Shown here piece by piece: positions 1 to 64,000 of a stretch of DNA of 64,000 nucleotides. Below the pieces are notes generated by a model, which saw only the letters and a list, made by a program, of their open reading frames with translations, was not told the DNA's origin and did not search any database. Location of the stretch: NCBI GenBank assembly GCA_963835335.1, contig CAWIFB010000030.1, positions 13,017-77,016 on the forward strand. The letters are read 5' to 3'. The position numbers and the translations under genes are program-made. This DNA comes from an uncultured Chloroflexia bacterium (lineage in GTDB: Bacteria; Chloroflexota; Limnocylindria; Limnocylindrales; CSP1-4). Every line of letters starts with the position of its first letter. Position 1 is the stretch's first letter.

Positions 1-123
1 AAGACGGGCGGCAAGAGCGGCGACTGGCATCGGCCGGCCCCCGAGGTCGAGCCGGACCGGCCCCGCCGGCGGCCCGGTGACCGGATCGCTGGCCGGGTCG
101 GCAAGCGCAAGGGCGCCGGGTGA
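1..123 (+). CDS. moaC: 3' end of cyclic pyranopterin monophosphate synthase MoaC (partial, enters from upstream of the window)
   Basis: Frame-1 translation KTGGKSGDWHR matches the conserved C-terminal (S/T)GGKSG motif of MoaC. Stop is TGA at 121-123, and a MogA/MoaB gene follows. Confidence 0.5.
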   Translation, partial: KTGGKSGDWHRPAPEVEPDRPRRRPGDRIAGRVGKRKGAG

Positions 124-673
124 TCGCGGGGTGTCCGCGACCGTGACGCGTTCGGCGCTGGTGATCACCGCGAGCGACCGGAGCGCGGCCGGCAGGCGCC
201 CGGACACGTCCGGTGCGGGGGTCGGGGCGCGCCTCGAGACGCTGGGGTTCGTGGTCGAGCGACAGGTCGTGCCGGACGACCGCGCGGCGCTCGAGGCGGC
301 GCTCGTCGCCGGGGCCGAGAACCACGCGCTCGTGATCACCACCGGTGGCACCGGCCTCACGCCGCGCGACGTCACGCCGCAGGCGACCTGCGCCATCCTC
401 GACTACGAGATCCCCGGCATCGCCGAGGCGATGCGCGCCGAGGGCCGTCGCTCCACGCCGTTCGCCGCCCTCTCTCGCGGCATCGTCGGCGTCCGGGGCC
501 GGACGCTCATCGTCAACCTGCCCGGATCGCCCAAGGGCGCCCTCGAGTCGCTCGAGGTCCTGCTCGGCGTCGTCGATCATGCGCTCGAGACCCTCGCCGG
601 GCCGTTCGACCACGCCGCCGCCCGGTCCGCAGGCCGCGAGGATCTGCCGCCGGGCATGCCGGAGGACCGCTGA
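77..673 (+). CDS. MogA/MoaB-family molybdenum cofactor biosynthesis protein
   Basis: Motifs [21 protein letters not shown] and [11 protein letters not shown] are typical of the MoaB/MogA fold. The true start may be the in-frame GTG at 131, after the moaC stop. Confidence 0.8.
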
Positions 674-675
674 CC

Positions 676-2808
676 ATGTTCGAGCCGTTCGCCGACGTTC
701 CCGCCTACCTGCTGGTGTTCCCGGTGTTCTGGGGCGCGGTCGCCTTCTTCGCCTTGGTCATGGCGCGCCACCTGCGCGTGTTCGCGGCAGCCCGCCCCGT
801 CTCGCCCACGGACCGGGTGGCCGCCCGCCTGTGGGGAACGATCCGGTTCGGCTTTGCGCAGTCACGCATGTTCCGCGACGCGCGCGCCGGCGTCATGCAC
901 TTCGCGATCTTCTGGGGCTTCATCCTGCTCACGATCGGCACCGCCAACATCGTGACCGGCGGGGTCATCCAGGCGATCGTCGAGGCGCCGTTCGACGGCA
1001 TCCTGTGGGCGGCCGTCAACGCGATGCAGAACGTGGTCGCCGCCATCGTGATCGCGGCCATCGGCTATGCCTACTGGCGCCGGCTGGTGATCAAGCCCGC
1101 GCGCCTGTCGCTCAACCGCGACGCGCTGCTGATCCTGGCCATGATCGGCGGGCTGGTGGCGGCGGAGCTGCTGGGCCAGGTGTTCCAGGTGGCCGCGCAC
1201 GGCGAGGAGCCGGGTGCGTTCATCGCGAACGCCATCGGAGGCGCGATCAGCGGGGTCGACCCAGCGCTGACCAACGCGCTGTTCGGGATCCTGTGGTGGG
1301 TGCACATCGGGCTGGTCGCCGCGTTCCTCGTGTACCTCCCGTTCTCCAAGCACCTCCACGTCGCCACGGCGATCCCCAACATCCTGCTGCGCAAGCTGGC
1401 GCCGCGCGGGCAGCTGCCGCCGATGGACCTCGAGGCCGAGGACGCGGTGTTCGGGCTGCGCACGGTTGCCGACCTGTCCTGGAAGGACCTGCTCGACGGC
1501 TTCACCTGCACCGAGTGCGGCCGCTGCCAGCAGGCGTGTCCGGCGTACGCGACCGGGAAGCCGCTCAACCCCAAGAGCCTGATCATGGGCATCCGCCACG
1601 AGGCCGTGGCGGCCGAGGCGGGGCTCCCGCTGATCCCCAACTCGCCGTCTGTCCGGTCCACCTTCGGGCTTGATGACTCGATCCGTCCCGAGGCGATGGC
1701 CCGGCCGCTGGTCGACGCGGCGATCCCGTACGACGCCGTGTGGGACTGCCTGACCTGCGGGGCATGCGTCGAGGCCTGCCCGGTGACGATCGAGCACGTC
1801 GACAAGATCGTGGGCATCCGGCGCAACCTCGTGCTCGAGGACAGCCGGTTCCCGCAGGAGCTGACCGCGGCCTTCAAGGGCATGGAGAGCGTCGGCAACC
1901 CGTGGGGCCAGCCGCCGTCGTCACGCCTCGACTGGGCGAAGCCACTCCCGTTCGCGGTGCGCACGGCGGCGCAGGTGGCCGCCGCGGGTGAGCTCGACGA
2001 CCTCGAGGTCCTGTACTGGGTCGGCTGCGCGGCCGCGTTCGACGATCGCAACCAGCGCGTGGCGCGCGCGGTGGCAACCTGCCTCGACGCGGCGGGCGTG
2101 TCGTTCGCCGTGCTCGGCCAGGAGGAGGCGTGCACCGGCGATCCTGCACGGCGTATGGGCAACGAGTACGTGTTCCAGATCCTGGCCGGCCAGAACATCG
2201 AGACCCTCAACCGGTACCGGGCCGGCGAGCGGACGATCGTGACGGCGTGCCCGCATTGCTTCAACACGATCGGTAACGAATACGGCCAGCTGGGTGGCAG
2301 GTTCGCCATCCGCCACCACAGCGAGTACCTGTCATCGCTGGTGAGCTCGGGGCGCCTCCAGCTCGGGGCCGACGGGCTGCCGGCGCGGTCCGTGACCTAC
2401 CACGACTCCTGCTACCTCGCGCGCTACAACGGCGTGATCGCGCCGCCGCGCGAGGTGCTGGGTGCGATCCCGGGCGTCGAGCTGCGCGAGATGGACAACC
2501 ATGGCCGCCAGACGTTCTGCTGCGGCGCCGGCGGCGGCCGGATGTGGATGGAGGAGACGCGCGGCACCCGGGTCAACGCCGAGCGCACGCGCCAGGCGCT
2601 CGAGACTGGCGCAGGGACGGTCGCAACCGCATGCCCGTTCTGCATGACGATGCTCCGCGACGGCCTGACCGACGCCGGACGGGGAGGCCAGGACGCCGAT
2701 CCCGTTCTCGCGCAGGACATCAGCGAGCTGCTCGCCGAGGCGATCGCGCCCGCCGCGGTGTTCGCGGGCCGCGAGATCCCGGAGGGTCGGCGGCTCCCGG
2801 TGGTCTGA
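676..2808 (+). CDS. Membrane-anchored Fe-S oxidoreductase, heterodisulfide-reductase-like (EtfD / Rv0338c-like)
   Basis: N-terminal hydrophobic helices; two 4Fe-4S motifs ([24 protein letters not shown]); two Cys-rich CCG-type regions ([38 protein letters not shown]). Confidence 0.8.
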
Positions 2809-3367
2809 GCGGCGCGATCGTCCGTCCCCGCCACGCCGCTTGCCGCCCCACGCCGTTCCCCGCGGAGTCCAGCGCCGGGCCAAGGCCCGCGCCCTTCCCA
2901 CACCGTAGCCCAGCCCTGCTCACGCCGCGCCCCCACCGCCTGACGGATGCCCGCCAAGCGGTCGTTGTGACCACCGGGAAGGGTCGGGGGACCCGCACCC
3001 GTGCGGGAGAGGCTCTGATCCAGCCGAATCTCCTGACAGACGTCCGTATCACGAGCGTTCGCCACATTCCTGCTGGCTTACGCTCGCCACTCGGGCATTT
3101 GGCCGGGTGGCGGCGCCAACGCGCGGTGGCCGCAGCACGAGCAGCACTCGACGTCACCGGGACTCGCATGCATTCCGGTCGCGGCGACCGCTCAACGGTC
3201 ATTCGTCAGAGTGCACGACGACACGTCGCGGCGAGCCCACGTCGCGGGCGAGACGATATGTCGTGGCGTCCCGCGCGCCTCGCGCCGCCCCCGCCCCGCG
3301 CCCCGCCCGGCGCCGCCCCCGCCGCGCCGCCCCGCCCGCGCCGCGCCCCGGCGGCTCTCCGGCCGCC

Positions 3368-3592
3368 TCAGCCCTTGAGGGCAGATCCGCACGAGATGCA
3401 GGTCCGGTCCGTCCAGAGATTGCCCATCCCGCACCTGGGGCACACCTTCATGCCCTCGGTCGAAGCGGCATACGGTGAGTCGACCGGAGTCTTCTCCCGG
3501 GCGTCGCGGCGCATCCGGTCCCGGATGATCAGGACCGCGCCGATCGCGACGATCGCCGCGCCGGCGAGGATCAGGAGGTACGTCTGGTCCAC
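3368..3592 (-). CDS. Small membrane-anchored zinc-ribbon protein (74 aa)
   Basis: C-terminal CPRCG..x..CISCG zinc ribbon preceded by one TM helix (LLILAGAAIVAIGAVLII). GTG start sits 6 nt after a GGGGAG Shine-Dalgarno. The upstream part of the 270-aa ORF is low-complexity. Confidence 0.6.
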   Translation of the reverse strand: MDQTYLLILAGAAIVAIGAVLIIRDRMRRDAREKTPVDSPYAASTEGMKVCPRCGMGNLWTDRTCISCGSALKG

Positions 3593-3692
3593 GGCGACTC
3601 CCCGCGCGCAGCCCCCCGGCGCGATTCCCGAACCCCCGCGGTCGGTGACGATCGTGCCCGGCGCAGCCGCAGCGTAGCCGGGACGCGCCACG

Positions 3693-4922
3693 ATGTCATC
3701 CCTGACGATCAGTCCACGCCGTCGCGCTGCTAGGATGACCACCGTGAGTTCCAACCCACCGGTCCACGGCTCCATCCGCCTCGGGGAGGAGCACATCCTG
3801 CTCCGCGACGCCGTTCGCGTGCTCGCCGACGAGCAGATTGCACCGCGCGCGGCGGAGATCGACCAGCAGGGCGAGTTCCCCGAGGACGTGCGCCAGCTGC
3901 TGGCGAACCACGACATCCTGTCGATCCCGTTTGCCGAGGAGCACGGCGGGTTGGGCGGCGACCTGTTGACCCTGTGCCTCGCGATCGAGCAGCTCAGCCG
4001 CGTGTGCGCGACGTCGGGGCTGATCCTGGCGGTCCAGTCGCTGGGCGCGATCCCCATCCAGGTCGCGGGAACGGCGGAGCAGAAGGATCGCTGGCTGCCC
4101 GGGCTCGCGTCGGGCGAGAAGCTGATCGCGTTCGGGCTGACCGAGGCGGACGCGGGGTCCGACCCGTCCGGCATTCGCACGCGGGCGGTTCGCGATGGCG
4201 ACGACTACGTCATCGACGGCTCGAAGCGGTTCATCAGCCACGCCAGCGTCGCGGACTACGTCGTCACCTTCGCCGTGACCAATCCCGACGCCGAGCGGCC
4301 CAGCCGCCGCCTGTCGGCGATCCTGGTCGAGACCGACCGGCCGGGGTTCACAGTCACCCGCCTCGAGCACAAGATGGGGATCCGCGGCTCGCCCACCGCA
4401 GAGCTCGCGTTCGATGGCGTCCGGGTCCCGGTGGCGAACCGGCTGGGCGACGAGGGCCAGGGGTTCGCGATCGCGATGCAGACGTTCGAGCACTCCCGGC
4501 CCGGGATCGCGGCCCAGGCGGTGGGGATCGCGCAGGGTGCCCTCGAGGTCGCCGCGCACTACGCCACGGAGCGACACCAGTTCGGCAAGCCGATCGGCGA
4601 GCTCCAGATGGTCCAGGCGATGCTCGCCGACATGGACGCCGCCACCGAGGCTGCCCGCCAGCTGGTCTACACGGCGTGCCAGGAGATCGACGCCGGCGCC
4701 CCCGACGCGGCCCGCTGGGCGGCGATCGCAAAGCTCGTGGCCGGGGACGCCGCGATGCGCGTGACCACGGACGCCGTCCAGGTCCTCGGTGGCTACGGCT
4801 ACATCGACGAATACCCCGTCGAGCGGATGATGCGCGACGCGAAGATCACCCAGCTCTACGAGGGCACCCAGCAGATCCAGCGGCTGATCGTCGCCCGGGC
4901 GTTGCTCGCGAAGAGCTCGTGA
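3693..4922 (+). CDS. Acyl-CoA dehydrogenase
   Basis: Full-length ACAD-like sequence (LGEEHILLRDAVR, FGLTEADAGSDPSG, GYGYIDEYPVERMMRDAKITQLYEGT). The start is uncertain; GTG at 3744 lies 7 nt after a TAGGAT -10 box, which would make it leaderless. Confidence 0.9.
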   Translation: MSSLTISPRRRAARMTTVSSNPPVHGSIRLGEEHILLRDAVRVLADEQIAPRAAEIDQQGEFPEDVRQLLANHDILSIPFAEEHGGLGGDLLTLCLAIEQLSRVCATSGLILAVQSLGAIPIQVAGTAEQKDRWLPGLASGEKLIAFGLTEADAGSDPSGIRTRAVRDGDDYVIDGSKRFISHASVADYVVTFAVTNPDAERPSRRLSAILVETDRPGFTVTRLEHKMGIRGSPTAELAFDGVRVPVANRLGDEGQGFAIAMQTFEHSRPGIAAQAVGIAQGALEVAAHYATERHQFGKPIGELQMVQAMLADMDAATEAARQLVYTACQEIDAGAPDAARWAAIAKLVAGDAAMRVTTDAVQVLGGYGYIDEYPVERMMRDAKITQLYEGTQQIQRLIVARALLAKSS

Positions 4923-4958
4923 CCGGCCGGCGCCCACCGACCCGGGAGCGATGACCCT

Positions 4959-5747
4959 GTGCAGATTCTGGTCCTGACAAAGCCCGTCCCCGATCCGGCC
5001 GCGAACGCCGAGCGGCTCGGCCCCGATCACCGCCTCGATCGCGGCGCCTCGCCGACCGTCGTCAACGGCAACGACGAATACGCCCTCGAGGCGGCGCTCC
5101 AGCTGGTCGAGGCGCACGGCGGCGAGGTGTCGATCCTGACCATGGCCCCGCCCAACGCGACCGAGACGATGCGCAAGGCGCTCGCGATGGGCGCCATGCG
5201 CGGCGTGCTGGTCACCGATCCGGCGCTGGCCGGCGCGGACCTGCCGACCACGATCCGCGTGCTCGCAGCGGCGGCCGCACGCCAGCCGTTCGACCTCCTG
5301 CTGGCGGGGCTCGACACCTCGGACGGGGCCGCGGGTGCGGTAGCGGCAGGCGTCGCTGCCCGCCTCGGGCTGCCTCTCCTGTCGGCCGCCGCCCGGATCG
5401 AGCCGGATCCCGCGGCCGGGACAGTCCGCGTGCGGCGGCTGAGTCCAAAGGGCTACGACGTGCTCGAGTCGCCGATGCCCGCCGTGCTCTCGTGCACGCA
5501 GGCGCTGGGGACGCCGCGCTACCCGTCGCTCAAGGGGATCATGGCTGCCCGATCGCGCGAGATCGTGACCCTGTCGCTCGCGGATCTCGGCGGCGATGAC
5601 CTGGCGCCGGCCGATGGCCAATGGGCGACGCGCGTCGTCGCGGCCGACAAGCCACCCGCGCGGGCCGCCGGACGCGTCGTCACCGGACCCGCGGCCGATG
5701 CCGCGCGCGAGATCGCCGACGTCCTTGCCGCCCGGAGGCTCATCTGA
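4959..5747 (+). CDS. etfB: Electron transfer flavoprotein beta subunit
   Basis: MQILVLTKPVPDP N-terminus and length are typical of EtfB. It sits immediately upstream of etfA. Confidence 0.9.
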   Translation: MQILVLTKPVPDPAANAERLGPDHRLDRGASPTVVNGNDEYALEAALQLVEAHGGEVSILTMAPPNATETMRKALAMGAMRGVLVTDPALAGADLPTTIRVLAAAAARQPFDLLLAGLDTSDGAAGAVAAGVAARLGLPLLSAAARIEPDPAAGTVRVRRLSPKGYDVLESPMPAVLSCTQALGTPRYPSLKGIMAARSREIVTLSLADLGGDDLAPADGQWATRVVAADKPPARAAGRVVTGPAADAAREIADVLAARRLI

Positions 5748-6724
5748 TGGCTGCGCGCATCCTGGTGGTCGCCGAGGTCGCCGACGGTCAGCTCACCCGC
5801 CTGTCGGCCGAGGTCGCCACCCTCGCCCGTTCGCTCGCCGAGGCGGCGGGCGGCAGTGCCCAGGGCCTGGTGATCGACGCCGCGCCCGGCGCGGCCGCGG
5901 ACGAGCTGGCGGGGTACCTGCCGGCGGTCGTCTCCGTGACCGCACCGGCCGTTGCCGGCGAGGTGTGGGCGCCCAGGGCCGTCGCCGAGGTCCGGCGCCT
6001 GGTGGACGATGGGGTGACCCACGTGCTGTGTGGCTCCACGGCCGACGGTCGCGATGTGGCGGGAGCCCTCGTCGGGCTGCTTGGCTGGGGCCTGCTGGCA
6101 AACGCGACCGGGGCGGCCTGGGAGGACGGCGGGCCGGTCGTCGAGGCGACCGTGCTGGGCGGCAAGGCGATCACCCGCAGCATGCTGACGGGCCCCACCG
6201 GGATCGTGACCGTGGGGCTGGGCGCCGTCGCCGCGGAGCCGGCGGACGCCACGGGAACCATCGAGACCGTCGAGCCCGCCCCCGAGCCCGCGACGCCCGC
6301 CGTTCCGGTCCTGGAGCGCGTCGCCGAGGCCGGCGCAGAGGCGTCACTCGAGGAGGCACGGGTCGTGGTCGTCGGGGGCCGCGGCGTCGGGAGCCCCGAG
6401 GGGTTTGCCATCGTCGACGAGCTCGCCGGCATCCTGGGCGGCGTGACCGGCGCGACCCGCGCATCGGTCGATGCGGGCTGGATCGCCTATGCGCGGCAGA
6501 TCGGACAGACCGGCAAGGTCGTCAAGCCGGCGCTGTACCTCGGCCTGGGCGTCTCGGGCGCGATGCAGCACCGGGTCGGGATGCAGGGCGCGGAGACGAT
6601 CATCGCGGTCAACCGGGACCCGGATGCCCCGATCGCCGAGATCGCCGACCTGTTCGTCGTGGGCGACCTGTTCCAGGTCGGGCCTGCGCTCGCCGCCGAG
6701 CTCCGCGCCCGGCGCGGAACCTGA
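5747..6724 (+). CDS. etfA: Electron transfer flavoprotein alpha subunit
   Basis: ATG at 5747 overlaps the etfB stop (TGATG). C-terminal FAD-binding region GRGVGSPEGF..GATRA.VDAGW....QIGQTGK.V.P.LY...GVSGA.QH. Confidence 0.9.
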   Translation: MAARILVVAEVADGQLTRLSAEVATLARSLAEAAGGSAQGLVIDAAPGAAADELAGYLPAVVSVTAPAVAGEVWAPRAVAEVRRLVDDGVTHVLCGSTADGRDVAGALVGLLGWGLLANATGAAWEDGGPVVEATVLGGKAITRSMLTGPTGIVTVGLGAVAAEPADATGTIETVEPAPEPATPAVPVLERVAEAGAEASLEEARVVVVGGRGVGSPEGFAIVDELAGILGGVTGATRASVDAGWIAYARQIGQTGKVVKPALYLGLGVSGAMQHRVGMQGAETIIAVNRDPDAPIAEIADLFVVGDLFQVGPALAAELRARRGT

Positions 6725-6749
6725 CCGTCCGGGCGGCGGGGAGCGAACG

Positions 6750-7352
6750 GTGACCGACGGGACCGGGCTGTGGCTGCTGCTCCTGGTCGCGCTGGCCATC
6801 CTGGCGACCCTCGTGCTGCGCCGGATGGGCCGGCTGATCGCCCGGACCCGGGAGCTTGAGGGTTTCCAGCGCTCGGCCCGCCGGCTCGATCGTGCGTTCG
6901 GCGCCACGGCGGACCCCATGGTGGCCCGGCTCGACGAGCTGCGGCGTCACGCGGGTGATCCGCAGGGCCTCGTCGGGCTGCTCGGACCGGCGTCCGAGAC
7001 GCTGCGCGCCGCGGCGGCCGATGCCAGGGCGCTGCACCCGCCGGCGAGGCTCCGGGGCGAGGCGCAGGGCCTTGCGCGCGAGCTCGACCGCGCGATCCGG
7101 GCGACCGAGATGGTGGAGCACGGCCTCGACGCGCTGCTTGCCGTGCGGGGTGGCCGTGAGCTCGAGGCACAGACCTCGCTCAAGCGCGGGGCGCTCAATC
7201 TCCGCCATGCTCGCGCGGCGTTCCACGAGATCGTGACGCAGGTGCTGGCGATCGGCCCCGCGGACGTGGGGACCAACTCGCCCAGGCGCTCGGGCGGCGC
7301 CGGAGCGACCGTCCCGACCTACATCGTCGACGGCATCGACACCGACCTCTGA
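6750..7352 (+). CDS. Hypothetical protein with N-terminal TM helix (200 aa)
   Basis: GTG start 8 nt after GGGGAG. Has TM segment LWLLLLVALAILATLVL followed by an Arg/Ala/Leu-rich helical region. No recognisable family. Confidence 0.45.
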   Translation: MTDGTGLWLLLLVALAILATLVLRRMGRLIARTRELEGFQRSARRLDRAFGATADPMVARLDELRRHAGDPQGLVGLLGPASETLRAAAADARALHPPARLRGEAQGLARELDRAIRATEMVEHGLDALLAVRGGRELEAQTSLKRGALNLRHARAAFHEIVTQVLAIGPADVGTNSPRRSGGAGATVPTYIVDGIDTDL

Positions 7353-7362
7353 GCGGGTTACG

Positions 7363-7410
7363 ACCCCGCATGTAGTGGTATTCTCGCCTCGCACCACTAG
7401 GGATAGTGGT
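7363..7410 (+). promoter_or_regulatory. Putative tandem NrdR boxes overlapping the nrdR promoter
   Basis: Box 2 at 7393-7410 is ACCACTA-GGGA-TAGTGGT, with perfect 7-bp arms. Box 1 at 7363-7379 is ACCCCGCATGTAGTGGT and shares the TAGTGG half-site. The 16-mer cores start 31 bp apart. An extended -10 (TGgTATTCT, 7376-7384) overlaps box 1. Confidence 0.55.
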
Positions 7411-7432
7411 CTGGTGGAGGATTGGAGGGTCG

Positions 7433-7918
7433 ATGCGCTGCCCCCAGTGCGGTACTCGTGACACGCGCGTCGTGGACTCGCGCGACCTCGACGAGGCCTC
7501 GACGATCCGGCGCCGCCGGGAGTGCCCGGCATGCACCACGCGGTTCACGACGTATGAGCGCGTCGAGGCGGCCCGGCTGGTGGTCGCCAAGCGCGACGGG
7601 ATCCGGCAGGAGTTCGATCGCGACAAGCTCGCGTCGGGGCTGGCCAAGGCGCTGACCCGGCGCCCGGTCGCGGACGATGCGGCGGAGCGCGCCGCGGACG
7701 AGATCGAGAGCGAGCTGCGGTCGTCCGGGGCATCGGAGATTCCCAGCTCGCGGATCGGCACCATGGCGATGGACAAGCTGCGCGCGATCGACCACATCGC
7801 GTACATCCGGTTCGCATCGGTGTACCAGAGCTTCGAGGATCTCGAGGACCTCAAGCGCGAGGTGGACAGCCTGTTCGCGGAGGGCGGGGCGCCGAAGAAG
7901 CGGAAGCCGCTCGCGTGA
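7433..7918 (+). CDS. nrdR: Transcriptional repressor NrdR
   Basis: [17 protein letters not shown] zinc ribbon plus ATP-cone ([31 protein letters not shown]). GGAGGG Shine-Dalgarno precedes the ATG at 7433. Confidence 0.95.
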
Positions 7919-9558
7919 GCGTCCTCGCCGATCGCGACATCCGGGCGGAGCTGGAGTCGGGGCGGGTCCGGATCGACCCGTATGACCCGTCGGACCTGCA
8001 ACCGTCGTCGGTGGATCTCCACCTCGATCGCAGCTTCCGCGTGTTCCGCAACAACCGGTACGCGTTCATCGACCCGCGATCGCCACAGCCGGACCTGACG
8101 GAGCTGCTGCACATCGGCGACGACGAGCCGTTCGTGCTCCACCCGGGCGAGTTCGTGCTGGGCCAGACGCTCGAATGGGTCGAGCTGCCCGACGACCTCG
8201 TGGCCAGGCTCGAGGGAAAGGCGCTCGCCCTCGACACGCCCGTGCCGACGCCATTCGGCTGGCGGACGATGGGCGAGCTCGAGCCCGGCGACCTGGTGTT
8301 CGACGAGCACGGGGTGCCGACAACGGTCGTCGCGGCAACGCCGCCGCTCCTCGATCGCCCGTGTCGTGAGGTCACCTTCTCCGACGGTGCAACGGTGATC
8401 GCGGACGCCGACCACCAGTGGCTGACGGTGGACAAGAACGGTCGACGTCCCGGTCGCTGGCGGGGAGCGATCCGCACCACCGACGAGATCGCCCGCACGC
8501 TCACGGTCCGGGGCGAGCGCAACCACCAGGTGCCGCTGCCGGGTCCCGTCGAGTACGCCCCGCGCATCGACCTCCCGATCGAGCCCTACACGTTCGGGGC
8601 GTGGCTGGGGGACGGCACGACCACGAAGGCCGAGATCACGTCCTGCGACCCCGAGGTGTTGCGGCAGATCAGCGGCGACGGATTCTCGGCACAGCCGTTG
8701 TGGTATGCGCCGCATGCATATCGGATCGGTGGCGTCGGCCAGACGCGCGATGCCACAACCGGCCGCTACGCGCGCAGCGGATCCCTGTCGAGTCGCCTGC
8801 GCACCATGGGCCAGATGAGCGGCAAGTTCGTGCCTCGCGAGTACCTCCAGGCGGGCGTCAGCCAGCGGCTCGCATTGCTCCAGGGGCTGATGGACACGGA
8901 CGGCTTCGTCGACGACATCGCGGGGCGGTGCGAGTTCACGAGCACGAACGAAGGCCTGGCCAATTCCGTCGTCGAGCTTGCCGCCAGTCTCGGCTTCCGG
9001 CCGGTGATGACGACCGGGCGGGCGATGCTCAACGGGATCGACCACGGACCCAAGTACCGGGTGAAGTTCACGCCCGATCGACCGGTCTTCCGCCTGACGC
9101 GAAAGGTCGTCCGCCAGAAGCCAACCAACAGCCGCTTCCATCGATTCCGGGCGATCGCCGATGTGCGCGAGGTGGCGTCCGTGCCCGTGCGCTGCATCGA
9201 GGTGGCCTCGCCGCGTGGGTTGTTCCTGGTGTCCCGCTCGTTCATCCCCACGCATAACAGCTCGCTCGGCCGCCTGGGCCTCCTCATCCATTCCACCGCG
9301 GGGTACGTGGATCCGGGCTGGGAGGGCACCCTCACGCTCGAGCTGTCGAACGTCGCCAACCTCCCGATCGCGCTGTACTACGGCATGCGCATCGGCCAGA
9401 TCAGCTTCTTCCGGATGAGCTCGCCCGTCGAGCGGCCGTACGGCAGCAAGGAGCTGGGATCGAAGTACCAGGGCCAGTCCGAGCCCACGGCGTCGGCCTT
9501 CCATGCGGACTTCGAGCGGGGCCGCAAGGTGCGGGACGGCGGGGATGGCTCGGCATGA
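7915..9558 (+). CDS. dcd: dCTP deaminase interrupted by an intein (exteins aa 1-102 and 449-547)
   Basis: N-extein ends ..VARLEGK and C-extein starts [29 protein letters not shown]. Joined, they recreate the conserved Dcd motif [12 protein letters not shown]. The GTG start overlaps the nrdR stop (GTGA). Confidence 0.9.
8221..9258 (+). mobile_element. Intein (346 aa) with LAGLIDADG homing-endonuclease domain and class-3-like WCT signature
   Basis: Starts [14 protein letters not shown] (Ala1, block A) and has block [13 protein letters not shown]. It carries two LAGLIDADG motifs ([24 protein letters not shown]). Block F is VPVRCIEV, block G is FIPTHN, and the +1 residue is Ser. Confidence 0.85.
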
Positions 9559-10430
9559 GCGTGAACGACGCCGTCGACTTCCGCATGGACCTGGGCGGCG
9601 GCACGACGGTCGCCCTGATCCAGGCCGGCACCTTCCGATCGGACGCGGGCGCCCTGTTCGGGCCGGTGCCCTGGATCCTGTGGCGGCCGTGGGCCGAGGG
9701 CGAGATCGACGACGACCGGCGCCTGCTCCAGGCGCTCAACTGCCTGCTGGTCGAGACGCCGGCCGGCCGCGTCCTGGTCGAGACGGGGATCGGGGAGCGG
9801 ATCAACGACAAGGGCCGCACGATGCGGGGCTACCTGGGCACGCCGATCGCGCCGGCGATGCGCGAGGCGGGCTTCGATCCCGCGTCGGTCGACGTGGTCG
9901 CGATGAGCCACCTCCACTTCGACCACGCCGGCGGACTCCTGCTCGCCGACGGGACGCGCGCCTTTCCCCGGGCGCGGATCGTGGCGCAGCGCGCCGAATG
10001 GGAGCTCGCGCTCGGGGACAACAGCCGGGTGCTCGCCTCGTACGACCAGCCGGAGCTGCGGCTCGTGGCCGACTGGGGCGCCGAGGGCTGGGTCGAGGGC
10101 GATCGCGAGCTCGTGCCCGGCGTGTCCGTGATCGAGACCGGCGGACACTCCGCGGGCCACCAGGCGATCGTGGTGCGGGGGACCGGCCCCGGGGCGCGGA
10201 CGCTCGCGTTCTTCGGTGACCTGTGCATGCGGCCGTGGGCCGCCAACCCGCGCTGGGTGACCTCGTTCGACGACTTCCCGCTGGACAGCGTCGCGCGCAA
10301 GGGCGAGCTGTTCCGGCGCGCGGTCGACGAGGACTGGCTGGTCGCCCTGTCGCACGAGTCGCGGGATCCGGTGGGCCGGCTGGTCCCGGACCGCGACCGG
10401 TTCCGGTTCGAGGGGCTGCGCAGCGGCTGA
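9555..10430 (+). CDS. MBL-fold metallo-hydrolase
   Basis: HLHFDHAGG metal-binding motif and TGGHSAGH. The ATG overlaps the dcd stop (ATGA). Confidence 0.85.
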
Positions 10431-10445
10431 GTCCGGATTCGCCAC

Positions 10446-10770
10446 CGCGCACCCGGACGCTACCGTCGAGGTCCTGCCACCTACCGCGCAGCGTGGTGGT
10501 AGTCCGGGTCCTGCCACCTCCGGAGCCACCGGCAACCCGCCACCGGTCGAATTCGTGCACGGATCGGGCGTCTCGAGCCCGTCGGGTCGGCCGTCATCCC
10601 ACGCCGACCCCGCCTAGCACCACTGGCGGCGGTGCCTGACAGCACTTCCGGGCGTTTCAGCCGATAGCACCGCCACCGGCGGTGCGGGACAGGAAGCGGC
10701 TGGGGGTGCGGGACAGGAAGCGGCTGCGGGACAGAAAGCGGCTGCGGGTGCGGTACAGGAACGGAAACCC
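10446..10770 (+). repeat. Interspersed noncoding repeat, copy A (core ~250 bp plus degenerate ~24-nt tandem repeats)
   Basis: 10446-10694 aligns with 20115-20364 with only a handful of mismatches. It contains a perfect hairpin GCACCGCC-ACC-GGCGGTGC (10667-10685). GTGCGGGACAGGAAGCGGCTGC-like units follow at 10681-10770. Confidence 0.9.
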
Positions 10771-10794
10771 GGACCGAGCTGCCGGCCGAACCCC

Positions 10795-11739
10795 TCAGCT
10801 CTCCCGTGAAGCCGCGCAGCGCCCGTCCGGGTCGACGCACCCGACGAAGTGCCCGGGGGCCACCTCCGTGAGCGCCGCGCCGTCGCGGCCCGTCGGGTAG
10901 GCCGCGTGGTACAGGCACTCGGGCAAGGCGCGCTCCTGGTCCCAGGCAACATCGCCCGCACCCCACCGCTCCTCGAGCCGCGGGACCGAGGCCAGCAGCA
11001 TCTGCGTGTAGGGGTGGCGGGCGTCGCCGAACACGAGCTCGGTCGGGCCCATCTCGACCACCCGACCGCGGCGGAGGATCACGGCACGCTCGCTGATGTA
11101 GTTGCCGAGGGACAGGTCGTGGGTGATGAACAGGATGCCGAGGCCGCGCTCCTTGAGGTCCCCGAGCAGGTTGAGGACGTCGATGCGCGTCGACGCATCG
11201 AGCATGCTGATGATCTCGTCGGCGACCAGGTACTTCGTGTCCAGCAGCAGCGCCCGCGCGATCAGGAGCCGCTGGAGCTGGCCGCCGCTGAGCTGGTGCG
11301 GGTACTTGTGGAGCACCTGGCCCGCCTCGAGCCCGACGTCCTGCAGGGCAGACTCGATCCGCCCGCGCCATTCGCCGGCGGCCACGCCCCGGTGGAACGC
11401 GCCGTGGACCATGTTGAACACGTGGTCCACCTTGAAGATCGGGTTGAACGAGCTGAACGGGTCCTGGAAAACACCTTGGACGCCCCGGTAGTAGTCCCGC
11501 AGGCGGCTGCCGCCGAGCGTGGCGATGTCGGTCCCGTCGACGGCGATCCGGCCGCCATTGACCCGGACCAGGCGCAGGATCATCTTGCCGATCGTCGACT
11601 TGCCGCTGCCGCTCTCGCCGATCAGCGAGACGACCTCTCCCGGGGCGATGCTCAGCGTGACGTCGCGCACGGCGACCAGCGTCGACCCGCCGAACGGGCC
11701 GACCCGGTAGACCTTGGACACGCGTTCCAGCGCGAGCAT
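10795..11739 (-). CDS. Opp/Dpp-type ABC transporter ATP-binding protein (OppF-like)
   Basis: Walker A GESGSGKST, signature LSGGQLQR, Walker B LLDTKYLVADE, and the C-terminal oligopeptide-type extension. The ATG overlaps the upstream stop (ATGA). Confidence 0.9.
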   Translation of the reverse strand: MLALERVSKVYRVGPFGGSTLVAVRDVTLSIAPGEVVSLIGESGSGKSTIGKMILRLVRVNGGRIAVDGTDIATLGGSRLRDYYRGVQGVFQDPFSSFNPIFKVDHVFNMVHGAFHRGVAAGEWRGRIESALQDVGLEAGQVLHKYPHQLSGGQLQRLLIARALLLDTKYLVADEIISMLDASTRIDVLNLLGDLKERGLGILFITHDLSLGNYISERAVILRRGRVVEMGPTELVFGDARHPYTQMLLASVPRLEERWGAGDVAWDQERALPECLYHAAYPTGRDGAALTEVAPGHFVGCVDPDGRCAASRES

Positions 11740-12689
11740 CAGGCGACCTTCCAGCAGGCCACGGCGTGACCCGGCTCGATCTCGACGAACGGCGGCTCCT
11801 CGAGGCACTGGGCGTCCGCGAGCGGGCAGCGATCCCGGAACCGGCATCCGGTCGGCGGGTTGAGCAGCGACGGCGGCGTGCCCGGGATGCCGGCCAGGCG
11901 CGTCTCGGCGAACCGGCGCCCCATCTCGGGCAGCGACGACACCAGCAGCCGGGTGTACGGATGCCGGGGCGTCCGCATCAGCGTCTCGGTCGACGCCTTC
12001 TCGGCGAGCTTGCCGGCGTACATGATCGCCAGCGTGTCCGAGATCTGGTACAGGATCGAGACATCGTGGGTGACCACGATCATGCTCCGGACGAACCCGC
12101 GATCCCGGAACCCCACCAGCGTCTGGGCGACCGCGCGCTGGCTCGACACGTCGAGCGCGGACGTGATCTCGTCCGCGATGAGCACAGCCGGGTCGAGCAG
12201 CGTCGACAGGACCATCACGAGCCGCTGCTTCATGCCGCCGGACAGCTCGATGGGGTACATGCCGAGGATCGCATGGGTCAGGCCCACCAGCTCGAGCCGC
12301 CGCTCCAGCTCGTCGTGGACCTCCTCGTACCGCACGCCGCGGGATCCGACCACCTCGCGGATCATGCGCCCGATCTTCCGGGTCGGGTTGAGCGCGCTCA
12401 TGGCGTACTGCGGGATGAGCGACAGCTCCTTGAACCGGAGCTCGTTCATCGCCTCGTTGTCGGCGATGGGCAGCTCCAGCCCGTCGAGCTCGACCGTCCC
12501 ACCCACGTGCTTCATCCGGCCGTCGATCCGGATCAGGGCGCTGCCGAGGGTCGACTTGCCGCAGCCGGACTCGCCGGCGAGGCCCATGATCTCGCCGTCG
12601 GCGAGCTCGAACGAGACGCCGTCGAGCGCCTTCACGTCGCCTGCGAGGGTCCGGTAGTAGACCCGGAGGTCGGTGACCTTGAGGCTCAC
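11739..12689 (-). CDS. Opp/Dpp-type ABC transporter ATP-binding protein (OppD-like)
   Basis: Walker A GESGCGKST, signature LSGGMKQR. GTG start at 12689 lies 2 nt after the permease stop. Confidence 0.9.
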   Translation of the reverse strand: MSLKVTDLRVYYRTLAGDVKALDGVSFELADGEIMGLAGESGCGKSTLGSALIRIDGRMKHVGGTVELDGLELPIADNEAMNELRFKELSLIPQYAMSALNPTRKIGRMIREVVGSRGVRYEEVHDELERRLELVGLTHAILGMYPIELSGGMKQRLVMVLSTLLDPAVLIADEITSALDVSSQRAVAQTLVGFRDRGFVRSMIVVTHDVSILYQISDTLAIMYAGKLAEKASTETLMRTPRHPYTRLLVSSLPEMGRRFAETRLAGIPGTPPSLLNPPTGCRFRDRCPLADAQCLEEPPFVEIEPGHAVACWKVA

Positions 12690-12691
12690 GC

Positions 12692-13675
12692 TCAGGACTC
12701 CCGCAACCGGGGGTTGAAGATCTCGTCGAGGCCGACGTTCATGACGTACAGGGCCCCGACGATCGCCGTGATGCCGATGCCGGGCGGGATGAACCACCAC
12801 CACAGCCCGAGCTGCAGCGCGCTCCAGGCGACGGCGTTGTACATCATCAGCCCCAGCGACGTTCCTTCCGTCGGTCCCAGCCCGATGAAGTCGAGCGACG
12901 CCGCGATCAGGATCGAGCCGCCGAACAGCAGGATGAACGTCATGAACAGGTACGAGCTCATGTTGGGGGCGATCTCGCTGAAGATGATCCTGCGAGCGGG
13001 CATGCCGGTGATGCGGGCCAGGTCGACGAACTCGCGCGCGTTGAGCGAGAACGTCTGGGCACGGATGGCGCGAGCGGCCCAGGGCCACGATGTGAGGCCG
13101 ATGAACACCGCCTCGACCAGCAGGCCGCGTGCCTGGAGGAAGGCGGTGACGACCAGCAGCAGGGCGAGCGTCGGGATCACGAGAACCACGTTCGTGAACC
13201 CGCTCAGGATCTCGTCCACCAGGCCGCCGCGGTAGCCCGCCACGAACCCCACCACGACGCCGATCACCGCTGCCAGCCCGCCGCCCGCCAGCCCGATCAT
13301 GAACGTCGCGCCGAGGCCGCTGACGAACTGGGCGAACACGTCCTGCCCGAACGTCGTGGTTCCGAACCAGTAGTCCGCGGATGGCGCCGCCGCGACCGGC
13401 CCGGTGAAGGCGTTGGGATCGCCGGGCCGGAGGAGTGGTCCGACGATCGCCAACGCGACGAGAACGATCAGAATCGTGGACGCGATGAGGATCTTGCGGC
13501 TGCGAAGCACGAAGTGGCGCAGCTCGCGGGCGCGTCCGACGCCCTCGCCGACGCTCGCGACGGGGACCCCGGGTCCGGCTGCCATGGGCAGGGGCGCAGG
13601 GCCGCTGGGGGACACCGGCGCGCCGGGTGCTGCCGGAGCGGCAGCAGGGACAGGGTCACGGCGCGGACCGCTCAT
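12692..13675 (-). CDS. ABC transporter permease (OppC/DppC-like)
   Basis: Multi-TM protein with the binding-protein-dependent transport signature region (AARAIRAQTFSLNAREFVDLARITG). The ATG overlaps the upstream stop (ATGA). Confidence 0.85.
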   Translation of the reverse strand: MSGPRRDPVPAAAPAAPGAPVSPSGPAPLPMAAGPGVPVASVGEGVGRARELRHFVLRSRKILIASTILIVLVALAIVGPLLRPGDPNAFTGPVAAAPSADYWFGTTTFGQDVFAQFVSGLGATFMIGLAGGGLAAVIGVVVGFVAGYRGGLVDEILSGFTNVVLVIPTLALLLVVTAFLQARGLLVEAVFIGLTSWPWAARAIRAQTFSLNAREFVDLARITGMPARRIIFSEIAPNMSSYLFMTFILLFGGSILIAASLDFIGLGPTEGTSLGLMMYNAVAWSALQLGLWWWFIPPGIGITAIVGALYVMNVGLDEIFNPRLRES

Positions 13676-14664
13676 TCGCCGCCGCCGCTCATGCCGATGC
13701 GTGTCCGCGGATCGAGGAACACGTAGGCGACGTCCACAAGGAAGTTTGCGATCAGCACGCCCACGATCACGAACAGGAAGATGCCCTGTAGCAGGAAGTA
13801 GTCCTCGTTCTGGACCGCGGCCAGCAGCAGCTTGCCGATGCCCGGGTACGAGAACACGATCTCGGTGACCAGGGCCCCGGCGACGATCACGCCCAGCTGG
13901 AGCGCCAGCCCGGTGACCTGGGGCAGCACGGCGTTCCGGAAGGCGTAGCGGCGGATCAGCCCCGATGGCACGCCGAGCGCCCCGAGGTACCGCGAGTAGT
14001 CCGCGTCGAGCTCGTAGATGATCATGTTGCGCATGCCGATCGCCCAGCCCCCGAACATGATCAGGAACAGCGACAGGAACGGCATCACCCAGTGGGCGAC
14101 CAGGTCCCCGAGGAATGCCAGCGACAGCGAAGGCTCGAGCGCGTAGGAGTAGCCACCCGAGATCGGGAACACGCGGAAGATCGTTCCCAGCAGCCAGGCG
14201 ATGACGATCGCGAGCCACATGTAGGGCGTCGCGGTGAGGATGTACCCGATCGGCAGCACGGCGTTGTCGAGCAGCCGGCGCCGGGCGGCGATCGCACCGA
14301 ACGTGTTGCCCGCCCACCAGCTGAGCAGGATGGCCGGGATCAGCAGGGCGAGGGTGTAGGGGACCGCCGCCATGATCGCGCTGACCACGGACCGCCCGGA
14401 CAGGTACACGCTCAGGCCAAGGTCGCCGTGGAGCAGCGAGCCCCAGAAGTTCAGGTACTGCTGCCAGATCGGCAGGTCAAGCCCGAACAGGTTGTTGTAG
14501 TAGGCAAAGACGCCGGCGACGGCCTCGGGTGGGATCTGACGCCGCGAGAGCATGCTCTGGACCGGGTCGCCGGGCATGAACCGCGGGATCATCCAGTCGA
14601 TCGTCGCCGCAACGAGGAACGTGAGCGCGTAGATCAGGAGCTTGCGGCCGAAGTAGCGTCGCAC
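13672..14664 (-). CDS. ABC transporter permease (OppB/DppB-like)
   Basis: MRRYFGRKLLIYALTFLVAATI N-terminus and YLGALGVPSGLIRRYAFRNA EAA-type loop are typical of OppB-family permeases. Confidence 0.9.
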   Translation of the reverse strand: MRRYFGRKLLIYALTFLVAATIDWMIPRFMPGDPVQSMLSRRQIPPEAVAGVFAYYNNLFGLDLPIWQQYLNFWGSLLHGDLGLSVYLSGRSVVSAIMAAVPYTLALLIPAILLSWWAGNTFGAIAARRRLLDNAVLPIGYILTATPYMWLAIVIAWLLGTIFRVFPISGGYSYALEPSLSLAFLGDLVAHWVMPFLSLFLIMFGGWAIGMRNMIIYELDADYSRYLGALGVPSGLIRRYAFRNAVLPQVTGLALQLGVIVAGALVTEIVFSYPGIGKLLLAAVQNEDYFLLQGIFLFVIVGVLIANFLVDVAYVFLDPRTRIGMSGGGE

Positions 14665-14739
14665 GAGATCTCCCGCGAACGAGCCTGCGAGGGTCCCTCC
14701 GGCCGCGGGGCGGCCGGAGGGACCGGTTGGCGCGAGGAG

Positions 14740-16503
14740 CTAGGGGGTGACCGGCTGAAGCTCGGTGAGCATCTTGACGGCGCCCATCTGCCAGTATCCG
14801 TTCCAGGTGGCCGGCAGGATGTGGTTGCCGTCGTCGGAGGGCCAGTTGGTCCACACGACGTTGCTGACCTGCGACCACAGCCCGTTGTACCAGAGCGGGA
14901 TGACCGGCATGTCGGTCAGCGAGATCTTCTGGAGCTTGCTGGTGATCGCCTGCATGGCGGTGACGTCGTCGACCGGCGTCTTGTCGAGCTGCTGGACGAG
15001 GGCCCAGGCATCGGGATTCTCGTAGCCGCCGTAGTTGCGGTTCTTGCCGGCGCCTTCCATGAGCGGCAGCCGGTACATGTAGTCGTAGTAGGTCCAGGGC
15101 GTGTTCGAGAGCTGGACCTCGTTGTTGACGACCAGGTCGAAGTCACCGCTGTTGCGCGCGTCGACGAGGCCGTTGTAGTCCACGATCCGGGCCTCGGCGT
15201 TGATGCCGGCGGCCTTGAGGCTGGACACGATCACGTCGCGAGCGGCCTCCCAGTCGGACCAGCCGGTGGGGACCATGATCGTGAGCTTGACGGCGGACCC
15301 GTCCTTGGCCGTGTAGAACCCGTCGCTGCCCTTCTTGTAGCCGGCGGCGGCAAGGATCGACGCGGTCTGGCCGGGGTCGTACTTGAAGCCCAGCGCGTCG
15401 CGCTGCGCCGTGTCGATGTACTTGTCCCAGGTGGGCAGCAGCCCCGTGGGATCGGCGGCCTGGACGATGTTGCCGTAGACCTTGTTCACGATCGTGGGGA
15501 CGTCGACCGCGAACGCGATGGCCTTGCGGAACGCCGGGTCGTCAAGGGGCTTCTTCTTGTCGTTGGTGACGAGCCATGCCGTGTTGCCCGACAGCATGTA
15601 CGGCGCACCCTTGAAGTAGGTGGTCACGTAGCCGTTGTCGACGAGGGTGGCAACGCCGGGCAGGAAGTTGTTGCTGAGGTCGATCCCGCCCTGCATCAGC
15701 AGGCCCAGCGCCACGTTGTTGGCGCCGTTGACGATGTCGACGATGTACTTCGGCTTGACATCGAGGCCCAGGGCCGTCCTGGCCCACCAGCTCTCATTCT
15801 TGACCCAGACCATGCGGTCCTCGGCGGCCGTCTTGTACGTGTACGGTCCGGTCCCGACGCCGTTGGCATTGGTCTCGGTGAGGATGTCCTCGTTGGCCTT
15901 GGCCTCCCAGATGTGCTTGGGCAGGATCGGGCTGTTGTAGGTCCAGGTCGCCCACTCCTGGTAGGCGGGGTTGTTGAACTTGACCACGACGGTGTTGGCG
16001 TCCGTGGCGGTGGCGTCGGTGACGTAGTCCCAGATGTTGGAGCCGACGGCCTTGATCTTGGCCAGGCCGATCGTGAACGCGACGTCGTCGGCCGTGAACG
16101 GCTGGCCATCGCTCCAGGTGACGCCGGAACGCGTCTTGATCGTGTAGGTCGTCGCGTCGGTCCAGCTGGCGCTCTCGGCGAGCCAGGGATCGAACTTGTC
16201 AGCAAGCGGGTCGTACAGGAACAGGGTCTCGTACTGGAGACCGACGACGCCCGTCGCGGCGTTGGGGTCGAGCGGGTTCCAGGTCGAGGGCGGGCCCCAC
16301 TGCTTGCCCGTCGTGTACAGGGTCTCGTTGCGCGGGTAGCTCTCGACCGCACCCTCGGACGCTGCCGGGGTCGCGGCGGCCGACTCGCCCGGCGCCATGC
16401 TCTGTGCCTGGCTGGGTTCGGACGACGCCGGTGATGAGCCGCACGCGCCGACGACGATGCTCGCCAGTGCGAGGACCGTCATCAGCCGTCTGGTGGATGT
16501 CAT
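14740..16503 (-). CDS. Family-5 ABC substrate-binding lipoprotein, probably oligosaccharide-binding
   Basis: ATG at 16503 is preceded by GGAGGAGG. Lipoprotein signal is LALASIVVGAC. Length and composition fit SBP family 5, and it sits inside a glycoside-utilisation locus. Confidence 0.85.
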   Translation of the reverse strand: MTSTRRLMTVLALASIVVGACGSSPASSEPSQAQSMAPGESAAATPAASEGAVESYPRNETLYTTGKQWGPPSTWNPLDPNAATGVVGLQYETLFLYDPLADKFDPWLAESASWTDATTYTIKTRSGVTWSDGQPFTADDVAFTIGLAKIKAVGSNIWDYVTDATATDANTVVVKFNNPAYQEWATWTYNSPILPKHIWEAKANEDILTETNANGVGTGPYTYKTAAEDRMVWVKNESWWARTALGLDVKPKYIVDIVNGANNVALGLLMQGGIDLSNNFLPGVATLVDNGYVTTYFKGAPYMLSGNTAWLVTNDKKKPLDDPAFRKAIAFAVDVPTIVNKVYGNIVQAADPTGLLPTWDKYIDTAQRDALGFKYDPGQTASILAAAGYKKGSDGFYTAKDGSAVKLTIMVPTGWSDWEAARDVIVSSLKAAGINAEARIVDYNGLVDARNSGDFDLVVNNEVQLSNTPWTYYDYMYRLPLMEGAGKNRNYGGYENPDAWALVQQLDKTPVDDVTAMQAITSKLQKISLTDMPVIPLWYNGLWSQVSNVVWTNWPSDDGNHILPATWNGYWQMGAVKMLTELQPVTP

Positions 16504-16561
16504 GCGTACCTCCTCCGTGGATCTCTGACGGCCTCGCACGTGGGTGGAGGCCACAACTGCA

Positions 16562-17569
16562 TCAGCCCCGCACCACACCTCCCACGGTCGACTGGCGGAT
16601 CACCAGCTCGGTCGGCAGGATCACGCGGCGCGGAGCGTCGCGGTCGGCGATCAGCTGGATCAGGCTGGTCACCGCCTGGGCTCCTTGCTCGCGAACGCCC
16701 TGGCGAACGGTTGTGAGGGGCGGCTCCATGTGGGCCGCGAACTCGAGATCGTCGAACCCGGCGAGCGCCACGTCCTCCGGCACCCGCAGACCGCGCGCCC
16801 GGATCGCCGCCAGGGCACCCTGCGCGGTCGAGTCATTGGCGCAGAAGATCGCGTCCGCGCCCGCGTCGAGCAGGACCTGCGCGCCGGCGGCCCCGGAATC
16901 GGCGTCGAAGTCGCCCAAGGCGACCAGGCCGTCGACCGGGAGCTTCGCGCGGGCCATCGCCCTCGCGTATCCGGTGAGCCGGTCCTCGCCGGCGACCGTG
17001 CGCGGCGTCCCGGCGATGTGTCCGATCCGGCGGCGCCCGATCTCGACGAGGTGGGTCGTGACCAGGTCCGCGGCATGGACGTTGTCGATGTCGACGTAGC
17101 TGGCGGTCTGGTCGGCGCTTCGATGGCCGATGAGGACGGTCGGCCGGCCGGCGGCCAGGAGCCCGTCGACGAGCGGATCGTCGAGCGCGTGCGCGGTGAC
17201 GATGACGCCGTCGAGGATGCTGAGGGACAGGATCTTGTCCAGCGTCTCTTCTTTGGACCGGTTGCCCAGCCACAGCATCATTCCCGCCGCACGATCCGCG
17301 AGCGCATCGCTCATGCCCTGCATGAGCTGCCCGAAGTACACGTCGGTGAACAGCCGGTGAGGATCGACGTGCATGACGACCCCGACCACGCCCGACCGCC
17401 CGGAGGCGAGCGTCCGGGCCGCGATGTTCGGGCGGTAGTTGTTCTCCTGGAGGATGGCCTCGACGCGGCGCCGGGTCCGGTCCGAGACGCTGCCGCCGTT
17501 GATGACGCGCGATACCGTCGCCCGGGAGACCCCGCTCAGGGATGCAAGCTCGTCGATGGTCCGTGCCAC
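16562..17569 (-). CDS. LacI-family transcriptional regulator
   Basis: HTH TIDELASLSGVSRATVSRVING followed by a periplasmic-binding-fold sugar domain. The start is either GTG 17569 (preferred) or ATG 17626. Confidence 0.9.
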   Translation of the reverse strand: MARTIDELASLSGVSRATVSRVINGGSVSDRTRRRVEAILQENNYRPNIAARTLASGRSGVVGVVMHVDPHRLFTDVYFGQLMQGMSDALADRAAGMMLWLGNRSKEETLDKILSLSILDGVIVTAHALDDPLVDGLLAAGRPTVLIGHRSADQTASYVDIDNVHAADLVTTHLVEIGRRRIGHIAGTPRTVAGEDRLTGYARAMARAKLPVDGLVALGDFDADSGAAGAQVLLDAGADAIFCANDSTAQGALAAIRARGLRVPEDVALAGFDDLEFAAHMEPPLTTVRQGVREQGAQAVTSLIQLIADRDAPRRVILPTELVIRQSTVGGVVRG

Positions 17570-17611
17570 GGGCAATCGTCCCTCTGCAGACGTGTCGTGA
17601 GGACGCCAGAT

Positions 17612-17625
17612 TGGAAGCGCTCTCA
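17612..17625. promoter_or_regulatory. Candidate LacI/CebR-type operator 1
   Basis: TGGAAGCGCTCTCA is a near-palindrome around an AGCGCT core. It resembles the actinobacterial CebR box TGGGAGCGCTCCCA and lies upstream of the regulator gene. Confidence 0.5.
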
Positions 17626-17698
17626 TCCTAGGCGCGGACGACCCGAAATGTCAACACGACAATTCCGTGCGTGATGTACAATTCGGCGCGCAACATTC

Positions 17699-17712
17699 CG
17701 GAAGCGCTTTCA
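17699..17712. promoter_or_regulatory. Candidate LacI/CebR-type operator 2
   Basis: CGGAAGCGCTTTCA has a perfect AAGCGCTT palindromic core and lies 20 nt upstream of the GH1 start codon. Confidence 0.5.
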
Positions 17713-17731
17713 GTGTCCAGGAGGCCGTAGC

Positions 17732-19057
17732 GTGCGGACGGTGGGATTCCCGCCCGGGTTTGTGTGGGGCGCCGCGACGGCTGCCTACCAGGTCGAGGGA
17801 GCCGCCCGGGCCGATGGGCGCGGCGAGAGCATCTGGGACCGGTTTGCCCATACGCCGGGTCGGGTCCGTGCGGGCGAGACCGGCGACATTGCCTGCGACC
17901 ACTACCACCGGTACGCGCAGGACATCGGGCTGATGGCCGAGCTGGGGCTGGATGCATACCGGTTCTCGGTCTCGTGGCCACGCGTGATCCCGGACGGCAC
18001 CGGAGCGGTGAACGAGCCGGGCCTGGACTTCTACGAGCGCCTCGTCGACGAGGCGCTGGCCCGAGGCATCGCTCCCCACGCGACGCTGTACCACTGGGAC
18101 CTGCCGCAGGCGCTCGAGGACGCGGGCGGCTGGCCGGCCAGGACCACGGCCGAGGCCTTCGCGCGCTACGCGGAGGTCGTCACGCGCCGGTTGGGCGATC
18201 GCCTCGCCTCGATCACGACCCTCAACGAGCCGTGGTGCAGCGCCCACCTCGGCTACCGGCTCGGCATCCATGCGCCGGGGCGCACCGATCCTGCGGCCGC
18301 CCTCGCCGCGTCGCACCACCTGCTCGTCGCGCACGGGCTGGGCATGCGCGCGATCCGTGCCGCGGCCCCCTCGCTGCCCGCGGGGATCGTGCTCAACTTC
18401 GAGCCATCCCGCCCGGCGACCACCCACCTGCTGGACCTCGAGGCCGCAGCGATCGCGAACGCACAGCTCAACCGCTTCTACCTGGACCCGATCACGGGCC
18501 GGGACTACCCGGACGACGCGGTCCGCTCATTCGGCTGGTCCCGGCGCGAGATCGTCGACGGCGACATGGCGCTGATCGCCGCGCCGATCGATCTGCTGGG
18601 TGTCAACTACTACACGAGCCGGACCGTCCGCTCACCGCTGCTGCCGCCGCTCCCGGCCAGTGCGGATCCGGAGCGGACGTCGATGGGCTGGGAGGTGCAC
18701 CCAGAGGGCCTGACCGAGGTTCTCCAGCTCGTGGCATCCCGGACCGGGGACCTGCCGCTGTACGTGATGGAGAACGGTGCCGCGTACGCGGACGATCCGG
18801 TGGATCCGCGACGGGACCCGGAGCGGGTCAGCTACCTCCAGCGTCACGTCGATGCCGCCCGGGCGGCCATCGAGGCGGGCGTCCCGCTCAAGGGCTACTT
18901 CGCCTGGTCACTGCTCGACAACTTCGAGTGGCATGACGGCTACGGCTACCGGTTCGGGCTCGTCCACGTCGATTTCGCAACGCAGGAGCGACAGATCCGG
19001 GACAGCGGCCGCTACTGGGGGTCGCTCGCGACGGGCGTGCCGCCGATCCCGGCGTGA
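17732..19057 (+). CDS. GH1 beta-glucosidase / beta-glycosidase
   Basis: GH1 catalytic motifs TLNEPW (acid/base) and YVMENGAAY (nucleophile). N-terminus is [19 protein letters not shown]. Confidence 0.95.
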
Positions 19058-20025
19058 GCAGCGAGATCGCCATCCCGTGGGAGGAGCGTCCCGCGGGATC
19101 GTCGGCCGTCGTATGGCGCTCGGCGCGAAACCCGATCATCCCGCGCGACCTGCTGCCGCGCTCCAACAGCATCTTCAACTCCGCCGTCGTTCCGTTCGAG
19201 GACGGGTTCGCGGGCGTGTTCCGGATCGACGACACCTCCCGCACCATGAACCTCCATGCCGGGTTCAGTCCCGACGGCGTCGACTGGGACATCGATCCGC
19301 AGCCGATCGTGTTCCTGGCCTCGGACGGCCGCGTCGCCGAGATCCAGGCGGACTTCACGCACGCGTACGACCCGCGGGTGACATGGCTCGAGGACCGCTG
19401 GTACGTGACCTGGTGCGCCGGCTATCACGGGCCGACGATCGGGGTCGGGTGGACCCGGGACTTCCGGACGTTCCACCAGCTCGACCATGCGTTCCTGCCG
19501 TTCAACCGCAACGGCGTCCTGTTCCCGCGACGGATCGGCGGCGCGTACGCGATGCTCAGCCGGCCGAGCGACAACGGCCACACGGCGTTCGGGGAGATCT
19601 TCTTCTCGGAGAGCCCCGACCTTGTCCACTGGGGTCGCCATCGCCACGTCATGGGCACCATCCCCTGGACGTGGCAATCGACAAAGGTCGGCGCGGGCCC
19701 GACGCCGATCGAGACGCCCGATGGCTGGCTGCTCCTGTACCACGGCGTCCTGACGTCCTGCAACGGGTTCGTGTACTCGATGGGGGCGGCGCTGCTGGAC
19801 CTGGAGCAGCCGTGGCGCGTGCTCGGGCGGGCGCCGGACTACCTGCTGTCCCCGCAGGCCGTCTACGAACAGGTCGGCGACGTGCCGAACGTGGTCTTCC
19901 CGTGCTCGGCGCTGGTCGATCGGGATGCCGACCGGGTCGCGATCTACTACGGTGCCGCCGATACCGTGGTCGCCCTGGCGTTCGGCCATCTCTCGGAGCT
20001 GGTGCGCTTCGCCCGCGGCGGGTGA
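19054..20025 (+). CDS. GH130-family glycoside phosphorylase (beta-mannoside phosphorylase-like)
   Basis: [34 protein letters not shown] and LLYHGV are typical of GH130 (DUF377) enzymes. The GTG overlaps the GH1 stop (GTGA). Confidence 0.8.
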
Positions 20026-20039
20026 GCGATTGCCCGGCC

Positions 20040-20450
20040 GCCGGACCCCACCGTCGAAGTCCTGTCCGTCGCCGTCGGGCCGACCGGCCGCTACGTCGAC
20101 GTCCTGCCACCTACCGCGCACCCGGACGCTAACGACGAAGTCCTGCCACCTACCGCACAGCGTGGTGGTAGTCCGGGTCCTGCCACCTCCGGAGCCACCG
20201 GCCACCCGCCACCGGTCGAATTCGTGCACGGATCGGGCGTCTCGAGCCCGTCGGGTCGGCCGTCATCCCACGCCAACCCCGCCTAGCACCACTGGCGGCG
20301 GTGCCTGACAGCACTTCCGGGTGTTTCAGCCGATAGCACCGCCACCGGCGGTGCGGGACAGGAACGGCGGCGGGTGCGGGACAGGAAGCGGCTGCGGGTG
20401 CGGGACAGAAAGCGGCGGCGGGTGCGGGAGGGGAACGCCGGCGGTGCGGG
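20040..20450 (+). repeat. Interspersed noncoding repeat, copy B (extra 5' ~40-nt units, core, ~24-nt tandem repeats)
   Basis: Core 20115-20364 is near-identical to 10446-10694. There are three units ending in GTCCTG(C/T)C.. at the 5' side, versus one in copy A. GGTGCGGGACAGGAAGCGGC-like repeats occupy 20350-20450. Confidence 0.9.
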
Positions 20451-20492
20451 ACGCCCGATGACGGGCACGCCGGCGCCGGGCGCGGGCCGCGA

Positions 20493-21173
20493 TCAGCTAC
20501 CGGGCAGCCACGCCTCGACCCGCGCCCGTGCCGTGTCGTCTGTCAGGGGCCCGTTGATCACCTCGAGGATGCGTCCGTCGGGGCTGATGAAGAACTGGGT
20601 CGGCAGCGCGAACACCTTGTACAGCCCGAAGATGTCGGCGGAGGCGTCGAACGCGATGTCGTAGCCGAGCTCGTAGCGCTGCGCGTAGGCGCGTACGTCG
20701 TCGACCGTCGTCTCCTGGACCGCGACCCCGATGATCGACAGCCCGCGGGATGCGTACGTGGCGTCCATGTCGCGCAGCACCGGCGTTTCGGCCTGGCACG
20801 GCGGGCACCAGGTCGCCCAGAAGTTGAGCCACACCAGCCGGCCGCGAAGGTCGGCCAGTCGGACCGGCTTGCCGTCGAGATCGGTCAGCGTCATGGAGGT
20901 CCCGTCGTCGCGGACTGCCTCGAGCTCGGGGGCGAGGTCGCCGGGCCGCAGCCCTTCCGTGGCCGGCCCAAGCAGGAATGGCGTCGACGCCGGGATCGTG
21001 ATCGTGCCGTTGGGGCCGGCGGCGATCGGGCGGGTGACGACGGTCAGTGTGACCGCGGCGACCACGACGACCAGGAGCACGGTCAGCAGCTGCCGGCCGC
21101 TGAACGGGCCGACGAGCCCGCGCCGCGGGGTGGGCGGGTTCGGCTGCGGACCCGGCTCGGGCGCCGCCGTCAT
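20493..21173 (-). CDS. TlpA/ResA-like membrane-anchored thiol:disulfide oxidoreductase
   Basis: Thioredoxin motif WATWCPPCQ and an N-terminal TM anchor. The ATG overlaps the ccdA stop (ATGA). Confidence 0.9.
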   Translation of the reverse strand: MTAAPEPGPQPNPPTPRRGLVGPFSGRQLLTVLLVVVVAAVTLTVVTRPIAAGPNGTITIPASTPFLLGPATEGLRPGDLAPELEAVRDDGTSMTLTDLDGKPVRLADLRGRLVWLNFWATWCPPCQAETPVLRDMDATYASRGLSIIGVAVQETTVDDVRAYAQRYELGYDIAFDASADIFGLYKVFALPTQFFISPDGRILEVINGPLTDDTARARVEAWLPGS

Positions 21174-21988
21174 ACGAACGACGTGAACTGGAAGTAGCGC
21201 GGGAGGAGGACCAGGAGGTCGAAGATCATCGCGAGCCCGATGGCCACGACGAGCAGCCCGCCGATCAACGAGACCGCGTGCCCGTGGCGAACCAGGAACC
21301 GGGTCACGCGCGTTGCGCGATCGTAGAACGCCGCGATGAGCAGGAACGGGATGCCCAGCCCGGCCGTGTAGCTCACCAGGAGCAGCGCGCCCTGGAGCTT
21401 GGTGTCCGAGACCGCGGCCATCGTCAGGATGCCGCCCAGGATCGCGCCGATGCAGGGCGTCCAGCCGATGGCGAAGATGGCGCCCAGCGCGAACGCAGCG
21501 GGCAGGCCCGCGCGGCCCCCGACGAGCCGCCGTCCGAGGCGCCCGCCGGCACCGCCGCCCGGGCTGCCCCCAGCTGGTGCCAGCGTCATGCCTCCCGTCA
21601 TCGACGTGAGCCCCGCCGACGCCCCGGCATCGAGCGGACGCCACGTCCGCTCGAGGATCGGGATGTTGACGAGGCCGGCCAGGCTGAGGCCCATGATCAC
21701 GAGCACGAACCCGCCGATCACGCGCAGCGGCTGGATGTAGTCGGCGATCGCACCACCCGCGAACGCGGCGGTGACGCCCAGCAGCGTGAACACCGTGCCG
21801 AACCCGGCGACGTACGCCGCCGCGTGGCGCATCGCCGCCCAGCGCGACGGCGCCTCGCCCTGGTTCGCCGCCACGGCGACCGCCGTGAGCTGGCCGAGGT
21901 ATGCGGGCACGAGCGGCAGCACGCACGGCGACAGGAACGAGATCAGGCCGGCCGCGAAGGCGACCAGAATCGTGTAGTCCCCGGTCAT
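21170..21988 (-). CDS. ccdA: Cytochrome c biogenesis / thiol-reductant transfer protein CcdA (DsbD-like)
   Basis: Multi-TM protein with FLSPCVLPLVPAY and GWTPCIGAILGGIL, the two conserved Cys motifs of the CcdA/DsbD core. Confidence 0.9.
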   Translation of the reverse strand: MTGDYTILVAFAAGLISFLSPCVLPLVPAYLGQLTAVAVAANQGEAPSRWAAMRHAAAYVAGFGTVFTLLGVTAAFAGGAIADYIQPLRVIGGFVLVIMGLSLAGLVNIPILERTWRPLDAGASAGLTSMTGGMTLAPAGGSPGGGAGGRLGRRLVGGRAGLPAAFALGAIFAIGWTPCIGAILGGILTMAAVSDTKLQGALLLVSYTAGLGIPFLLIAAFYDRATRVTRFLVRHGHAVSLIGGLLVVAIGLAMIFDLLVLLPRYFQFTSFV

Positions 21989-22278
21989 CCGACGGTCACC
22001 GCTTCGCCGTCGAGCGCCTGGGCGAGGAACCGCCGCAGCTTGGCGGCCGTGGTGGCCAACTCCAGCTCGTGGCCGCCGAACGTCACGACCGGGATGGTCA
22101 GCGCGTACCTCCGCTGGAGCGCCTCGTCATCCTCGATGGTCCGCTCCTCGAATGGTGGAACGGGGAGGCCGCGGGAAACGCGGTCGGCGAGGAGGGCATC
22201 GAGCATCGCGCGCGCGTCCTCGCACAGGTGGCATCCGGGGCGACCGTACAGGACCAGGGAGGGAAGGGGAGTGGTCAC
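21985..22278 (-). CDS. Glutaredoxin-like protein (97 aa)
   Basis: LVLYGRPGCHLCEDA CxxC motif. GTG start at 22278. Its stop overlaps the ccdA start (ATGA). Confidence 0.75.
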   Translation of the reverse strand: MTTPLPSLVLYGRPGCHLCEDARAMLDALLADRVSRGLPVPPFEERTIEDDEALQRRYALTIPVVTFGGHELELATTAAKLRRFLAQALDGEAVTVG

Positions 22279-22381
22279 GTGACCGATTGTAGGCGGGCTT
22301 TCGCGATCGGCCCGGCGACGCGCGGGCGGCGATTGCAGTCGCGACCCTCCCGCGGCGTCGGGCGCCCGTATCATCGCCACC

Positions 22382-22780
22382 ATGCCGGAGCCCTCGCTGT
22401 ACGACCACGTCGGCGGGATTGCCTATTTCGAGCGCCTCGTCGACCGCTTCTACCGGGGGGTCGAGGGAGATCCGGCCCTGCTCGCGCTGTATCCGGACCA
22501 AACGGATCTTGCGGGCGCGCGGCGTCGGCTCACGCTCTTCCTCGTGCAGTACTGGGGCGGCCCAACGACGTACCTCGAGGAACGCGGGCACCCGCGGCTG
22601 CGCGCGCGACACTCCCGGTTCTCGATCGGCTGCCGGGAGCGCGACCACTGGCTGATCCACATGCGGGCGGCAATCGACGAATCCGAGGCCCAGCCGGACG
22701 CGCGGACAAGGCTCCACGAGTACATGACGATGGCCGCGGACGCGATGCGCAATCGCGAGGATCTGCCTGCCGCGACCTGA
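22382..22780 (+). CDS. glbO: Group-II truncated haemoglobin (GlbO-like)
   Basis: LYDHVGG...F..LVDRFY..V..DP.L..LYP, YWGGP..Y...RGHPRLRARH..F.I are typical 2-on-2 globin motifs. Confidence 0.85.
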   Translation: MPEPSLYDHVGGIAYFERLVDRFYRGVEGDPALLALYPDQTDLAGARRRLTLFLVQYWGGPTTYLEERGHPRLRARHSRFSIGCRERDHWLIHMRAAIDESEAQPDARTRLHEYMTMAADAMRNREDLPAAT

Positions 22781-22804
22781 CGCGCTGCTACGATGCGTCT
22801 GCGC

Positions 22805-22880
22805 GCCCCCGTAGCTCAGTGGATAGAGCGCAGCCGTCCTAAGGCTGGCGTCGGCGGTTCGAATCCGTCCGGGGGCGCCA
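22805..22880 (+). tRNA. tRNA-Arg (anticodon CCT), CCA encoded
   Basis: Manual fold: acceptor GCCCCCG/CGGGGGC, D arm GCTC-AGTGGATA-GAGC, anticodon stem CAGCC/GGCTG with loop GT-CCT-AA, T arm GGCGG-TTCGAAT-CCGTC, discriminator G, then CCA. Confidence 0.95.
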
Positions 22881-23163
22881 ACAGCAAATCGTCGGCGGCC
22901 GCGAAGCGATCGACGAGCATGCCGATGAGCTCCCGGAGCTACTCCAGGCTAGCCGTGTCGATCGCGGCGCGCAGCACTCCACCATCGCCGCGACCGCGTC
23001 GAACGTCACGATCTTGTCCGACGCCGGGCAACAGCGCCAGCTCCGCCTTCGTCTCCCGCATCTTGCTTCCCGTTACTTGGGGGCTTCGATGCCGCCCCAC
23101 TCCAACTGCTGCTTCAGGCGATCGACACGCATCCAACTACACCACCTGGCCCCCGCCCACCCA

Positions 23164-23907
23164 TCAGCGCGGTTGGATCTCGATGGAAGCGATGATGCCC
23201 TCGAGCTCCGCGCGGTCGGTGGCTGTGGTCATGGCCGGGATCCGGGCGAAGAACGTCTCGCGTGTTCCGTCAATATCGAGGACGTAGATCCTGTTCACCT
23301 CGTCGTTCCCCTGGACGAACCGGGGGTCGCCGGCCGAGCCCCATATCCAGAAGGCCTGCGCTCCGCAGGTCGTGATGTCCGTGGCGACCGTTACTTCGAC
23401 CGACTTGCCCGGATAGCCGTCGATCATCACCGCGGTCGGCTCGGCGCTCGTCACGCCAGGCTGGCGAGCAATCGCCTCGATGAGGTCATCGATGCTGGGT
23501 CCTGGAGGCGGATCGAGCAGCGTGTGATCCGTACAGGCGTTCACATAGCGGTTGCTGATGGGCCACACCCCCAGACCTGGGCCCGCCTGTGCCTCCGTTG
23601 GTCCGTAGTCCTTCCGAACGGAGAAATCCTCGAGTGAGGACCAGCCGTCCGGGACGGTGATTTCGATGGCGAACCCTCTGCCCCTGTCGCCCATGCCTCC
23701 CATCAGGTAACGACCCGCATCGAGACGCACCTCGCCGACGATGAGATTTGGCGTTCCCCTAGGTGTCGCTGATCCGGCGCCCGCTTGGACGACCCCGGGA
23801 ACGGCCGCGGTTTCTCCCGGAACCGCTGCGAGAGCGCACCCGACGACCGCGACCGCGATGATGCTCGCCGATGCGGCGGTCCACGCTGTGATGTATCTCA
23901 TGCTCAT
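23164..23907 (-). CDS. Secreted lipoprotein of unknown function, paralogous to the anti-sigma extracytoplasmic domain
   Basis: ATG at 23907 after GGAGACGGGAGC. Lipobox is AVAVVGC. It shares TVPDGWS, a conserved Cys pair and the C-terminal ..ID...AEL..II.SI.. region with CDS 24744-25751. Confidence 0.75.
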   Translation of the reverse strand: MSMRYITAWTAASASIIAVAVVGCALAAVPGETAAVPGVVQAGAGSATPRGTPNLIVGEVRLDAGRYLMGGMGDRGRGFAIEITVPDGWSSLEDFSVRKDYGPTEAQAGPGLGVWPISNRYVNACTDHTLLDPPPGPSIDDLIEAIARQPGVTSAEPTAVMIDGYPGKSVEVTVATDITTCGAQAFWIWGSAGDPRFVQGNDEVNRIYVLDIDGTRETFFARIPAMTTATDRAELEGIIASIEIQPR

Positions 23908-24030
23908 GCTCCCGTCTCCTGCCGTGCGAACCTTGGACGTAGTCGCGGGATCGATCACCCGGAAAGCGGCATGCCCCAGCGTCCGCGCTCCGCAGTCGGC
24001 ACACGAGCGATCAACCTGATCGCCTGCCCC

Positions 24031-24063
24031 GCATGAGCCGCCCACTGTCGCAATCGTTCCATC
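24031..24063 (-). promoter_or_regulatory. ECF-type promoter-like motif facing the lipoprotein gene
   Basis: The minus strand reads GATGGAACGATTG-N13-CTCATGC, identical in both boxes and in spacing to the plus-strand copy at 24115-24147. Confidence 0.5.
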
Positions 24064-24114
24064 TCCGATCCCCAGGGTGGGCGGGAGTTGTCATCGGACC
24101 GGCAAGCTGACACG

Positions 24115-24147
24115 GATGGAACGATTGGTGTCGCCAAGGGCTCATGC
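24115..24147 (+). promoter_or_regulatory. ECF-type promoter-like motif facing the sigma factor operon
   Basis: GATGGAACGATTG-N13-CTCATGC, with a GGAAC -35-like element. It ends 43 nt upstream of the sigma factor ATG. Confidence 0.5.
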
Positions 24148-24189
24148 TAGGTAGCGCGGTCACCCCGATCGCCGAAGGCAGGTGCCGGA

Positions 24190-24747
24190 ATGCAGCGTGA
24201 TCTCGTCGAACGAGCGAGAACTGGCGACCGTGAGGCGTTCTCACACCTTGCCTCGGCCTCGTTCGACCAGCTGTTCCGGACCGCCCGACTGATTGTCCGG
24301 GACGAGGAGCGAGCGGCCGACGCGGTCCAGGAGGCGCTCTTGTCTGCCTGGCTCCACATCGGTGCCGTCAAGGATCCAGATCGGTTCGAGGCTTGGCTGC
24401 GCCGGCTTCTGGTCCATGCCTGCTATCGCGAGGCGCGCCGCGCCCACCACCGTCGTGTGATGGAGGTGGAGGTCACGTCGCTCGTTGGGCCGACCCGAGA
24501 TGACGTCCAGCGAGCGACGGCGATGCGCGACGAACTCGCTCGCGGTTTCGGGCGGCTGCGCCTCGACCACCGGGCCGTCCTGGTCGTCCACCACTACCTG
24601 GGCCTCACCGACCCGGAAGCGGCCGCGGTCCTCGACATCCCCCTCGGCACGTACAAGTCGAGGTTGCATCGGGCGACCGACGCCATGCGGGCAGCCCTCG
24701 AAGCGGACAGCCGCACGCCGGTTCGGACACAGGAGTCGATCGCATGA
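24190..24747 (+). CDS. ECF (group 4) RNA polymerase sigma factor
   Basis: Region 2 (DAVQEALLSAWLHIGAVKDPDRFEAWLRRLLVHAC) and region 4 (LDHRAVLVVHHYLGLTDPEAAAVLDIPLGTYKSRLHRA). Confidence 0.9.
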   Translation: MQRDLVERARTGDREAFSHLASASFDQLFRTARLIVRDEERAADAVQEALLSAWLHIGAVKDPDRFEAWLRRLLVHACYREARRAHHRRVMEVEVTSLVGPTRDDVQRATAMRDELARGFGRLRLDHRAVLVVHHYLGLTDPEAAAVLDIPLGTYKSRLHRATDAMRAALEADSRTPVRTQESIA

Positions 24748-25751
24748 CGACGAACGACGCGTTCGACGCCACTCTGAACTCGTGGCTTGACGACGAAGCT
24801 TCGGCCCAGATCCCGAGCGTTGGCAGGGAGCACCTGTTCGCGGAAATCGTAACGCGACGGCGGCGGCCCGGACCCCTCGCCGGGCTCGGCAGCCACTGGA
24901 TCGCCGATCCCTCCACGCGAGCCGGCTTCGGAAGCTCCCGGCGCGTGCTCGGACTGCCGGTCGCGATGCTCCTGCTGCCGCTGTTGGCTCTCGCGCTGCT
25001 CGGCGCCACGATGCTCGTTGCTGGCTCGCTCGGCGAGATCACGATTGCACCACCCGTCCCGGACGGGCACCTGCCGAGCAACATTCCCGTGAGCACAGCG
25101 CGGGTTGGACCCTTGTTCCCGGACGTGATTCCGGCTGTGGGTCGGCTGACTCCCGGCACCTACTCCTATCTCGACGTGGACGGATCCGGCGTCAACGCGC
25201 AATTCACGGTGCCGGACGGTTGGAGCTGGGACGGCCGATCGCTCCGCAGGGATGGCTCCGGACCGGTCGATGGTGCGGCGATCATGTTCTTCGGCAACGC
25301 GGCGGATGTAGAGGTCTATGTCGATCCGTGCCGCTGGTCGGAGGGGCGATCCGCGGTCGTCACAGACACGGTCGACGGCGTTGTCACGGCGCTGACACTT
25401 CAGCCGTCGCGAAACCCGACATTGCCACCCAATCCTTGGGTACCCGGTGTCAATGTCCCGGATTCGTCACGCGGTCTCGTGGTTGACCTGATCGTTCCCG
25501 CGGGTCTGGACATCACCGGCTGCGACGAGGGCGAGTATCGAAGTTGGACGATCGGCGACATCAGTCGATCCCATGAAGGCCGAGGACAGCGCGACAGCGT
25601 TTCGATCATCGACATCTACGGCATGTACGGTGGTCAGAGTGGTCCGGGCGGGATCATCATCGATGCCGCGAGCTTCCCGAATACCTCACCCACCGTCATG
25701 GCGGAGATCGACGCCATCGTCGACAGCATCGTCTTGGGTCACTGGGGGTGA
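24744..25751 (+). CDS. Putative anti-sigma factor: short cytoplasmic N-terminus, one TM, ~230-aa extracytoplasmic domain
   Basis: ATGA overlap with the sigma gene. TM segment is LGLPVAMLLLPLLALALLGATMLVAG. There is no HxxxCxxC zinc motif. The C-terminal domain is homologous to lipoprotein 23164-23907. Confidence 0.7.
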   Translation: MTTNDAFDATLNSWLDDEASAQIPSVGREHLFAEIVTRRRRPGPLAGLGSHWIADPSTRAGFGSSRRVLGLPVAMLLLPLLALALLGATMLVAGSLGEITIAPPVPDGHLPSNIPVSTARVGPLFPDVIPAVGRLTPGTYSYLDVDGSGVNAQFTVPDGWSWDGRSLRRDGSGPVDGAAIMFFGNAADVEVYVDPCRWSEGRSAVVTDTVDGVVTALTLQPSRNPTLPPNPWVPGVNVPDSSRGLVVDLIVPAGLDITGCDEGEYRSWTIGDISRSHEGRGQRDSVSIIDIYGMYGGQSGPGGIIIDAASFPNTSPTVMAEIDAIVDSIVLGHWG

Positions 25752-25911
25752 CCGGGAGTGGCGCTGGGGAGAGCAGCGGGCTCGCCATCAGGTGACGGCA
25801 GAGGACTGCTGCAGAACTGAACCACCAAGGGTCAACCGAAACTGCGGCTTGTGGAGAGCGACGTTTTCGTCGTCGCGCCAGCCAATGACACACCCTCCCG
25901 GATGCCTCGCT

Positions 25912-26244
25912 TCAGCGTTGGGCGCGAGCGCTGATCGCGTAGGCCATGAACCAACGCTCGAGCGATGCAGGCGTCGAGCCATAGACATTGTCGCCGGCGA
26001 GCAGGTCGCAGACGACCTCGCGCGCCCGCGCGATCTCTCGGCGGCGGTGACCGGCCCAGCGTGGGTCCGCCAGGGTGAGATCGAGCTGCGCGAGGGCACG
26101 CGCCAGGTTCGAGGCCAAACGCAGCTGGTTGCCGCTCTCGCGCGCCCTGATCGCCCGACCGACATCGGCTCCGGCGTTGCCGAGCTGCTCGGCGAGCGTC
26201 ATGGCGTGCCAGCGGTCGGGCGTGAGGTCGGGGTGGAGGGTCAC
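25912..26244 (-). CDS. Conserved-looking all-helical hypothetical protein (110 aa)
   Basis: Intact ORF. Its ATG overlaps the stop of the upstream fragment (ATGA). Family not recognised. Confidence 0.5.
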   Translation of the reverse strand: MTLHPDLTPDRWHAMTLAEQLGNAGADVGRAIRARESGNQLRLASNLARALAQLDLTLADPRWAGHRRREIARAREVVCDLLAGDNVYGSTPASLERWFMAYAISARAQR

Positions 26245-26584
26245 GCCACCACCATTCGATCGACGAGCTCCGCGATGGCTCCGCGGATCGCAGGATCCTC
26301 GACCGACCGCGTCCGGTTGCCCTGGCCGGGCCGGAGGTTGATCATCGAGTCGAACTCGAGGAAGTCCGCTGTCCCGTGCTCGGTTGGGTAGAGGTTGATG
26401 CCCAGAGATCGGTCTGGGCGGAGCCGGCGTCGAGGAGCAGTGCCTCGAGGTCGCTGTGCATGCCGGCGTCGACCGCGAGCAGCCCGCGGCGCACGTCGGC
26501 GACGGCCTTCACGAGGTCGACGAACGTGGCCTCGGCCATGGTTGAGAGCTCTGCGACGGTGATCCGTCCCGCAACGATCTGCAT
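26241..26584 (-). pseudogene. Small conserved protein (resembles the family I recall as DUF5674) split by a 1-nt frameshift
   Basis: The N-terminal part MQIVAGRITVAELSTMAEATFVDLVKAV..DAGSAQTDLW continues sensibly only in another frame, as GINLYPTEHGTADFLEFDSMINLRPGQGNRTRSV... The junction is at a G/C run near 26399-26404. Confidence 0.55.
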
Positions 26585-26720
26585 GGCCCGATGTTCGTTG
26601 CCCCGGGCGTCTTCCGCAAGCGAGCGGCGTGGCAGTCACCCGAGGCAGCGGGTCTCGCCTGCGGCGATGTCTCAAGCCATCGCGTACCCGTCCGAGCACG
26701 GGCTGGTCCCGAGGCGAACG

Positions 26721-26759
26721 GAAACTGGTCCGCCCGTTCAGCCAGGGCGGACCAGTTTC
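26721..26759 (-). terminator. Strong hairpin downstream of CDS 26795-27112
   Basis: Perfect 15-bp stem GAAACTGGTCCGCCC / GGGCGGACCAGTTTC with a 9-nt loop, 36 nt past the stop. The U-tract is weak. Confidence 0.6.
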
Positions 26760-26794
26760 TCGCAGGTCGTGAGCGAGCCGGGTGGCTGGAGCGG

Positions 26795-27112
26795 TCAGGC
26801 CGGGACGGCCGCCAGCTCGCCGACGATGAAGCCCAGCCGGCCCGTCCTGTCGTCCACGAGATGTCCGAGGTCGGCGATGTTGGCCGCCGTCCAGGTACCC
26901 GCCGCAGCCATCGCCGTGTCGGCCGCTTCGGCAGAGGTCCAGACGCTGATCGAGCAGTTCGTGCCGTCGCCGAGATTGGCGAAGGTGTAGGCGACGAAGC
27001 CAGGCGATGCACGGAAGACGTCGGCGAGCCCTCCGGGGGCCTGGATGATGGCGCAGAGGTCCTCGAACGTGCCGCGGGTCTGCTTGTAGGTCGCGATCCG
27101 AACGTGCTGCAT
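26795..27112 (-). CDS. Small ABM-like (dimeric alpha/beta-barrel) protein, 105 aa
   Basis: ATG at 27112 after GAGGAG. The size and pattern (MQHVRIATYK..GFVAYTF..ISVWTSAEAAD) suggest an antibiotic-biosynthesis-monooxygenase-like fold. Confidence 0.5.
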   Translation of the reverse strand: MQHVRIATYKQTRGTFEDLCAIIQAPGGLADVFRASPGFVAYTFANLGDGTNCSISVWTSAEAADTAMAAAGTWTAANIADLGHLVDDRTGRLGFIVGELAAVPA

Positions 27113-27253
27113 GTCGCTCTCCTCGTGGTGCCGCGGCGGGTGTCGCGGGATCGGTGCCACCGTATGGGCCCGGACCCCATCGCCGGAATGACCCGGGAGG
27201 TGAGAGTTCACCTTGCCCTGGGGTAAGGTTCGGGCGAGGAGGACGGGCACGAG

Positions 27254-29006
27254 GTGGATGCTCCCGAGGTGCGGGCGAGGTCGATGCCGGCGCTCACGCG
27301 CCGTGAGCGCGATGTGCTGGAAGCGCTGTGCAGGCCGTTGGCAGCGGAGCGGCCCGTCGCGATGCCCGCCTCGATCCGTGAGATCGCGGCCGAGCTCGTG
27401 GTGACGGAGGCCGCCGTCAAGCAGCACCTCCTGAACCTGTACGACAAGCTCGGGGTCGCGCGAGGGGACGGAGAGCCGGCGGATCGCCCTGGCGCGCGAG
27501 GCGGTGATGCGGGGCTTCCTGCCCGGTGTCGGGCCGCCGGCGCGCGCCGGCACGAGCAGGCTCGACGCGGGACGCGCCGCCGCGAGGAACCGCGCGTGGG
27601 ATGACGCGTACGCTGCGCTCTCCGAGGCGGCTGCGGTGCAGTCGCTCGACGTCGCCGACCTCGAGCTGCTCGGCGACGCCGCGACGTGGACCGGACGGTT
27701 CGACGCCTCGACGGCGGCTCGTGAGCAGGCGTACGCCGCGTACCTCTCCCTGGCTGATCGCCGGTCGGCCGCCCGCGTCGCCCTCGGGCTCGGGTGGAAT
27801 GCCGCCGTCACGCTCCGCTTTTCGATCGTCGCCGGCTGGATGGCGTCGGCAGGTCGATTGCTGGCAGCCGAGGCACACGGGGACGACGGCGAGGCACCCG
27901 TCTGGCCCGAGCACGGGCTGATGCTGTCCCTCATGGCCCTGAATGAGCTGAGCACGGGACAGCTCGAACCCGGCTTGGAGCATGCACGTGCTGCGTTCGA
28001 CATCGGGCGGCGGACCGGCGACCCGGACATCCAGGCCCTGGGCCTCGTGTTCCAGGGCTTCGGGCTCGTCCACCAGGGGCGGCTCGACGAGGGTCGCGCG
28101 CTCCTCGACGAGGCGATGGCGAGCGCAACGGCAGGCCACCTCGGGACCCTCGCGCAGGGGATGGTCTACTGCCGGACGCTGAGCGCCTGCCTCGACACGT
28201 TCGACTTCCGACGGGCCATCGAGTGGACCGAGGAGATCGAGCGGCGTGCGCCGTCGGTCGGGACCGTGGGGTTCCCGGGAGACTGCCGGACGCACCGGGC
28301 TGCCGTGCTCGTCGTGCGCGGCGACTGGCCTCGCGGCGCTGAGGAGGCGGAAGCTGCGGCGGCCGAGTCGCGTGCCTACGACCTCGGCCACACGGTCCAG
28401 GCGCTCACCGCGCTCGGAGAGATCCGCCTGCGGCAGGGTGACCTCGCCGCGGCCCATGACGCCTTTGACCGCGCCGCCGACCTCGGCCTGCCGCCGGGGC
28501 CGGGGTATGCGCTGGTGCTCCTCGCCGAAGGTGATGCGCGTGGAGCGCTCCAGGCCATCGCCCGCGCCCTGGGCGGCGCCGGCGAACCGTTGAGCCGAGC
28601 CCGCTACCTTCCTGCCGCCATCGAGATCGCGCTCGCCGCGGACGACCTCGATCAGGCGCGCACGTCCTGCGCTGACCTCGCGGAGATCGCCGACGCGTTT
28701 CCGGGCCCGGCGCTCGCGGCGACACTGGCCGCGTGTCGGGCTGCCGTCTCGTTGGCGGCCGGCGACGCGTCGGAAGCGATCGATCTCGCCCGAGATGCAG
28801 CGCGGCGTTGGCGTTCGGTCGGCGCTCCCTATGAGGTAGCGCGGTGTCGGATGCAGGTGGCGACCGCGGCCGCAGCTCTCGGCGACCGCGACGACGCTGT
28901 TCGCGAGGCTCGGGCCGCACTCGCGTCGTTCTCAACGCTCGGGGCGCAGCGGGACATGAAAGCGGCTGCTGATCTCCTCGATCACCTCGACCGACTCGCG
29001 ACGTAG
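27254..29006 (+). pseudogene. LuxR-type HTH + TPR-like regulator, apparently frameshifted near 27465-27480 (alternatively two genes, 27254-27604 and 27504-29006)
   Basis: The GerE-type HTH (LTRRERDVLEAL..SIREIAAELVVTEAAVKQHLLNLYDKLGV) ends in an Arg-rich nonsense tail. The other frame continues as SRRIALAREAVMRGFL into a ~490-aa helical-repeat domain. Confidence 0.45.
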
Positions 29007-29045
29007 CGAGGCGCGCGCCGGCGTCACGCAGCGTCACATTCGAGC

Positions 29046-29525
29046 ATGCTTCCAAGGACGGTATCGGCGATTCGTCGGCGCCCCACGGCCGGTACACTGC
29101 GGAGCCCCCGTGAGAGAGAGCCCTTGACCGAGATCGCCGCCATTATCGCCGCGCTGCTGTTCGCTGCCGTGGCCGCCCTCCAGGCCGCGCTGGCTCTCGG
29201 CGCTCCTCTCGGCGGCTACGTGCTCGGCGGCAGGAACCCCGGGCGGCTACCGGCGCGACTCCGGGTGTTCAGCGGCATCGCCGCCGTGATCCTCGTCGTC
29301 GCGGCGCTCATCGTCGTCGCGCAGGCCGGGGTCATCCCGTCGTCGCCGGTGCCCGAGGAACTCCTCGCGCCCGCGACCTGGGTCGTCGCCGGCTTCATGG
29401 TCCTCAACACGGCCGCCAACCTCGCGTCCCGGAACACGTTCGAGCGGTACGCCTTCGGCGGGGCGACCGGAGCCTGTGCGGTCCTGTCCGCCTTCGTCGC
29501 CCTGACCGGGAGCGGTCCCGGCTGA
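29046..29525 (+). CDS. Hypothetical integral membrane protein
   Basis: Four predicted TM segments. The real start is possibly the in-frame TTG at 29124, after a GAGAGAGAG tract. Confidence 0.5.
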   Translation: MLPRTVSAIRRRPTAGTLRSPREREPLTEIAAIIAALLFAAVAALQAALALGAPLGGYVLGGRNPGRLPARLRVFSGIAAVILVVAALIVVAQAGVIPSSPVPEELLAPATWVVAGFMVLNTAANLASRNTFERYAFGGATGACAVLSAFVALTGSGPG

Positions 29526-29605
29526 CGTGCGCGATGCGGATCGGCGCTATCCCCGTGGGATCTCGCCGGAGCGGATCAGGTCACCGAGGCTCATGCACGC
29601 ACACG

Positions 29606-30328
29606 TCAGATCGTCGGTGGGACGGACCTGCCCGGGAACAGCAGCCTGAACTGCTTCGCGTACTGGCGCTTGCCGACGAGGCGCCAGAGCACCCTCACGG
29701 AGAGCGGCATGCCCGCGTAGAAACGCTGGCGGTCCGCCGGCGTGGAGTTCGCAAGCAGCATCCCGAGCTGCGGCAGGAGTCGGCTCTTCGGGATCACCCC
29801 GACACTGTGGTCGGCCATCGCGGTCCACTCTTCCGTGGTGACCACCCGCTCCGCGACCGGGATGACCTCCACCACCTCGCGGCGCAGGTGGACCTTGAGC
29901 ACCTCGAGCATCCGCTCGTAGGCATCGGCAAGCTGCTCGCCGACCGCCGGGTCGGCCGTTGCGCGCCATCGGGCGAGGAGGGGACTCGCCTCCGCGAGCA
30001 GCTGCGCGACCTGCGCGTGATGCGCGCGCATCTGGCCGACGTGCAGCGCGCAGGCGGGAGCGCGCTGCTCGAGCTTGTCCCACAGGAGCTCGTCCTCGCT
30101 CTCGTGATGGATGTGCAGCGTCGCGTCGAGATCGGCGAGCCACTGACCGAGGAACTCGCTGCGCGCCACGTCACCGGCGGGAGCGTCGCGCACCATTCGG
30201 GGCGCCTCTTCGTATCCCCACAGGAACGCGTTGTGCAGGATGCGCATGTCGTCGCCGTCGCACAGCTTCGGCCCGTCAGGAACGGGCGGAGCGGTCTCAC
30301 CGGGCAGGGAGACGTACTCCATGGTCAT
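29606..30328 (-). CDS. Hemerythrin (HHE cation-binding) domain protein
   Basis: LHIHHESEDELLWDKL, MRAHHAQV and LKVHLRREV helices carry the His/Glu ligand pattern of hemerythrin-like domains. Confidence 0.7.
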   Translation of the reverse strand: MTMEYVSLPGETAPPVPDGPKLCDGDDMRILHNAFLWGYEEAPRMVRDAPAGDVARSEFLGQWLADLDATLHIHHESEDELLWDKLEQRAPACALHVGQMRAHHAQVAQLLAEASPLLARWRATADPAVGEQLADAYERMLEVLKVHLRREVVEVIPVAERVVTTEEWTAMADHSVGVIPKSRLLPQLGMLLANSTPADRQRFYAGMPLSVRVLWRLVGKRQYAKQFRLLFPGRSVPPTI

Positions 30329-30555
30329 GAACGGACCTCCTGGGGGCGGGCTGGCTCGTCCACAAGTCTACGGTCCACGACCGCCAGGCGATTCGCCGTT
30401 CCTCCTTCCCGGGACGCCCGGCGGCTGCCAGGTAACAGGTCAGGATACGCCGTCGATATCCCCTGAGTCGGGTCGCCCGTCCGAGCGCTTGCGGCGCACG
30501 TTATCCTCGGCCGGAGGCCCGCGCAGGCTGGCCCACCATCGGACGTGAGGGACCC

Positions 30556-30975
30556 ATGGCTGCCGATCCCAAGCTCGATCGCCTTCGTTCCGTCCCACTG
30601 TTCTCGGGCCTCGGGTCGCGGGAGATCGAGCACCTGGGACAGCTGACCGACGAGGTCGACGTGGCGGCCGGCCACGTCCTGATGCGCCAGGGCGATCGCG
30701 GCAACGAGATGTTCCTGGTGGTCAGCGGCAAGGTCTCCGTGGAACGAGATGGGCGGGTCCTGGGAGAGCGCGGCGCAGGAACCGTGCTGGGCGAGATCGC
30801 GCTCCTTGCCGAGACTCCCCGGACGGCGACGGTCACCGCGCTCGAGCCGTCGCGACTGTTCGTCGTCGGCCATCGCGAGTTCCATTCCCTGATGGACCAG
30901 ATGCCGTCGGTGAGGACCGCGGTGCTCGAGGTGCTCGCGAGCCGGATCGCCGCCCTGGATCCCGACGCGTCCTGA
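30556..30975 (+). CDS. Stand-alone cyclic-nucleotide-binding domain protein
   Basis: LRSVPLFSGL..., GDRGNEMFLVVSGKV, and GEIALL...PRTATV phosphate-binding cassette. No DNA-binding domain follows. Confidence 0.85.
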   Translation: MAADPKLDRLRSVPLFSGLGSREIEHLGQLTDEVDVAAGHVLMRQGDRGNEMFLVVSGKVSVERDGRVLGERGAGTVLGEIALLAETPRTATVTALEPSRLFVVGHREFHSLMDQMPSVRTAVLEVLASRIAALDPDAS

Positions 30976-31055
30976 CCGCCGCCCCGTCGCGGGAAGCCCG
31001 CGGCGTCGTCCACACGCCGACCTGACGCCCGGCCTCGGCTGATACCCTGCGCCGC

Positions 31056-32318
31056 GTGCGACGCATCGCGGCCCTGATCACCCGGACCGTGGCGCCGGCG
31101 AGGCTGGGCCGGCCCTTCCGATGGCTCCTGGCGGCGTCGCTGGTCACCAACGTCGGCGATGGCATCGCGCTGGCGGCGGGTCCGCTGCTGATCGCGTCGC
31201 AGACGCGCGATCCGTTCCTGGTTTCGATGGCGGTGCTCAGCCAGTACCTGCCCAACCTGCTGTTCGGCGTCGTGGCGGGGGCAACGGCGGACCGGTTCGA
31301 CCGCCGGCGGATCGTCGCTGCCGTCAACCTGGCTCGCGCGATCGTTCTCGGTGCCCTTGCCATGACCATCGCCAGCGGCAGCGTCAGCATCGCGATCGTG
31401 CTGGTGGCGCTGTTCGTGCTGGGCACCGCCGAGTCGTTCGCGGACGTGTCCAGCCAGAGCCTGCTGCCGCGCCTGGTCCGGCGCGAGGACCTGGGCCTGG
31501 CCAACGCGCGGCTCCAGGGCTCGTTCCTGCTGACCAACCAGCTCCTGGCACCGCCCATCGGGGCGTTCCTGTTCGCGATCGGGATGGCGCTCCCGTTCGC
31601 CACCAACGCCGCCTGCTTTGCCCTCGGCGCGGTCCTTGTGCTGCGGGTCACGCTGGATGCGTCGACGGCGACGGAGCGATCCGGAAACACCTTCCGGGCC
31701 GACATGGTCGAGGGCATCCGGTGGCTCATCGGGCATCCGCCGATGCGCACGCTCGCGCTCACGATCGTCGCGTTCAACGTCACGTTCGGTGCCGCCTGGT
31801 CGGTCCTCGTCCTGTATGCGGGCGAGCGGCTGGGCATGGACGAGGTCGGATTCGGGCTGATGACGACCGCGGTGGCGATCGGCGGCGTGGTGGGCACCGT
31901 GTCCTACGGCCGCCTCGAGCGCCGGTTCTCCCTGGCGAACATCATGCGGGTGGGGCTGCTGATCGAGACCGGGACGCATCTCACCCTGGCGCTGACGACG
32001 TCGGCGACGGTCGCGCTGGTCGCGCTCGCGGTCTTCGGCGCCCACGCGTTCGTGTGGGGGACGACATCGACCGTCGTCCGGCAGCGAGCGGTGCCCGACG
32101 CGCTGCTCGGCCGGGTCACCGGCGTCTACGGCGTCGCATTGGTGGGCGGGATCGTGGTCGGGACGCCGATCGGCGGACTGCTCGCCCGGACGTACGGGAT
32201 CACGGCCCCGTTCTGGTTCGGGTTCGCGGGCTCGGCGCTGCTGGTGGCCGTCCTGTGGCGCCAGTTCGAGCACATCGTCCACGCCGGCGACGTGCACGAG
32301 GCGCCGTCGGGCACCTGA
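31056..32318 (+). CDS. MFS transporter (EntS/DUF894-like)
   Basis: About 12 TM segments and the motif VAGATADRFDRRRIV in loop 2-3. Confidence 0.8.
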   Translation: MRRIAALITRTVAPARLGRPFRWLLAASLVTNVGDGIALAAGPLLIASQTRDPFLVSMAVLSQYLPNLLFGVVAGATADRFDRRRIVAAVNLARAIVLGALAMTIASGSVSIAIVLVALFVLGTAESFADVSSQSLLPRLVRREDLGLANARLQGSFLLTNQLLAPPIGAFLFAIGMALPFATNAACFALGAVLVLRVTLDASTATERSGNTFRADMVEGIRWLIGHPPMRTLALTIVAFNVTFGAAWSVLVLYAGERLGMDEVGFGLMTTAVAIGGVVGTVSYGRLERRFSLANIMRVGLLIETGTHLTLALTTSATVALVALAVFGAHAFVWGTTSTVVRQRAVPDALLGRVTGVYGVALVGGIVVGTPIGGLLARTYGITAPFWFGFAGSALLVAVLWRQFEHIVHAGDVHEAPSGT

Positions 32319-32321
32319 CCG

Positions 32322-32957
32322 TCAGCCGGTCGATGGGGTCCGGGTTGCCTCGCCGGCGACCGAGGCGGGCAGGGGATCGAGCAGGTAGCGCCGCACGACG
32401 GGCGTGATCCACGCCGCGAGCTCGGCGGGCTCGAGGCTTGCCAGCGGCTCGATCCGGAGGACGTTCCGGGCCAGCACGAGCCCGGCGGTCAGGGAGGCGA
32501 GCAGGGAAGCGCGGAGCTCGGGCTGGTCGGCGCCGATCTGCTCGGCAATCGGCCTCAGCATCCGCTCCGTCAGGAACTCCCGGGCCATGACCGACGCCTC
32601 CGGGTCCGATGCCGCGGCACGGACGAGCCCGGATGTCACGCGCTGGAACTGCTCGTCCACGAGCGAGCCCGCGAGGAACTCGGCCAGGGCCCGGGCCGGA
32701 TCGTCGCCGGAGCGCAGGACGGCGGGCAGGAGCACGCGGGGATCGGCCGGGGGCTCCACCACCTCCAGGAACAGGCGCTGCTTGGACCCGAAGTAGTGGG
32801 TGACCAGGCGCGAGTCCACGCCGGCGTCGTCGGCGATGCCGCGGACCGTGGTGCGGTCGTAGCCAAGCTCAGCGAACAGGCGGCCGGCGGAGGCCAGGAT
32901 CTGATCGCGGGTCCTGGGCCGGCCCGGCCGGCGGCCCGGTCGCACGGTGTCAGTCAC
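32322..32957 (-). CDS. TetR-family transcriptional regulator
   Basis: N-terminal HTH RDQILASAGRLFAELGYDRTTVRGIADDAGVDSRLVTHYFGSKQ. Confidence 0.9.
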   Translation of the reverse strand: MTDTVRPGRRPGRPRTRDQILASAGRLFAELGYDRTTVRGIADDAGVDSRLVTHYFGSKQRLFLEVVEPPADPRVLLPAVLRSGDDPARALAEFLAGSLVDEQFQRVTSGLVRAAASDPEASVMAREFLTERMLRPIAEQIGADQPELRASLLASLTAGLVLARNVLRIEPLASLEPAELAAWITPVVRRYLLDPLPASVAGEATRTPSTG

Positions 32958-32998
32958 GTCTCAATCGTGCCCCAGTTCACGAAGGTGTGCGTCGAGGG

Positions 32999-33038
32999 TT
33001 GACGGCGATAGAGGGTTTGACGGCGAGAGTTGACGGCG
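32999..33038 (+). repeat. Three direct copies of TTGACGGCG in the TetR/MFS divergent promoter region
   Basis: TTGACGGCG occurs at 32999-33007, 33017-33025 and 33030-33038. Each contains a -35-like TTGACG. Confidence 0.7.
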
Positions 33039-33046
33039 TCTGTACT

Positions 33047-33066
33047 ATATCCACATACGTGGAAAT
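33047..33066. promoter_or_regulatory. Candidate TetR operator (inverted repeat)
   Basis: ATATCCAC-ATAC-GTGGAAAT has 7 of 8 arm positions complementary. It sits in an unusually AT-rich stretch just before the AGGAGAAG Shine-Dalgarno of the MFS gene. Confidence 0.45.
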
Positions 33067-33078
33067 AGGAGAAGAGAA

Positions 33079-34659
33079 ATGCCTGCGTCCCTCGAGACGG
33101 TGATCGTCAGCCCCCGCAGACGGCGTGCGGTCCTGGGTGTCGTCGCCGTGTCCCTGATGATGGTGGTGTCCGCCGTCAGCGGCCTCAACGTCGCCCTGCC
33201 CAGCCTGGCCACCGAGACCGGTGCCACGCAGTCGGAGCTGCAGTGGATCGTCGATGCCTACACCGTCGTGTTCGCCGGCCTGCTGCTGTTCGCGGGAGCG
33301 GTGGGGGACCGGTTCGGACGTCGCGAGACCCTCATGGGTGGCCTCGCGGTGTTCGGGCTGTCGGCCTTCGGCGCGATGTTCACGTCGGACCCGACGGTCC
33401 TGATCGGGCTCCGCGCCGGGATGGGGATCGGGGCCGCGTTCGTGATGCCGACGACGCTGTCGGTGATCACGACCTCGTTCCCCGCCGATGAGCGCGGGCG
33501 CGCCGTCGGGGTGTGGGTCGGGGTCGCGGGCGGCGGGGCGGTGCTGGGCCTGTTCGGGGCCGGCCTGCTGCTCGAATGGTTCTCGTGGAACTCGTTCTTC
33601 GCCCTCAACGTGGCGCTCGCGCTGATCGCGCTGGTGGGGACGGTCGCGGTCATCCCGACCAGCCGCGACGCCGATCCGCCGGCGCTCAACGCGGGCAGCG
33701 CCGTGCTGTCGCTGATCGGGATCTCGGCGCTCGTGTTCGGGATCATCGAAGGCCCCACGTCGGGCTGGGACGATCCGTCGGTCGTCGTCGCCCTGGTCGG
33801 CGGAGCCGTCGCCCTGGCCCTGTTCGTGGCCGTCGAGCTGCGCGCCGATGCCCCGATGCTCGACCCGCGGCTGTTCCTGCTCCGCGGCTTCGGCACCGGA
33901 TCGCTGTCGATCGCGGCGCAGTTCTTCTCTGCCTTCGGCTTCTTCTTCATCGTGATGCAGTACCTGCAGTTCGTGAACGGCTTCTCGCCGCTCGGCGCCG
34001 CCGCCGCGCTGCTGCCGATGCCGTTCGTGCTGATCCCGACGGCGCGCGTCGCGCCGCGGCTGGCCGATCGATTCGGGTTCTCCCGTGTCGGCGCGCTGGG
34101 GCTCACGCTGATCGCCGCCGGGTTCTTCGTGATCTCCGCGCTCGGCCCTGACCTCGTGTACTGGCAGTTCGCGATCGGCGTCGTGCTGTTCGCGATGGGC
34201 ATGGGCCTGGCCGGCACGCCGGCGACCACGGCGATCGTGTCCTCGCTGCCCGCCGCCAAACAGGGCGTCGCGTCCGCCGTCAACGACACCGCCCGCGAGG
34301 TGGGCAGCGCGTTCGGGATCGCGATCCTGGGCAGCGTGCTCAACAGCACGTACCGCGACGCGATGGCCGGAGCGGTTGCCGGGCTGCCGCCGCAGGTGGC
34401 GGAGGCGGCACGGAGCTCGATCGCGTTCGTCCAGTTCGGGCCGGTCGAACAGCTGGGCGATCGCGGTGCGGCGCTCGTGACCGCCGCCAACGGGGCGTTT
34501 GCGAGCGGGGTGTCTGCGGCCGTCCTGACCGCCAGCGTCGTGCTCATCGGCGCGGCGCTCGTCGTGCTTGCGTTCGGACCCCGCGGTGCTGCGGCGGGGG
34601 CGGCCGTCGCGGCCGATCCCTTCGACGAGACCGCGGAGCTGGAGGCCGCTGCCGGGTAG
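33079..34659 (+). CDS. DHA2 (EmrB/QacA-type, 14-TM) MFS drug-efflux transporter
   Basis: Motifs LNVALPSLA, GDRFGRR and many TM segments. It is divergent from the TetR gene. Confidence 0.9.
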   Translation: MPASLETVIVSPRRRRAVLGVVAVSLMMVVSAVSGLNVALPSLATETGATQSELQWIVDAYTVVFAGLLLFAGAVGDRFGRRETLMGGLAVFGLSAFGAMFTSDPTVLIGLRAGMGIGAAFVMPTTLSVITTSFPADERGRAVGVWVGVAGGGAVLGLFGAGLLLEWFSWNSFFALNVALALIALVGTVAVIPTSRDADPPALNAGSAVLSLIGISALVFGIIEGPTSGWDDPSVVVALVGGAVALALFVAVELRADAPMLDPRLFLLRGFGTGSLSIAAQFFSAFGFFFIVMQYLQFVNGFSPLGAAAALLPMPFVLIPTARVAPRLADRFGFSRVGALGLTLIAAGFFVISALGPDLVYWQFAIGVVLFAMGMGLAGTPATTAIVSSLPAAKQGVASAVNDTAREVGSAFGIAILGSVLNSTYRDAMAGAVAGLPPQVAEAARSSIAFVQFGPVEQLGDRGAALVTAANGAFASGVSAAVLTASVVLIGAALVVLAFGPRGAAAGAAVAADPFDETAELEAAAG

Positions 34660-34683
34660 TCGCGAGCGCCGCCGGTAACAGAA

Positions 34684-34709
34684 GAGGCCCGCCGTTGCCG
34701 GCGGGCCTC
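34684..34709. terminator. Bidirectional hairpin between convergent genes
   Basis: Perfect 10-bp stem GAGGCCCGCC / GGCGGGCCTC with loop GTTGCC. It is followed by GTTCGTTCTGT on the plus strand and TCTTCTGTT on the minus strand. Confidence 0.65.
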
Positions 34710-34736
34710 GTTCGTTCTGTGGAGCTCAGGCCCGGG

Positions 34737-37472
34737 TTACAGCCCCGCGGCGCTGATCTTCCAGATGCCGCGACCGTGGGTCGCCGCGTACACGTTGCCG
34801 TCGGGACCAAGCTCCACGTCCATCACGACGGTGGCCGGGAAGTTGGAGCCGAGACGCTGCCAGGTGCTGCTGCCGGACGCGCGGTAGACCACGCCCAGGT
34901 CCGTGCCGACGACGAGGCCGCCGGTCGAGGTGACCTTGATGCTGCTGGCCGGGACATCCGGGAAGTTGCCGGCCACGGTGGGATCGCCGCCGATGTCGGT
35001 CCAGGTCACACCGTGATCGGTCGACTCGAAGATGTGGCCGATGCCGGCGCCGGGACCCTCGGTGAAGCGGCGGCTGAAGCCGTTCATCGCGAGGAACAGG
35101 TTGCCGTCACCGTCGACGGCGACGCCGCCGACGTAGCGGTTCGGGACTCCGGCGAGCGAGGCCTCACCCCAGGTCCAGTCCGTCCCGTTGAAGTGGCCCA
35201 CGGACACGCCGCGGGTGAACCCGGCGTTGTTGCAGCCGCCGCACCAGCCGGCGATCGCCCACTCGCCATCGTAGGCGAGCGCGGTGGCCACCTGGGCTCC
35301 GGTGCCGGGGAACGTGTAGACCTTGTCCCACTCGCTGCCGGAGCGGATGTCGAACCCGTTCGACTGGAACCAGATGCTGTGCCCACCGGCGAGCCAGTTG
35401 TCGATGTTGCCGGCGTCGGCCGCGAACGGCGCGATGAACCGGGCGTTGATGTCAGGGGGCGAGATGTCGACCGTCGTGGCCTGGTCCTTGTAGAAGAACG
35501 CGCCGTAGGTCGGGTCCTGCGGGTTGGCGCAGGTCCAGGTGACCTCCATCGACAGGTACACGTACTCCTGGACGATGTTGCAGCCGTTGTTCGGGTCGAC
35601 GAGGACGTCGCCGCCGTCGCCGCCGAAGTTGGAGCTCATCTTCGACCCGCCGACTCGCATGACCGAGCCGCCGTTGTCCTGCAGGCCGCCGCTCACGATC
35701 GCGCCGGTTCCTGCCGGAGCGAGGTCGGCATTGCTCCCGGCCAGGCCGACGCCCACCGCGTAGTACTGGAGCGCGTCGATGGTGCCGTCGTTGAGGCTCT
35801 TCCAGTCGGTCGCGTTGCCGTTGCGGTTGACCTTGCCGTCGATCGGCCGGCGGTAGATGCCGCCGTCGTTGCCGACGTAGACGTAGGTCTTGCCCGCGTA
35901 CGTGCCGACGGCCGCCGAGTGCTGGTCAGGGTGGGTCGTCTGGGGGCAGCGGTTCGCCACCGGCGACGTTCCCTCGGGGTTCGACGGATAGACGCTGTCC
36001 GGCGCCCAGCAGCTGAAGTAGAAGTTCCAGTACGGGCCGACGGTGTTCCAGCCCGACCCACCGTTGGTCGTCTCGTAGACCTCCTCGAGGCCCGCGTAGA
36101 CGTGATCCGCATTCTCCGGATCGACGATCAGGAACTGGTTGTACCAGCTCTGGATGCCGGGGCCGTAGCCCTTGCCGCCCACGCTCTGCTTGAGCGCGGA
36201 CCCGGAGTTCGCCAGCTTCCGCTGATCAGCCACCTTGGTCCACGGCCCGGTGATCGAGCCGTTCTTGGACACGTAGATGCCGTCGAGGTAGCTGTTGACG
36301 GTCCCGGTCAGCTTGTTGAGCAGCACCGGTGACTGGTTCATGACGTACAGCTTCGAACCGTCCGACGCCCAGGCGAAGCTCGCGTTGCCGATGTCCTTGG
36401 GGTTGATCGCGCCGGTCGGGTTGATCTTGACCCAGTTGTTGCCGCTGCCGGCGTCGTGCGTCTCGTAGAAGCCGTTGTAGGCGTCGCCGCTGCGCCAGCC
36501 GACGGCCGCGATCACGTGGGTCGGGTCGTTCGGATCGACGGCGATGTCGTTGACGATGTTCTTGTAGGCGGCGTTCGGGTCGCCCGCGTTGGGGCCGCCG
36601 GGGAGGTAGCTCAGGCTGGGCGCGAACGACCGGGTCCAGGCCCCGCTCGTGTCGGACGCGCTGTGGTAGTACACGCCGCGCAGCGTGGCGACCCAGACGA
36701 GCCCGTTGGCCCCGAACCGGATCGCGTTGATCGTCGTGCTCTCGAGCTCATTGCCGCCGACGCGGTCGGTCACGGCGAACGTGCCGGTCGTGGGATCGGC
36801 GAGCCGGTACACGCCGCTGCCGACGTAGCTCGTGCCACCCGTGTTCGCCTCGCCGGTCGCGTACCACAGCGAGCCGTCCGGCGCGAGCTGGAGGTCACCG
36901 GTGGACAGCGAGGGGAGGCTGTCGGCGATGGGGGTCCAGTTGCCGCCACCCGTTAGCGAGCGCCACACGCCGCCGTCGGCGCCACCCGCGTACACGTGGC
37001 CGCTGCCGTCGGCCGCGAGCCCCGTGATCCGTCCGGTCACCAGGCCGGAGCCACCGCTCGAGTTCGAGTAGTAGTCGCGGTAGTTCGGATCGTCCGCGTT
37101 GTAGGGGACGTCCGTGACCTCGTCCCAGGCGCCGCCGGTCGCGGCGAGGCCGGTGAGGTGGCCGTACGCGTCGGTGTACGCACCGGCGTTCACGATGCCG
37201 GGTGCCGTCCGCGCCTCGGCGAACTGGTCGAGCGCGGTCTGGAGCTCAGCCGCCTCGCCGCCGGCACCGCCGTTCGCGACGCCCTGTGATCCTTCCTCCA
37301 GGTCCTTCTCGTCGATCTCGCCGAGGAACTCCTCTGCCGCCCGCGGCAGGAGCGCCTGGTCCTGGTCCTTCGTCTCGCCGGGGGCTGTCAGCCGCCCGAC
37401 CGCCAGCACGCCGGCGACGAGCATCACGACGGCGCCGAGCACGAGTGCACGGCGCCGCGTCAACGACGTCAT
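34737..37472 (-). CDS. Large secreted/anchored BNR (Asp-box) repeat beta-propeller protein (911 aa)
   Basis: N-terminal signal/anchor RRRALVLGAVVMLVAGVLAV. There are repeated S-x-D-x-G-x-(T/W)-W-like Asp boxes (SLTGGGNWTPI, SDTSGAWTR, STDHGVTWTDI), as in sialidase/GH74/Ycf48-like propellers. Confidence 0.7.
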   Translation of the reverse strand: MTSLTRRRALVLGAVVMLVAGVLAVGRLTAPGETKDQDQALLPRAAEEFLGEIDEKDLEEGSQGVANGGAGGEAAELQTALDQFAEARTAPGIVNAGAYTDAYGHLTGLAATGGAWDEVTDVPYNADDPNYRDYYSNSSGGSGLVTGRITGLAADGSGHVYAGGADGGVWRSLTGGGNWTPIADSLPSLSTGDLQLAPDGSLWYATGEANTGGTSYVGSGVYRLADPTTGTFAVTDRVGGNELESTTINAIRFGANGLVWVATLRGVYYHSASDTSGAWTRSFAPSLSYLPGGPNAGDPNAAYKNIVNDIAVDPNDPTHVIAAVGWRSGDAYNGFYETHDAGSGNNWVKINPTGAINPKDIGNASFAWASDGSKLYVMNQSPVLLNKLTGTVNSYLDGIYVSKNGSITGPWTKVADQRKLANSGSALKQSVGGKGYGPGIQSWYNQFLIVDPENADHVYAGLEEVYETTNGGSGWNTVGPYWNFYFSCWAPDSVYPSNPEGTSPVANRCPQTTHPDQHSAAVGTYAGKTYVYVGNDGGIYRRPIDGKVNRNGNATDWKSLNDGTIDALQYYAVGVGLAGSNADLAPAGTGAIVSGGLQDNGGSVMRVGGSKMSSNFGGDGGDVLVDPNNGCNIVQEYVYLSMEVTWTCANPQDPTYGAFFYKDQATTVDISPPDINARFIAPFAADAGNIDNWLAGGHSIWFQSNGFDIRSGSEWDKVYTFPGTGAQVATALAYDGEWAIAGWCGGCNNAGFTRGVSVGHFNGTDWTWGEASLAGVPNRYVGGVAVDGDGNLFLAMNGFSRRFTEGPGAGIGHIFESTDHGVTWTDIGGDPTVAGNFPDVPASSIKVTSTGGLVVGTDLGVVYRASGSSTWQRLGSNFPATVVMDVELGPDGNVYAATHGRGIWKISAAGL

Positions 37473-37711
37473 TCGATCACTCCTCCAGTGAATGGGATGT
37501 CAGCGGATCCCTCCGGAGTCCGCGGTGACCACACCCTACGACATCCGGCCCGTGGAGGCAGTCCATAGGTCATTTCAAATTCGGCTTAACGGTGCCCGGA
37601 GGCACCACCAATGACCGCGAACATCCTGACGACAACCACCCGGCGGCCGCGACGACCGCAGCCTGGACATCGGGGTCCCGGGGATCGCCGGACGCCCGGT
37701 ACCCTTGGCCG

Positions 37712-39388
<1,677 letters not shown>

Positions 39389-39430
39389 CCGGGAAGCGGC
39401 CGCGGCCACGGGCCGAGATCCCCGGCGACA

Positions 39431-40720
39431 ATGGGATCGCCGAGGCCCGCGGAGTATCCTGCGCCCATGAGCGGGCGGGCGCGAACCGTATCCCGGAGGC
39501 CGGCGGCGCCGTCGGGGCAACGTGGCCGCGGTCAGCCGACCGGGGTGGGCGTGACGCGCGAGGCCGGCGAGCCGCGGGCGGAGCGGATCCTGGATCTCCA
39601 GCGCACTGCGGGCAATGCCGCCGTGGCGCAGATGATCGGCGAGGAGGCGGCGCGCAACCTGCGGGCCGGGTCGACCGGCGACGATGTCCGGGAGCTCCAG
39701 TCGGCGCTCAACGATCGGAGCGATGTCGCGACGGCGCTCGAGGTCGACGGGATCTTCGGACCGATCACGGACAAGGCGGTGCGAGAGCTCCAGTCGGCCA
39801 ACCCGCCGCTCAAGGCCGACGGGATCGTCGGGCCGCTGACCCGCGGCGTGCTCGCCCAGCCGGGGCCGGCAGACAGCGACGCCCTGGCGCGAAAGGTGTT
39901 CTCCCGCGGTGCCCGCGCCTACGATCGCGGCGACTTCGCGCATGCCTATGACTTCTTCGTCCGGGCGTACGAGCTGTCGCCACGACCCGGCCTGCTGTTC
40001 TCCGAGGGGCAGGCGTTGCGGCGTCTCGGCGGCCGGCGCGACGAGGCGATCGCATGCTTCGAGGCCTACCTCGCCACGGGCGGCGGGACTCGGCGCGCCG
40101 AGGCGCAGGCGCACATCGCAGAGCTCCGCGGTCCGGCCGCCACCGGCGTGGCCGAGGTCGACGATGCGGCGGCGCGGCAGGAGTTCGAGCGCGGCGCCGC
40201 GATGTACGACGCGCACGATTTCGGGCATGCCTACGACCAGTTCACGAAGGCCTGGGAGCTCTCACATCGGCCGGGCATCCTGTTCTCCCGCGCTCAGGCA
40301 CTGCGCCGGCTGGGCGGGCGCGACCCGGAGGCGATCTCGCTGTATGAGCAGTACCTGTCGAGCGGCGGCGCGACCCGGATCGAGGAGACGCAGCAGCACA
40401 TCAAGGACCTCCGCGGACCGGCGGCCACCGGGATCGAGGAGGTCGACGACGCCGCTGCGCGGGCGATCTTCGAGAAGGGAGCCGTGTTCTACACCAAGGG
40501 CGATTTCGCCCACGCGTACGACGAGTTCACCCGATCGTGGGAGCTCGCGCATCGCCCGGGGATCCAGTTCTCCCGCGCCCAGGCGCTTCGTCGCCTCGGT
40601 GGCCGCCGGGACGAGGCGATCAGCCTCTACGAGGCGTATATCGCCAGCGGCGCGGCGGGTCGCCAGGAGGAGGCGGCGCAGCACATCAAGGAGCTCAGGA
40701 CACAGGGCGCCGAGCCCTGA
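39431..40720 (+). CDS. Protein with a peptidoglycan-binding domain followed by three 95-aa TPR-like repeats
   Basis: PG_binding_1-like region ([15 protein letters not shown]...[17 protein letters not shown]...ADGIVGPLT), then three repeats starting at ARKVF / ARQEF / ARAIF (aa 153, 248, 343). The start is uncertain (39431 or ATG 39467). Confidence 0.7.
39878..40717 (+). repeat. Three in-frame tandem repeats, period 285 nt
   Basis: Repeat consensus: F..G...[10 protein letters not shown]...[28 protein letters not shown]...G......[18 protein letters not shown]. Confidence 0.85.
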
Positions 40721-40777
40721 CCCGGCCGTCCCGGCGCGGCCGGGGGCTCGATCAGGTCGACGCGGCCAGGAGCTCGC

Positions 40778-41287
40778 TCAGGTCGGCTCGGGGCGCCGGA
40801 GCGCTGCGATGTCCGCGGCGATCGTCGCCGCCCAGGTACGGATCGCCTCCCAGTCCCGGAAGTCTCCGATCGGGTGCGTCTGGAGGACCTGCGGGTCCAC
40901 GTCGGCGTCGGGTTGCAGGCGTCCGCCGAAGGTGCGGTGGTCGCGGGCACCGACCGGATCGGTGGTCAGGGCCACCGCCGGCGTGACCGGGAGGCGGCCC
41001 CAGTCCGCCGACCGGTCGAGCGGACCGCTGCTGAACAGCCAGACCGGCCGGGCCTGGAGCGCCGCGAGGTGATGGGCGACGAGCTGGTTCGCCTCGCGCT
41101 GCCAGTGAGCCGCGTACAGCGCGCTGCCCAGGATGACCGCGTCGTACGGCTCGAGGTCATGGACCGCGCCGGCGGCTGTCACGTCCACCTCGAGCCCGCT
41201 GTCTCGGACGACCCGACCGATCTCGTGGGCGATCTCGGCAGTTGAGCCCAGCTTGGTGGCATAGGCGACGAGGACGCGAGCAGGCAT
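40778..41287 (-). CDS. Flavodoxin-domain protein (HemG-like)
   Basis: VLVAYATKLGSTAEIAHEI...YDAVILGSALYAAHW is typical of the flavodoxin_5 / HemG-like family. ATG at 41287. Confidence 0.7.
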   Translation of the reverse strand: MPARVLVAYATKLGSTAEIAHEIGRVVRDSGLEVDVTAAGAVHDLEPYDAVILGSALYAAHWQREANQLVAHHLAALQARPVWLFSSGPLDRSADWGRLPVTPAVALTTDPVGARDHRTFGGRLQPDADVDPQVLQTHPIGDFRDWEAIRTWAATIAADIAALRRPEPT

Positions 41288-41466
41288 CTGATCCTTGATC
41301 CAGGTGCGGCCGCCTCGGCGGTCGCTGGGCGCATCTTGCCGCATTCATGCCATGTGATGCACCGGGCAGGTTTCGCCCCGCACGCGCACGCCGGACAGCA
41401 GGGAGCCGGCGGGGGGACGCCCGCCGGCTCTGGTGATGCGACTCCCGCGCGACGCGCGGGGATGGG

Positions 41467-42018
41467 TCAGGCGTTGACCGGCGCCGGCTCGCCCGATAGC
41501 AGGACATCGCGCACCGATGACCCGACTCGAGACCCGACGACCGCGTCGAGACCGTAGTACTTGCCCGCGCCCAGGCCCGTGATCGTCGCGCAGATGAGCG
41601 CGTAGGTCAGGTGCTGGTTGACGATGCCGTAGGCGAAGTCCCAGGCGGCCAGGAAGAAGAACAGCATCATCAGGGTGCCCATGGCGCCCGCGAAGCGGGT
41701 GAACAGCCCGAGGATCAGCGCGACGCCGATCCCGATCTCGCCGGCGACCACGAGGACGTTGATGACGGACATCAGGCCGGGGTTGTCGGCCAGGCTCGCC
41801 CACAGGCTGTGCGTGGGATTGAACACGGTGCCCTCGGCGACGTCGCCGGAGACGAACGGCCAGCCGAGCGTGCCGTTGGTTGCGAACTTGAGGAAGCCAC
41901 TGGCGTCGAACGCCTTCTCGGCGGTGAGCTTCTCGAGCCCTGCCCACAGGAAGATGACGCCGACCAGGACGCGCAGCAGCGCGATCCCGATCATGTGGAT
42001 CCGGTTCGTGATTTGCAT
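41467..42018 (-). CDS. DoxX-family membrane protein
   Basis: ATG at 42018 after GCAGGAGG. LLRVLVGVIFLWAGLEKL and four TM segments are typical of DoxX. Confidence 0.75.
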   Translation of the reverse strand: MQITNRIHMIGIALLRVLVGVIFLWAGLEKLTAEKAFDASGFLKFATNGTLGWPFVSGDVAEGTVFNPTHSLWASLADNPGLMSVINVLVVAGEIGIGVALILGLFTRFAGAMGTLMMLFFFLAAWDFAYGIVNQHLTYALICATITGLGAGKYYGLDAVVGSRVGSSVRDVLLSGEPAPVNA

Positions 42019-42179
42019 GGGACGCTTACCTCCTGCAACCCTTCCGTCCGGTGATGGTTCGCCGGCGGCCCTCAATGCGGGGTTGTCTTGATGCAATCAG
42101 CCTGCACCGGGTGCCACCATTGTGCTGTGGGCCGAGTGGCCTGTACAGGCCGTGACATTGGGAGGTCAACGTTGGCCGG

Positions 42180-43007
42180 TTGGACCGGGCCGGACCCTGC
42201 GGCGCTGCCGCGGTGACGATGCCGCAGGAGCAACGCATCCTGAGGACACGGCCGGGCGTCGTGCGCCCGGTCGCCCGGCTTGTCCGCTGGCTCTCGGCGG
42301 GCCCGACGTACCCGGCGGGGGAGGGCGACCGGCGTGCGTTCACCGTCCTTGGCCTTGACCTGCCGGTTCGTGCCACGGTCGCGATCGTTGCCGTCGCGAT
42401 CCTGCTGCTGCTCGAGCAATACGGGCACGTCAACGCCCTGGTCGAGGCCCTTGCCGGCGCTGCGGGATCCTCAGGTGCCGATCGCCAGCGTCTCCAGTCG
42501 ATCGAACGGCTGATCACCCAGGGCGCGATTCCGCTCGCGCTGGTGATCCTCGTGATGCGCGACCGGCCGTCCCGCTACGGGCTCCGGCTGGGCGACGTCC
42601 GGGCGGGGGTGGCCGTGGCACTCGCCGGGTGCATCGTGATGAGCGCCGTGGTGCTCGTGACGGGACGGTTTCCGGCGTTCGTCAGCTACTACGGGTCGCA
42701 GGGCGCACCCGCACCGGACGTGTTCCTGACCAGCGCGCTCGAGGTGATCCCCGCGGAGTTCTTCTTCCGGGGCTTCCTGCTGTTCGCCTTGCTCCGGGTG
42801 ATGGGGCCCGTCGCGGTCGTGGTCGCAACCGTGCCGTTCGCCTTTGCCCACCTCGGCAAGCCCGAGATCGAGACGCTGAGCACGCTGGGCGGCGGGTTCC
42901 TGTACGGATGGCTGGACTGGCGCACCGGGTCCGTGGTGTGGAGCGGACTTGCCCACACCTGGATCCTCGGGCTGCTGGTGATCGTCGCGTCCTCTGCCGG
43001 GGGATAG
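42180..43007 (+). CDS. CPBP-family intramembrane metalloprotease (CAAX/Abi-like)
   Basis: Motifs EVIPAEFFFRGFLL (EExxxR-like), FAFAHL and GLAHTW. The start is uncertain; ATG 42219 is possible. Confidence 0.75.
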   Translation: MDRAGPCGAAAVTMPQEQRILRTRPGVVRPVARLVRWLSAGPTYPAGEGDRRAFTVLGLDLPVRATVAIVAVAILLLLEQYGHVNALVEALAGAAGSSGADRQRLQSIERLITQGAIPLALVILVMRDRPSRYGLRLGDVRAGVAVALAGCIVMSAVVLVTGRFPAFVSYYGSQGAPAPDVFLTSALEVIPAEFFFRGFLLFALLRVMGPVAVVVATVPFAFAHLGKPEIETLSTLGGGFLYGWLDWRTGSVVWSGLAHTWILGLLVIVASSAGG

Positions 43008-43094
43008 CCCGCGAGGTGCGGGAGGGACGGCCGGCGCGGCAGGAGCCGGCGGTCAGGTCCGGCAGCGACGATCCGGGCCCGGCCGTATCCTCGC

Positions 43095-44099
43095 GTGATG
43101 CCTCGAGACGTCGCACCCCAGCCGGTCATCGACCTTGCGGAGGCACGCGCCGCAGCTCGCCGGGCGCAGGACTGGGCGCTGGCCGACCGGCTCAAGGCGG
43201 ACATCGAGGATGCCGGCTGGAAGGTGATCGACGCCGGCACGATGTACGACCTCGAGCGCGCCGCGGCGGCCGATGTCAGCGTGGACGGGACCATTCGCCA
43301 TGGGTCGAGCGCGACGGTGCCGTCGCGCCTGGACGAGGCGCCGGTCGGGACCGCGTCGATCGTCCTGGTCGCCACCGACCGACCCGACGACCTGGCCCGC
43401 GCCATCCGCCAGCTGGTCGACCACGCGCCGGACGGGACGCAGATCGTGGTCGTCGCGAACGCGCCATCTGCGGCGCAGGCGAGCGGGCTCGCGAGCCTTG
43501 ATGCGACCGATCCGGGTGCCCCCGGCGTCATGACGGACGTGGTCTGGACCAGCGCCCGCCTGGGTCACGCGGCGGCCCTCAACGCCGGCATCCGCCGGGC
43601 CGTGGCGCCCGTGGTGGTCCTGTTGAGCCTCGCCGCCGAGGTGGCCGGCGACGTGGTCACGCCGATGGTGGCGGCGCTCGCGGATCCCGGCGTCGCCGTC
43701 GCGGGGCCGTTCGGGCTCGTGTCCCGAGACCTGAGCCGGTTCGATCCAGCGCCCGAGGGCGCGGTCGATGTCGATGCCATCGACGGCGCCCTTCAGGCGT
43801 TCCGGCGCGCCGACTACGTGGAGCGCGGTCCGCTCGACGAGCGCTTTGTCACCGCCCCGAGCCTCGACGTGTGGTGGAGCCTCGTGCTCCGGGACGGCGA
43901 TGCGGGCCCCGCGAGCGACCCCGACGCGGCGCCGGTCCACCGCCGTGCGGCCGTGGTCTCCGGGCTGCCCGTCCGGCGGGTCGAGGCCCCGGTCGTGGCC
44001 GGCGAGCCGGACGCAGCGGCCCGGCTGGCCAGGCGCAACCACTATCGGGTCCTCAAGCGCTTCGCCGCGCGGCGGGACCTCCTCGTCACGCCCGGCTGA
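43095..44099 (+). CDS. GT-A-like (family-2-type) glycosyltransferase with an N-terminal CysRS-C-terminal-like helical segment
   Basis: SIVLVATDRPDDLARAIRQL...IVVVAN and AALNAGIRRA are GT2-like. The N-terminal EARAAARRAQDWALADRLKADIEDAGWKVID resembles the C-terminal helix pair of cysteinyl-tRNA synthetase. Confidence 0.5.
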   Translation: MMPRDVAPQPVIDLAEARAAARRAQDWALADRLKADIEDAGWKVIDAGTMYDLERAAAADVSVDGTIRHGSSATVPSRLDEAPVGTASIVLVATDRPDDLARAIRQLVDHAPDGTQIVVVANAPSAAQASGLASLDATDPGAPGVMTDVVWTSARLGHAAALNAGIRRAVAPVVVLLSLAAEVAGDVVTPMVAALADPGVAVAGPFGLVSRDLSRFDPAPEGAVDVDAIDGALQAFRRADYVERGPLDERFVTAPSLDVWWSLVLRDGDAGPASDPDAAPVHRRAAVVSGLPVRRVEAPVVAGEPDAAARLARRNHYRVLKRFAARRDLLVTPG

Positions 44100-44456
44100 G
44101 CGACGTGCCGGGCCGGTCGACGGCGCTCCGGGCCGTTCCGCCCGGCCAATTCGCGCGATTCTTCATTACAACCCCATAACGAAACGGCGCCCCGGTCGTT
44201 TAGAGAACAGAGGCCTCGCGGATAACATCGTTCCCCCGGCGGTGTGGCACGGCGAGGCCTCATTTCCTGCCCGCCGCACGGGCCTTCCGCCGTTCCGCCT
44301 CTATACTCCGGCCGTGCGTCGCTGGGTCTGCATCGTGGCCATGCTTGTCGGGTTCTCCGGTGACAGCTATGCCTGGACCGTCCGTCCGCGGATCCCGGTC
44401 CCGATCGAGCGACTCCTTGATCCGCGCCGTCCCGATGCGGGCCTGCCGGAAGGCCC

Positions 44457-46112
44457 GTGGTGGAGGCTGACCTGATCGTTCCGCCGCCCGAGGACGGTCC
44501 CGAGATCGCTGTCTCGGGGCGTCGTCGCGCCCTGGTCGCCGCCGTGGCCGTGCTCGTTGCGGTCGCCATGCTGGTGCGGCTGTGGCCGATGGGCAGGCCG
44601 GGATCGGACCAGGCGGTTGCCGCCGACCCGGGCACCGTGACCGTGCTCGCGGGCGCACCGGCGTCGATCGACCCGGCCTTCGCCGGCGATCTGGGGAGCG
44701 CCTCGTACGTGAGCCAGCTGTTCGAGACGTTGACAGCGGTCGACCCGTCGTTGACGGTCCGCCCTGCGCTGGCCGCGTCGTGGTCGATCGAGGATGACGG
44801 GCGACAGGTCGTGTTCACGCTCCGCCAGGGGCTGACGTTCAGCGATGGCAGCGCGTTGACGGCCGCGGATGTGGTGCGCAGCTGGCGACGCCTGTTCGAT
44901 CCGGCGCACCCGTCGCCGCTCGCCTCGCTGGTGGCCGACGTCGTGGGCGCGCGCGACCTGCTGGGCGGTCGTGCGTCCGACCCGTCGACGCTGGGCGTCC
45001 ACGCCGACGGCGACCTGCGCGTCGTCGTGGACATGGAGCGCGGCGGCGGCGACCTGCCGGCCATCGTGTCCGGGGCGCCGTTCGCCGTCGTGCCGCGGTC
45101 CGTGGGCAGCAACGAGATCGCGCAGGACCCGTCGACCTTCGTGGGCAGCGGGGGCTACGTCCTGTCGGACGTCCAGCCCGACGCCTTCGTGCTGACTGCC
45201 AACCCGCACTACTGGGCAGGCACACCGGCGATCGAGACGGTGCGGATGCTGACCACGATCGCCGGCCAGAGTCCCGTCGACGCGTTCGTCGCGGGCGACG
45301 TCGATGTCGCCCAGATCGGCTTCGTGGACGCGGGCTGGATCGCCTACGACCGCGCGCTCGGGCCGTCGCTGCGCAGCGACCCCTCGCTCTCGGTGACCTA
45401 CTACGGCTTCGACGCCCGGCAGCCGCCGTTCGACGATCCGCTCGTCCGGCGAGCCTTCGCCGAGGCGGTCGACTGGCGCCGCCTCGCCCAGCTCGACGAG
45501 GTGGGCTCGTCGGTCCCCGCCACGGGCATCGTTCCCGCCGGCATGCCCGGTGCCCCGAGCGGCGACTACATGCCCGCCTACGACCCGGCGGACGCCCGCG
45601 CGCTGCTGTCGCAGGCGGGCTTTCCGGGTGGCGCGGGGTTCGCGACCGTCACCTTCATCTCCAGCGGCGGCGGCTACGACGAGGGGATCGTGGCGATGCT
45701 CCGGGACAACCTGGGGGTGACCGTCAGCTACGCGACGATGGACTTCGGCCCCTACATCGATCGCCTGGCCACGAACCCGCCGGACATCTGGAACCTGTCC
45801 TGGGTGGCCGACTACCCGGGACCCAACGACTTCCTGGGCGTGCTCCTGGGCACGGGGTCGACCGCCAACGAAGGCCGCTGGTCCAACGCGGAGTTCGACG
45901 CCGCGATCGCTGACGCGGGCGCCGCCACGAGCGCTGCCGATGCCACCACCGCGTACGCCCGGGCGATGGCGATCGTTCGCGACCAGGTGCCGGTCGTGCC
46001 CGTCAGCTACGGGACATCGTTCTCGCTGGTCCGCGACGGCCTGCTCGGCGCGAGCCAGAACGGGCTCGGGATCATGCGCCTCGCGGGGCTCGCGTGGAGC
46101 TCGGGGCAATGA
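44457..46112 (+). CDS. Family-5 ABC substrate-binding protein (peptide/nickel type) with N-terminal TM anchor
   Basis: The anchor is ALVAAVAVLVAVAMLV. Motifs LFETLTAVDPSLTVRPALAASW and GYV..D.. are typical of SBP_bac_5. No cognate permease or ATPase genes are adjacent. Confidence 0.75.
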   Translation: MVEADLIVPPPEDGPEIAVSGRRRALVAAVAVLVAVAMLVRLWPMGRPGSDQAVAADPGTVTVLAGAPASIDPAFAGDLGSASYVSQLFETLTAVDPSLTVRPALAASWSIEDDGRQVVFTLRQGLTFSDGSALTAADVVRSWRRLFDPAHPSPLASLVADVVGARDLLGGRASDPSTLGVHADGDLRVVVDMERGGGDLPAIVSGAPFAVVPRSVGSNEIAQDPSTFVGSGGYVLSDVQPDAFVLTANPHYWAGTPAIETVRMLTTIAGQSPVDAFVAGDVDVAQIGFVDAGWIAYDRALGPSLRSDPSLSVTYYGFDARQPPFDDPLVRRAFAEAVDWRRLAQLDEVGSSVPATGIVPAGMPGAPSGDYMPAYDPADARALLSQAGFPGGAGFATVTFISSGGGYDEGIVAMLRDNLGVTVSYATMDFGPYIDRLATNPPDIWNLSWVADYPGPNDFLGVLLGTGSTANEGRWSNAEFDAAIADAGAATSAADATTAYARAMAIVRDQVPVVPVSYGTSFSLVRDGLLGASQNGLGIMRLAGLAWSSGQ

Positions 46113-47482
46113 GCGCCGTGACAGCGCGAGCCGGCTCGCGGGTCGGCCGCCCGCTACGCTCGCTCCTCGCAGCGCTCGCGTGCGCCTCGGTCCTCGTCCC
46201 GTCGGTCGCCCCGGCAGCGGCGGCGGCCGATGTCGTGTTCGGCACACCGGCGGCATCGGTCAGCTACGGCGAGTCGATCGAGTTCAGCGTCCCGGTGACG
46301 GCCGGCGAGGCGATCGACCGGATGGAGCTCCACCTGACGTTCCCGGATGCGCTGGGGCCGTACATCGTCGAGGTGACGCCGCCCGCTGGTGCCGGCACCC
46401 AGACGGCGCGCTACACGCTCGACCTCACCGGCGACGGTCACCTCGTGCCCAACACGACGATCGTCGAGCAGTGGGTGGCGATCACCGGCGCCGGCGTGCA
46501 GGCGAGCAGCACGGAGCATTCGGTCCTGTACGCGGATACCACGCACGACTGGAGATCGGTCAAGGGCGACCTCATGACCGTCCACTGGTACGACGGTGAC
46601 CCCAGCTTCGCGCAGCGGGCGCTGGCGATCGGGGAGAAGGCGATCCACGACACGAGCGCCCTGCTCGGCGTGACCGAGAGCGATCCGGTCGACTTCTTCA
46701 TCTATGGCGACGACGCATCGTTCCGGGCCGCGCTGGGACCCGGCACCCGCGAGAACGTCGGCGGCCAGGCGCACGCGGACATCCGGACGCTGTTCGCGCT
46801 GATCTCCCCCGATGCGATCAACGACCCGTGGGTTGGCGTGGTGGTGCCGCACGAGCTGGTCCACCTCGTGTTCGACACCGCGGTCCGCAACCCATACCGG
46901 TTCCCGCCACGCTGGCTCAACGAGGGCCTCGCGGTCTACCTGTCCGAGGGCTATACCCCGTCAGACGAGGCGCGGGTCTCGAGCGCCGTGCGATCGAAGG
47001 ACCTGATCCCGCTCGACGCGCTGGGCGGCCAGTTCCCGACGGACGCCGACAAGACGTACCTCGCGTACGCGGAGAGCGCGTCCGCGATCGACTACCTCGT
47101 CCGGACCAAGGGCTCGGACACGCTCTACGGGCTGGTCCTCGGCTACCGGGACGGGCTGACCGATGACGAGGCGTTCACCCGCGCGCTGGGCACGGACCTG
47201 GCGGGGTTCCAGGCGGGCTGGCTGAGCGAGCTGGGTGCTGCTCCGCCGGTGAGGTACGGTCCGCAGCCGGCGCCCGCCGGGCCGCTGCCGGCCGAATGGG
47301 GTGGATCGGGCCAGACACCCGCAGCCGGGGCGCCGTCGGCGGCGGCCACGCCCGCGGCAGGCCCGTCCTCGCCGGCGAGCGGCGGAGGCGATGCCGGCCA
47401 GCTGTACCTCGCCGTCGGGGCGATCGTGCTGGCCGTGGGCATCGGCCTCGCCCTGGCCCGCCGCCGGAGTCGTGTCGGATGA
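46109..47482 (+). CDS. Secreted, C-terminally anchored MA-clan (gluzincin) metallopeptidase-like protein
   Basis: ATGA overlap with the upstream gene. Signal peptide LLAALACASVLVPSVAPAAAAA. HELVH...NEGLAVYLSEG fits HExxH + E. C-terminal TM is LYLAVGAIVLAVGIGLALA. Confidence 0.7.
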   Translation: MSAVTARAGSRVGRPLRSLLAALACASVLVPSVAPAAAAADVVFGTPAASVSYGESIEFSVPVTAGEAIDRMELHLTFPDALGPYIVEVTPPAGAGTQTARYTLDLTGDGHLVPNTTIVEQWVAITGAGVQASSTEHSVLYADTTHDWRSVKGDLMTVHWYDGDPSFAQRALAIGEKAIHDTSALLGVTESDPVDFFIYGDDASFRAALGPGTRENVGGQAHADIRTLFALISPDAINDPWVGVVVPHELVHLVFDTAVRNPYRFPPRWLNEGLAVYLSEGYTPSDEARVSSAVRSKDLIPLDALGGQFPTDADKTYLAYAESASAIDYLVRTKGSDTLYGLVLGYRDGLTDDEAFTRALGTDLAGFQAGWLSELGAAPPVRYGPQPAPAGPLPAEWGGSGQTPAAGAPSAAATPAAGPSSPASGGGDAGQLYLAVGAIVLAVGIGLALARRRSRVG

Positions 47483-48246
47483 GCGCCCTCGCGGCGCGGG
47501 TTCGCGCCATCCCCAGCTGGCAGGTCACGCTCGGGTTCGCGTTGCTGGGCCTGGGCTTCCTCGTCGCGGCGCAGCTGGCCTCGGAGGGCCCGCGGATCCG
47601 GTACACGAGCCAGGAGCGGACGCCGCTGGTCGAGACCGCTCGGGACCTCCAGGCACAGCAGGACGGGCTCAAGCAGCAGATCCTCGAGCTCCGCGGCGCC
47701 ATCCAGGACCTGGAAGCCGCGGGCCAGGGCGGTGCCGCCATCACCCGCCAGCTCAACAGCGACCTGGAAAGCGCGCGGATCGGTGCCGGGCTCGTCGCCA
47801 TGACCGGACCCGGGATCGTGCTCCAGCTGACCGACTCGGACGCGGCGGTACCGCCCGACGGCAGCCAGCGCGACTACCTGGTGTCGGGCCAGGACGTGCT
47901 GACGGTCGTCGAGGAGCTGTGGCTCGCCGGTGCCGAGGGCATCGCCGTCAATGGCGAGCGGATCGCCGTCGCAACGGCCATCGTCGACATCGGCGGCTCG
48001 GTCCTGGTCAACTCCGCGTACATCGCGGCGCCCTACCAGATCTCGGCGATCGGCCCAACGGACATGTTCGACCGCCTGACCCGGTCCGCCGGGTTCGTCG
48101 ACTTCATCCGCGCCCGCTCGGAGACGTTCGGGATCGGCGTGTCCTACGCCGTCCCGGAGTCCGTCGACCTTCCCGCCTACGCCGGATCGGTGCTGCTGCG
48201 CTACGGGCACACCAACCCGGTTCCGGCATCATCGGCGGCTCCCTGA
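47479..48246 (+). CDS. DUF881-family protein (copy 1)
   Basis: N-terminal TM, a coiled region, and GPGIVLQLTD...ELW.AGAEGIAVNGERI, typical of DUF881. ATGA overlap upstream. Confidence 0.75.
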   Translation: MSALAARVRAIPSWQVTLGFALLGLGFLVAAQLASEGPRIRYTSQERTPLVETARDLQAQQDGLKQQILELRGAIQDLEAAGQGGAAITRQLNSDLESARIGAGLVAMTGPGIVLQLTDSDAAVPPDGSQRDYLVSGQDVLTVVEELWLAGAEGIAVNGERIAVATAIVDIGGSVLVNSAYIAAPYQISAIGPTDMFDRLTRSAGFVDFIRARSETFGIGVSYAVPESVDLPAYAGSVLLRYGHTNPVPASSAAP

Positions 48247-48920
48247 TGCGCCGCCCGTCGGGTCGCGTCACGGTGAGCCTCGTGCTGATGCTGCTGGGCT
48301 TCCTGGTCGTCGTCCAGCTGCGACTGCAGGCGGTCAACCCGGGCCTCGCCAGCCTGTCCGCGCAGGACCTGACCGTGCTGGTCGCAAACCTGACCACCCG
48401 CAACAACCAGCTGCGCGACGAGATCTCGACGCTCGAGCGCCAGCGAGACTCCGTGTCCGCCGCCATCGACCGCGGCGATACCTCCGCCGTCCAGATCCGC
48501 ACCGACCTCAGCCGCATCCAGGGCTGGTCGGGCGCGCTGGCGATCACCGGTCCCGGGGTCCGGATCGTGGTGGAGGGGCCGATCGCGGGCGATGGCGTGA
48601 GCCAGCTGATCAACGAGCTCCGCAATGCCGGCGCCGAGGGGATCTCGATCGGCGGCATCCGCGACGTGCCGGGCGTCGTGGCGACCGGCCCGGCTGATGC
48701 GCTGACGGTCAATGGCGTGACCCCGCCGGCGCCGCTGGAGATCCTCGCCGTCGGCCAGCCCGAGACGCTCACCGGATCGCTGACGCGAGCCGGCGGCCCG
48801 ATCGCCCAGCTGGCGGCGCGGTTCCCGGATACGACGGTGACGGTGTTCGCCGTGGATGGCGTGACCCTGCCGGCCACCGAGCGCAACCTCAACCCGGTCC
48901 TCGGCAAGCCACGCCTCTGA
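48246..48920 (+). CDS. DUF881-family protein (copy 2)
   Basis: Same architecture as copy 1 (GPGVRIVVEG...ELRNAGAEGISIGGIR). TGATG overlap upstream. Confidence 0.75.
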   Translation: MRRPSGRVTVSLVLMLLGFLVVVQLRLQAVNPGLASLSAQDLTVLVANLTTRNNQLRDEISTLERQRDSVSAAIDRGDTSAVQIRTDLSRIQGWSGALAITGPGVRIVVEGPIAGDGVSQLINELRNAGAEGISIGGIRDVPGVVATGPADALTVNGVTPPAPLEILAVGQPETLTGSLTRAGGPIAQLAARFPDTTVTVFAVDGVTLPATERNLNPVLGKPRL

Positions 48921-49001
48921 CAGGGGTGCCAGGCGGCACGGGCGCGGTGCCCGACCGGCGCCCGATGGTCGGCAACCCACCGGCGCCCGATCGTCAGCAT
49001 C

Positions 49002-49268
49002 GTGGCCGCCCTCTGCTACCCTCGGCCGGTGTCAGGAAATCCCGTTCTCGAGCTGCTCCTGGGCGATGTCGTCCGCCTCCGGCGGCGCCATCCGTGCGGC
49101 GGGGACACCTGGCTCATCGACCGCCTGGGCGCCGACATCGGCCTCCGCTGCGAGACCTGCAACCGGCACACCCTGATCGCGCGACCCGCGCTCGAGCGCC
49201 GGATCGCAGGGTTCCTCCGGCGCGGCGACCCCGGGATCAGCGCCGCCATCGGTCCACAGCGGCCATGA
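49002..49268 (+). CDS. DUF951-like small protein
   Basis: LGDVVRLRRRHPCGGDTWLIDRLGADIGLRCETCNRHTLIARPALER fits the DUF951 pattern (HPCG...GaDi...C..C). The start is possibly GTG 29 codons... specifically GTG at 49029. Confidence 0.6.
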   Translation: MAALCYPRPVSGNPVLELLLGDVVRLRRRHPCGGDTWLIDRLGADIGLRCETCNRHTLIARPALERRIAGFLRRGDPGISAAIGPQRP

Positions 49269-50794
49269 ACGATCGCGACACGGGGGCCGTCGCGGTCGGA
49301 CCGCCCGGTGCGGGCGCGGACGGCGCCGACCAGCCGTCGAGTGCGCTCGAGGTCTTCCGCAACCGCCCGTTCCTGCTGCTGTGGCTGAGCCAGGCGTTCA
49401 CGCAGGTCGGCGGCAACATGGTCATCTATGGCCTGACCGTCATCATCCTCGAATCGACGTCCTCGAAGACCGCGGTCAGCCTGCTGATCCTCACGTTCCT
49501 GGTCCCTGCAGTGCTGTTCTCTGCGCTGGCGGGCGTCTACGTCGATCGGGTGGACCGGCGCACGATCCTGATCGTGACGAACCTGCTGCGCGCGGCGGCG
49601 TTCGTGCTGACCTTCCTCGCCGGCAACAACCTGCCGCTGATCCTCGTGCTCAACATCACGGTCTCGACGATCACGGTGTTCTTCGGACCGGCGGAGGCGG
49701 CGATGATCCCGCACCTCGTGCCCCGCGGGCAGCTCATCTCCGCCAACGGCATCTTCACGCTCACCCTCAACGCGGCGTTCGCGATCGGGTTCGCGCTCCT
49801 GGGACCGATCGTGGTCACGATCGCCGGGGCGCCGGCCCTGATCCTGCTCGTCGCGGCGTGCTACCTGGTCGCCGCGGCGTTCTGCTGGACGCTTCCGTCC
49901 GCGCCACCCACGCCGGTCGAGGGGGCGGCGTCGATGCGCGGCGTCGTGGGCGATGCGGAGCAGGCCGTGGGATCGACGATCGCGCAGCTGCGCGAGGGGA
50001 TCGACTTCATCCGCGCCAACCCGACGATCACCTGGTCGCTGTTCTACCTCGGCATCGCCGCCTCGCTGGTGGGCGTGCTGGGCGTCCTCGGCACGGACTT
50101 CGCGACGTCGTCGCTGGGGCTTGCGCCCAAGGACTTCGTGGTGGTCGTGCTGCCGCTCGGGTTCGGCATCGTGACCGGGATCCTGGTGCTCAACTCGTTC
50201 GGGCACATGATCCCGCGCCGCCGGATCATCGAGGGTGGCCTGGTGGCGCTGGGCATCCTGCTGGCTGCGCTCGCGGCCGCCGGACCGATCTCGCGGTTCC
50301 TCCAGGGTGCCCAGGCGGCGACCGGTCTCACCGATCTGTCGGGCCTGACCTCGCTGCTGGCGATCGTGGTCGCGATCGCGCTGTTCGCCGGCATGGCCTA
50401 CGGGTTCGTCGCCATCCCGTCGCAGACGCAGCTCCAGGAGGAGCTGCCCGAGGAGGTCAGAGGCCGCGTGTTCGGCGTCCTCAACATGCTGGTCTCGGTC
50501 GCGAGCTTCCTGCCGATCATCGTGGTCGGCCCGGTCTCCGACCTCGTCGGCACCACGATCGTGCTGGTCCTGGTGGCGGCGTTCGTGTCCCTGTCGGGCG
50601 TGCTGTCGATCGTCACCCGCGGTCCGCTCAACCCGGTCGAGGCGTTGGCACGGGCGATCGGCCCGATGACGCCCGCGGCGATCGATCCGATGGCCGTCAG
50701 CATCGCGACCGAGGTCGACGCGGAGGAGCGCCGGGGGCGCGAGAAGGCCGGGGTCGCGGACGCGGGGCCGGGAGGGGGCGCGGACCCGGGATGA
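49265..50794 (+). CDS. MFS transporter
   Basis: ATGA overlap with the upstream gene. FRNRPFLLLWLSQAFTQVGG, YVDRVDRR, and about 12 TM segments. Confidence 0.8.
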   Translation: MNDRDTGAVAVGPPGAGADGADQPSSALEVFRNRPFLLLWLSQAFTQVGGNMVIYGLTVIILESTSSKTAVSLLILTFLVPAVLFSALAGVYVDRVDRRTILIVTNLLRAAAFVLTFLAGNNLPLILVLNITVSTITVFFGPAEAAMIPHLVPRGQLISANGIFTLTLNAAFAIGFALLGPIVVTIAGAPALILLVAACYLVAAAFCWTLPSAPPTPVEGAASMRGVVGDAEQAVGSTIAQLREGIDFIRANPTITWSLFYLGIAASLVGVLGVLGTDFATSSLGLAPKDFVVVVLPLGFGIVTGILVLNSFGHMIPRRRIIEGGLVALGILLAALAAAGPISRFLQGAQAATGLTDLSGLTSLLAIVVAIALFAGMAYGFVAIPSQTQLQEELPEEVRGRVFGVLNMLVSVASFLPIIVVGPVSDLVGTTIVLVLVAAFVSLSGVLSIVTRGPLNPVEALARAIGPMTPAAIDPMAVSIATEVDAEERRGREKAGVADAGPGGGADPG

Positions 50795-52452
50795 GCGTGG
50801 AGCCGCGCGCCGGCCTGATCATCAGCGGGCGGATCGCGACCCTCGCCGGATCCGATGGCCCGGGCTGGGTCGAGGCCATCGCGGTCGCCGATGGGCGCGT
50901 GCTGGCGGCCGGAACGAGCGTGGACATCGAGCGGCTCGCGACTGTCGGGACGCGGCGGATCCAGCTGCCGCCGGACGCGGTGGCGATCCCGGGGCTGACC
51001 GACGCCCATCTCCACCTGGTCGAGGCCGCGCTCGCCCGCGCGCGCGTCGACCTGCATGCCGCGGTCTCGATCGACGTGGCGCTCGCCCGGGTCGCCGAGG
51101 CGGCAGCCGCTCAACCCGACCCGGAGCGCTGGATCGAGGGCGCCGGCTGGGACGCCGACCGGTTCGGTCGGTGGCCGACCGCGGGCGATCTCGAGCGCGT
51201 CGCCACCGGCCGGCTCGTCGCGCTGTGGGCGCACGATCATCACGCCCTGCTCGTGAGCCGCCGGGCGCTGACGGACGCGGGCATCGACCCCGGGCGGACC
51301 GATCCCGAGGGCGGCGTGATCCGGCGCGACGCGGACGGACGGCCGACCGGCGTGCTCCACGAGACCGCGGCCCGCCTCGTGTCGGCGCGGATCCCGCCCC
51401 CGGATGAGGCGACGATCGAGGCGGCTGTGCGGCCGCTCGCCCGCGAGCTGCTGGGGCTCGGCGTCGTCGCGGTCCATGATCCCGGGGGCCTGGCGCTCCA
51501 GGACGGCCTGCGTGGCCCGATCGCCGCGTATCGCCATCTCGCAGCGACGGATGCACTCGAGCTGCGCGTCCATCCGTGCATCCGGCCGGAACAGCTCGAC
51601 GCCGCCGAGGCTGAGGGTGTCCGCAGCGGCGCCCCCCTCGGGCCGGACCCGCGCGGCCGCCTCCGGATGGGCTGGCTCAAGACGTTCGCCGACGGCACCC
51701 TCGGATCGCGGACGGCGGCGCTGCTCGATCCGCTCCAGCCGGTCGCGGACGAGCCGCGCCCGCCCAACGACGGCTATGGCGTGTGGATGGTCCCGCCGGA
51801 CGCGCTGCGCGAGCAGGCGGCGCGGGCCGCGGCCCTGGGCATCGCTACCCAGATCCACGCGATCGGTGATGCGGCCGTCGGCGCGGCGCTCGATGCGCTC
51901 GCCCCGACCGTCGGCGCCACGCCGCTGATGCCCCGCGTGGAGCACGTCCAGCTCATCGCGGATGCCGACGTGGCGCGGTTCGCGGCGCTCGGGATCGCCG
52001 CGTCCATGCAGCCGATCCACGTCCGGTCGGACGCCGTCAAGGCACGCCGCCTGTGGGGTCCGCGGGCCGATGCGCGCGCCTACGCCCTGGCGGCGCTTGC
52101 CCGGGCCGGCGCGGTCGTCCCGGCCGGAACCGACGCACCGGTCGAGCCAGTGGACCCGTGGCCCGGGATCGCCTGCGCCGTCACCCGCGCCGCGCCGTCA
52201 TGGCCGGCGGGCACGCCGGCCTTCGGACCGGCCAACGCGCTGTCACTGTGGCGGTCGATCCGGGCGAGCTGCGTGGACCCGGCGATCAGCGCCGGAGAAG
52301 GGGACCGGGGACGGCTGACCCCGGGTCAGCGGGCCGACATCGTGGTCATCCCGGCCGCGGCGATCAGCGAGCCCGTCGAGGTTGGCGGTGCGCTGTGGCA
52401 CGCACGTCCGCAGCTGGTCCTCGTGGACGGCGAGGTTGTCGCGGGCGCCTGA
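50791..52452 (+). CDS. Amidohydrolase-family (Amidohydro_3 / YtcJ-like) metal-dependent hydrolase
   Basis: ATGA overlap upstream. PGLTDAHLHL metal-binding motif, HAIGD, RVEHVQL, GTDAPVEP. Confidence 0.85.
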   Translation: MSVEPRAGLIISGRIATLAGSDGPGWVEAIAVADGRVLAAGTSVDIERLATVGTRRIQLPPDAVAIPGLTDAHLHLVEAALARARVDLHAAVSIDVALARVAEAAAAQPDPERWIEGAGWDADRFGRWPTAGDLERVATGRLVALWAHDHHALLVSRRALTDAGIDPGRTDPEGGVIRRDADGRPTGVLHETAARLVSARIPPPDEATIEAAVRPLARELLGLGVVAVHDPGGLALQDGLRGPIAAYRHLAATDALELRVHPCIRPEQLDAAEAEGVRSGAPLGPDPRGRLRMGWLKTFADGTLGSRTAALLDPLQPVADEPRPPNDGYGVWMVPPDALREQAARAAALGIATQIHAIGDAAVGAALDALAPTVGATPLMPRVEHVQLIADADVARFAALGIAASMQPIHVRSDAVKARRLWGPRADARAYALAALARAGAVVPAGTDAPVEPVDPWPGIACAVTRAAPSWPAGTPAFGPANALSLWRSIRASCVDPAISAGEGDRGRLTPGQRADIVVIPAAAISEPVEVGGALWHARPQLVLVDGEVVAGA

Positions 52453-52467
52453 TCCGGACTGGACGCT

Positions 52468-53850
52468 TCAGTCGGCGCCGTCGAGCCGGCGTCGCGCCTC
52501 GTCGAACAGGCCGTTGAGGATGCGCGACGTCGACGGAAACGCGTGGATCGTCTCCGCGAGCACATCGACCGGCACCCTGGCCTTGATCGCGAGCACGCAC
52601 TCGTGGATCGCGGCCGACGCGTCCGGGCAGGCCATCGCCGCCCCGACCAGCTCGCGCGTGGCGCGATCCACGACGATCGTGATGTGACCGGTCTCGGCCT
52701 CGACCGAATACCCCTTCGCCGTGTGGGGGAAGTCGGCGACGCACTCGAATGCGTCGATCCCGGCGTCCGTTGCCTGATCGAGGCTCATCCCGACCGAGGC
52801 CGCCTCGGGGTCCATGTACGTCGCGCGGGGGAGGGCCCGGTAGTCGGGCGTGACAGCCTCGCCCAGCGCCATCCGGACGACCATCTCACCCTGGTAGTGC
52901 GCCTGGTGGGTGTGGAGCTCCGGGCCCGCGGGGTCGCCCGCCACCCACAGCCCGTCGGCGAGCCGCAGGCTCCCGTCGCGGTGATACGCGCCAGGTCCCG
53001 AGACCTCGATCCCGTACACGTCCAGCCCCAGGTCCCGAAGCGGGAACTCGCGCCCCACGGCGAGCAGGATCGCGTGGCCCTCCGCGGTCGTGCCGTTGTC
53101 CAGCTCGATGACGTGGGCGCCGTCGGTCCCGGCGCCCGCGCGGGCCCGCACTGCGCGCGACCCGGTCCGGACGGTCACGCCGTCGCGCTCGAGCGCAAAC
53201 CGGACCGCCTCGGCGTTGCGCGGATGGTCCGTGGGCACGAGCCGCGGCCCGGACTGGACGATCGTCGTGGGGACGCCGAACCGCGCGTAGACCTGCGCGA
53301 GCTCGCAGCCGGTCGGGCCGCCGCCGAGCACGAGCAGGCTCCGGGGCAGCTCGCGGGCCAGCGTCGCGTCGCGGTTCGTCCACGGCTTTGTCTCGGCGAG
53401 TCCCTCGATGGGCGGCACCTTGGACCCGGATCCCACCGCGACCACGATGTTGCGCGCGGCCAGCTCGTGGGTCACGCCGTCATGGGTGACCGTCACCCTG
53501 CCGCGCGCGGTGATCCGCCCCTCGCCGCGGTAGGTGACCGAGCCGTCGGATTCCAGTGCCTTGACGTGCGACGTGTCATCCGGCTCGGCCGCGTCCGCCG
53601 CCCGGTTGACCATGTAGTCGCGCCGCGCCGATGCGCGCGGCCACGGATAGTCGGCGCCCGCGGCGTGCCGGTCGGCGCTGTGGAGCAGCGACTTCGACGG
53701 GATGCACCCGATGTGCGGGCACGACCCGCCGAACCAGCGGCGGTCGATGACGGCCGATGTGGCGCCCAGCGCGCGCGCCTTGTGCGCCGCAGCCTCCCCG
53801 GCTGGGCCGGCGCCGATGATCACAAAGTCGAAGGTGTCCATGCCCGTCAT
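52468..53850 (-). CDS. Class-I pyridine nucleotide-disulfide oxidoreductase (dihydrolipoamide dehydrogenase / mycothione reductase-like)
   Basis: FAD motif DFVIIGAGPAGEAAA, redox-active GGSCPHIGCIPSK, and a C-terminal dimerisation domain with HAFPT. Confidence 0.85.
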   Translation of the reverse strand: MTGMDTFDFVIIGAGPAGEAAAHKARALGATSAVIDRRWFGGSCPHIGCIPSKSLLHSADRHAAGADYPWPRASARRDYMVNRAADAAEPDDTSHVKALESDGSVTYRGEGRITARGRVTVTHDGVTHELAARNIVVAVGSGSKVPPIEGLAETKPWTNRDATLARELPRSLLVLGGGPTGCELAQVYARFGVPTTIVQSGPRLVPTDHPRNAEAVRFALERDGVTVRTGSRAVRARAGAGTDGAHVIELDNGTTAEGHAILLAVGREFPLRDLGLDVYGIEVSGPGAYHRDGSLRLADGLWVAGDPAGPELHTHQAHYQGEMVVRMALGEAVTPDYRALPRATYMDPEAASVGMSLDQATDAGIDAFECVADFPHTAKGYSVEAETGHITIVVDRATRELVGAAMACPDASAAIHECVLAIKARVPVDVLAETIHAFPSTSRILNGLFDEARRRLDGAD

Positions 53851-53863
53851 CCTCGCCGAAATC

Positions 53864-54667
53864 TCACCCGAGCGCTCGCTGCCGTCGGGCCTCGTACAGC
53901 AGGACGGCAGCGGCGATCGAGACGTTGAGGCTGTCCGCGACGCCGAGCATCGGCAGCCGGACGCCCGTCACCGCGTCACCGTCCCAGGCCACGCTCAGGC
54001 CGTCGGCCTCGCTGCCCAGGATGAAGGCGATCGGACCGCGCAGGTCGACGTCGGTGTAGACGGACAGCGCATCGACGCGTGCGGCGATCAGCGCGACGCC
54101 GTCGCGGGCGAGCCTGGCCCGGACGTCCGCGCTCGATCCCGCGGCCACCGGGACGCCGAAGATCGTGCCCAGCGATGCGCGCACCGCGTTGGGATTGAAC
54201 AGGTCGGTGCGCGGATCCGCGGCGATCACGGCGTCGGCGCCGGCCGCGTCGGCGGTGCGCAGGACGGCGCCCAGGTTGCCCGGCTTCTCGACGCCTTCGA
54301 CCACGACCACCAGCGGGTCGTGCGGGAGGCGCAGCGCGTCGAGCGAGAGGTCCGGGATGCGGACCGTTGCGACCACGCCTTCGCTGCGATCGCCGTACGC
54401 CAGCCGGTCAATGACCGTGCCGGTGACCACGGTCAGGATCGCGCCACCGGCCGCTGCAGCCGCCACCGCCGCATGCCCCGCGTCGGTGAGCCGCGTCTCG
54501 TCGACGAACACGTCCACCACCGTCGCGCCGCCCGCCAGCGCCCGGGACAGCTCGCGCGCGCCGTCGACGAGCGTCAACCCCGCGTCTTCCCGGGTCCGCC
54601 GGTCGCGAAGGGCAGCCGCGGCACGGATCCGGGGGTTGCGAAGGCTCGAGATCGCGGGCTCGGTCAT
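53864..54667 (-). CDS. TrmH/SpoU-family RNA 2'-O-methyltransferase
   Basis: SpoU motifs VEKPGNLGAVLRTADAAG, ILGSEADGL and LNVSIAAAVLLYE. Confidence 0.9.
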   Translation of the reverse strand: MTEPAISSLRNPRIRAAAALRDRRTREDAGLTLVDGARELSRALAGGATVVDVFVDETRLTDAGHAAVAAAAAGGAILTVVTGTVIDRLAYGDRSEGVVATVRIPDLSLDALRLPHDPLVVVVEGVEKPGNLGAVLRTADAAGADAVIAADPRTDLFNPNAVRASLGTIFGVPVAAGSSADVRARLARDGVALIAARVDALSVYTDVDLRGPIAFILGSEADGLSVAWDGDAVTGVRLPMLGVADSLNVSIAAAVLLYEARRQRALG

Positions 54668-54674
54668 CCGGCCG

Positions 54675-55508
54675 TCAACCCCGCTTCGTCCGGCCGGGAT
54701 GGCGCGCCCAGCTGCCCGCGCGGAGCACGTTGCCGGTCCGCGCGACGAGCTCGAGGTCCTCGCCCGCGGCATCCACCCCCAGGTGCTCCCGGAGCAACGA
54801 CGCGAGGCGGTCCCCGTCGAACCCCGGGCTGTGCGCGCTGAGCACCGCCAGCCCCGGCTTCGGACCGACCAGCGCGGCCAGGTCCTGGAGCAGCGGCTCG
54901 AGATCCGTCTCGATCTGCCAGGCACCGTTGCCGTGGCCGTAGGTCGGCGGATCGAGCACGACACCGTCGTAGTGGCGGCCGCGACGGCGCTCGCGCCGGA
55001 CGAATGCGCGGGCATCGTCGACGAGCCAGCGGATCGGCCGGTCGGCGAGCCCGGACAGCTCGGCGTTGCGCCGCGCCCAGGCGACGGCCGGCCGCGATGC
55101 ATCGACATGGGCCAGGCGCGCCCCGGCACGTGCGCACGCGAGCGTCGCGCCACCGGTGTAGGCGAACAGCGTCAGGATCTCGGCAGGACGTCCGAGCCGC
55201 GTCCCGATGTCGGCCACCGATCGCTCCAGCCAGGTCCACGTCGCGGCGTGCTCCGCGAATACGCCGATCTGGCCGCCGGCCGCGGGCCGGCATTCGAGCG
55301 TCAGGCCGGCCGCCTCGACGGTCCACGGTGCGTGCTCGCCGCCGCGCACCCAGCCACCACGCCCGAACACGAGCGGTGCCCGGTGCCATTCGGTCTCGGG
55401 CAGGATCGCCGGCATGACCGCGCCCGGCGCCGGCCGGTCCACAACGACGGAGCCGAACCGCTCGAGGCGCCGTCCGTCGCCACAGTCGAGGAGCTCCAGG
55501 TTGGCCAT
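54675..55508 (-). CDS. Class-I SAM-dependent (RlmI/RlmK-like) methyltransferase
   Basis: ILTLFAYTGGATLACARAGA..HVDAS and VVLDPPTYG motifs. Confidence 0.8.
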   Translation of the reverse strand: MANLELLDCGDGRRLERFGSVVVDRPAPGAVMPAILPETEWHRAPLVFGRGGWVRGGEHAPWTVEAAGLTLECRPAAGGQIGVFAEHAATWTWLERSVADIGTRLGRPAEILTLFAYTGGATLACARAGARLAHVDASRPAVAWARRNAELSGLADRPIRWLVDDARAFVRRERRRGRHYDGVVLDPPTYGHGNGAWQIETDLEPLLQDLAALVGPKPGLAVLSAHSPGFDGDRLASLLREHLGVDAAGEDLELVARTGNVLRAGSWARHPGRTKRG

Positions 55509-55568
55509 CGGCCCATCGTCGCATGTTGACGGCCCGGCCGAGGCGCTGTGCTATCCTCCGCGCCCGAA

Positions 55569-55645
55569 GGGCGATTAGCTCAGCTGGTTAGAGCGCATGC
55601 TTGACATGCATGAGGTCACTGGTTCGAGTCCAGTATCGCCCACCA
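55569..55645 (+). tRNA. tRNA-Val (anticodon GAC), CCA encoded
   Basis: Manual fold: acceptor GGGCGAT/ATCGCCC, D arm GCTC-AGCTGGTTA-GAGC, anticodon stem CATGC/GCATG with loop TT-GAC-AT, T arm ACTGG-TTCGAGT-CCAGT, then A and CCA. Confidence 0.95.
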
Positions 55646-55696
55646 TCCCCTGACACCCGACGGCGTGCCGCCACGCCCGACGGCGCGCCCCCCCGG

Positions 55697-56821
55697 TCAG
55701 CCTCGTCGTCGAGCGGACAGCCGCCGCGTTCGACGAGCCGCGAGCCAAGGCGGCCAGCCCAACCCCAAGCACGAGCAGCAGGCGGTGGCCGGCAGCGCCG
55801 GCTTCGCGGGCCGGGGTGTCGCGGATGAAGCGGTTGGCGGGAGCGTGAACACCGGCGGGTGCGTGGTTCCCCCCGCGGTCACGGGCGAGCTCGGCCGGCT
55901 GGTCGGAGCGGCGGGCTGGCTGGTCGGAGCGGCGGGACGGCTGGTCGGTGCCGGCGCTGGCGTCGGCGGCAGCAGCGCCCCGGGCGGCAGTGCCCCGACG
56001 ATCGCGCTGGGCGAGATGCTCCGGTCCTGGTTCTTGTTGCCCGAGCCATCGAGGTTGAGCGTTCGCATGTGCCACGGCGAACCCGAGACCTGCGAGGCGC
56101 CGTCGAGCGGGCCGCCGTTCGCCCGGTTCCAGTAGTCGGACTGGCCGAGGTGCCCGCCCCAGGCGAGGAGGACCGCCGGCCCCGTGCTCCGGAACCGCAC
56201 CACCATGTCGGCCGAGCTGTTGCCCGAGCTGGGACCGGCATGGGTCGGAACGGAGATGGACAGGATGGTCGCGCCCCATGCGGTCAGCCGGCGGGGCGCC
56301 CCGGAGTAGCGCTCGGCTCCGGTCACGGACAGTCCGTCGGTGACGAACGGGTCGGACGGGAACGCGGCCGTCGACGTTGCGGGGAGCGACGGGCACATCG
56401 AGGAGATGCCCCCGCCGGTCGGCGAGCAGATCTTTCCGGCGGCGTTGGTCACGTTCCATGTCGCGAGGAAGTCGTACGCCTTGTGGCCACCCGCGGTGAA
56501 GTCGTAGTTGATGTGGATCGAGTGGGTGCCGGCCGACAGACCTTCGATCGCGAGCCTGAACGGGACGATGCCGCCTTCCGGATAGCGCGAGTTGTTGCCG
56601 TTGAGGTTGCCGTTCTGCCACTGGAGCGCCGTGCTCGCCCACTGGTCGAGGTTGACCGTCGTGGCGGCCAAGACCGGGGATGGGGCGATGCCGATGGTCA
56701 CCGCGGCAAGCGAGAGCGACATCAGCGCCGTCGCGGCCGCCTTGAGCACGGGCGAGCGCGGCGTGTGGCCGGCAGGCCGCGTGCACGACCACGGTCCCTC
56801 GCGCTCCGGGCGCTGCGCCAT
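55697..56821 (-). CDS. Secreted protein of unknown function with Pro/Thr-rich linker and C-terminal anchor-like tail
   Basis: Signal-like AAATALMSLSLAAVTIGIAPSPVLAA. The domain begins TVNLDQWASTALQWQNGNLNGNNSRYPEGGIVPFR. It has a PAAPTS x3 linker and the tail LPATACCSCLGLGWPPWLAARRTRR. The start is uncertain (ATG 56821 or a downstream GTG). Confidence 0.6.
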   Translation of the reverse strand: MAQRPEREGPWSCTRPAGHTPRSPVLKAAATALMSLSLAAVTIGIAPSPVLAATTVNLDQWASTALQWQNGNLNGNNSRYPEGGIVPFRLAIEGLSAGTHSIHINYDFTAGGHKAYDFLATWNVTNAAGKICSPTGGGISSMCPSLPATSTAAFPSDPFVTDGLSVTGAERYSGAPRRLTAWGATILSISVPTHAGPSSGNSSADMVVRFRSTGPAVLLAWGGHLGQSDYWNRANGGPLDGASQVSGSPWHMRTLNLDGSGNKNQDRSISPSAIVGALPPGALLPPTPAPAPTSRPAAPTSQPAAPTSRPSSPVTAGGTTHPPVFTLPPTASSATPRPAKPALPATACCSCLGLGWPPWLAARRTRRLSARRRG

Positions 56822-57084
56822 CGGGCTGTGACTCGCCACCACATGGACCTCGCTCAGCGGGTTCGACTGCTCACGGTGGGCGGCGTAGGGCGAGCCGTCG
56901 AGGATGACGAATCGACTACGAAGCCCACCGCAGTGGCCCGGAGTCAACCGGGCGATGCACCGGTCGGAAAACTCCGGTGTGGGCAGTCAACGTGGGCACG
57001 CAGGTCCCGCCGTCGGTGGATGGTTCAGGACGTGGCAACCGAGGGTGGTTGCGGGCGGCGACGGAGTCCCGGATACTGTCCTCG

Positions 57085-57377
57085 CGACACGGGGATCGCA
57101 TGAAGGCTCCGGTCCACCGGAGACGGACAGACAGCAACGCGTCGAGCGGGACGCGCCACACCGGGACGTCACCAGAGAGCCGGGGCCATCGGCTGCAAGC
57201 CCCGACGGACCCGACCGGTGCCGGCACCACCCGCGAGCGGCCGGTGAACCGGTCCGGGATCCGCCCGTTAGCGCGGCTCGAGCGCACACCGCCGGGTCTC
57301 CCCGGCAGCGTGAAGGCGGGTGGAACCGCGGGAGGAACAACAGCCTCTCGTCCTGTCGGACGAGAGGTTTCGTGTTT
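57085..57377 (+). promoter_or_regulatory. T-box leader (tRNA-sensing riboswitch) with intrinsic terminator, upstream of thrS
   Basis: T-box sequence GAAGGCGGGTGGAACCGCGGGAG (57313-57334) and an AGAGAG element at 57174-57179. The terminator is CCTCTCGTCC-TGTC-GGACGAGAGG at 57344-57367, followed by TTTCGTGTTT. The 5' boundary is approximate. Confidence 0.8.
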
Positions 57378-57393
57378 CCCAGGAGCGAATGAC

Positions 57394-59250
57394 ATGGCCG
57401 ACGATCAGCAGCAACAGCAGGCGGACCAGCCCGAGGACGAGGATCTCGCCCTCGACGCGCCTGAGCGGGGCTCAGCGGAGGAGCTCCTCGATGCGGGGGC
57501 TCACGCACCGATCGATGCGATGCGGCACAGTACGGCGCACGTGATGGCGGAAGCCGTGCTGGACCTGTTCCCGGGCACCCGCCTGGGGATCGGACCGGCC
57601 ATCGCCAACGGCTTCTACTACGACTTCGAGCTGCCGCGCCCGGTGACCCCGGACGACCTGTCGGCGATCGAGGAGCGGATGCGCGCCAGCATCGCCGCGG
57701 ACCACCCGTTCACGCGCCGCGAGGTGTCCTTCAACGAAGGCCGCGCGCAGGTGGAGGCCGCCGGCCAGCCGTTCAAGGTCGAGATCCTCGACGACCTCGC
57801 CCGCGCCGCAGCCGATTCGGGCAGCCCGATGCCCACGGTGACGTTCTACGACCATGGGCCGTTCAGCGACCTGTGCAAGGGCCCCCACGTCGCGTCGACG
57901 GGCCGGATCGGCCCGTTCAAGCTGCTGGCCGTGTCCGGCGCGTACTGGCGGGGCGACCAGGCTCGGCAGTCGCTCCAGCGCATCTACGGCACCGTGTGGG
58001 AGACGCAGGAGGAGCTCGATGCCTACCTGTGGCGCCGGGACGAGGCGCGCAAGCGCGACCATCGCAAGCTCGGCGTCCAGCTGGACCTGTACAGCTTCCA
58101 CGACGTCAGCCCGGGCTCGGCGTTCTGGCATCCCAAGGGACAGCGGATCTGGCGCACGCTGGAGGCGGCGATGCGCGAGCTCCAGGATCGCCGCGGCTAC
58201 GAAGAGGTGAGCACGCCGATCCTGGTGTCCGAGCGCCTGTGGCGGCAGTCCGGGCACTGGGACCACTACGCCGAGAACATGTTCATCATCGAGAGCGAGG
58301 GGCAGCAGTTCAGCCTCAAGCCGATGAACTGCCCCGAATCCACGTTCATCTACCGGTCCCGTCTTCGATCGTACCGGGACCTCCCGCTGCGGCTGAGCGA
58401 ATACGGCAGGCTCCACCGCAACGAGCGCTCGGGGACGCTGTCGGGCCTGACCCGCGTCCGCCAGTTCATCCAGGACGACGCGCACATCTACCTGCGCCCG
58501 GACCAGCTGACGGCGGAGATCGAAGCCCTCCTGGCCGAGGTCCGGGAGGCGTTCGGATGGTTCGGCCTGGTGCCGCGCTTCGCGTTCGCGACCAAGCCGG
58601 ACAAGGCGATCGGGGACCCCGCGCTGTGGGAGCTCGCTGAGCGCCTGATGAAGGATGCGCTCGACCTGGCTGGAGGCGACTACGTCGTCAAGCCCAAGGA
58701 CGGGACGTTCTACGCACCCAAGATCGATATCTACATCGATGATGCGCTCGGCCGGGAGTGGCAGATGGCGACCGTCCAGGTCGACCTCCAGATGCTGCCC
58801 GAGCGGTTCGACCTGACCTACATCGACGAGGACGGCCAGCCGAAGCGTCCGATGGCGATCCACCGCGCGATCTACGGATCGCTGGAGCGGTTCATCGGCA
58901 TCCTGGTGGAGCATTTCGCCGGCGCGTTCCCGCTGTGGATCGCGCCGGTCCAGGTGGTGGTCATCCCCATCGCCGACCGGCACGTGGAACCGGCCGGGGA
59001 GCTGGCCGCAGCCCTTCGCGCCGCCGGTGTCCGGTTCGTCGAGGTCGACGCGTCCGACAGCCGCATGCAGAACAAGATCCGGCTGGCACAGGGCCAGAAG
59101 GTTCCGTACATGGTGATCCTCGGCGATCGCGAGGTCGAGGCGCGGACCGCGTCGGTCCGCCGGCGGGACGGGTCGCAGGAGCAGGGGATCGCCTGGAGCG
59201 ACCTCGCGACGCGTCTCGGCGACGAGGTCCGGGAGCGCCGCCTGGAGTAG
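57394..59250 (+). CDS. thrS: Threonyl-tRNA synthetase (no N-terminal TGS domain)
   Basis: ATG is 8 nt after AGGAG. Editing-domain motifs HSTAH and CKGPH, class-II catalytic core, and an anticodon-binding domain. About 40 acidic/Gln-rich residues precede HSTAH. Confidence 0.95.
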   Translation: MADDQQQQQADQPEDEDLALDAPERGSAEELLDAGAHAPIDAMRHSTAHVMAEAVLDLFPGTRLGIGPAIANGFYYDFELPRPVTPDDLSAIEERMRASIAADHPFTRREVSFNEGRAQVEAAGQPFKVEILDDLARAAADSGSPMPTVTFYDHGPFSDLCKGPHVASTGRIGPFKLLAVSGAYWRGDQARQSLQRIYGTVWETQEELDAYLWRRDEARKRDHRKLGVQLDLYSFHDVSPGSAFWHPKGQRIWRTLEAAMRELQDRRGYEEVSTPILVSERLWRQSGHWDHYAENMFIIESEGQQFSLKPMNCPESTFIYRSRLRSYRDLPLRLSEYGRLHRNERSGTLSGLTRVRQFIQDDAHIYLRPDQLTAEIEALLAEVREAFGWFGLVPRFAFATKPDKAIGDPALWELAERLMKDALDLAGGDYVVKPKDGTFYAPKIDIYIDDALGREWQMATVQVDLQMLPERFDLTYIDEDGQPKRPMAIHRAIYGSLERFIGILVEHFAGAFPLWIAPVQVVVIPIADRHVEPAGELAAALRAAGVRFVEVDASDSRMQNKIRLAQGQKVPYMVILGDREVEARTASVRRRDGSQEQGIAWSDLATRLGDEVRERRLE

Positions 59251-59362
59251 GGGAGCGTCGGCGTTCAGGCCGCGTCGCCGGCCTCGGAGACCCGCACCGG
59301 CCAGGGACGCCGGGACCGCCGCCGGAGCCAGTTTTCGAGGCCCGCGGAGGGGTCGCCGTTCG

Positions 59363-59392
59363 TTGCGACCGTTCGAAACCCTGTGCTATTCT
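59363..59392 (+). promoter_or_regulatory. Putative sigma-70-type promoter of the infC-rpmI-rplT operon
   Basis: TTGCGA (59363-59368), 18-nt spacer, then extended -10 TGcTATTCT (59384-59392). Confidence 0.4.
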
Positions 59393-59466
59393 CCCGCGGC
59401 GGCTGCGTAGGGCGCTGAGCGTGCGCGCCGCGAATCTGAACACCTCGAAACAAAGGGAACCACGAC

Positions 59467-60228
59467 ATCAGCCGAGACCTGCGCATCAACCAGATGATCC
59501 GTGTCCCCCAGGTCCGGGTCCTCGACGAAGATGGCTCACAGCTCGGCGTCATGCCGACGCAGCAGGCCTTGGCGATGGCGCAGGAGCGTGGACTCGATCT
59601 CGTGGAGGTCGCGCCCACCGCGGCGCCCCCGGTCGTCAAGTTCCTCGACTTTGGTCAGTACAAGTACGAGCTGACCAAGCGCGAGAAGGAGGCGAAGCGG
59701 AAGCAGCGCTCGGTGGAATTCAAGGAGGTCCGCCTGACGCCCAAGATCGGCGTCGGTGACTTCGATACCAAGGTCCATCGAGCGATCGAGTTCCTCGAGG
59801 ACGGCGACCGGCTCAAGGTCACGGTCCGCTTCCGCGGTCGGGAGCTGACCCACCCGGAGATCGGGCGGAAGCTCCTCGCGAGGTTCGGCGACGCGGTCAA
59901 GGATCACGGCACCGTGGACCGCATGCCGGCGCTCGAAGGAAAGTCGATGTTCATGACGCTCGCCTCGCTGCACAAGCCGCGGGTCCACGAGCACAAGATC
60001 GCCGGGGCGCGGTCAGACGGGGAGAGCCAGGCGGTCGCCGCCCGGCCCGAGCCGGATCGGCCGGACGGCGCTCCCGCAGCACCGCCGCCGGCGACGCCGG
60101 CAGCCGCTGCCGCGGCTCCGGAAGCCCCTGTCACAGCACCGCCGGTGGCAACGCCGGCAGCCAAGTCCGCACCCGAACCGACGCCTGCTGCCGCTCCCGC
60201 GGCCGAGGCGACGCCAGCAGGAGAGTGA
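59467..60228 (+). CDS. infC: Translation initiation factor IF-3, probably starting at non-canonical ATC
   Basis: The conserved IF-3 N-terminal motif RINQMIRVPQVRV begins upstream of the first ATG (59494). The frame opens after TGA at 59437. ATC at 59467 follows an AAGGGA Shine-Dalgarno by 8 nt. An Ala/Pro-rich tail of ~75 aa is present. Confidence 0.85.
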   Translation: MSRDLRINQMIRVPQVRVLDEDGSQLGVMPTQQALAMAQERGLDLVEVAPTAAPPVVKFLDFGQYKYELTKREKEAKRKQRSVEFKEVRLTPKIGVGDFDTKVHRAIEFLEDGDRLKVTVRFRGRELTHPEIGRKLLARFGDAVKDHGTVDRMPALEGKSMFMTLASLHKPRVHEHKIAGARSDGESQAVAARPEPDRPDGAPAAPPPATPAAAAAAPEAPVTAPPVATPAAKSAPEPTPAAAPAAEATPAGE

Positions 60229-60235
60229 GGCCCGC

Positions 60236-60433
60236 GTGCCCAAGATCAAGACCCACAAGGGGACGCAGAAGCGCGTCACCGTCACCGGCACCGGGAAGTT
60301 CGTCCGCGTGAAGTCATGGCGCGGCCACCATCTCGAGATCAAGTCCTCGCGCCGGACGCGTCGCTACGCGGGCAAGGCAGTCGTGGGCCCCGAGCACCAG
60401 GAGCAGCTCCGCCGGCTCCTGCCGTACCTCTAG
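60236..60433 (+). CDS. rpmI: 50S ribosomal protein L35
   Basis: MPKIKTHKGTQKRVTVTGTGK... is typical L35. Confidence 0.95.
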   Translation: MPKIKTHKGTQKRVTVTGTGKFVRVKSWRGHHLEIKSSRRTRRYAGKAVVGPEHQEQLRRLLPYL

Positions 60434-60442
60434 GAGCGATCG

Positions 60443-60793
60443 ATGGCACGCGTCAAGCGGGGCGTCACCGCCCACAAACGGCACAAGCGGCTGCTCAACG
60501 CCGCCGAGGGCCGCAAGGGAACCAATCGCAAGCTCGTCAAGCGCGCGCGCAAATCGACGCTGCACGCGCTGGCGTACGCCACCCGGGACCGCAAGCAGCG
60601 CAAGCGCGACATGCGCGAGCTGTGGATCATCCGGATCAATGCCGCCGCCCGGATCAACGGGATCACCTACGCCAAGCTGATCGCCGGCCTCAAGAAGGCG
60701 GGCGTCGGACTGGATCGCAAGATCCTCGCGGACCTCGCCGTTCGCGATGCCGCGACCTTCGGCCGGATCGCCGAGGTCGCGCGCGGCGCCTGA
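60443..60793 (+). CDS. rplT: 50S ribosomal protein L20
   Basis: [18 protein letters not shown]...[26 protein letters not shown] is typical L20. Confidence 0.95.
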
Positions 60794-60933
60794 CCCGCCC
60801 GCCTGATGCGCCTCGACGTGCTGCCCCGGCCCGTCGCAGCGCCGATCTCGACCCTCGACGTCGCCGACGTTCGGGGGTTCGTGATTCACGGGGACTGACC
60901 GCCCCTACCGTACCGCCAGGACCACCGCCACCC

Positions 60934-61974
60934 ATGGAACTCGCCCAGCTCACCCGGGACCTCGATGCGCTGCGATCGCATGCGGTCGAGGCCGCCGGCG
61001 CGTCGCGCGACACCGCCGCGCTCGACGCGCTCGAGCTCGAGGTGCTGGGCAAGAAGGGCGGGCTGACCGCGATCCTGCGCGGGATCGGCGCGCTGCCGGC
61101 CGAGGATCGGCCGAAGGTCGGGGCGATCGCGAACGAGGTCCGGATGGCCGTCGAGTCGGCCGTCGCCAGCGCCCGGACCCGGCTGGGGAGCGCGGAGCTG
61201 GCGGCTCGCCTCGCGTCCGAGGCCGTCGACGTCACCACGCCCGGACGCCCGGTCCATCGCGGCAGCCTTCACCCCATCGTCGAGACGGCGCGCGAGATCG
61301 CCCAGGTCTTCGCCCAGTTCGGGTTCGTCGTCTACGAGGGGCCGGAGATCGAGGACGACCTCACCAACTTCCAGATGCTCAACATCCCGCCCGACCATCC
61401 GGCCCGGGACCTGTGGGACACGCTGTACCTCGACATGGAGGGCCGGCTGCTCCGAACCCACACGAGCCCCGGCCAGATCCGCGTCATGCACCAGGAGCGG
61501 CCGCCGATCCGCGCGCTGCTGCCCGGTCGCTGCTTCCGCTACGAGGCGGTCGACGCAAGCCACGCGTCGGAGTTCTTCCAGGTCGAGGGGCTGATGGTCG
61601 ACGAGGGAACGTCGATGGCGGACCTCAAGGGGCTGCTGGACCAGTTCGCGCACGCGATGTTCGGCGCCGATCGTGCGACCCGGTTCCGCCCCGGCTACTA
61701 CCCGTTCACGGAGCCGTCGGTCGCGTTCGACATCCTGTGCGTGATCTGCAACGGCGAGAAGTGCCCGGCCTGCTCGCGGACGGGCTGGATGACGATCCTG
61801 GGCGCGGGCATGGTCCACCCGGTCGTGCTGCGCTACGGCGGGATTGATCCCGAGCGCTACCAGGGGTTCGCGTTCGGGATGGGCGTCGACCGGATCGCGA
61901 ACCTGCGCCATGCGGTCGGGGACCTGCGGCTGTACACGGAGAACGATCTCCGGTTCCTGGCGGCCTTCCGATGA
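60934..61974 (+). CDS. pheS: Phenylalanyl-tRNA synthetase alpha subunit
   Basis: HPARDLWDTLYL, LRTHTSPGQIR, FRYEAVDASH, GAGMVHP motifs. Confidence 0.95.
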   Translation: MELAQLTRDLDALRSHAVEAAGASRDTAALDALELEVLGKKGGLTAILRGIGALPAEDRPKVGAIANEVRMAVESAVASARTRLGSAELAARLASEAVDVTTPGRPVHRGSLHPIVETAREIAQVFAQFGFVVYEGPEIEDDLTNFQMLNIPPDHPARDLWDTLYLDMEGRLLRTHTSPGQIRVMHQERPPIRALLPGRCFRYEAVDASHASEFFQVEGLMVDEGTSMADLKGLLDQFAHAMFGADRATRFRPGYYPFTEPSVAFDILCVICNGEKCPACSRTGWMTILGAGMVHPVVLRYGGIDPERYQGFAFGMGVDRIANLRHAVGDLRLYTENDLRFLAAFR

Positions 61975-64000
61975 GGGTCCCGATGTCCTGGCTGCGAGAG
62001 CTCGTCGACATCGACCTCACGCCAGAGCAGCTCGCCGAACGGCTGACGCTGCTGGGCATGGAGGTCCAGAAGATCGAACGGTGGGGCGCGGACTGGGAGC
62101 AGGTCGTGACGGGCGAGCTGCTCACGGTCGAGAAGCACCCCAGGGCCGATCGGCTGTCGCTGACCACGGTCACCCTGGGCGTCGGGCGCGAGCCGCTCTC
62201 GATCGTGTGCGGGGCGACCAACATCGCCCCGGGCCAGCGGATCCCGGTCGCGCTGCCGGGCGCGGTTCTGCCGGGTGATCGACGGATCGAGCGCGCCGAG
62301 AAGATGGGCGTGGTGAGCAACGGGATGCTGTGCTCGGGCGAGGAGCTGCACCTGACCGGCGACGGCGACGGGATCCTGATCCTGCCCGACGACACGCCCC
62401 TGGGGGTCCCGCTCGCCGACCTGTACGGCGACGTGGTGCTCGATGTCGATGTCAAGCCCAATCGCGGCGATGCGCTGTCGATCCTGGGGCTGGCCCGCGA
62501 GGTCGCCGCCGCGACCGGCAGGCCCGTGCCCGAGCGGGATGAGATCGTGGTTCGCGAAGGCGACGGCCCCTCCACGGCCGAGCGGCTGGCCGTCGACGTC
62601 CGCGACTCCGACCTGTGCTCCCGGTTCGTGGGGCGCTGGGTCAGCGGGGTGACCGTCGGGCCATCCCCGGATCGCGTCCAGATGCGGCTGCTCGCCGCCG
62701 GGATGCGGCCGATCTCGAACGTCGTCGACGCCTCGAACTACGTGATGCTGGAGCTGGGCAAGCCCATCCACACGTTCGATGCCGCCCCGGTGGCCGAGGG
62801 GCCGGATGGACGGGCGACGATCGTGGTCCGCCGGGCGGCGGCCGGCGAGCGGCTCGAGACGCTCGATCACGTGGAACGCGACCTGGACCCGGAGACGCTC
62901 CTGATCGCGGGTCTCGACGGCCCGCTCGCCATCGCCGGCGTGATGGGCGGCGCGGCATCGGAGGTCTCGGAGACGACGACCGACGTGATCATCGAGTCGG
63001 CCATCTTCGACCCGGTGAGCGTGCGCCGGACCGCGCGCCGCCATGCGCTGCGCTCGGAGGCAAGCGCCCGGTTCGAGAAGGGCCAGGAGCCGCGTCTCGC
63101 ACGCCTCGGTGCCGATCGGACCGCGGAGCTGATCGCGGCGTGGGCGGGCGGCACGGTCGCCCGCGGCCGGATCGACACCGCGCCGGCCGAGCCGGCGCGG
63201 ACGCGAGTGGCCTTCCGGCCGGAGCGGGTCAGCCGGCTGCTCGGCCTGTCCCTGTCGCCCGCCGACCAGCAGGAGCTCCTGGGCAGGGTCGGGGTCCAGA
63301 CGGAGGCGCCGCAGGGTCCGGCGCAGGTCACGGTCGCGATGGAGCCGGAGCCGCTCCAGGTCGATGCCGCACCGGGCACGTCGCTCCTTGCCATCGTGCC
63401 CACCTGGCGGCGCGACATCCTGGTCGAGGCGGATGTGGCCGAGGAGGTCGCGCGCGTGCGCGGCTACGAGCTCGTGCCGTCGCTGACGCCGGACACGCCG
63501 ATGCCGGCCTATCGTCCGTCGCCGCTGGAAGCCCGGGAGCTCATCCGCGAGACGCTGGCCGGGGCGGGATTGACCGAGGTGATCACGACCGCGCTGGTGT
63601 CGCCGCGGCACATCGAGACGTTCGTGCTCCGGCGCGAGGTTCCGTCGGTCGACGACGAGCCGCAGCCGGGCGGCGATGCCATCGGCGTCACCAACCCGCT
63701 GTCGCGGGACCATTCGCTGCTCCGCCGGAACCTGCTGGGAAGCCTGCTCGACGTGGTCGGCACGAACCTCCGCCGGGGGACCGAGGACATCGCCGTGTTC
63801 GAGGTGGGCAAGGGCTACGCCCGGACCGGCGACGAGCCCCGCGAGTGGTGGCGCCTCGGGCTTGCACTCACCGGCGCCGCCGAGCCCCGTGCCTGGAACC
63901 GCCCGGATCGTCCGTACGACCTGGACGACGCCAAGGGCCTGGTCGAGCTGCTCGCCCACCGTCTCGGGCTGGGCCGCCCGGCGTACGTCCCAGAGCACGA
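61971..64000 (+). CDS. pheT: Phenylalanyl-tRNA synthetase beta subunit (partial, runs off window end)
   Basis: ATGA overlap with pheS. The frame is open to the window end. MRVPMSWLRELVDIDLTPEQLAERLTLLGMEV and the tRNA-binding domain (EKHPRADRLSLTTV..IVCGATN) are present. This ORF is absent from the supplied track because it has no stop in the window. Confidence 0.9.
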   Translation, partial: MRVPMSWLRELVDIDLTPEQLAERLTLLGMEVQKIERWGADWEQVVTGELLTVEKHPRADRLSLTTVTLGVGREPLSIVCGATNIAPGQRIPVALPGAVLPGDRRIERAEKMGVVSNGMLCSGEELHLTGDGDGILILPDDTPLGVPLADLYGDVVLDVDVKPNRGDALSILGLAREVAAATGRPVPERDEIVVREGDGPSTAERLAVDVRDSDLCSRFVGRWVSGVTVGPSPDRVQMRLLAAGMRPISNVVDASNYVMLELGKPIHTFDAAPVAEGPDGRATIVVRRAAAGERLETLDHVERDLDPETLLIAGLDGPLAIAGVMGGAASEVSETTTDVIIESAIFDPVSVRRTARRHALRSEASARFEKGQEPRLARLGADRTAELIAAWAGGTVARGRIDTAPAEPARTRVAFRPERVSRLLGLSLSPADQQELLGRVGVQTEAPQGPAQVTVAMEPEPLQVDAAPGTSLLAIVPTWRRDILVEADVAEEVARVRGYELVPSLTPDTPMPAYRPSPLEARELIRETLAGAGLTEVITTALVSPRHIETFVLRREVPSVDDEPQPGGDAIGVTNPLSRDHSLLRRNLLGSLLDVVGTNLRRGTEDIAVFEVGKGYARTGDEPREWWRLGLALTGAAEPRAWNRPDRPYDLDDAKGLVELLAHRLGLGRPAYVPEH

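Follow-up and report, generated by a model that had tools for sequence, protein, structure and literature searches.

How can a dCTP deaminase gene that is split at its active site still yield an enzyme, and what kind of element splits it? The question is raised by dcd in the 64,000-nucleotide stretch analyzed here (the window), which comes from an uncultured Chloroflexia bacterium, a member of the Chloroflexota of Limnocylindria type. The dcd precursor frame (7915–9558, + strand, GTG start) encodes 547 aa plus a stop codon. The initial annotation had described a 346-aa insert at 8221–9258 that splits the Dcd motif LEGK/SSLGRLGL (a slash marks the insertion point), and translation reproduced it base for base. 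The N-extein (7915–8220, + strand) comprises Dcd residues 1–102 and ends in LEGK, and the C-extein (9259–9558, + strand), defined by alignment to M. tuberculosis Dcd (2qxx), comprises mature residues 103–201 and the stop codon; the insertion point therefore lies between Lys102 and Ser103. The Pfam DCD match of the precursor falls in two parts, aa 3–102 and then beyond aa 448, and TIGR02274 (dCTP_deam) also aligns in two stretches with 200.9 bits (cut-off 92.8), passing the equivalog threshold. The N-extein aligned with residues 2–101 of 2qxx. Splicing in silico gave a 201-aa Dcd that is gap-free at the junction relative to 2qxx (E = 5e-74) and 63% identical to it, an identity that suggests that the enzyme may be bifunctional, acting as both dCTP deaminase and dUTPase as that of M. 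tuberculosis does. Neither a second dcd nor a second intein was found in the window.

The insert had also been assigned to the active-site motif of dCTP deaminase, and the 2qxx alignment places it precisely at the catalytic Ser. In the spliced protein, the stretch GKSSLGR...LELSN contains Ser103, Arg107, and Glu130, which we take to be the catalytic residues and the counterparts of Ser111, Arg115, and Glu138 of E. coli Dcd; the E. coli numbering itself (R110-S111-S112...R115, E138) was confirmed by a check. Ser103 is at the same time the +1 residue of the intein (codon AGC, 9259–9261). Its role is thus double, as the predicted splicing nucleophile and as the active-site Ser of Dcd.

Translation and homology delimit the intein as 346 aa, from Ala1 to Asn346 (ALALDTP...SFIPTHN; 8221–9258, + strand). 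Its N-terminal splicing lobe with blocks A and B (aa 1–70; 8221–8430, + strand) aligns with residues 1–70 of the solved inteins 6rix and 6bs8, and its C-terminal lobe, with block F from Pro322 and block G (9184–9258, + strand), aligns with their VPVRCVEV...PTHN. When the lobes (aa 1–70 and 312–346) were compared with 6rix, 6riy, and 6bs8 by phmmer, E values of 2e-28 to 5e-26 were obtained, and Foldseek recovered the same class 3 entries, class 3 mini-inteins included. At such E values, a chance likeness of these sequences to the solved class 3 inteins is excluded.

Class 3 inteins are defined by the lack of an N-terminal nucleophile, a Trp/Cys/Thr (WCT) triplet, and Ser or Thr at position +1 (Tori et al., PMC2807308). 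From its Ala start and a WCT triplet at B:12, F:4, and G:5, the initial annotation had called the insert class 3-like, and this assignment held at each point: Ala1 and Ser+1 agree with the definition of Tori et al. (PMC2807308), and the alignment puts all three triplet residues in the diagnostic columns of MsmDnaBi1 and MchDnaB1. Position 1 is Ala, not Cys, Ser, or Thr (GCG, 8221–8223). B:12 is Trp67 (TGG, 8419–8421), two residues past His65 and in the column of MsmDnaBi1 Trp67; F:4 is Cys325 (TGC, 9193–9195) in VPVRCIEV, in the column of MsmDnaBi1 Cys118 (VPVRCVEV in 6rix and 6bs8); and G:5 is Thr344, followed by His345-Asn346 (ACG CAT AAC, 9250–9258), in the column of MsmDnaBi1 Thr137 and of PTHN in 6rix and 6bs8. 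A further cysteine, Cys48, is encoded by TGT at 8362–8364. Among 59 aligned inteins, namely 58 genome loci and the window, A1, C48, D62, H65, W67, C325, T344, H345, and N346 are invariant (59/59), the count for Thr-His-Asn being partly built in, since intein ends were chosen by the pattern [TV]HN. The class 3 signature was present in all relatives recovered, and the solved ones among them are class 3, in a tree drawn from class 3-type sequences, with neither class 1 or 2 outgroups nor bootstrap. Taken together, the insert is very probably a class 3 intein of full length that carries a LAGLIDADG homing endonuclease within it, interrupts the one dcd seen in the window between Lys102 and Ser103, and splices as proposed below.

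The endonuclease domain (approximately aa 100–305; 8518–9135, + strand) was delimited by Pfam LAGLIDADG_3 and Hom_end, by sequence matches to PI-SceI, and by Foldseek. PF14528 (LAGLIDADG_3) scored 27.8 bits, over its cut-off of 22.5, and PF05204 (Hom_end) scored 18.5 bits, under its cut-off of 21.1. Both of the LAGLIDADG motifs expected from the initial annotation were found by motif reading: motif 1 spans intein aa 123–134 with Asp131 (AWLGD131G; 8587–8622, + strand), and motif 2 spans aa 217–229 with Asp227 (LMDTD227G; 8869–8907, + strand). Asp131 and Asp227 are invariant among the Dcd inteins (42-row alignment), and the motif Asp residues are kept in 50 and 45 of the 59 members of the wider family. 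Foldseek matched the domain to PI-SceI, TliVMA, PI-PfuI, and I-DmoI, with probability 1.0 for PI-SceI, PI-PfuI, and I-DmoI at TM-scores of 0.2–0.4 and a domain pLDDT of 35–65. This evidence for the alpha-beta-beta-alpha-beta-beta-alpha fold pair is weak because the AlphaFold model, predicted from a shallow alignment of 42 rows that are 73–95% identical, is only moderate (pLDDT 66 overall, falling under 50 in places within the endonuclease). For the same reasons, the predicted structure was unusable as a guide to active-site geometry. From its motifs, the endonuclease appears to be intact; site-specific cleavage of the intein-free allele is predicted, the evidence being indirect and consisting of the exactly empty sites of syntenic orthologues and the purifying selection described below.

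We infer the following course of events from close, experimentally studied homologues. The nrdR-dcd operon would give rise to the 547-aa precursor, in which the insert parts Gly-Lys from the catalytic Ser-Ser-Leu-Gly-Arg, so that no activity is expected of it. The thiol of Cys325 (F:4), rather than residue 1, would attack the Lys102-Ala1 bond with the help of Asp62, His65, and Trp67 of block B and of Thr344, generating a thioester-linked branched intermediate. The N-extein would then be transferred to the hydroxyl of Ser+1, cyclization of Asn346, aided by His345, would release the intein, and an O-to-N acyl shift would yield the mature 201-aa Dcd with its native motif restored. Once freed, the 346-aa intein, a LAGLIDADG endonuclease of the monomeric type with two motifs, would cut intein-free dcd at approximately CTCGAGGGNAAG/AGCTCGCTGGG, and repair from an occupied allele would copy the intein into the cut allele (homing).

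The Dcd intein allele is common among Limnocylindria (Chloroflexota) metagenome genomes. It was found in more than 116 Dcd clusters (77–96% identity), all of which keep the motifs and an intact reading frame; the intein family overall comprises 18,383 clusters at 50% identity. An actinobacterial Dcd (L015) carries the same intein at this very site, with 63% identity to the intein of the window and 80% identity between its extein and M. tuberculosis Dcd. Phage records contained no copy of this Dcd intein. In syntenic intein-free orthologues (ETF, hypothetical protein, nrdR, dcd, MBL), the site is exactly empty, as in the allele at 4001–4612 of L064, whose site reads CTCGAGGGCAAG/AGCTCGCTGGGG. 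These empty-site alleles share 87–90% DNA identity with the N-extein of the window and could be used as homing substrates.

The surroundings of dcd suggest how its expression may be controlled. The upstream gene, nrdR (7433–7918, + strand), encodes a Zn-ribbon and an ATP-cone (Pfam Zn_ribbon_NrdR, 1e-18; ATP-cone, 1e-20); the listed frame begins at 7406, and we place the start at the conserved ATG at 7433. Its stop codon overlaps the GTG start of dcd, and the identical 4-bp overlap is found in the intein-free orthologues. Reading of the sequence upstream of nrdR revealed two NrdR-box-like palindromes of the ACCACnnnnnnnnGTGGT type (7362–7410, + strand), one perfect (7393–7410) and one partial (7362–7379), with 31 bp between their centers; CACTAnnnnTAGTG occurs once in the window. 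A search with the canonical NrdR-box pattern ACACWANATNTWGTGT, allowing up to 3 mismatches, gave no match, and the sites represent a CCAC...GTGG variant. The palindrome element is kept upstream of nrdR in 13 related loci (L001–L004, L007, L009, L010, L012, L013, and L064–L067). From the overlap and the conserved palindromes, control of nrdR-dcd by NrdR is plausible.

Two readings would deny class 3 splicing at this locus. Decay of the intein to a non-splicing form, with dcd left as a pseudogene, might be suspected from Ala1, which is lethal for class 1 splicing, from frameshifts in three related copies (L016, L018, and L034), and from the precedent of the class 3-like pseudo-intein of Arth_1007 (PMC3196547). 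However, the full class 3 catalytic set is present here, including the Cys at F:4 that Arth_1007 lacks; the frame is intact in the window as well as in the more than 116 clusters; and the window holds no other dcd. In 16 species-level genomes, moreover, exteins and intein are under purifying selection, with dN/dS of 0.16–0.19 in the exteins, 0.09–0.20 in the splicing lobes, and 0.12 in the endonuclease, values that are rough because dS is near saturation (approximately 1.3 in the intein). Decay is thus very improbable. Splicing of the class 2 (KlbA-like) type, in which the direct target of Ser+1 is the N-terminal junction and no branch forms at block F, would also accommodate Ala1, which KlbA inteins share. 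Class 2 inteins, however, lack the WCT triplet and carry Cys+1 (PMC2807308), whereas the Dcd intein has the complete triplet and Ser at +1 and is most closely related to inteins proven to be class 3, so that we give class 2 splicing hardly any credence.

Given class 3 splicing, it can be asked whether the intein still homes and whether its splicing is regulated. Homing may have been lost while splicing stayed intact, the element being a vertical passenger or its endonuclease domain being retained for precursor folding or DNA binding. In keeping with this, distances between inteins rise with those between their flanking genes (Spearman 0.68, Pearson 0.79), and this co-variation indicates that inheritance inside Limnocylindria is largely vertical; the GC3 of the intein (88%) is near that of the exteins (91–94%), as expected of a long-resident, fully host-adapted element; and intein-bearing sequences group together on the extein tree, which shows 23 changes of state as against 79 in shuffles. 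On the other hand, purifying selection acts on the endonuclease as strongly as on the exteins, both catalytic Asp residues are invariant among the Dcd copies, alleles with and without the intein are intermingled at 92–97% extein identity, and the element is found at the identical site in two phyla. We consider loss of homing possible but not the likelier outcome. A different proposal concerns conditional splicing: an oxidative Cys48-Cys325 link might pause Dcd maturation, and hence the dUTP/dTTP supply, as a switch atop NrdR control. In MsmDnaBi1, a Cys48-Cys118 disulfide blocks splicing reversibly, and Cys48 is required for activity (PMC6195587); Cys48 and Cys325 of the Dcd intein lie at these two positions and are invariant in the family, and dcd shares an operon with nrdR, upstream of which the NrdR-box-like sites are conserved. 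However, a structural or catalytic need may alone explain the invariance of Cys48, and a benefit to the host is speculative, leaving such a switch doubtful. If it did exist, redox-gated Dcd maturation under oxidative stress would add a post-translational layer to NrdR-regulated nucleotide supply.

The preferred reading, a splicing class 3 intein with a homing endonuclease, is best judged against the systems that have been studied. MsmDnaBi1 (6bs8) is a crystallized and biochemically characterized class 3 intein from which the residue roles are known (PMC6195587). Its splicing lobes and those of MchDnaB1 (6rix and 6riy; mycobacterial DnaB-1, DnaB-b site) align with the Dcd intein residue for residue at high identity, and the numbering of C48, D62, H65, and W67 is identical in MsmDnaBi1. 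The mycobacterial DnaB-1 inteins and the Dcd intein have in common ALALDTP, a DxxHQW block B, Cys48, VPVRC[IV]EV, PTHN, and Ser+1, and both are inserted after ...GK. In contrast, the DnaB-1 inteins are mini-inteins of 139–145 aa, with the endonuclease naturally absent or trimmed, whereas the Dcd intein has a full LAGLIDADG domain; and their host site is the Walker A P-loop of a replicative helicase, whereas Dcd is a deaminase of the dUTPase fold. The class 3 prototypes, the Bethlehem DnaB and Deinococcus radiodurans Snf2 inteins, likewise lack an N-terminal nucleophile, possess WCT and Ser/Thr+1, and are full-length inteins that include a LAGLIDADG endonuclease (PMC2807308; PMC5050341). Their hosts are helicase-type ATPases; this comparison was made from published descriptions.

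[quoted passage not shown] Phage terminase inteins are 35–39% identical to the Dcd intein (tblastn against phages), and metagenomic terminase inteins 42–48%. They occupy the TerL1-a "classic P-loop" site, where the junction, GK/[ST], matches that of Dcd but the host protein and its fold differ. In a neighbor-joining tree drawn without bootstrap, the Dcd clade adjoins terminase and primase-helicase inteins. All related inteins with an identified host reside in DNA-handling ATPases (DnaB, RecA, terminases, and helicases), mostly past the Gly-Lys of the P-loop (Walker A), and the Dcd site appears from its sequence to be a copy of this GK/S context in an unrelated fold. At the DNA level, Dcd and P-loop insertion sites share 13–21 of 42 bases (terminase sites, 19–21 of 42) against a background of 12.5 ± 3; the best identities fall within the top 0.6–2.5% of random in-frame windows and are mostly due to the Gly-Lys-Ser/Thr codons, so that a DNA-level homing site common to Dcd and the P-loop is weakly supported. 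A combined scenario, in which the intein changed exteins, moving from the Walker A site (GK/S or GK/T) of a phage terminase or helicase to the structurally unrelated phosphate-binding GK/SS motif of Dcd, and was then retained as a redox-gated switch, seems to us unlikely as a whole.

Class 3 hosts reported so far are almost only DNA-handling ATPases, including DnaB, Snf2, RecG, terminases, PhoH, and Cas4 (PMC2807308; PMC6195587; bioRxiv 10.1101/2025.01.02.630785), and all such inteins known to Tori et al. were in putative helicases and terminases, mostly at P-loops (PMC2807308). Our literature search found nothing linking a class 3 intein with dCTP deaminase. A Chloroflexi Dcd intein was reportedly noted by MacGregor in 2013. 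The kind of element is thus known, while Dcd as a class 3 host and its insertion site are apparently undescribed. A class 3 lineage has settled in a small metabolic enzyme of another fold, with only the local GK/S context copied, and this supports nucleotide-binding motifs as routes for inteins between unrelated genes.

Another Dcd intein is available for comparison, that of cyanophage vB_AphaS-CL131 (gp069), whose self-excision was demonstrated in E. coli (PMC6293099). Its host is likewise a dCTP deaminase, and it interrupts the conserved motif that is split in the window (PMC6293099). However, it is a class 1 intein (Cys1, Asn/Cys+1) with an HNH endonuclease, its sequence is unrelated, and its site is five residues downstream (GKSTYAR/CGI, as against GK/SSLGRLG here). 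As a natural system for experiments, the present locus is convenient: the enzyme, a homotrimer with subunits of 201 aa, is easily assayed, and the intein is a full-length class 3 element with lobes close to two crystal structures and an apparently intact endonuclease. The intein-bearing Dcd entries carry the database label "dCTP deaminase" only, and hundreds of entries of approximately 545 aa under this name are intein-bearing precursors.

The dCTP deaminase (Dcd) precursor is encoded by an ORF of 547 aa with a GTG start (7915..9558, forward strand). It matched Pfam DCD at aa 3-102 and in a second stretch beyond aa 448, and NCBIfam TIGR02274 (dCTP deaminase equivalog) at 200.9 bits (cut-off 92.8), also in two stretches. 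The intervening insert of 346 aa (8221..9258, forward strand) follows ...VARLEGK and ends in SRSFIPTHN. Its in silico removal yielded a Dcd of 201 aa that aligned gap-free over the junction with M. tuberculosis Dcd (2qxx; E 5e-74, 63% identity) and E. coli Dcd (1xs1; E 1e-40). Structural work on E. coli Dcd assigns catalytic roles to Ser111, Arg115, and Glu138, which are matched here by the +1 Ser, Arg107, and Glu130 (numbering checked). The insert coordinates and residue calls of the initial annotation, made from sequence alone, were exact, since the translation, the gap-free spliced alignment, and the residue equivalences all agree with them.

Judged by its alignments, the insert is a class 3 intein. 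In a PDB sequence search, its top three matches were 6rix and 6riy (MchDnaB1; E 2e-28 and 1e-27) and 6bs8 (MsmDnaBi1; E 5e-26), with alignments spanning intein residues 1-70 and 312-346; for both of these class 3 inteins, crystal structures and biochemical data exist. The opening 14-residue block aligns to ALALDTPLPTPSGW of 6bs8 and a 22-residue block to RPCYVVEFSDGTAIVADAQHQW, while SVPVRCIEV and IPTHN correspond to SVPVRCVEV and VPTHN. Cys48, Asp62, His65, and Trp67 have the same numbering in both inteins. In MsmDnaBi1, the WCT (Trp-Cys-Thr) triplet is Trp67, Cys118, and Thr137, Asp62-x-x-His65 stands in place of the usual TxxH motif, and splicing starts with Cys118 as nucleophile (PMC6195587). 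Class 3 inteins, as defined by Tori et al. (PMC2807308), lack an N-terminal nucleophile, have WCT at B:12, F:4, and G:5, and carry Ser or Thr at +1. The window intein has all three features, and the alignment to solved class 3 inteins puts the triplet in the diagnostic positions, supporting the class originally proposed. Ala1, Cys48, Asp62, His65, Trp67, Cys325, Thr344, His345, and Asn346 were invariant in 59/59 aligned inteins (58 species-representative genome loci plus the window), the block G count being partly built in because intein ends were picked by the pattern [TV]HN.

The two LAGLIDADG motifs noticed earlier were confirmed as AWLGD131G and LMDTD227G, and the acidic residue before Gly is kept at both in every Dcd copy. 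The middle of the insert matched Pfam LAGLIDADG_3 (27.8 bits, above the cut-off of 22.5); the Hom_end match was slightly under its cut-off, and PI-SceI chains matched intein aa 209-284 weakly in the PDB search. Based on 42 close homologues, the AlphaFold2 model was of only moderate quality, with an overall pLDDT of 66; values were 80-89 for the N-terminal splicing lobe and 35-65 for much of the endonuclease. With this model, Foldseek returned the intein-endonucleases PI-SceI, TliVMA, and PI-PfuI, class 3 mini-inteins, and I-DmoI, a monomeric two-motif enzyme, at low TM-scores; the matches are consistent with a LAGLIDADG endonuclease fold, short of proving it. Cys237 in this domain (8929-8931; AGRCEFT) is invariant in all Dcd inteins and mostly Val in inteins of other hosts.

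Purifying selection was evident throughout. Nei-Gojobori dN/dS (104-120 pairs) was 0.12 for the endonuclease domain, 0.20 and 0.09 for the N- and C-terminal splicing lobes, and 0.16-0.19 for the exteins, values that are rough because intein dS (~1.3) is near saturation. The endonuclease domain is clearly not drifting. Across 16 genomes, median dS was clearly higher in the intein (8221-9258; ~1.3) than in the exteins (7915-8220 and 9259-9555; ~0.76), with similar non-synonymous constraint; the exteins may be constrained in their codon usage, or the intein may have a partly separate history.

Over 120 cluster representatives, each of 536-572 aa, match the full precursor at 77-96% identity; those with names are called 'dCTP deaminase' and come from Candidatus Limnocylindrales and Chloroflexota metagenome genomes. 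The closest genome is a Chloroflexia MAG (L001, 95%). Hundreds of public 'dCTP deaminase' entries of ~545 aa (P0001-P0120) are intein-bearing precursors annotated without mention of an intein; one is binned as Patescibacteria, others as Chloroflexota. Three Dcd-intein loci in MFD long-read MAGs carry frameshifts (one each in L016 and L018, two in L034), reflecting either errors in sequencing or genuine decay of the intein.

The spliced Dcd retrieved intein-free proteins of 197-210 aa with extein identity up to 95-97%. Four intein-free alleles (L064-L067) lie in the window's gene order (ETF beta/alpha, hypothetical, nrdR, dcd, metallo-beta-lactamase), with neighbouring genes 81-84% identical in DNA, and the insertion site in them is precisely empty: CTCGAGGG[AC]AAG|AGCTC.... 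When 116 occupied and 120 empty alleles were placed on a neighbour-joining tree of exteins, which is poorly resolved because the extein is short, intein presence required at least 23 state changes, against ~79 with shuffled labels. Since intein and flank distances are correlated (Spearman 0.68, 15 occupied genomes) and intein GC3 (88%) matches the host, the intein is an old resident, inherited mainly vertically, with repeated gain or loss. A Jatrophihabitans MAG (L015) has an intein at the identical Dcd site; its extein shares 80% identity with M. tuberculosis Dcd and only 62% with that of the window, and its intein shares 63% with the window's, indicating that the Dcd intein has moved between phyla.

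The best-supported account is that the precursor would splice by class 3 chemistry, followed by LAGLIDADG-mediated homing. The sequence comparisons establish the anatomy, the homology to experimentally proven class 3 inteins, the exact empty and occupied alleles, the presence in two phyla, and purifying selection; the splicing chemistry, an inactive unspliced precursor, and the activity and target of the endonuclease are predicted from them. Two variants are compatible with it. The endonuclease may no longer home, a tentative possibility. Splicing might also be redox-gated through Cys48-Cys325 by analogy with MsmDnaBi1, which we consider rather unlikely. A dead intein or pseudogene is very improbable given the constraint on exteins and intein and the invariant residues. 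A class 2 (KlbA-type) intein was ruled out by the WCT triplet and Ser+1, and class 2 chemistry is scarcely credible.

The initial annotation also spoke of apparent NrdR control of dcd. The nrdR stop overlaps the dcd start (7915-7918, forward strand), also in intein-free orthologues. Two palindromes with centres 31 bp apart (7362-7410) precede the conserved nrdR ATG (7433): ACCACTAGGGATAGTGGT (7393-7410) is perfect, and the other, which ends in TAGTGGT (7373-7379), is partial. Tandem palindromes of the form ACCACnnnnnnnnGTGGT are conserved, with centres about 31 bp apart, in many Limnocylindria loci (L001-L004, L007, L009, L010, L012, L013, and L064-L067) and look like a CCAC...GTGG variant of NrdR boxes before an nrdR-dcd operon. 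The strict pattern of the canonical NrdR box had no match. NrdR control of dcd is plausible but putative.

Dcd inteins as such are already known: gp069 of cyanophage CL131 is a Dcd whose intein self-excises in E. coli, and the same paper cites previous observations in one proteobacterium and one member of the Chloroflexi (PMC6293099). The gp069 intein, as translated here, is class 1 (Cys1 ... Asn|Cys+1), has an HNH endonuclease, and is inserted five residues downstream (GKSTYAR|CGI) of the window's site. It is an independent invasion of the same Dcd motif. Our literature search found no paper connecting class 3 inteins with Dcd; a 2013 Chloroflexi Dcd-intein report was outside its reach, and the window's allele may have been seen earlier without classification. 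The Dcd intein is a new member, in host and insertion site, of a well-known, very large class, not a new kind of element. It is well suited as an experimental model and clearly exemplifies extein switching into a non-ATPase.

With a threshold of E <= 1e-3, an exhaustive profile search recovered 18,383 clusters (50% identity); with E <= 1e-30, it recovered 4,565. The best 150 proteins yielded 113 parsed inteins, of which 90 follow GK. In that set, phage terminases (Terminase_6N, gpA) and an FtsK-like ATPase were the nearest non-Dcd hosts identified; a host-domain match was sought for P0245, P0260, and P0280, and none was found. Dcd hosts numbered three, plus a divergent Dcd-like protein (P0307, 504 aa; FVGRVEGK|STLARMGL) whose intein is 47% identical to the window's, which suggests that the lineage reaches more distant dUTPase-superfamily members. 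Every non-Dcd genome locus recovered held a class 3 intein, and all but one of the readable junctions followed the Walker A P-loop Gly-Lys: DnaB (AARPAMGK|STLAL), RecA (GPEGSGK|TT), terminase large subunits (KNGK|T/S), one primase-helicase, and XPD/DinG-type helicases. The exception was the L044 gpA terminase (...LHK|S).

Dcd was the only non-ATPase among the identified hosts, and its site (LEGK|SS) repeats the GK|[ST] context. Because Dcd and P-loop sites share only 13-21/42 DNA bases (background 12.5 +/- 3), this context seems to reflect a requirement at the protein level, or loose recognition, and not a common long target. It fits the proposals that nucleotide-binding motifs are avenues for class 3 extein switching (bioRxiv 10.1101/2025.01.02.630785) and that class 3 inteins are of phage origin (PMC3196547; PMC5050341). 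In a neighbour-joining intein tree (without support values), Dcd inteins formed one clade beside terminase and primase-helicase inteins, outside the DnaB clade. Some hosts carry two inteins: a single gpA-type terminase ORF of Candidatus Gottesmanbacteria (L044) contains two class 3 inteins (GK|ALWVETP... and LHK|AIAIDTP...), and an Acidobacteriota DnaB (L036) has a P-loop class 3 intein and an apparent class 1 intein (CLTGDTRLL...AHN|S).

Follow-up and report, generated by a model that had tools for sequence, protein, structure and literature searches.

The promoters read by Escherichia coli sigma-E (RpoE) have the form GGAACTT-N16-TCAAA, and rpoE itself is autoregulated. More generally, autoregulation is common among ECF sigma factors, searches for their promoters routinely include the upstream regions of divergently transcribed genes, and 5' UTRs of 20-40 nt are typical for them (PMC7776599). 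The autoregulated ECF sigma/anti-sigma operons (Todor et al. 2020, PMC7776599; Casas-Pastor et al. 2021, PMC7826278) encode a small sigma factor of two domains together with a membrane anti-sigma factor whose translation is coupled to it; the locus described here resembles them, with a putative anti-sigma factor in the second position. The locus lies within a 64-kb window, i.e., the whole stretch of soil Chloroflexota DNA that was analysed, and follows the general ECF paradigm in possessing an AAC-containing -35 element upstream of the sigma gene, the same motif again before the divergent neighbour, and a short predicted 5' UTR. It departs from the paradigm in that (i) the -10 element is C[T/C/A]CAT(A) instead of the CGTC, CGTA or GTC types, and (ii) the family of the sigma factor, which is expanded in Ca. 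Limnocylindria, is uncharacterised. From comparative genomics, we consider it quite likely that two back-to-back promoters, both read by the ECF sigma factor of gene 24190-24747, drive the sigma factor's own operon and the divergent gene for a lipoprotein. The features of the locus, with predicted transcription start sites, are listed in Table 1.

Table 1. Features of the divergent sigma factor/lipoprotein locus (positions are those of the 64-kb window).
Feature	Position	Strand	Details
Lipoprotein gene	23164-23907	-	247 aa; signal peptide, lipobox VVG/C; putative PsbP/Mog1-like fold domain
Shine-Dalgarno sequence AGGAG	23916-23920	-	8 nt before ATG 23907
Leader hairpin, lipoprotein	24005-24025	-	GGCGATCA-GGU-UGAUCGCU; core 24023-24007
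Predicted transcription start A, lipoprotein	24025	-	7 nt past -10 pentamer; predicted leader 118 nt
-10 box, predicted lipoprotein promoter	24031-24039	-	GGCTCATGC
Extended -35 box, predicted lipoprotein promoter	24051-24063	-	GATGGAACGATTG
Extended -35 box, predicted sigma-operon promoter	24115-24127	+	GATGGAACGATTG; core GGAAC 24118-24122
-10 box, predicted sigma-operon promoter	24139-24147	+	GGCTCATGC; family core [CTA]CAT[A/G], here TCATG 24142-24146
Predicted transcription start A, sigma operon	24153	+	7 nt past -10 pentamer; predicted 5' UTR 37 nt
Leader hairpin, sigma operon	24154-24174	+	stem GCGGTC / GATCGC (24156-24161, 24167-24172); loop ACCCC
ECF (group 4) sigma factor gene	24190-24747	+	185 aa; Pfam Sigma70_r2, r4_2, Sigma70_ECF
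Putative membrane anti-sigma factor gene	24744-25751	+	335 aa; start overlaps sigma stop (ATGA)

The sigma factor and its putative anti-sigma factor

The ECF identity assigned to the sigma gene in the initial annotation was borne out by Pfam, as its product carries both Sigma70_r2 (39.6 bits) and Sigma70_r4_2 (30.8 bits) over the respective cut-offs. The protein also passed the NCBIfam superfamily model TIGR02937 sigma70-ECF (48.9 bits versus a cut-off of 42.9), and fell under the NCBIfam cut-offs of all the named equivalogs (SigE-fam_strep TIGR02983, SigM, SigW, SigY and RpoE). TIGR02983 was the best-scoring specific family, with 97.8 bits versus a cut-off of 141.55; the others scored far below theirs. 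The nearest solved structures are those of Mycobacterium tuberculosis SigL, CnrH, SigW and RpoE. SigL (6dv9), the closest of them, and the actinobacterial SigE-type proteins of TIGR02983 are comparable to the present system in the ECF fold, the GGAAC-type -35 element and a co-encoded single-pass anti-sigma factor (putative in our case), but the kinship is remote (E 9e-13, and the TIGR02983 score given above), and both the -10 element and the anti-sigma domain differ. Likewise, E. coli sigma-E shares with our sigma factor a GGAAC -35 element and a TCA-containing -10 element at about equal distance from GGAAC, whereas the two proteins are only distantly related (E 1.4e-9 to 1or7), the host here is a monoderm member of the Chloroflexota, and the putative anti-sigma factor is unrelated to RseA. 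All of the 80 loci carrying relatives of the sigma factor belong to Chloroflexota, mostly to metagenome-assembled genomes (MAGs) of Ca. Limnocylindria.

The second gene of the operon encodes a protein in which a short cytoplasmic N-terminus is followed by a single hydrophobic segment and by an extracytoplasmic domain with homology to the divergently encoded lipoprotein (BLASTP, E 2e-5). No known anti-sigma domain model, Pfam and NCBIfam being among the collections searched, matched this protein. Its homologs are always encoded directly after a sigma gene (e.g., L082 and L085), and hhalign aligned it over the full length with the family alignment A2 (probability 99.2%, E 9.5e-20). The anti-sigma activity of this protein is what we infer from its layout and gene position.

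A mirrored, predicted promoter motif and its counterparts in the sigma gene family

The initial annotation had called attention to an exact motif pair in the intergenic region and regarded two such copies as very unlikely to have arisen by chance; both statements were supported by a pattern scan of the whole 64-kb window allowing up to 3 mismatches. The exact pattern GATGGAACGATTG-N13-CTCATGC matched at two sites only, 24115-24147 on the plus strand and 24031-24063 on the minus strand, versus no match in 100 dinucleotide-preserving shuffles and 0 expected by chance, and the relaxed pattern GGAAC-N14-22-CTCAT retrieved the same two sites and no others in the window. The shared sequence on the -10 side is longer than CTCATGC, namely the 9-mer GGCTCATGC. 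The boxes are 100% identical while the 13-nt spacers are alike at ~3/13 bases, which argues for selection and not for recent copying. The mirror symmetry continues past 24031-24147, as a GC-rich inverted repeat is located 7-8 nt after each copy. The intergenic region itself, previously given as 144 bp, had been counted from the longest possible ORF start (GTG 24045); with ATG 23907 as the start codon of the lipoprotein gene, it spans 23908-24189 (282 bp). The lipoprotein leader had been put at about 115 nt, in good agreement with the length predicted here from A24025, a start chosen by the register of the plus-strand copy and by the pyrimidine-purine step of the family (see below). A scan of the region 23700-24400 yielded neither a sigma-70-like promoter nor a terminator. 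The -10 element had also been described as not of the CGTC type, rightly so: the CGT(C/A) core of CGTC/CGTA-type ECF -10 elements is absent, and GGCTCATGC bears the family-specific C[T/C/A]CAT(A) box, the family -10 element being [C/G][C/T/A]CAT[A]C.

The plus-strand copy has counterparts throughout the sigma family. When the stretch from -110 to -40 relative to the start codon was scanned with the pattern [GT]GAA[CGT]-N17-20-[ACT]CA[TA]N, a promoter of the form [GT]GAAC, 19-20 nt spacer, [CTA]CAT(A) was found before the sigma gene in 57 of the 81 loci, versus 0-1 of ~80 in each of eight control windows. These promoters have the -35 consensus [GT]GAAC[GC]nTT and are uniform in geometry, the spacer being 19 or 20 nt in 55 of 57 and the -10 element ending 41-51 nt before the start codon; the 19 nt between the two pentamers of the plus-strand copy are matched in 33/57. 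Positions 6 and 7 past the -10 pentamer form a pyrimidine-purine step (Y in 48/57, R in 52/57). Twelve metagenome contigs encode sigma orthologs with 56-80% identity that are preceded by the motif at a distance of ~75 nt. The exact motif, with its 20 specified bases, was absent from the JGI metagenome contigs, and a relaxed 17-base pattern gave 70 metagenome matches, ~55 of which are chance matches in low-GC contigs. RNA sequencing runs were searched as well, and none contained the sequence of this locus. The proposal that the plus-strand copy is an autoregulatory-type promoter thus finds support in the family-wide conservation, the fixed distance from the start codon and the low count in the control windows.

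The extended boxes vary among the paralogs and track the adjacent sigma gene. The boxes in the window are most similar to those of the closest sigma orthologs (19/21 in L001 and 18/21 in L002; the family median is 12/21). None of the 57 GTDB sigma loci with a recognisable promoter possesses a second self-similar copy (<=4/21 mismatches) within ~4 kb, and the extra promoter-plus-hairpin modules at GTDB sigma loci all precede further sigma paralogs. No lipoprotein homolog was found near the sigma gene in L001 or L002 either, and thus the mirrored layout is not universal in the family.

The divergent lipoprotein gene and its predicted promoter

Initiation of the lipoprotein at ATG 23907 is supported by the AGGAG 8 nt upstream and by the residues MSM, which are conserved in the ortholog (P0002; 73% identity) encoded on another contig, L081. 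Two alternative start codons were rejected, as GTG 24045 lies upstream of the predicted transcription start and GTG 23958 is not accompanied by a Shine-Dalgarno sequence. As judged by eye, the lipobox, MSMRYITAWTAASASIIAVAVVG/C, fits [LVI][ASTVI][GAS]C, and its counterparts are VALIG/C in P0002 and LLASA/C in the homolog of L150. The predicted domain contains two invariant Cys residues, and the protein matched no Pfam or NCBIfam family. The AlphaFold model (pLDDT 83.5) was matched by Foldseek to Apa, 3lyd, PsbP, LpqN, Mtc28 and DcrB with E values of 3.5e-4 to 3.5e-2 and probabilities of 0.93-1.0, at TM-scores of 0.3-0.57, rmsd of 7-10 A and identities of 9-15%. The lipoprotein and the sensor domain of the putative anti-sigma factor are comparable in predicted fold and in cell-envelope location to PsbP/Mog1-like secreted proteins and lipoproteins such as M. 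tuberculosis LpqN, Mtc28 and Apa, Salmonella DcrB and Jonesia 3lyd, but the TM-scores are modest (0.37-0.57 by target length), no motif is shared, and little is established about what these relatives do. At the level of sequence, the lipoprotein is a stand-alone paralog of the extracytoplasmic (sensor) domain of the anti-sigma factors associated with this sigma family.

The minus-strand copy, suggested earlier as a promoter of the lipoprotein gene, accompanies that gene on another contig as well. At L081, GATGGAACGATCG-N13-CTCATAG is found upstream of the lipoprotein ortholog, with 12/13 bases of the -35 box kept, GGCTCATAG on the -10 side, the same spacing and an unrelated spacer; AAGGAG before ATGAGCATG is the equivalent of the Shine-Dalgarno sequence in the window. 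The neighbour of this ortholog is not a sigma gene, and the boxes there occur in a single copy. The conservation before a lipoprotein gene that no sigma gene adjoins speaks for the suggested role of the minus-strand copy.

The same design is repeated with two further paralogous sigma genes, each of which has its own box sequences. In the interval between a sigma gene and a free-standing homolog of the lipoprotein domain, L083 and L084 carry mirrored copies of TTGAGTCGC-N16-CCCATAC(C); the motif is mirrored in L085 as well, and L084 carries a third copy before the next gene. In L150, TTGAACCGCC-N14-GGTCATANGG precedes the second sigma gene, and another copy in the same orientation, 2.4 kb away, lies in front of a gene for a homologous lipoprotein. 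As both the sigma gene and the adjacent lipoprotein homolog are preceded by boxes of their own kind in L083-L085 and L150, the boxes change together with the sigma factor.

These comparisons bear on three other readings of the motif pair. First, both copies may be real ECF promoters that are served by another paralogous sigma factor of the same specificity, or shared among paralogs through cross-talk. Genomes carry several paralogs of this heavily expanded family, often in tandem, and the sigma factor studied here is the sole family member within the 64 kb of this genome, both of which leave room for such a partner. Nevertheless, the extended boxes track the adjacent sigma gene, L001 and L002 being the nearest relatives in both protein and boxes, and the neighbouring targets in L083-L085 and L150 bear the boxes of the adjacent sigma factor and not those of another. 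We therefore regard this reading as improbable. Second, a recent inverted duplication of the sigma promoter could have left the minus-strand copy behind as a neutral by-product, with no role in the expression of the lipoprotein. The complete identity of the boxes, as if freshly copied, and the lack of a second copy beside the sigma orthologs in L001-L080 would suit this idea, but a fresh copy would share its spacer as well, box sequences and spacing persist in L081 upstream of the lipoprotein ortholog, where the spacer differs again, and two other paralog lineages have built the same arrangement with different boxes; such an origin is very hard to credit. Third, it is equally implausible that the inverted repeat serves as an operator for a dimeric or tetrameric DNA-binding regulator of both genes. 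In its favour, the region has the formal shape of a long inverted repeat, and palindromes are often the binding sites of regulators that act on divergent genes. However, a palindromic operator should have closely spaced half-sites in a conserved inverted arrangement, whereas the arms here are 84 nt apart from centre to centre, are bipartite with a free 13-nt spacer in the geometry that the family promoter shows at its fixed distance from the start codons of sigma genes, occur singly in L081 and as direct repeats in L150, and leave no sigma-70-type promoter in the region to be regulated.

Predicted leader hairpins and the proposed regulatory unit

A covarying GC-rich hairpin begins 1-3 nt past the predicted transcription starts A24153 and A24025, and is present in both copies in the window. 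Stem-loops at the 5' terminus are known to stabilise mRNAs in the leaders of E. coli ompA and Bacillus subtilis ermC and aprE. The likeness lies in a stable hairpin a few nt from the 5' end (predicted in our case), of which the structure and not the sequence is conserved; in contrast to those leaders, both the 5' end and the effect on stability are predictions here, and the hairpin spans a whole family of sigma genes. Among 58 leaders of the family, 36 carry a hairpin that forms 7 or all 8 of its 8 pairs and begins 12-15 nt past the first base of the -10 pentamer, whereas shuffles averaged 2.5 such leaders and never exceeded 8. In the seed alignment, 8/8 pairs have changed on both sides, which none of 500 shuffles equalled; the seed was picked for pairing, and the pair counts accordingly lean towards structure. 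When the whole window was scanned with the hairpin covariance model (R1), the two leader sites ranked first and second, the best being the plus-strand site, which is part of the seed, and the second-best the minus-strand site, which lies outside the seed.

Several observations set bounds on the hairpin. RNAalifold predicted no structure for a plain MAFFT alignment of the 58 leaders, as the hairpins vary in sequence and loop length and are misaligned. The plus-strand hairpin is weak, with 6 bp, and minimum-energy folding of the 49-nt leader on its own (z +0.39) does not yield it. The minus-strand hairpin is present in both the minimum-energy and centroid folds of the lipoprotein leader; a further structured element beyond this 5' hairpin found no support, as the leader folds no better than shuffles over its 118 nt (z +0.41). 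The lipoprotein leader in L081 is shorter and poorly conserved, with no obvious hairpin at the corresponding place. No Rfam family matched the leader hairpins, the sole match (SECIS_3) being at chance level with 15.8 bits versus a gathering score of 63. Altogether, a short GC-rich stem-loop probably opens each transcript, and its most likely role would be to stabilise the 5' end.

The preferred reading, in which the sigma factor serves both promoters, leads to the following model. At rest, the sigma factor would be sequestered by its membrane-bound anti-sigma partner. A presumed signal, sensed by the PsbP-like extracytoplasmic domain of the anti-sigma factor, would set the sigma factor free, and RNA polymerase with the freed sigma factor would fire both promoters together. 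The plus-strand promoter would then drive the sigma/anti-sigma operon, resulting in positive autoregulation, and the minus-strand promoter, with the same boxes and spacing, would drive the lipoprotein gene via a leader of ~118 nt. Both the dependence on this sigma factor and the start sites in this model are what we infer from comparative genomics. The induced lipoprotein would be a free, membrane-anchored copy of the sensor-domain type found in the anti-sigma factor, and may act as either an output of the system or a feedback partner. It is attractive to speculate further that (i) the family represents an ECF group not described before, with massive expansion in Ca. Limnocylindria from soil, in which the CAT(A) -10 element and paralog-specific extended boxes insulate dozens of paralogs, (ii) a conserved 5'-terminal hairpin on every sigma transcript acts post-transcriptionally, and (iii) the free lipoprotein copy is a decoy or co-receptor for the ligand of the anti-sigma factor and thereby feeds back; we hold the three parts together to be rather unlikely.

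The wiring proposed here, in which a sigma factor activates both itself and a divergent target, is textbook material for ECF systems and is seen here in an unstudied gene family. The locus offers a testable regulatory unit composed of a sigma factor, a putative anti-sigma factor, two promoters with two predicted starts, and one target gene, in Ca. Limnocylindria, an uncultured lineage that is abundant in soil and has so far lacked any described transcription signals. The family model, comprising [GT]GAAC-N19/20-CAT(A), the pyrimidine-purine start and the leader hairpin, is usable to annotate promoters and small regulons in MAGs. With extended boxes that differ from paralog to paralog, the family constitutes a natural set of potentially orthogonal sigma/promoter pairs. 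Finally, that an ECF sigma factor is recurrently paired with a free-standing version of its anti-sigma sensor domain hints at a feedback design.

Mirrored sites and the promoter of the sigma family

The initial annotation had described two exact, mirrored copies of a bipartite promoter-like motif with the same spacing between the gene for an ECF sigma factor and a divergent lipoprotein gene. A pattern search of the 64 kb window, allowing up to three mismatches, bore this out: GATGGAACGATTG-N13-CTCATGC gave two exact matches, the + copy facing the sigma gene and the - copy facing the lipoprotein gene, and none in 100 dinucleotide-preserving shuffles. A looser search of the window (GGAAC-N14-22-CTCAT) returned the same two sites only. 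The identical 13-mer and CTCATGC 7-mer were as described, but the identity on the -10 side runs to a 9-mer (GGCTCATGC). The 13-nt spacers, GTGTCGCCAAGGG versus CGACAGTGGGCGG, are identical at ~3 positions, and the symmetry extends downstream, as a GC-rich inverted repeat lies 7-8 nt past each -10 box. The intergenic length of 144 bp given earlier had been counted from the start of the longest ORF possible, and becomes 282 bp with the lipoprotein start codon at 23907. A scan of the promoter region detected no sigma-70-type promoter or intrinsic terminator, and no Rfam family matched there, leader hairpins included.

Features of the window around the mirrored sites
Feature	Position	Strand	Remarks
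Thiol-redox and cytochrome-c-biogenesis cluster	20493-22383	-	Redoxin/AhpC-TSA (WCPPC motif), DsbD_TM (CcdA-like), Glrx-like protein
Bacterial-globin gene	22382-22780		same side as redox cluster; tRNA-Arg between globin and lipoprotein genes
tRNA-Arg (anticodon CCT)	22805-22880	+	~280 nt beyond lipoprotein gene 3' end, before globin gene
Lipoprotein gene, 247 aa	23164-23907	-	signal peptide ending in lipobox VVG/C (slash, cleavage site); AGGAG 8 nt before ATG 23907
Inverted repeat GCGATCAggtTGATCGC	24023-24007	-	downstream of - copy -10 box
Predicted transcription start, lipoprotein gene (A)	24025	-	family Y-R step
Motif, - copy	24031-24063	-	exact match
Motif, + copy	24115-24147	+	exact match
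Predicted transcription start, sigma operon (A)	24153	+	family Y-R step
Inverted repeat GCGGTCAccccGATCGC	24156-24172	+	downstream of + copy -10 box
ECF sigma factor gene, 185 aa	24190-24747	+	Pfam Sigma70_r2, r4_2
Putative anti-sigma gene, 335 aa	24744-25751	+	overlaps sigma stop codon (ATGA)
DUF5674 gene	26342-26584	-	downstream of anti-sigma gene
GerE/LuxR-type HTH regulator gene	27254-27604	+	downstream of anti-sigma gene
Large TPR (MalT-like) gene	27504-29006	+	overlaps HTH gene, other frame

Among NCBIfam models, the sigma70-ECF superfamily model alone passes its cut-off for the sigma protein; the best specific model, SigE-fam_strep, reaches 97.8 bits against a cut-off of 141.55. The closest solved structures are Mtb SigL, CnrH, SigW and RpoE (E 1e-12 to 1e-9). 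A scan for the sigma protein across one genome per GTDB species yielded at least 135 confirmed matches, 80 loci of which are listed. Among the matches listed, the relatives (46-73% identity) belong to Chloroflexota throughout, mostly to Ca. Limnocylindria/Limnocylindrales MAGs, and several genomes carry multiple copies, frequently in tandem sigma/anti-sigma arrays. A 2026 paper mentions that sigma factors are more numerous in soil than in freshwater lineages of the class, without describing these factors (PMC13212565). An apparently frameshifted sigma gene (L083:1254-1805, - strand), of which the region-4 fragment alone was called, and protein P0004, a chimera in which a sigma N-terminus is fused to the lipoprotein domain, both point to decay or rearrangement within the expanded family.

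When the 100 nt upstream of the sigma genes were aligned, a constant order emerged: (G/T)GAAC, a 19-20 nt spacer and C/T/A-CAT-A, followed by 6-7 nt to a pyrimidine-purine (Y-R) step, a GC-rich hairpin, a GAGG-type ribosome-binding site and the start codon. The expression [GT]GAA[CGT]-N17-20-[ACT]CA[TA]N occurs within -110 to -40 at 57 of 81 sigma loci, against 0-1 of ~80 loci in eight control windows. Of these 57 promoters, 55 have a spacer of 19 or 20 nt, 48 a pyrimidine and 52 a purine at the Y-R step. From the end of the -10 box to the start codon the distance is 41-51 nt (median 46), so 5' UTRs of ~35-45 nt would be implied, a predicted length that fits the typical range of ECF promoters (PMC7776599). 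The + copy thus appears to represent the promoter type of the whole sigma family. Its -10 box is indeed atypical, as the initial annotation had remarked, but the CAT(A)-type box is constant before the sigma genes and therefore characterises the family as a whole. Sequence flanking the boxes varies among paralogs (median 12 of 21 positions shared), and the boxes of the window are most like those of the closest sigma orthologs, L001 (19/21) and L002 (18/21). In a metagenome scan, ATGGAACGAT-N13-GGCTCAT had 70 matches: on 12 high-GC contigs it lies ~75 nt upstream of sigma orthologs (56-80% identity), one more high-GC match is contig L122, and the rest arose by chance in unrelated DNA, mostly of low GC.

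Conservation and co-variation of the paired promoters

The closest lipoprotein homolog, P0002 (245 aa, 73% identity), is encoded on an NCBI MAG contig (L081), where the adjoining gene is not a sigma gene. Upstream of P0002 we found GATGGAACGATCG-N13-CTCATAG, and its start region reads AAGGAG-ATGAGCATG. Compared with the window, the boxes and their spacing are conserved, whereas the 13-nt spacer is unrelated. The - copy is thus probably a conserved promoter of the lipoprotein gene, and the retention of the boxes in a new genomic context, with spacers free to diverge, points to selection for a bipartite site that goes with this gene. In L081, a lone mirrored GATGGAACG (465-473, - strand), a -35 element without a -10 box, is found 29 nt ahead of the lipoprotein promoter and could be left over from the mirrored arrangement; past it, ~330 nt of lower-GC non-coding DNA precede an unrelated gene (L081:148-500).

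The same design recurs with other boxes. At L083 and L084, a paralogous sigma gene is divergent from a stand-alone lipoprotein-domain homolog (P0029, P0030), and TTGAGTCGC-N16-CCCATACC occurs on both strands between the genes with no mismatch and with differing spacers; L085 carries this mirrored pair too. A third exact copy at L084 (TTGAGTCGC-N16-CCCATAC; 1260-1291, + strand) precedes the following gene, encoding 439 aa with a VCPO_2nd domain, which suggests that such small regulons reach beyond the lipoprotein-domain homolog. On metagenome contig L150, TTGAACCGCC-N14-GGTCATANGG lies before a second sigma gene (4154-4690) and recurs 2.4 kb further downstream, in front of the gene for a 284-aa lipoprotein of the same domain (lipobox LLASA/C). 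At each of these loci sigma gene and neighbour share boxes of their own, so the promoter of the target changes along with that of the sigma gene. Not every locus has the mirrored layout: at the 57 GTDB loci whose promoter could be recognised, no second self-similar copy turned up within ~4 kb, and neither L001 nor L002 has a lipoprotein homolog near the sigma gene. On L122 (GC 0.67), GATGGAACGATTC-N-GGCTCATAC, of the window motif type (56-85, + strand), and a hairpin precede a small, secreted, His/Cys-rich ORF with a signal peptide (110-379), which may be one more member of the regulon in a relative; the contig bears no homolog of the sigma factor or the lipoprotein.

Such co-change of boxes is the strongest evidence available short of experiment that the adjacent sigma factor would recognise both promoters. 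We regard it as highly probable that the two back-to-back promoters are read by this ECF sigma factor, the + promoter conferring positive autoregulation on the sigma/anti-sigma operon and the - promoter co-inducing the lipoprotein. The sigma factor would stay sequestered by the anti-sigma factor until the PsbP-like domain of the latter responds to a signal. With 64 kb of sequence covered, another sigma paralog, or several in cross-talk, might serve the sites instead, although we consider this unlikely. That the pair forms a palindromic operator of a DNA-binding regulator is very improbable, being contradicted by the family promoter architecture, the conserved L081 site and the recurrence with other boxes. 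A recent, neutral inverted duplication is just as improbable in view of that architecture and recurrence and of the L081 boxes around an unrelated spacer.

The leader hairpin

In 36 of 58 leaders, a hairpin in which 7 or all of 8 pairs form begins 12-15 nt past the first base of the -10 pentamer (200 dinucleotide shuffles: mean 2.5, maximum 8), and the folding z-score averages -1.46 over the 58. For nearly all sigma genes of the family, a GC-rich hairpin of 6-8 bp with covarying stems begins 1-3 nt past the predicted start, ~15-35 nt upstream of the sigma ribosome-binding sites (L001-L080); given the two predicted starts, the window hairpins would begin at +2 or +3. Twenty examples of fixed geometry served as seed for a covariance model, and most of the top matches to this model over 685 kb were sigma leaders. 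Its two best window matches were 24154-24174 (+) and 24005-24025 (-), the latter absent from the seed. All 8 pairs of the seed alignment have changes on both sides (reached by 0 of 500 shuffles), a count biased towards structure because the seed was picked for pairing. Orthologs carry compensatory stem changes: GCGGTC/GATCGC in the window, GCGGTCA/TGACCGC on metagenome contig L123 and GCGGCC/GGCCGC on L150. The + copy hairpin has a stem of only 6 bp, and the isolated leader adopts a different fold at minimum energy; the - copy hairpin appears in the minimum-energy and centroid folds. No such hairpin was found in the L081 lipoprotein leader. The stem lacks a following U-tract and is therefore not an intrinsic terminator, and its differing sequence among paralogs speaks against a protein operator. 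Going by what is generally known of such elements, the stem-loop would most likely stabilise the 5' end.

The lipoprotein as a detached putative sensor domain

The putative anti-sigma factor matched no known family model; its short N-terminus is followed by a single hydrophobic segment and a domain at the C-terminus. Homologs of the lipoprotein with 290-300 aa (55-60% identity across the C-terminal 75%) are encoded directly 3' of ECF sigma genes, i.e., they are putative anti-sigma factors (L082, L085). The window anti-sigma factor matches the lipoprotein by BLASTP (E 2e-5) and, in profile comparison, its domain family over the full length (99.2% probability, E 9.5e-20), and thus belongs to this family. 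The lipoprotein, in turn, is the extracytoplasmic sensor domain of the family's putative anti-sigma factors in free-standing form. Its AlphaFold model (pLDDT 83.5) resembles PsbP/Mog1-like envelope proteins (Mtb Apa, LpqN and Mtc28, Jonesia 3lyd, PsbP, DcrB) in Foldseek searches (E 3.5e-4 to 3.5e-2), with TM-scores of only 0.3-0.57, a likeness of fold only. On L150, the anti-sigma factor (197-1471, - strand) paired with the 72.6%-identical sigma ortholog has a PD40 beta-propeller in place of the PsbP-like domain, so that the sensor domain is modular and has been exchanged while the N-terminal module was kept. Besides a PCTDHT motif, the lipoprotein domain carries two invariant cysteines, which, next to the adjoining redox cluster, make a link to envelope thiol stress conceivable.

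Autoregulated ECF promoters and sigma-dependent promoters on divergent neighbours are established ECF biology, and the promoter collection of Todor et al. was built by searching exactly such positions (PMC7776599); the window locus would be alike in both respects. What is new is the lineage, uncultured Limnocylindria, and the CAT(A)-type -10 box, together with extended boxes particular to each paralog, the conserved leader hairpin and a target gene whose product is the putative anti-sigma sensor domain in detached form.
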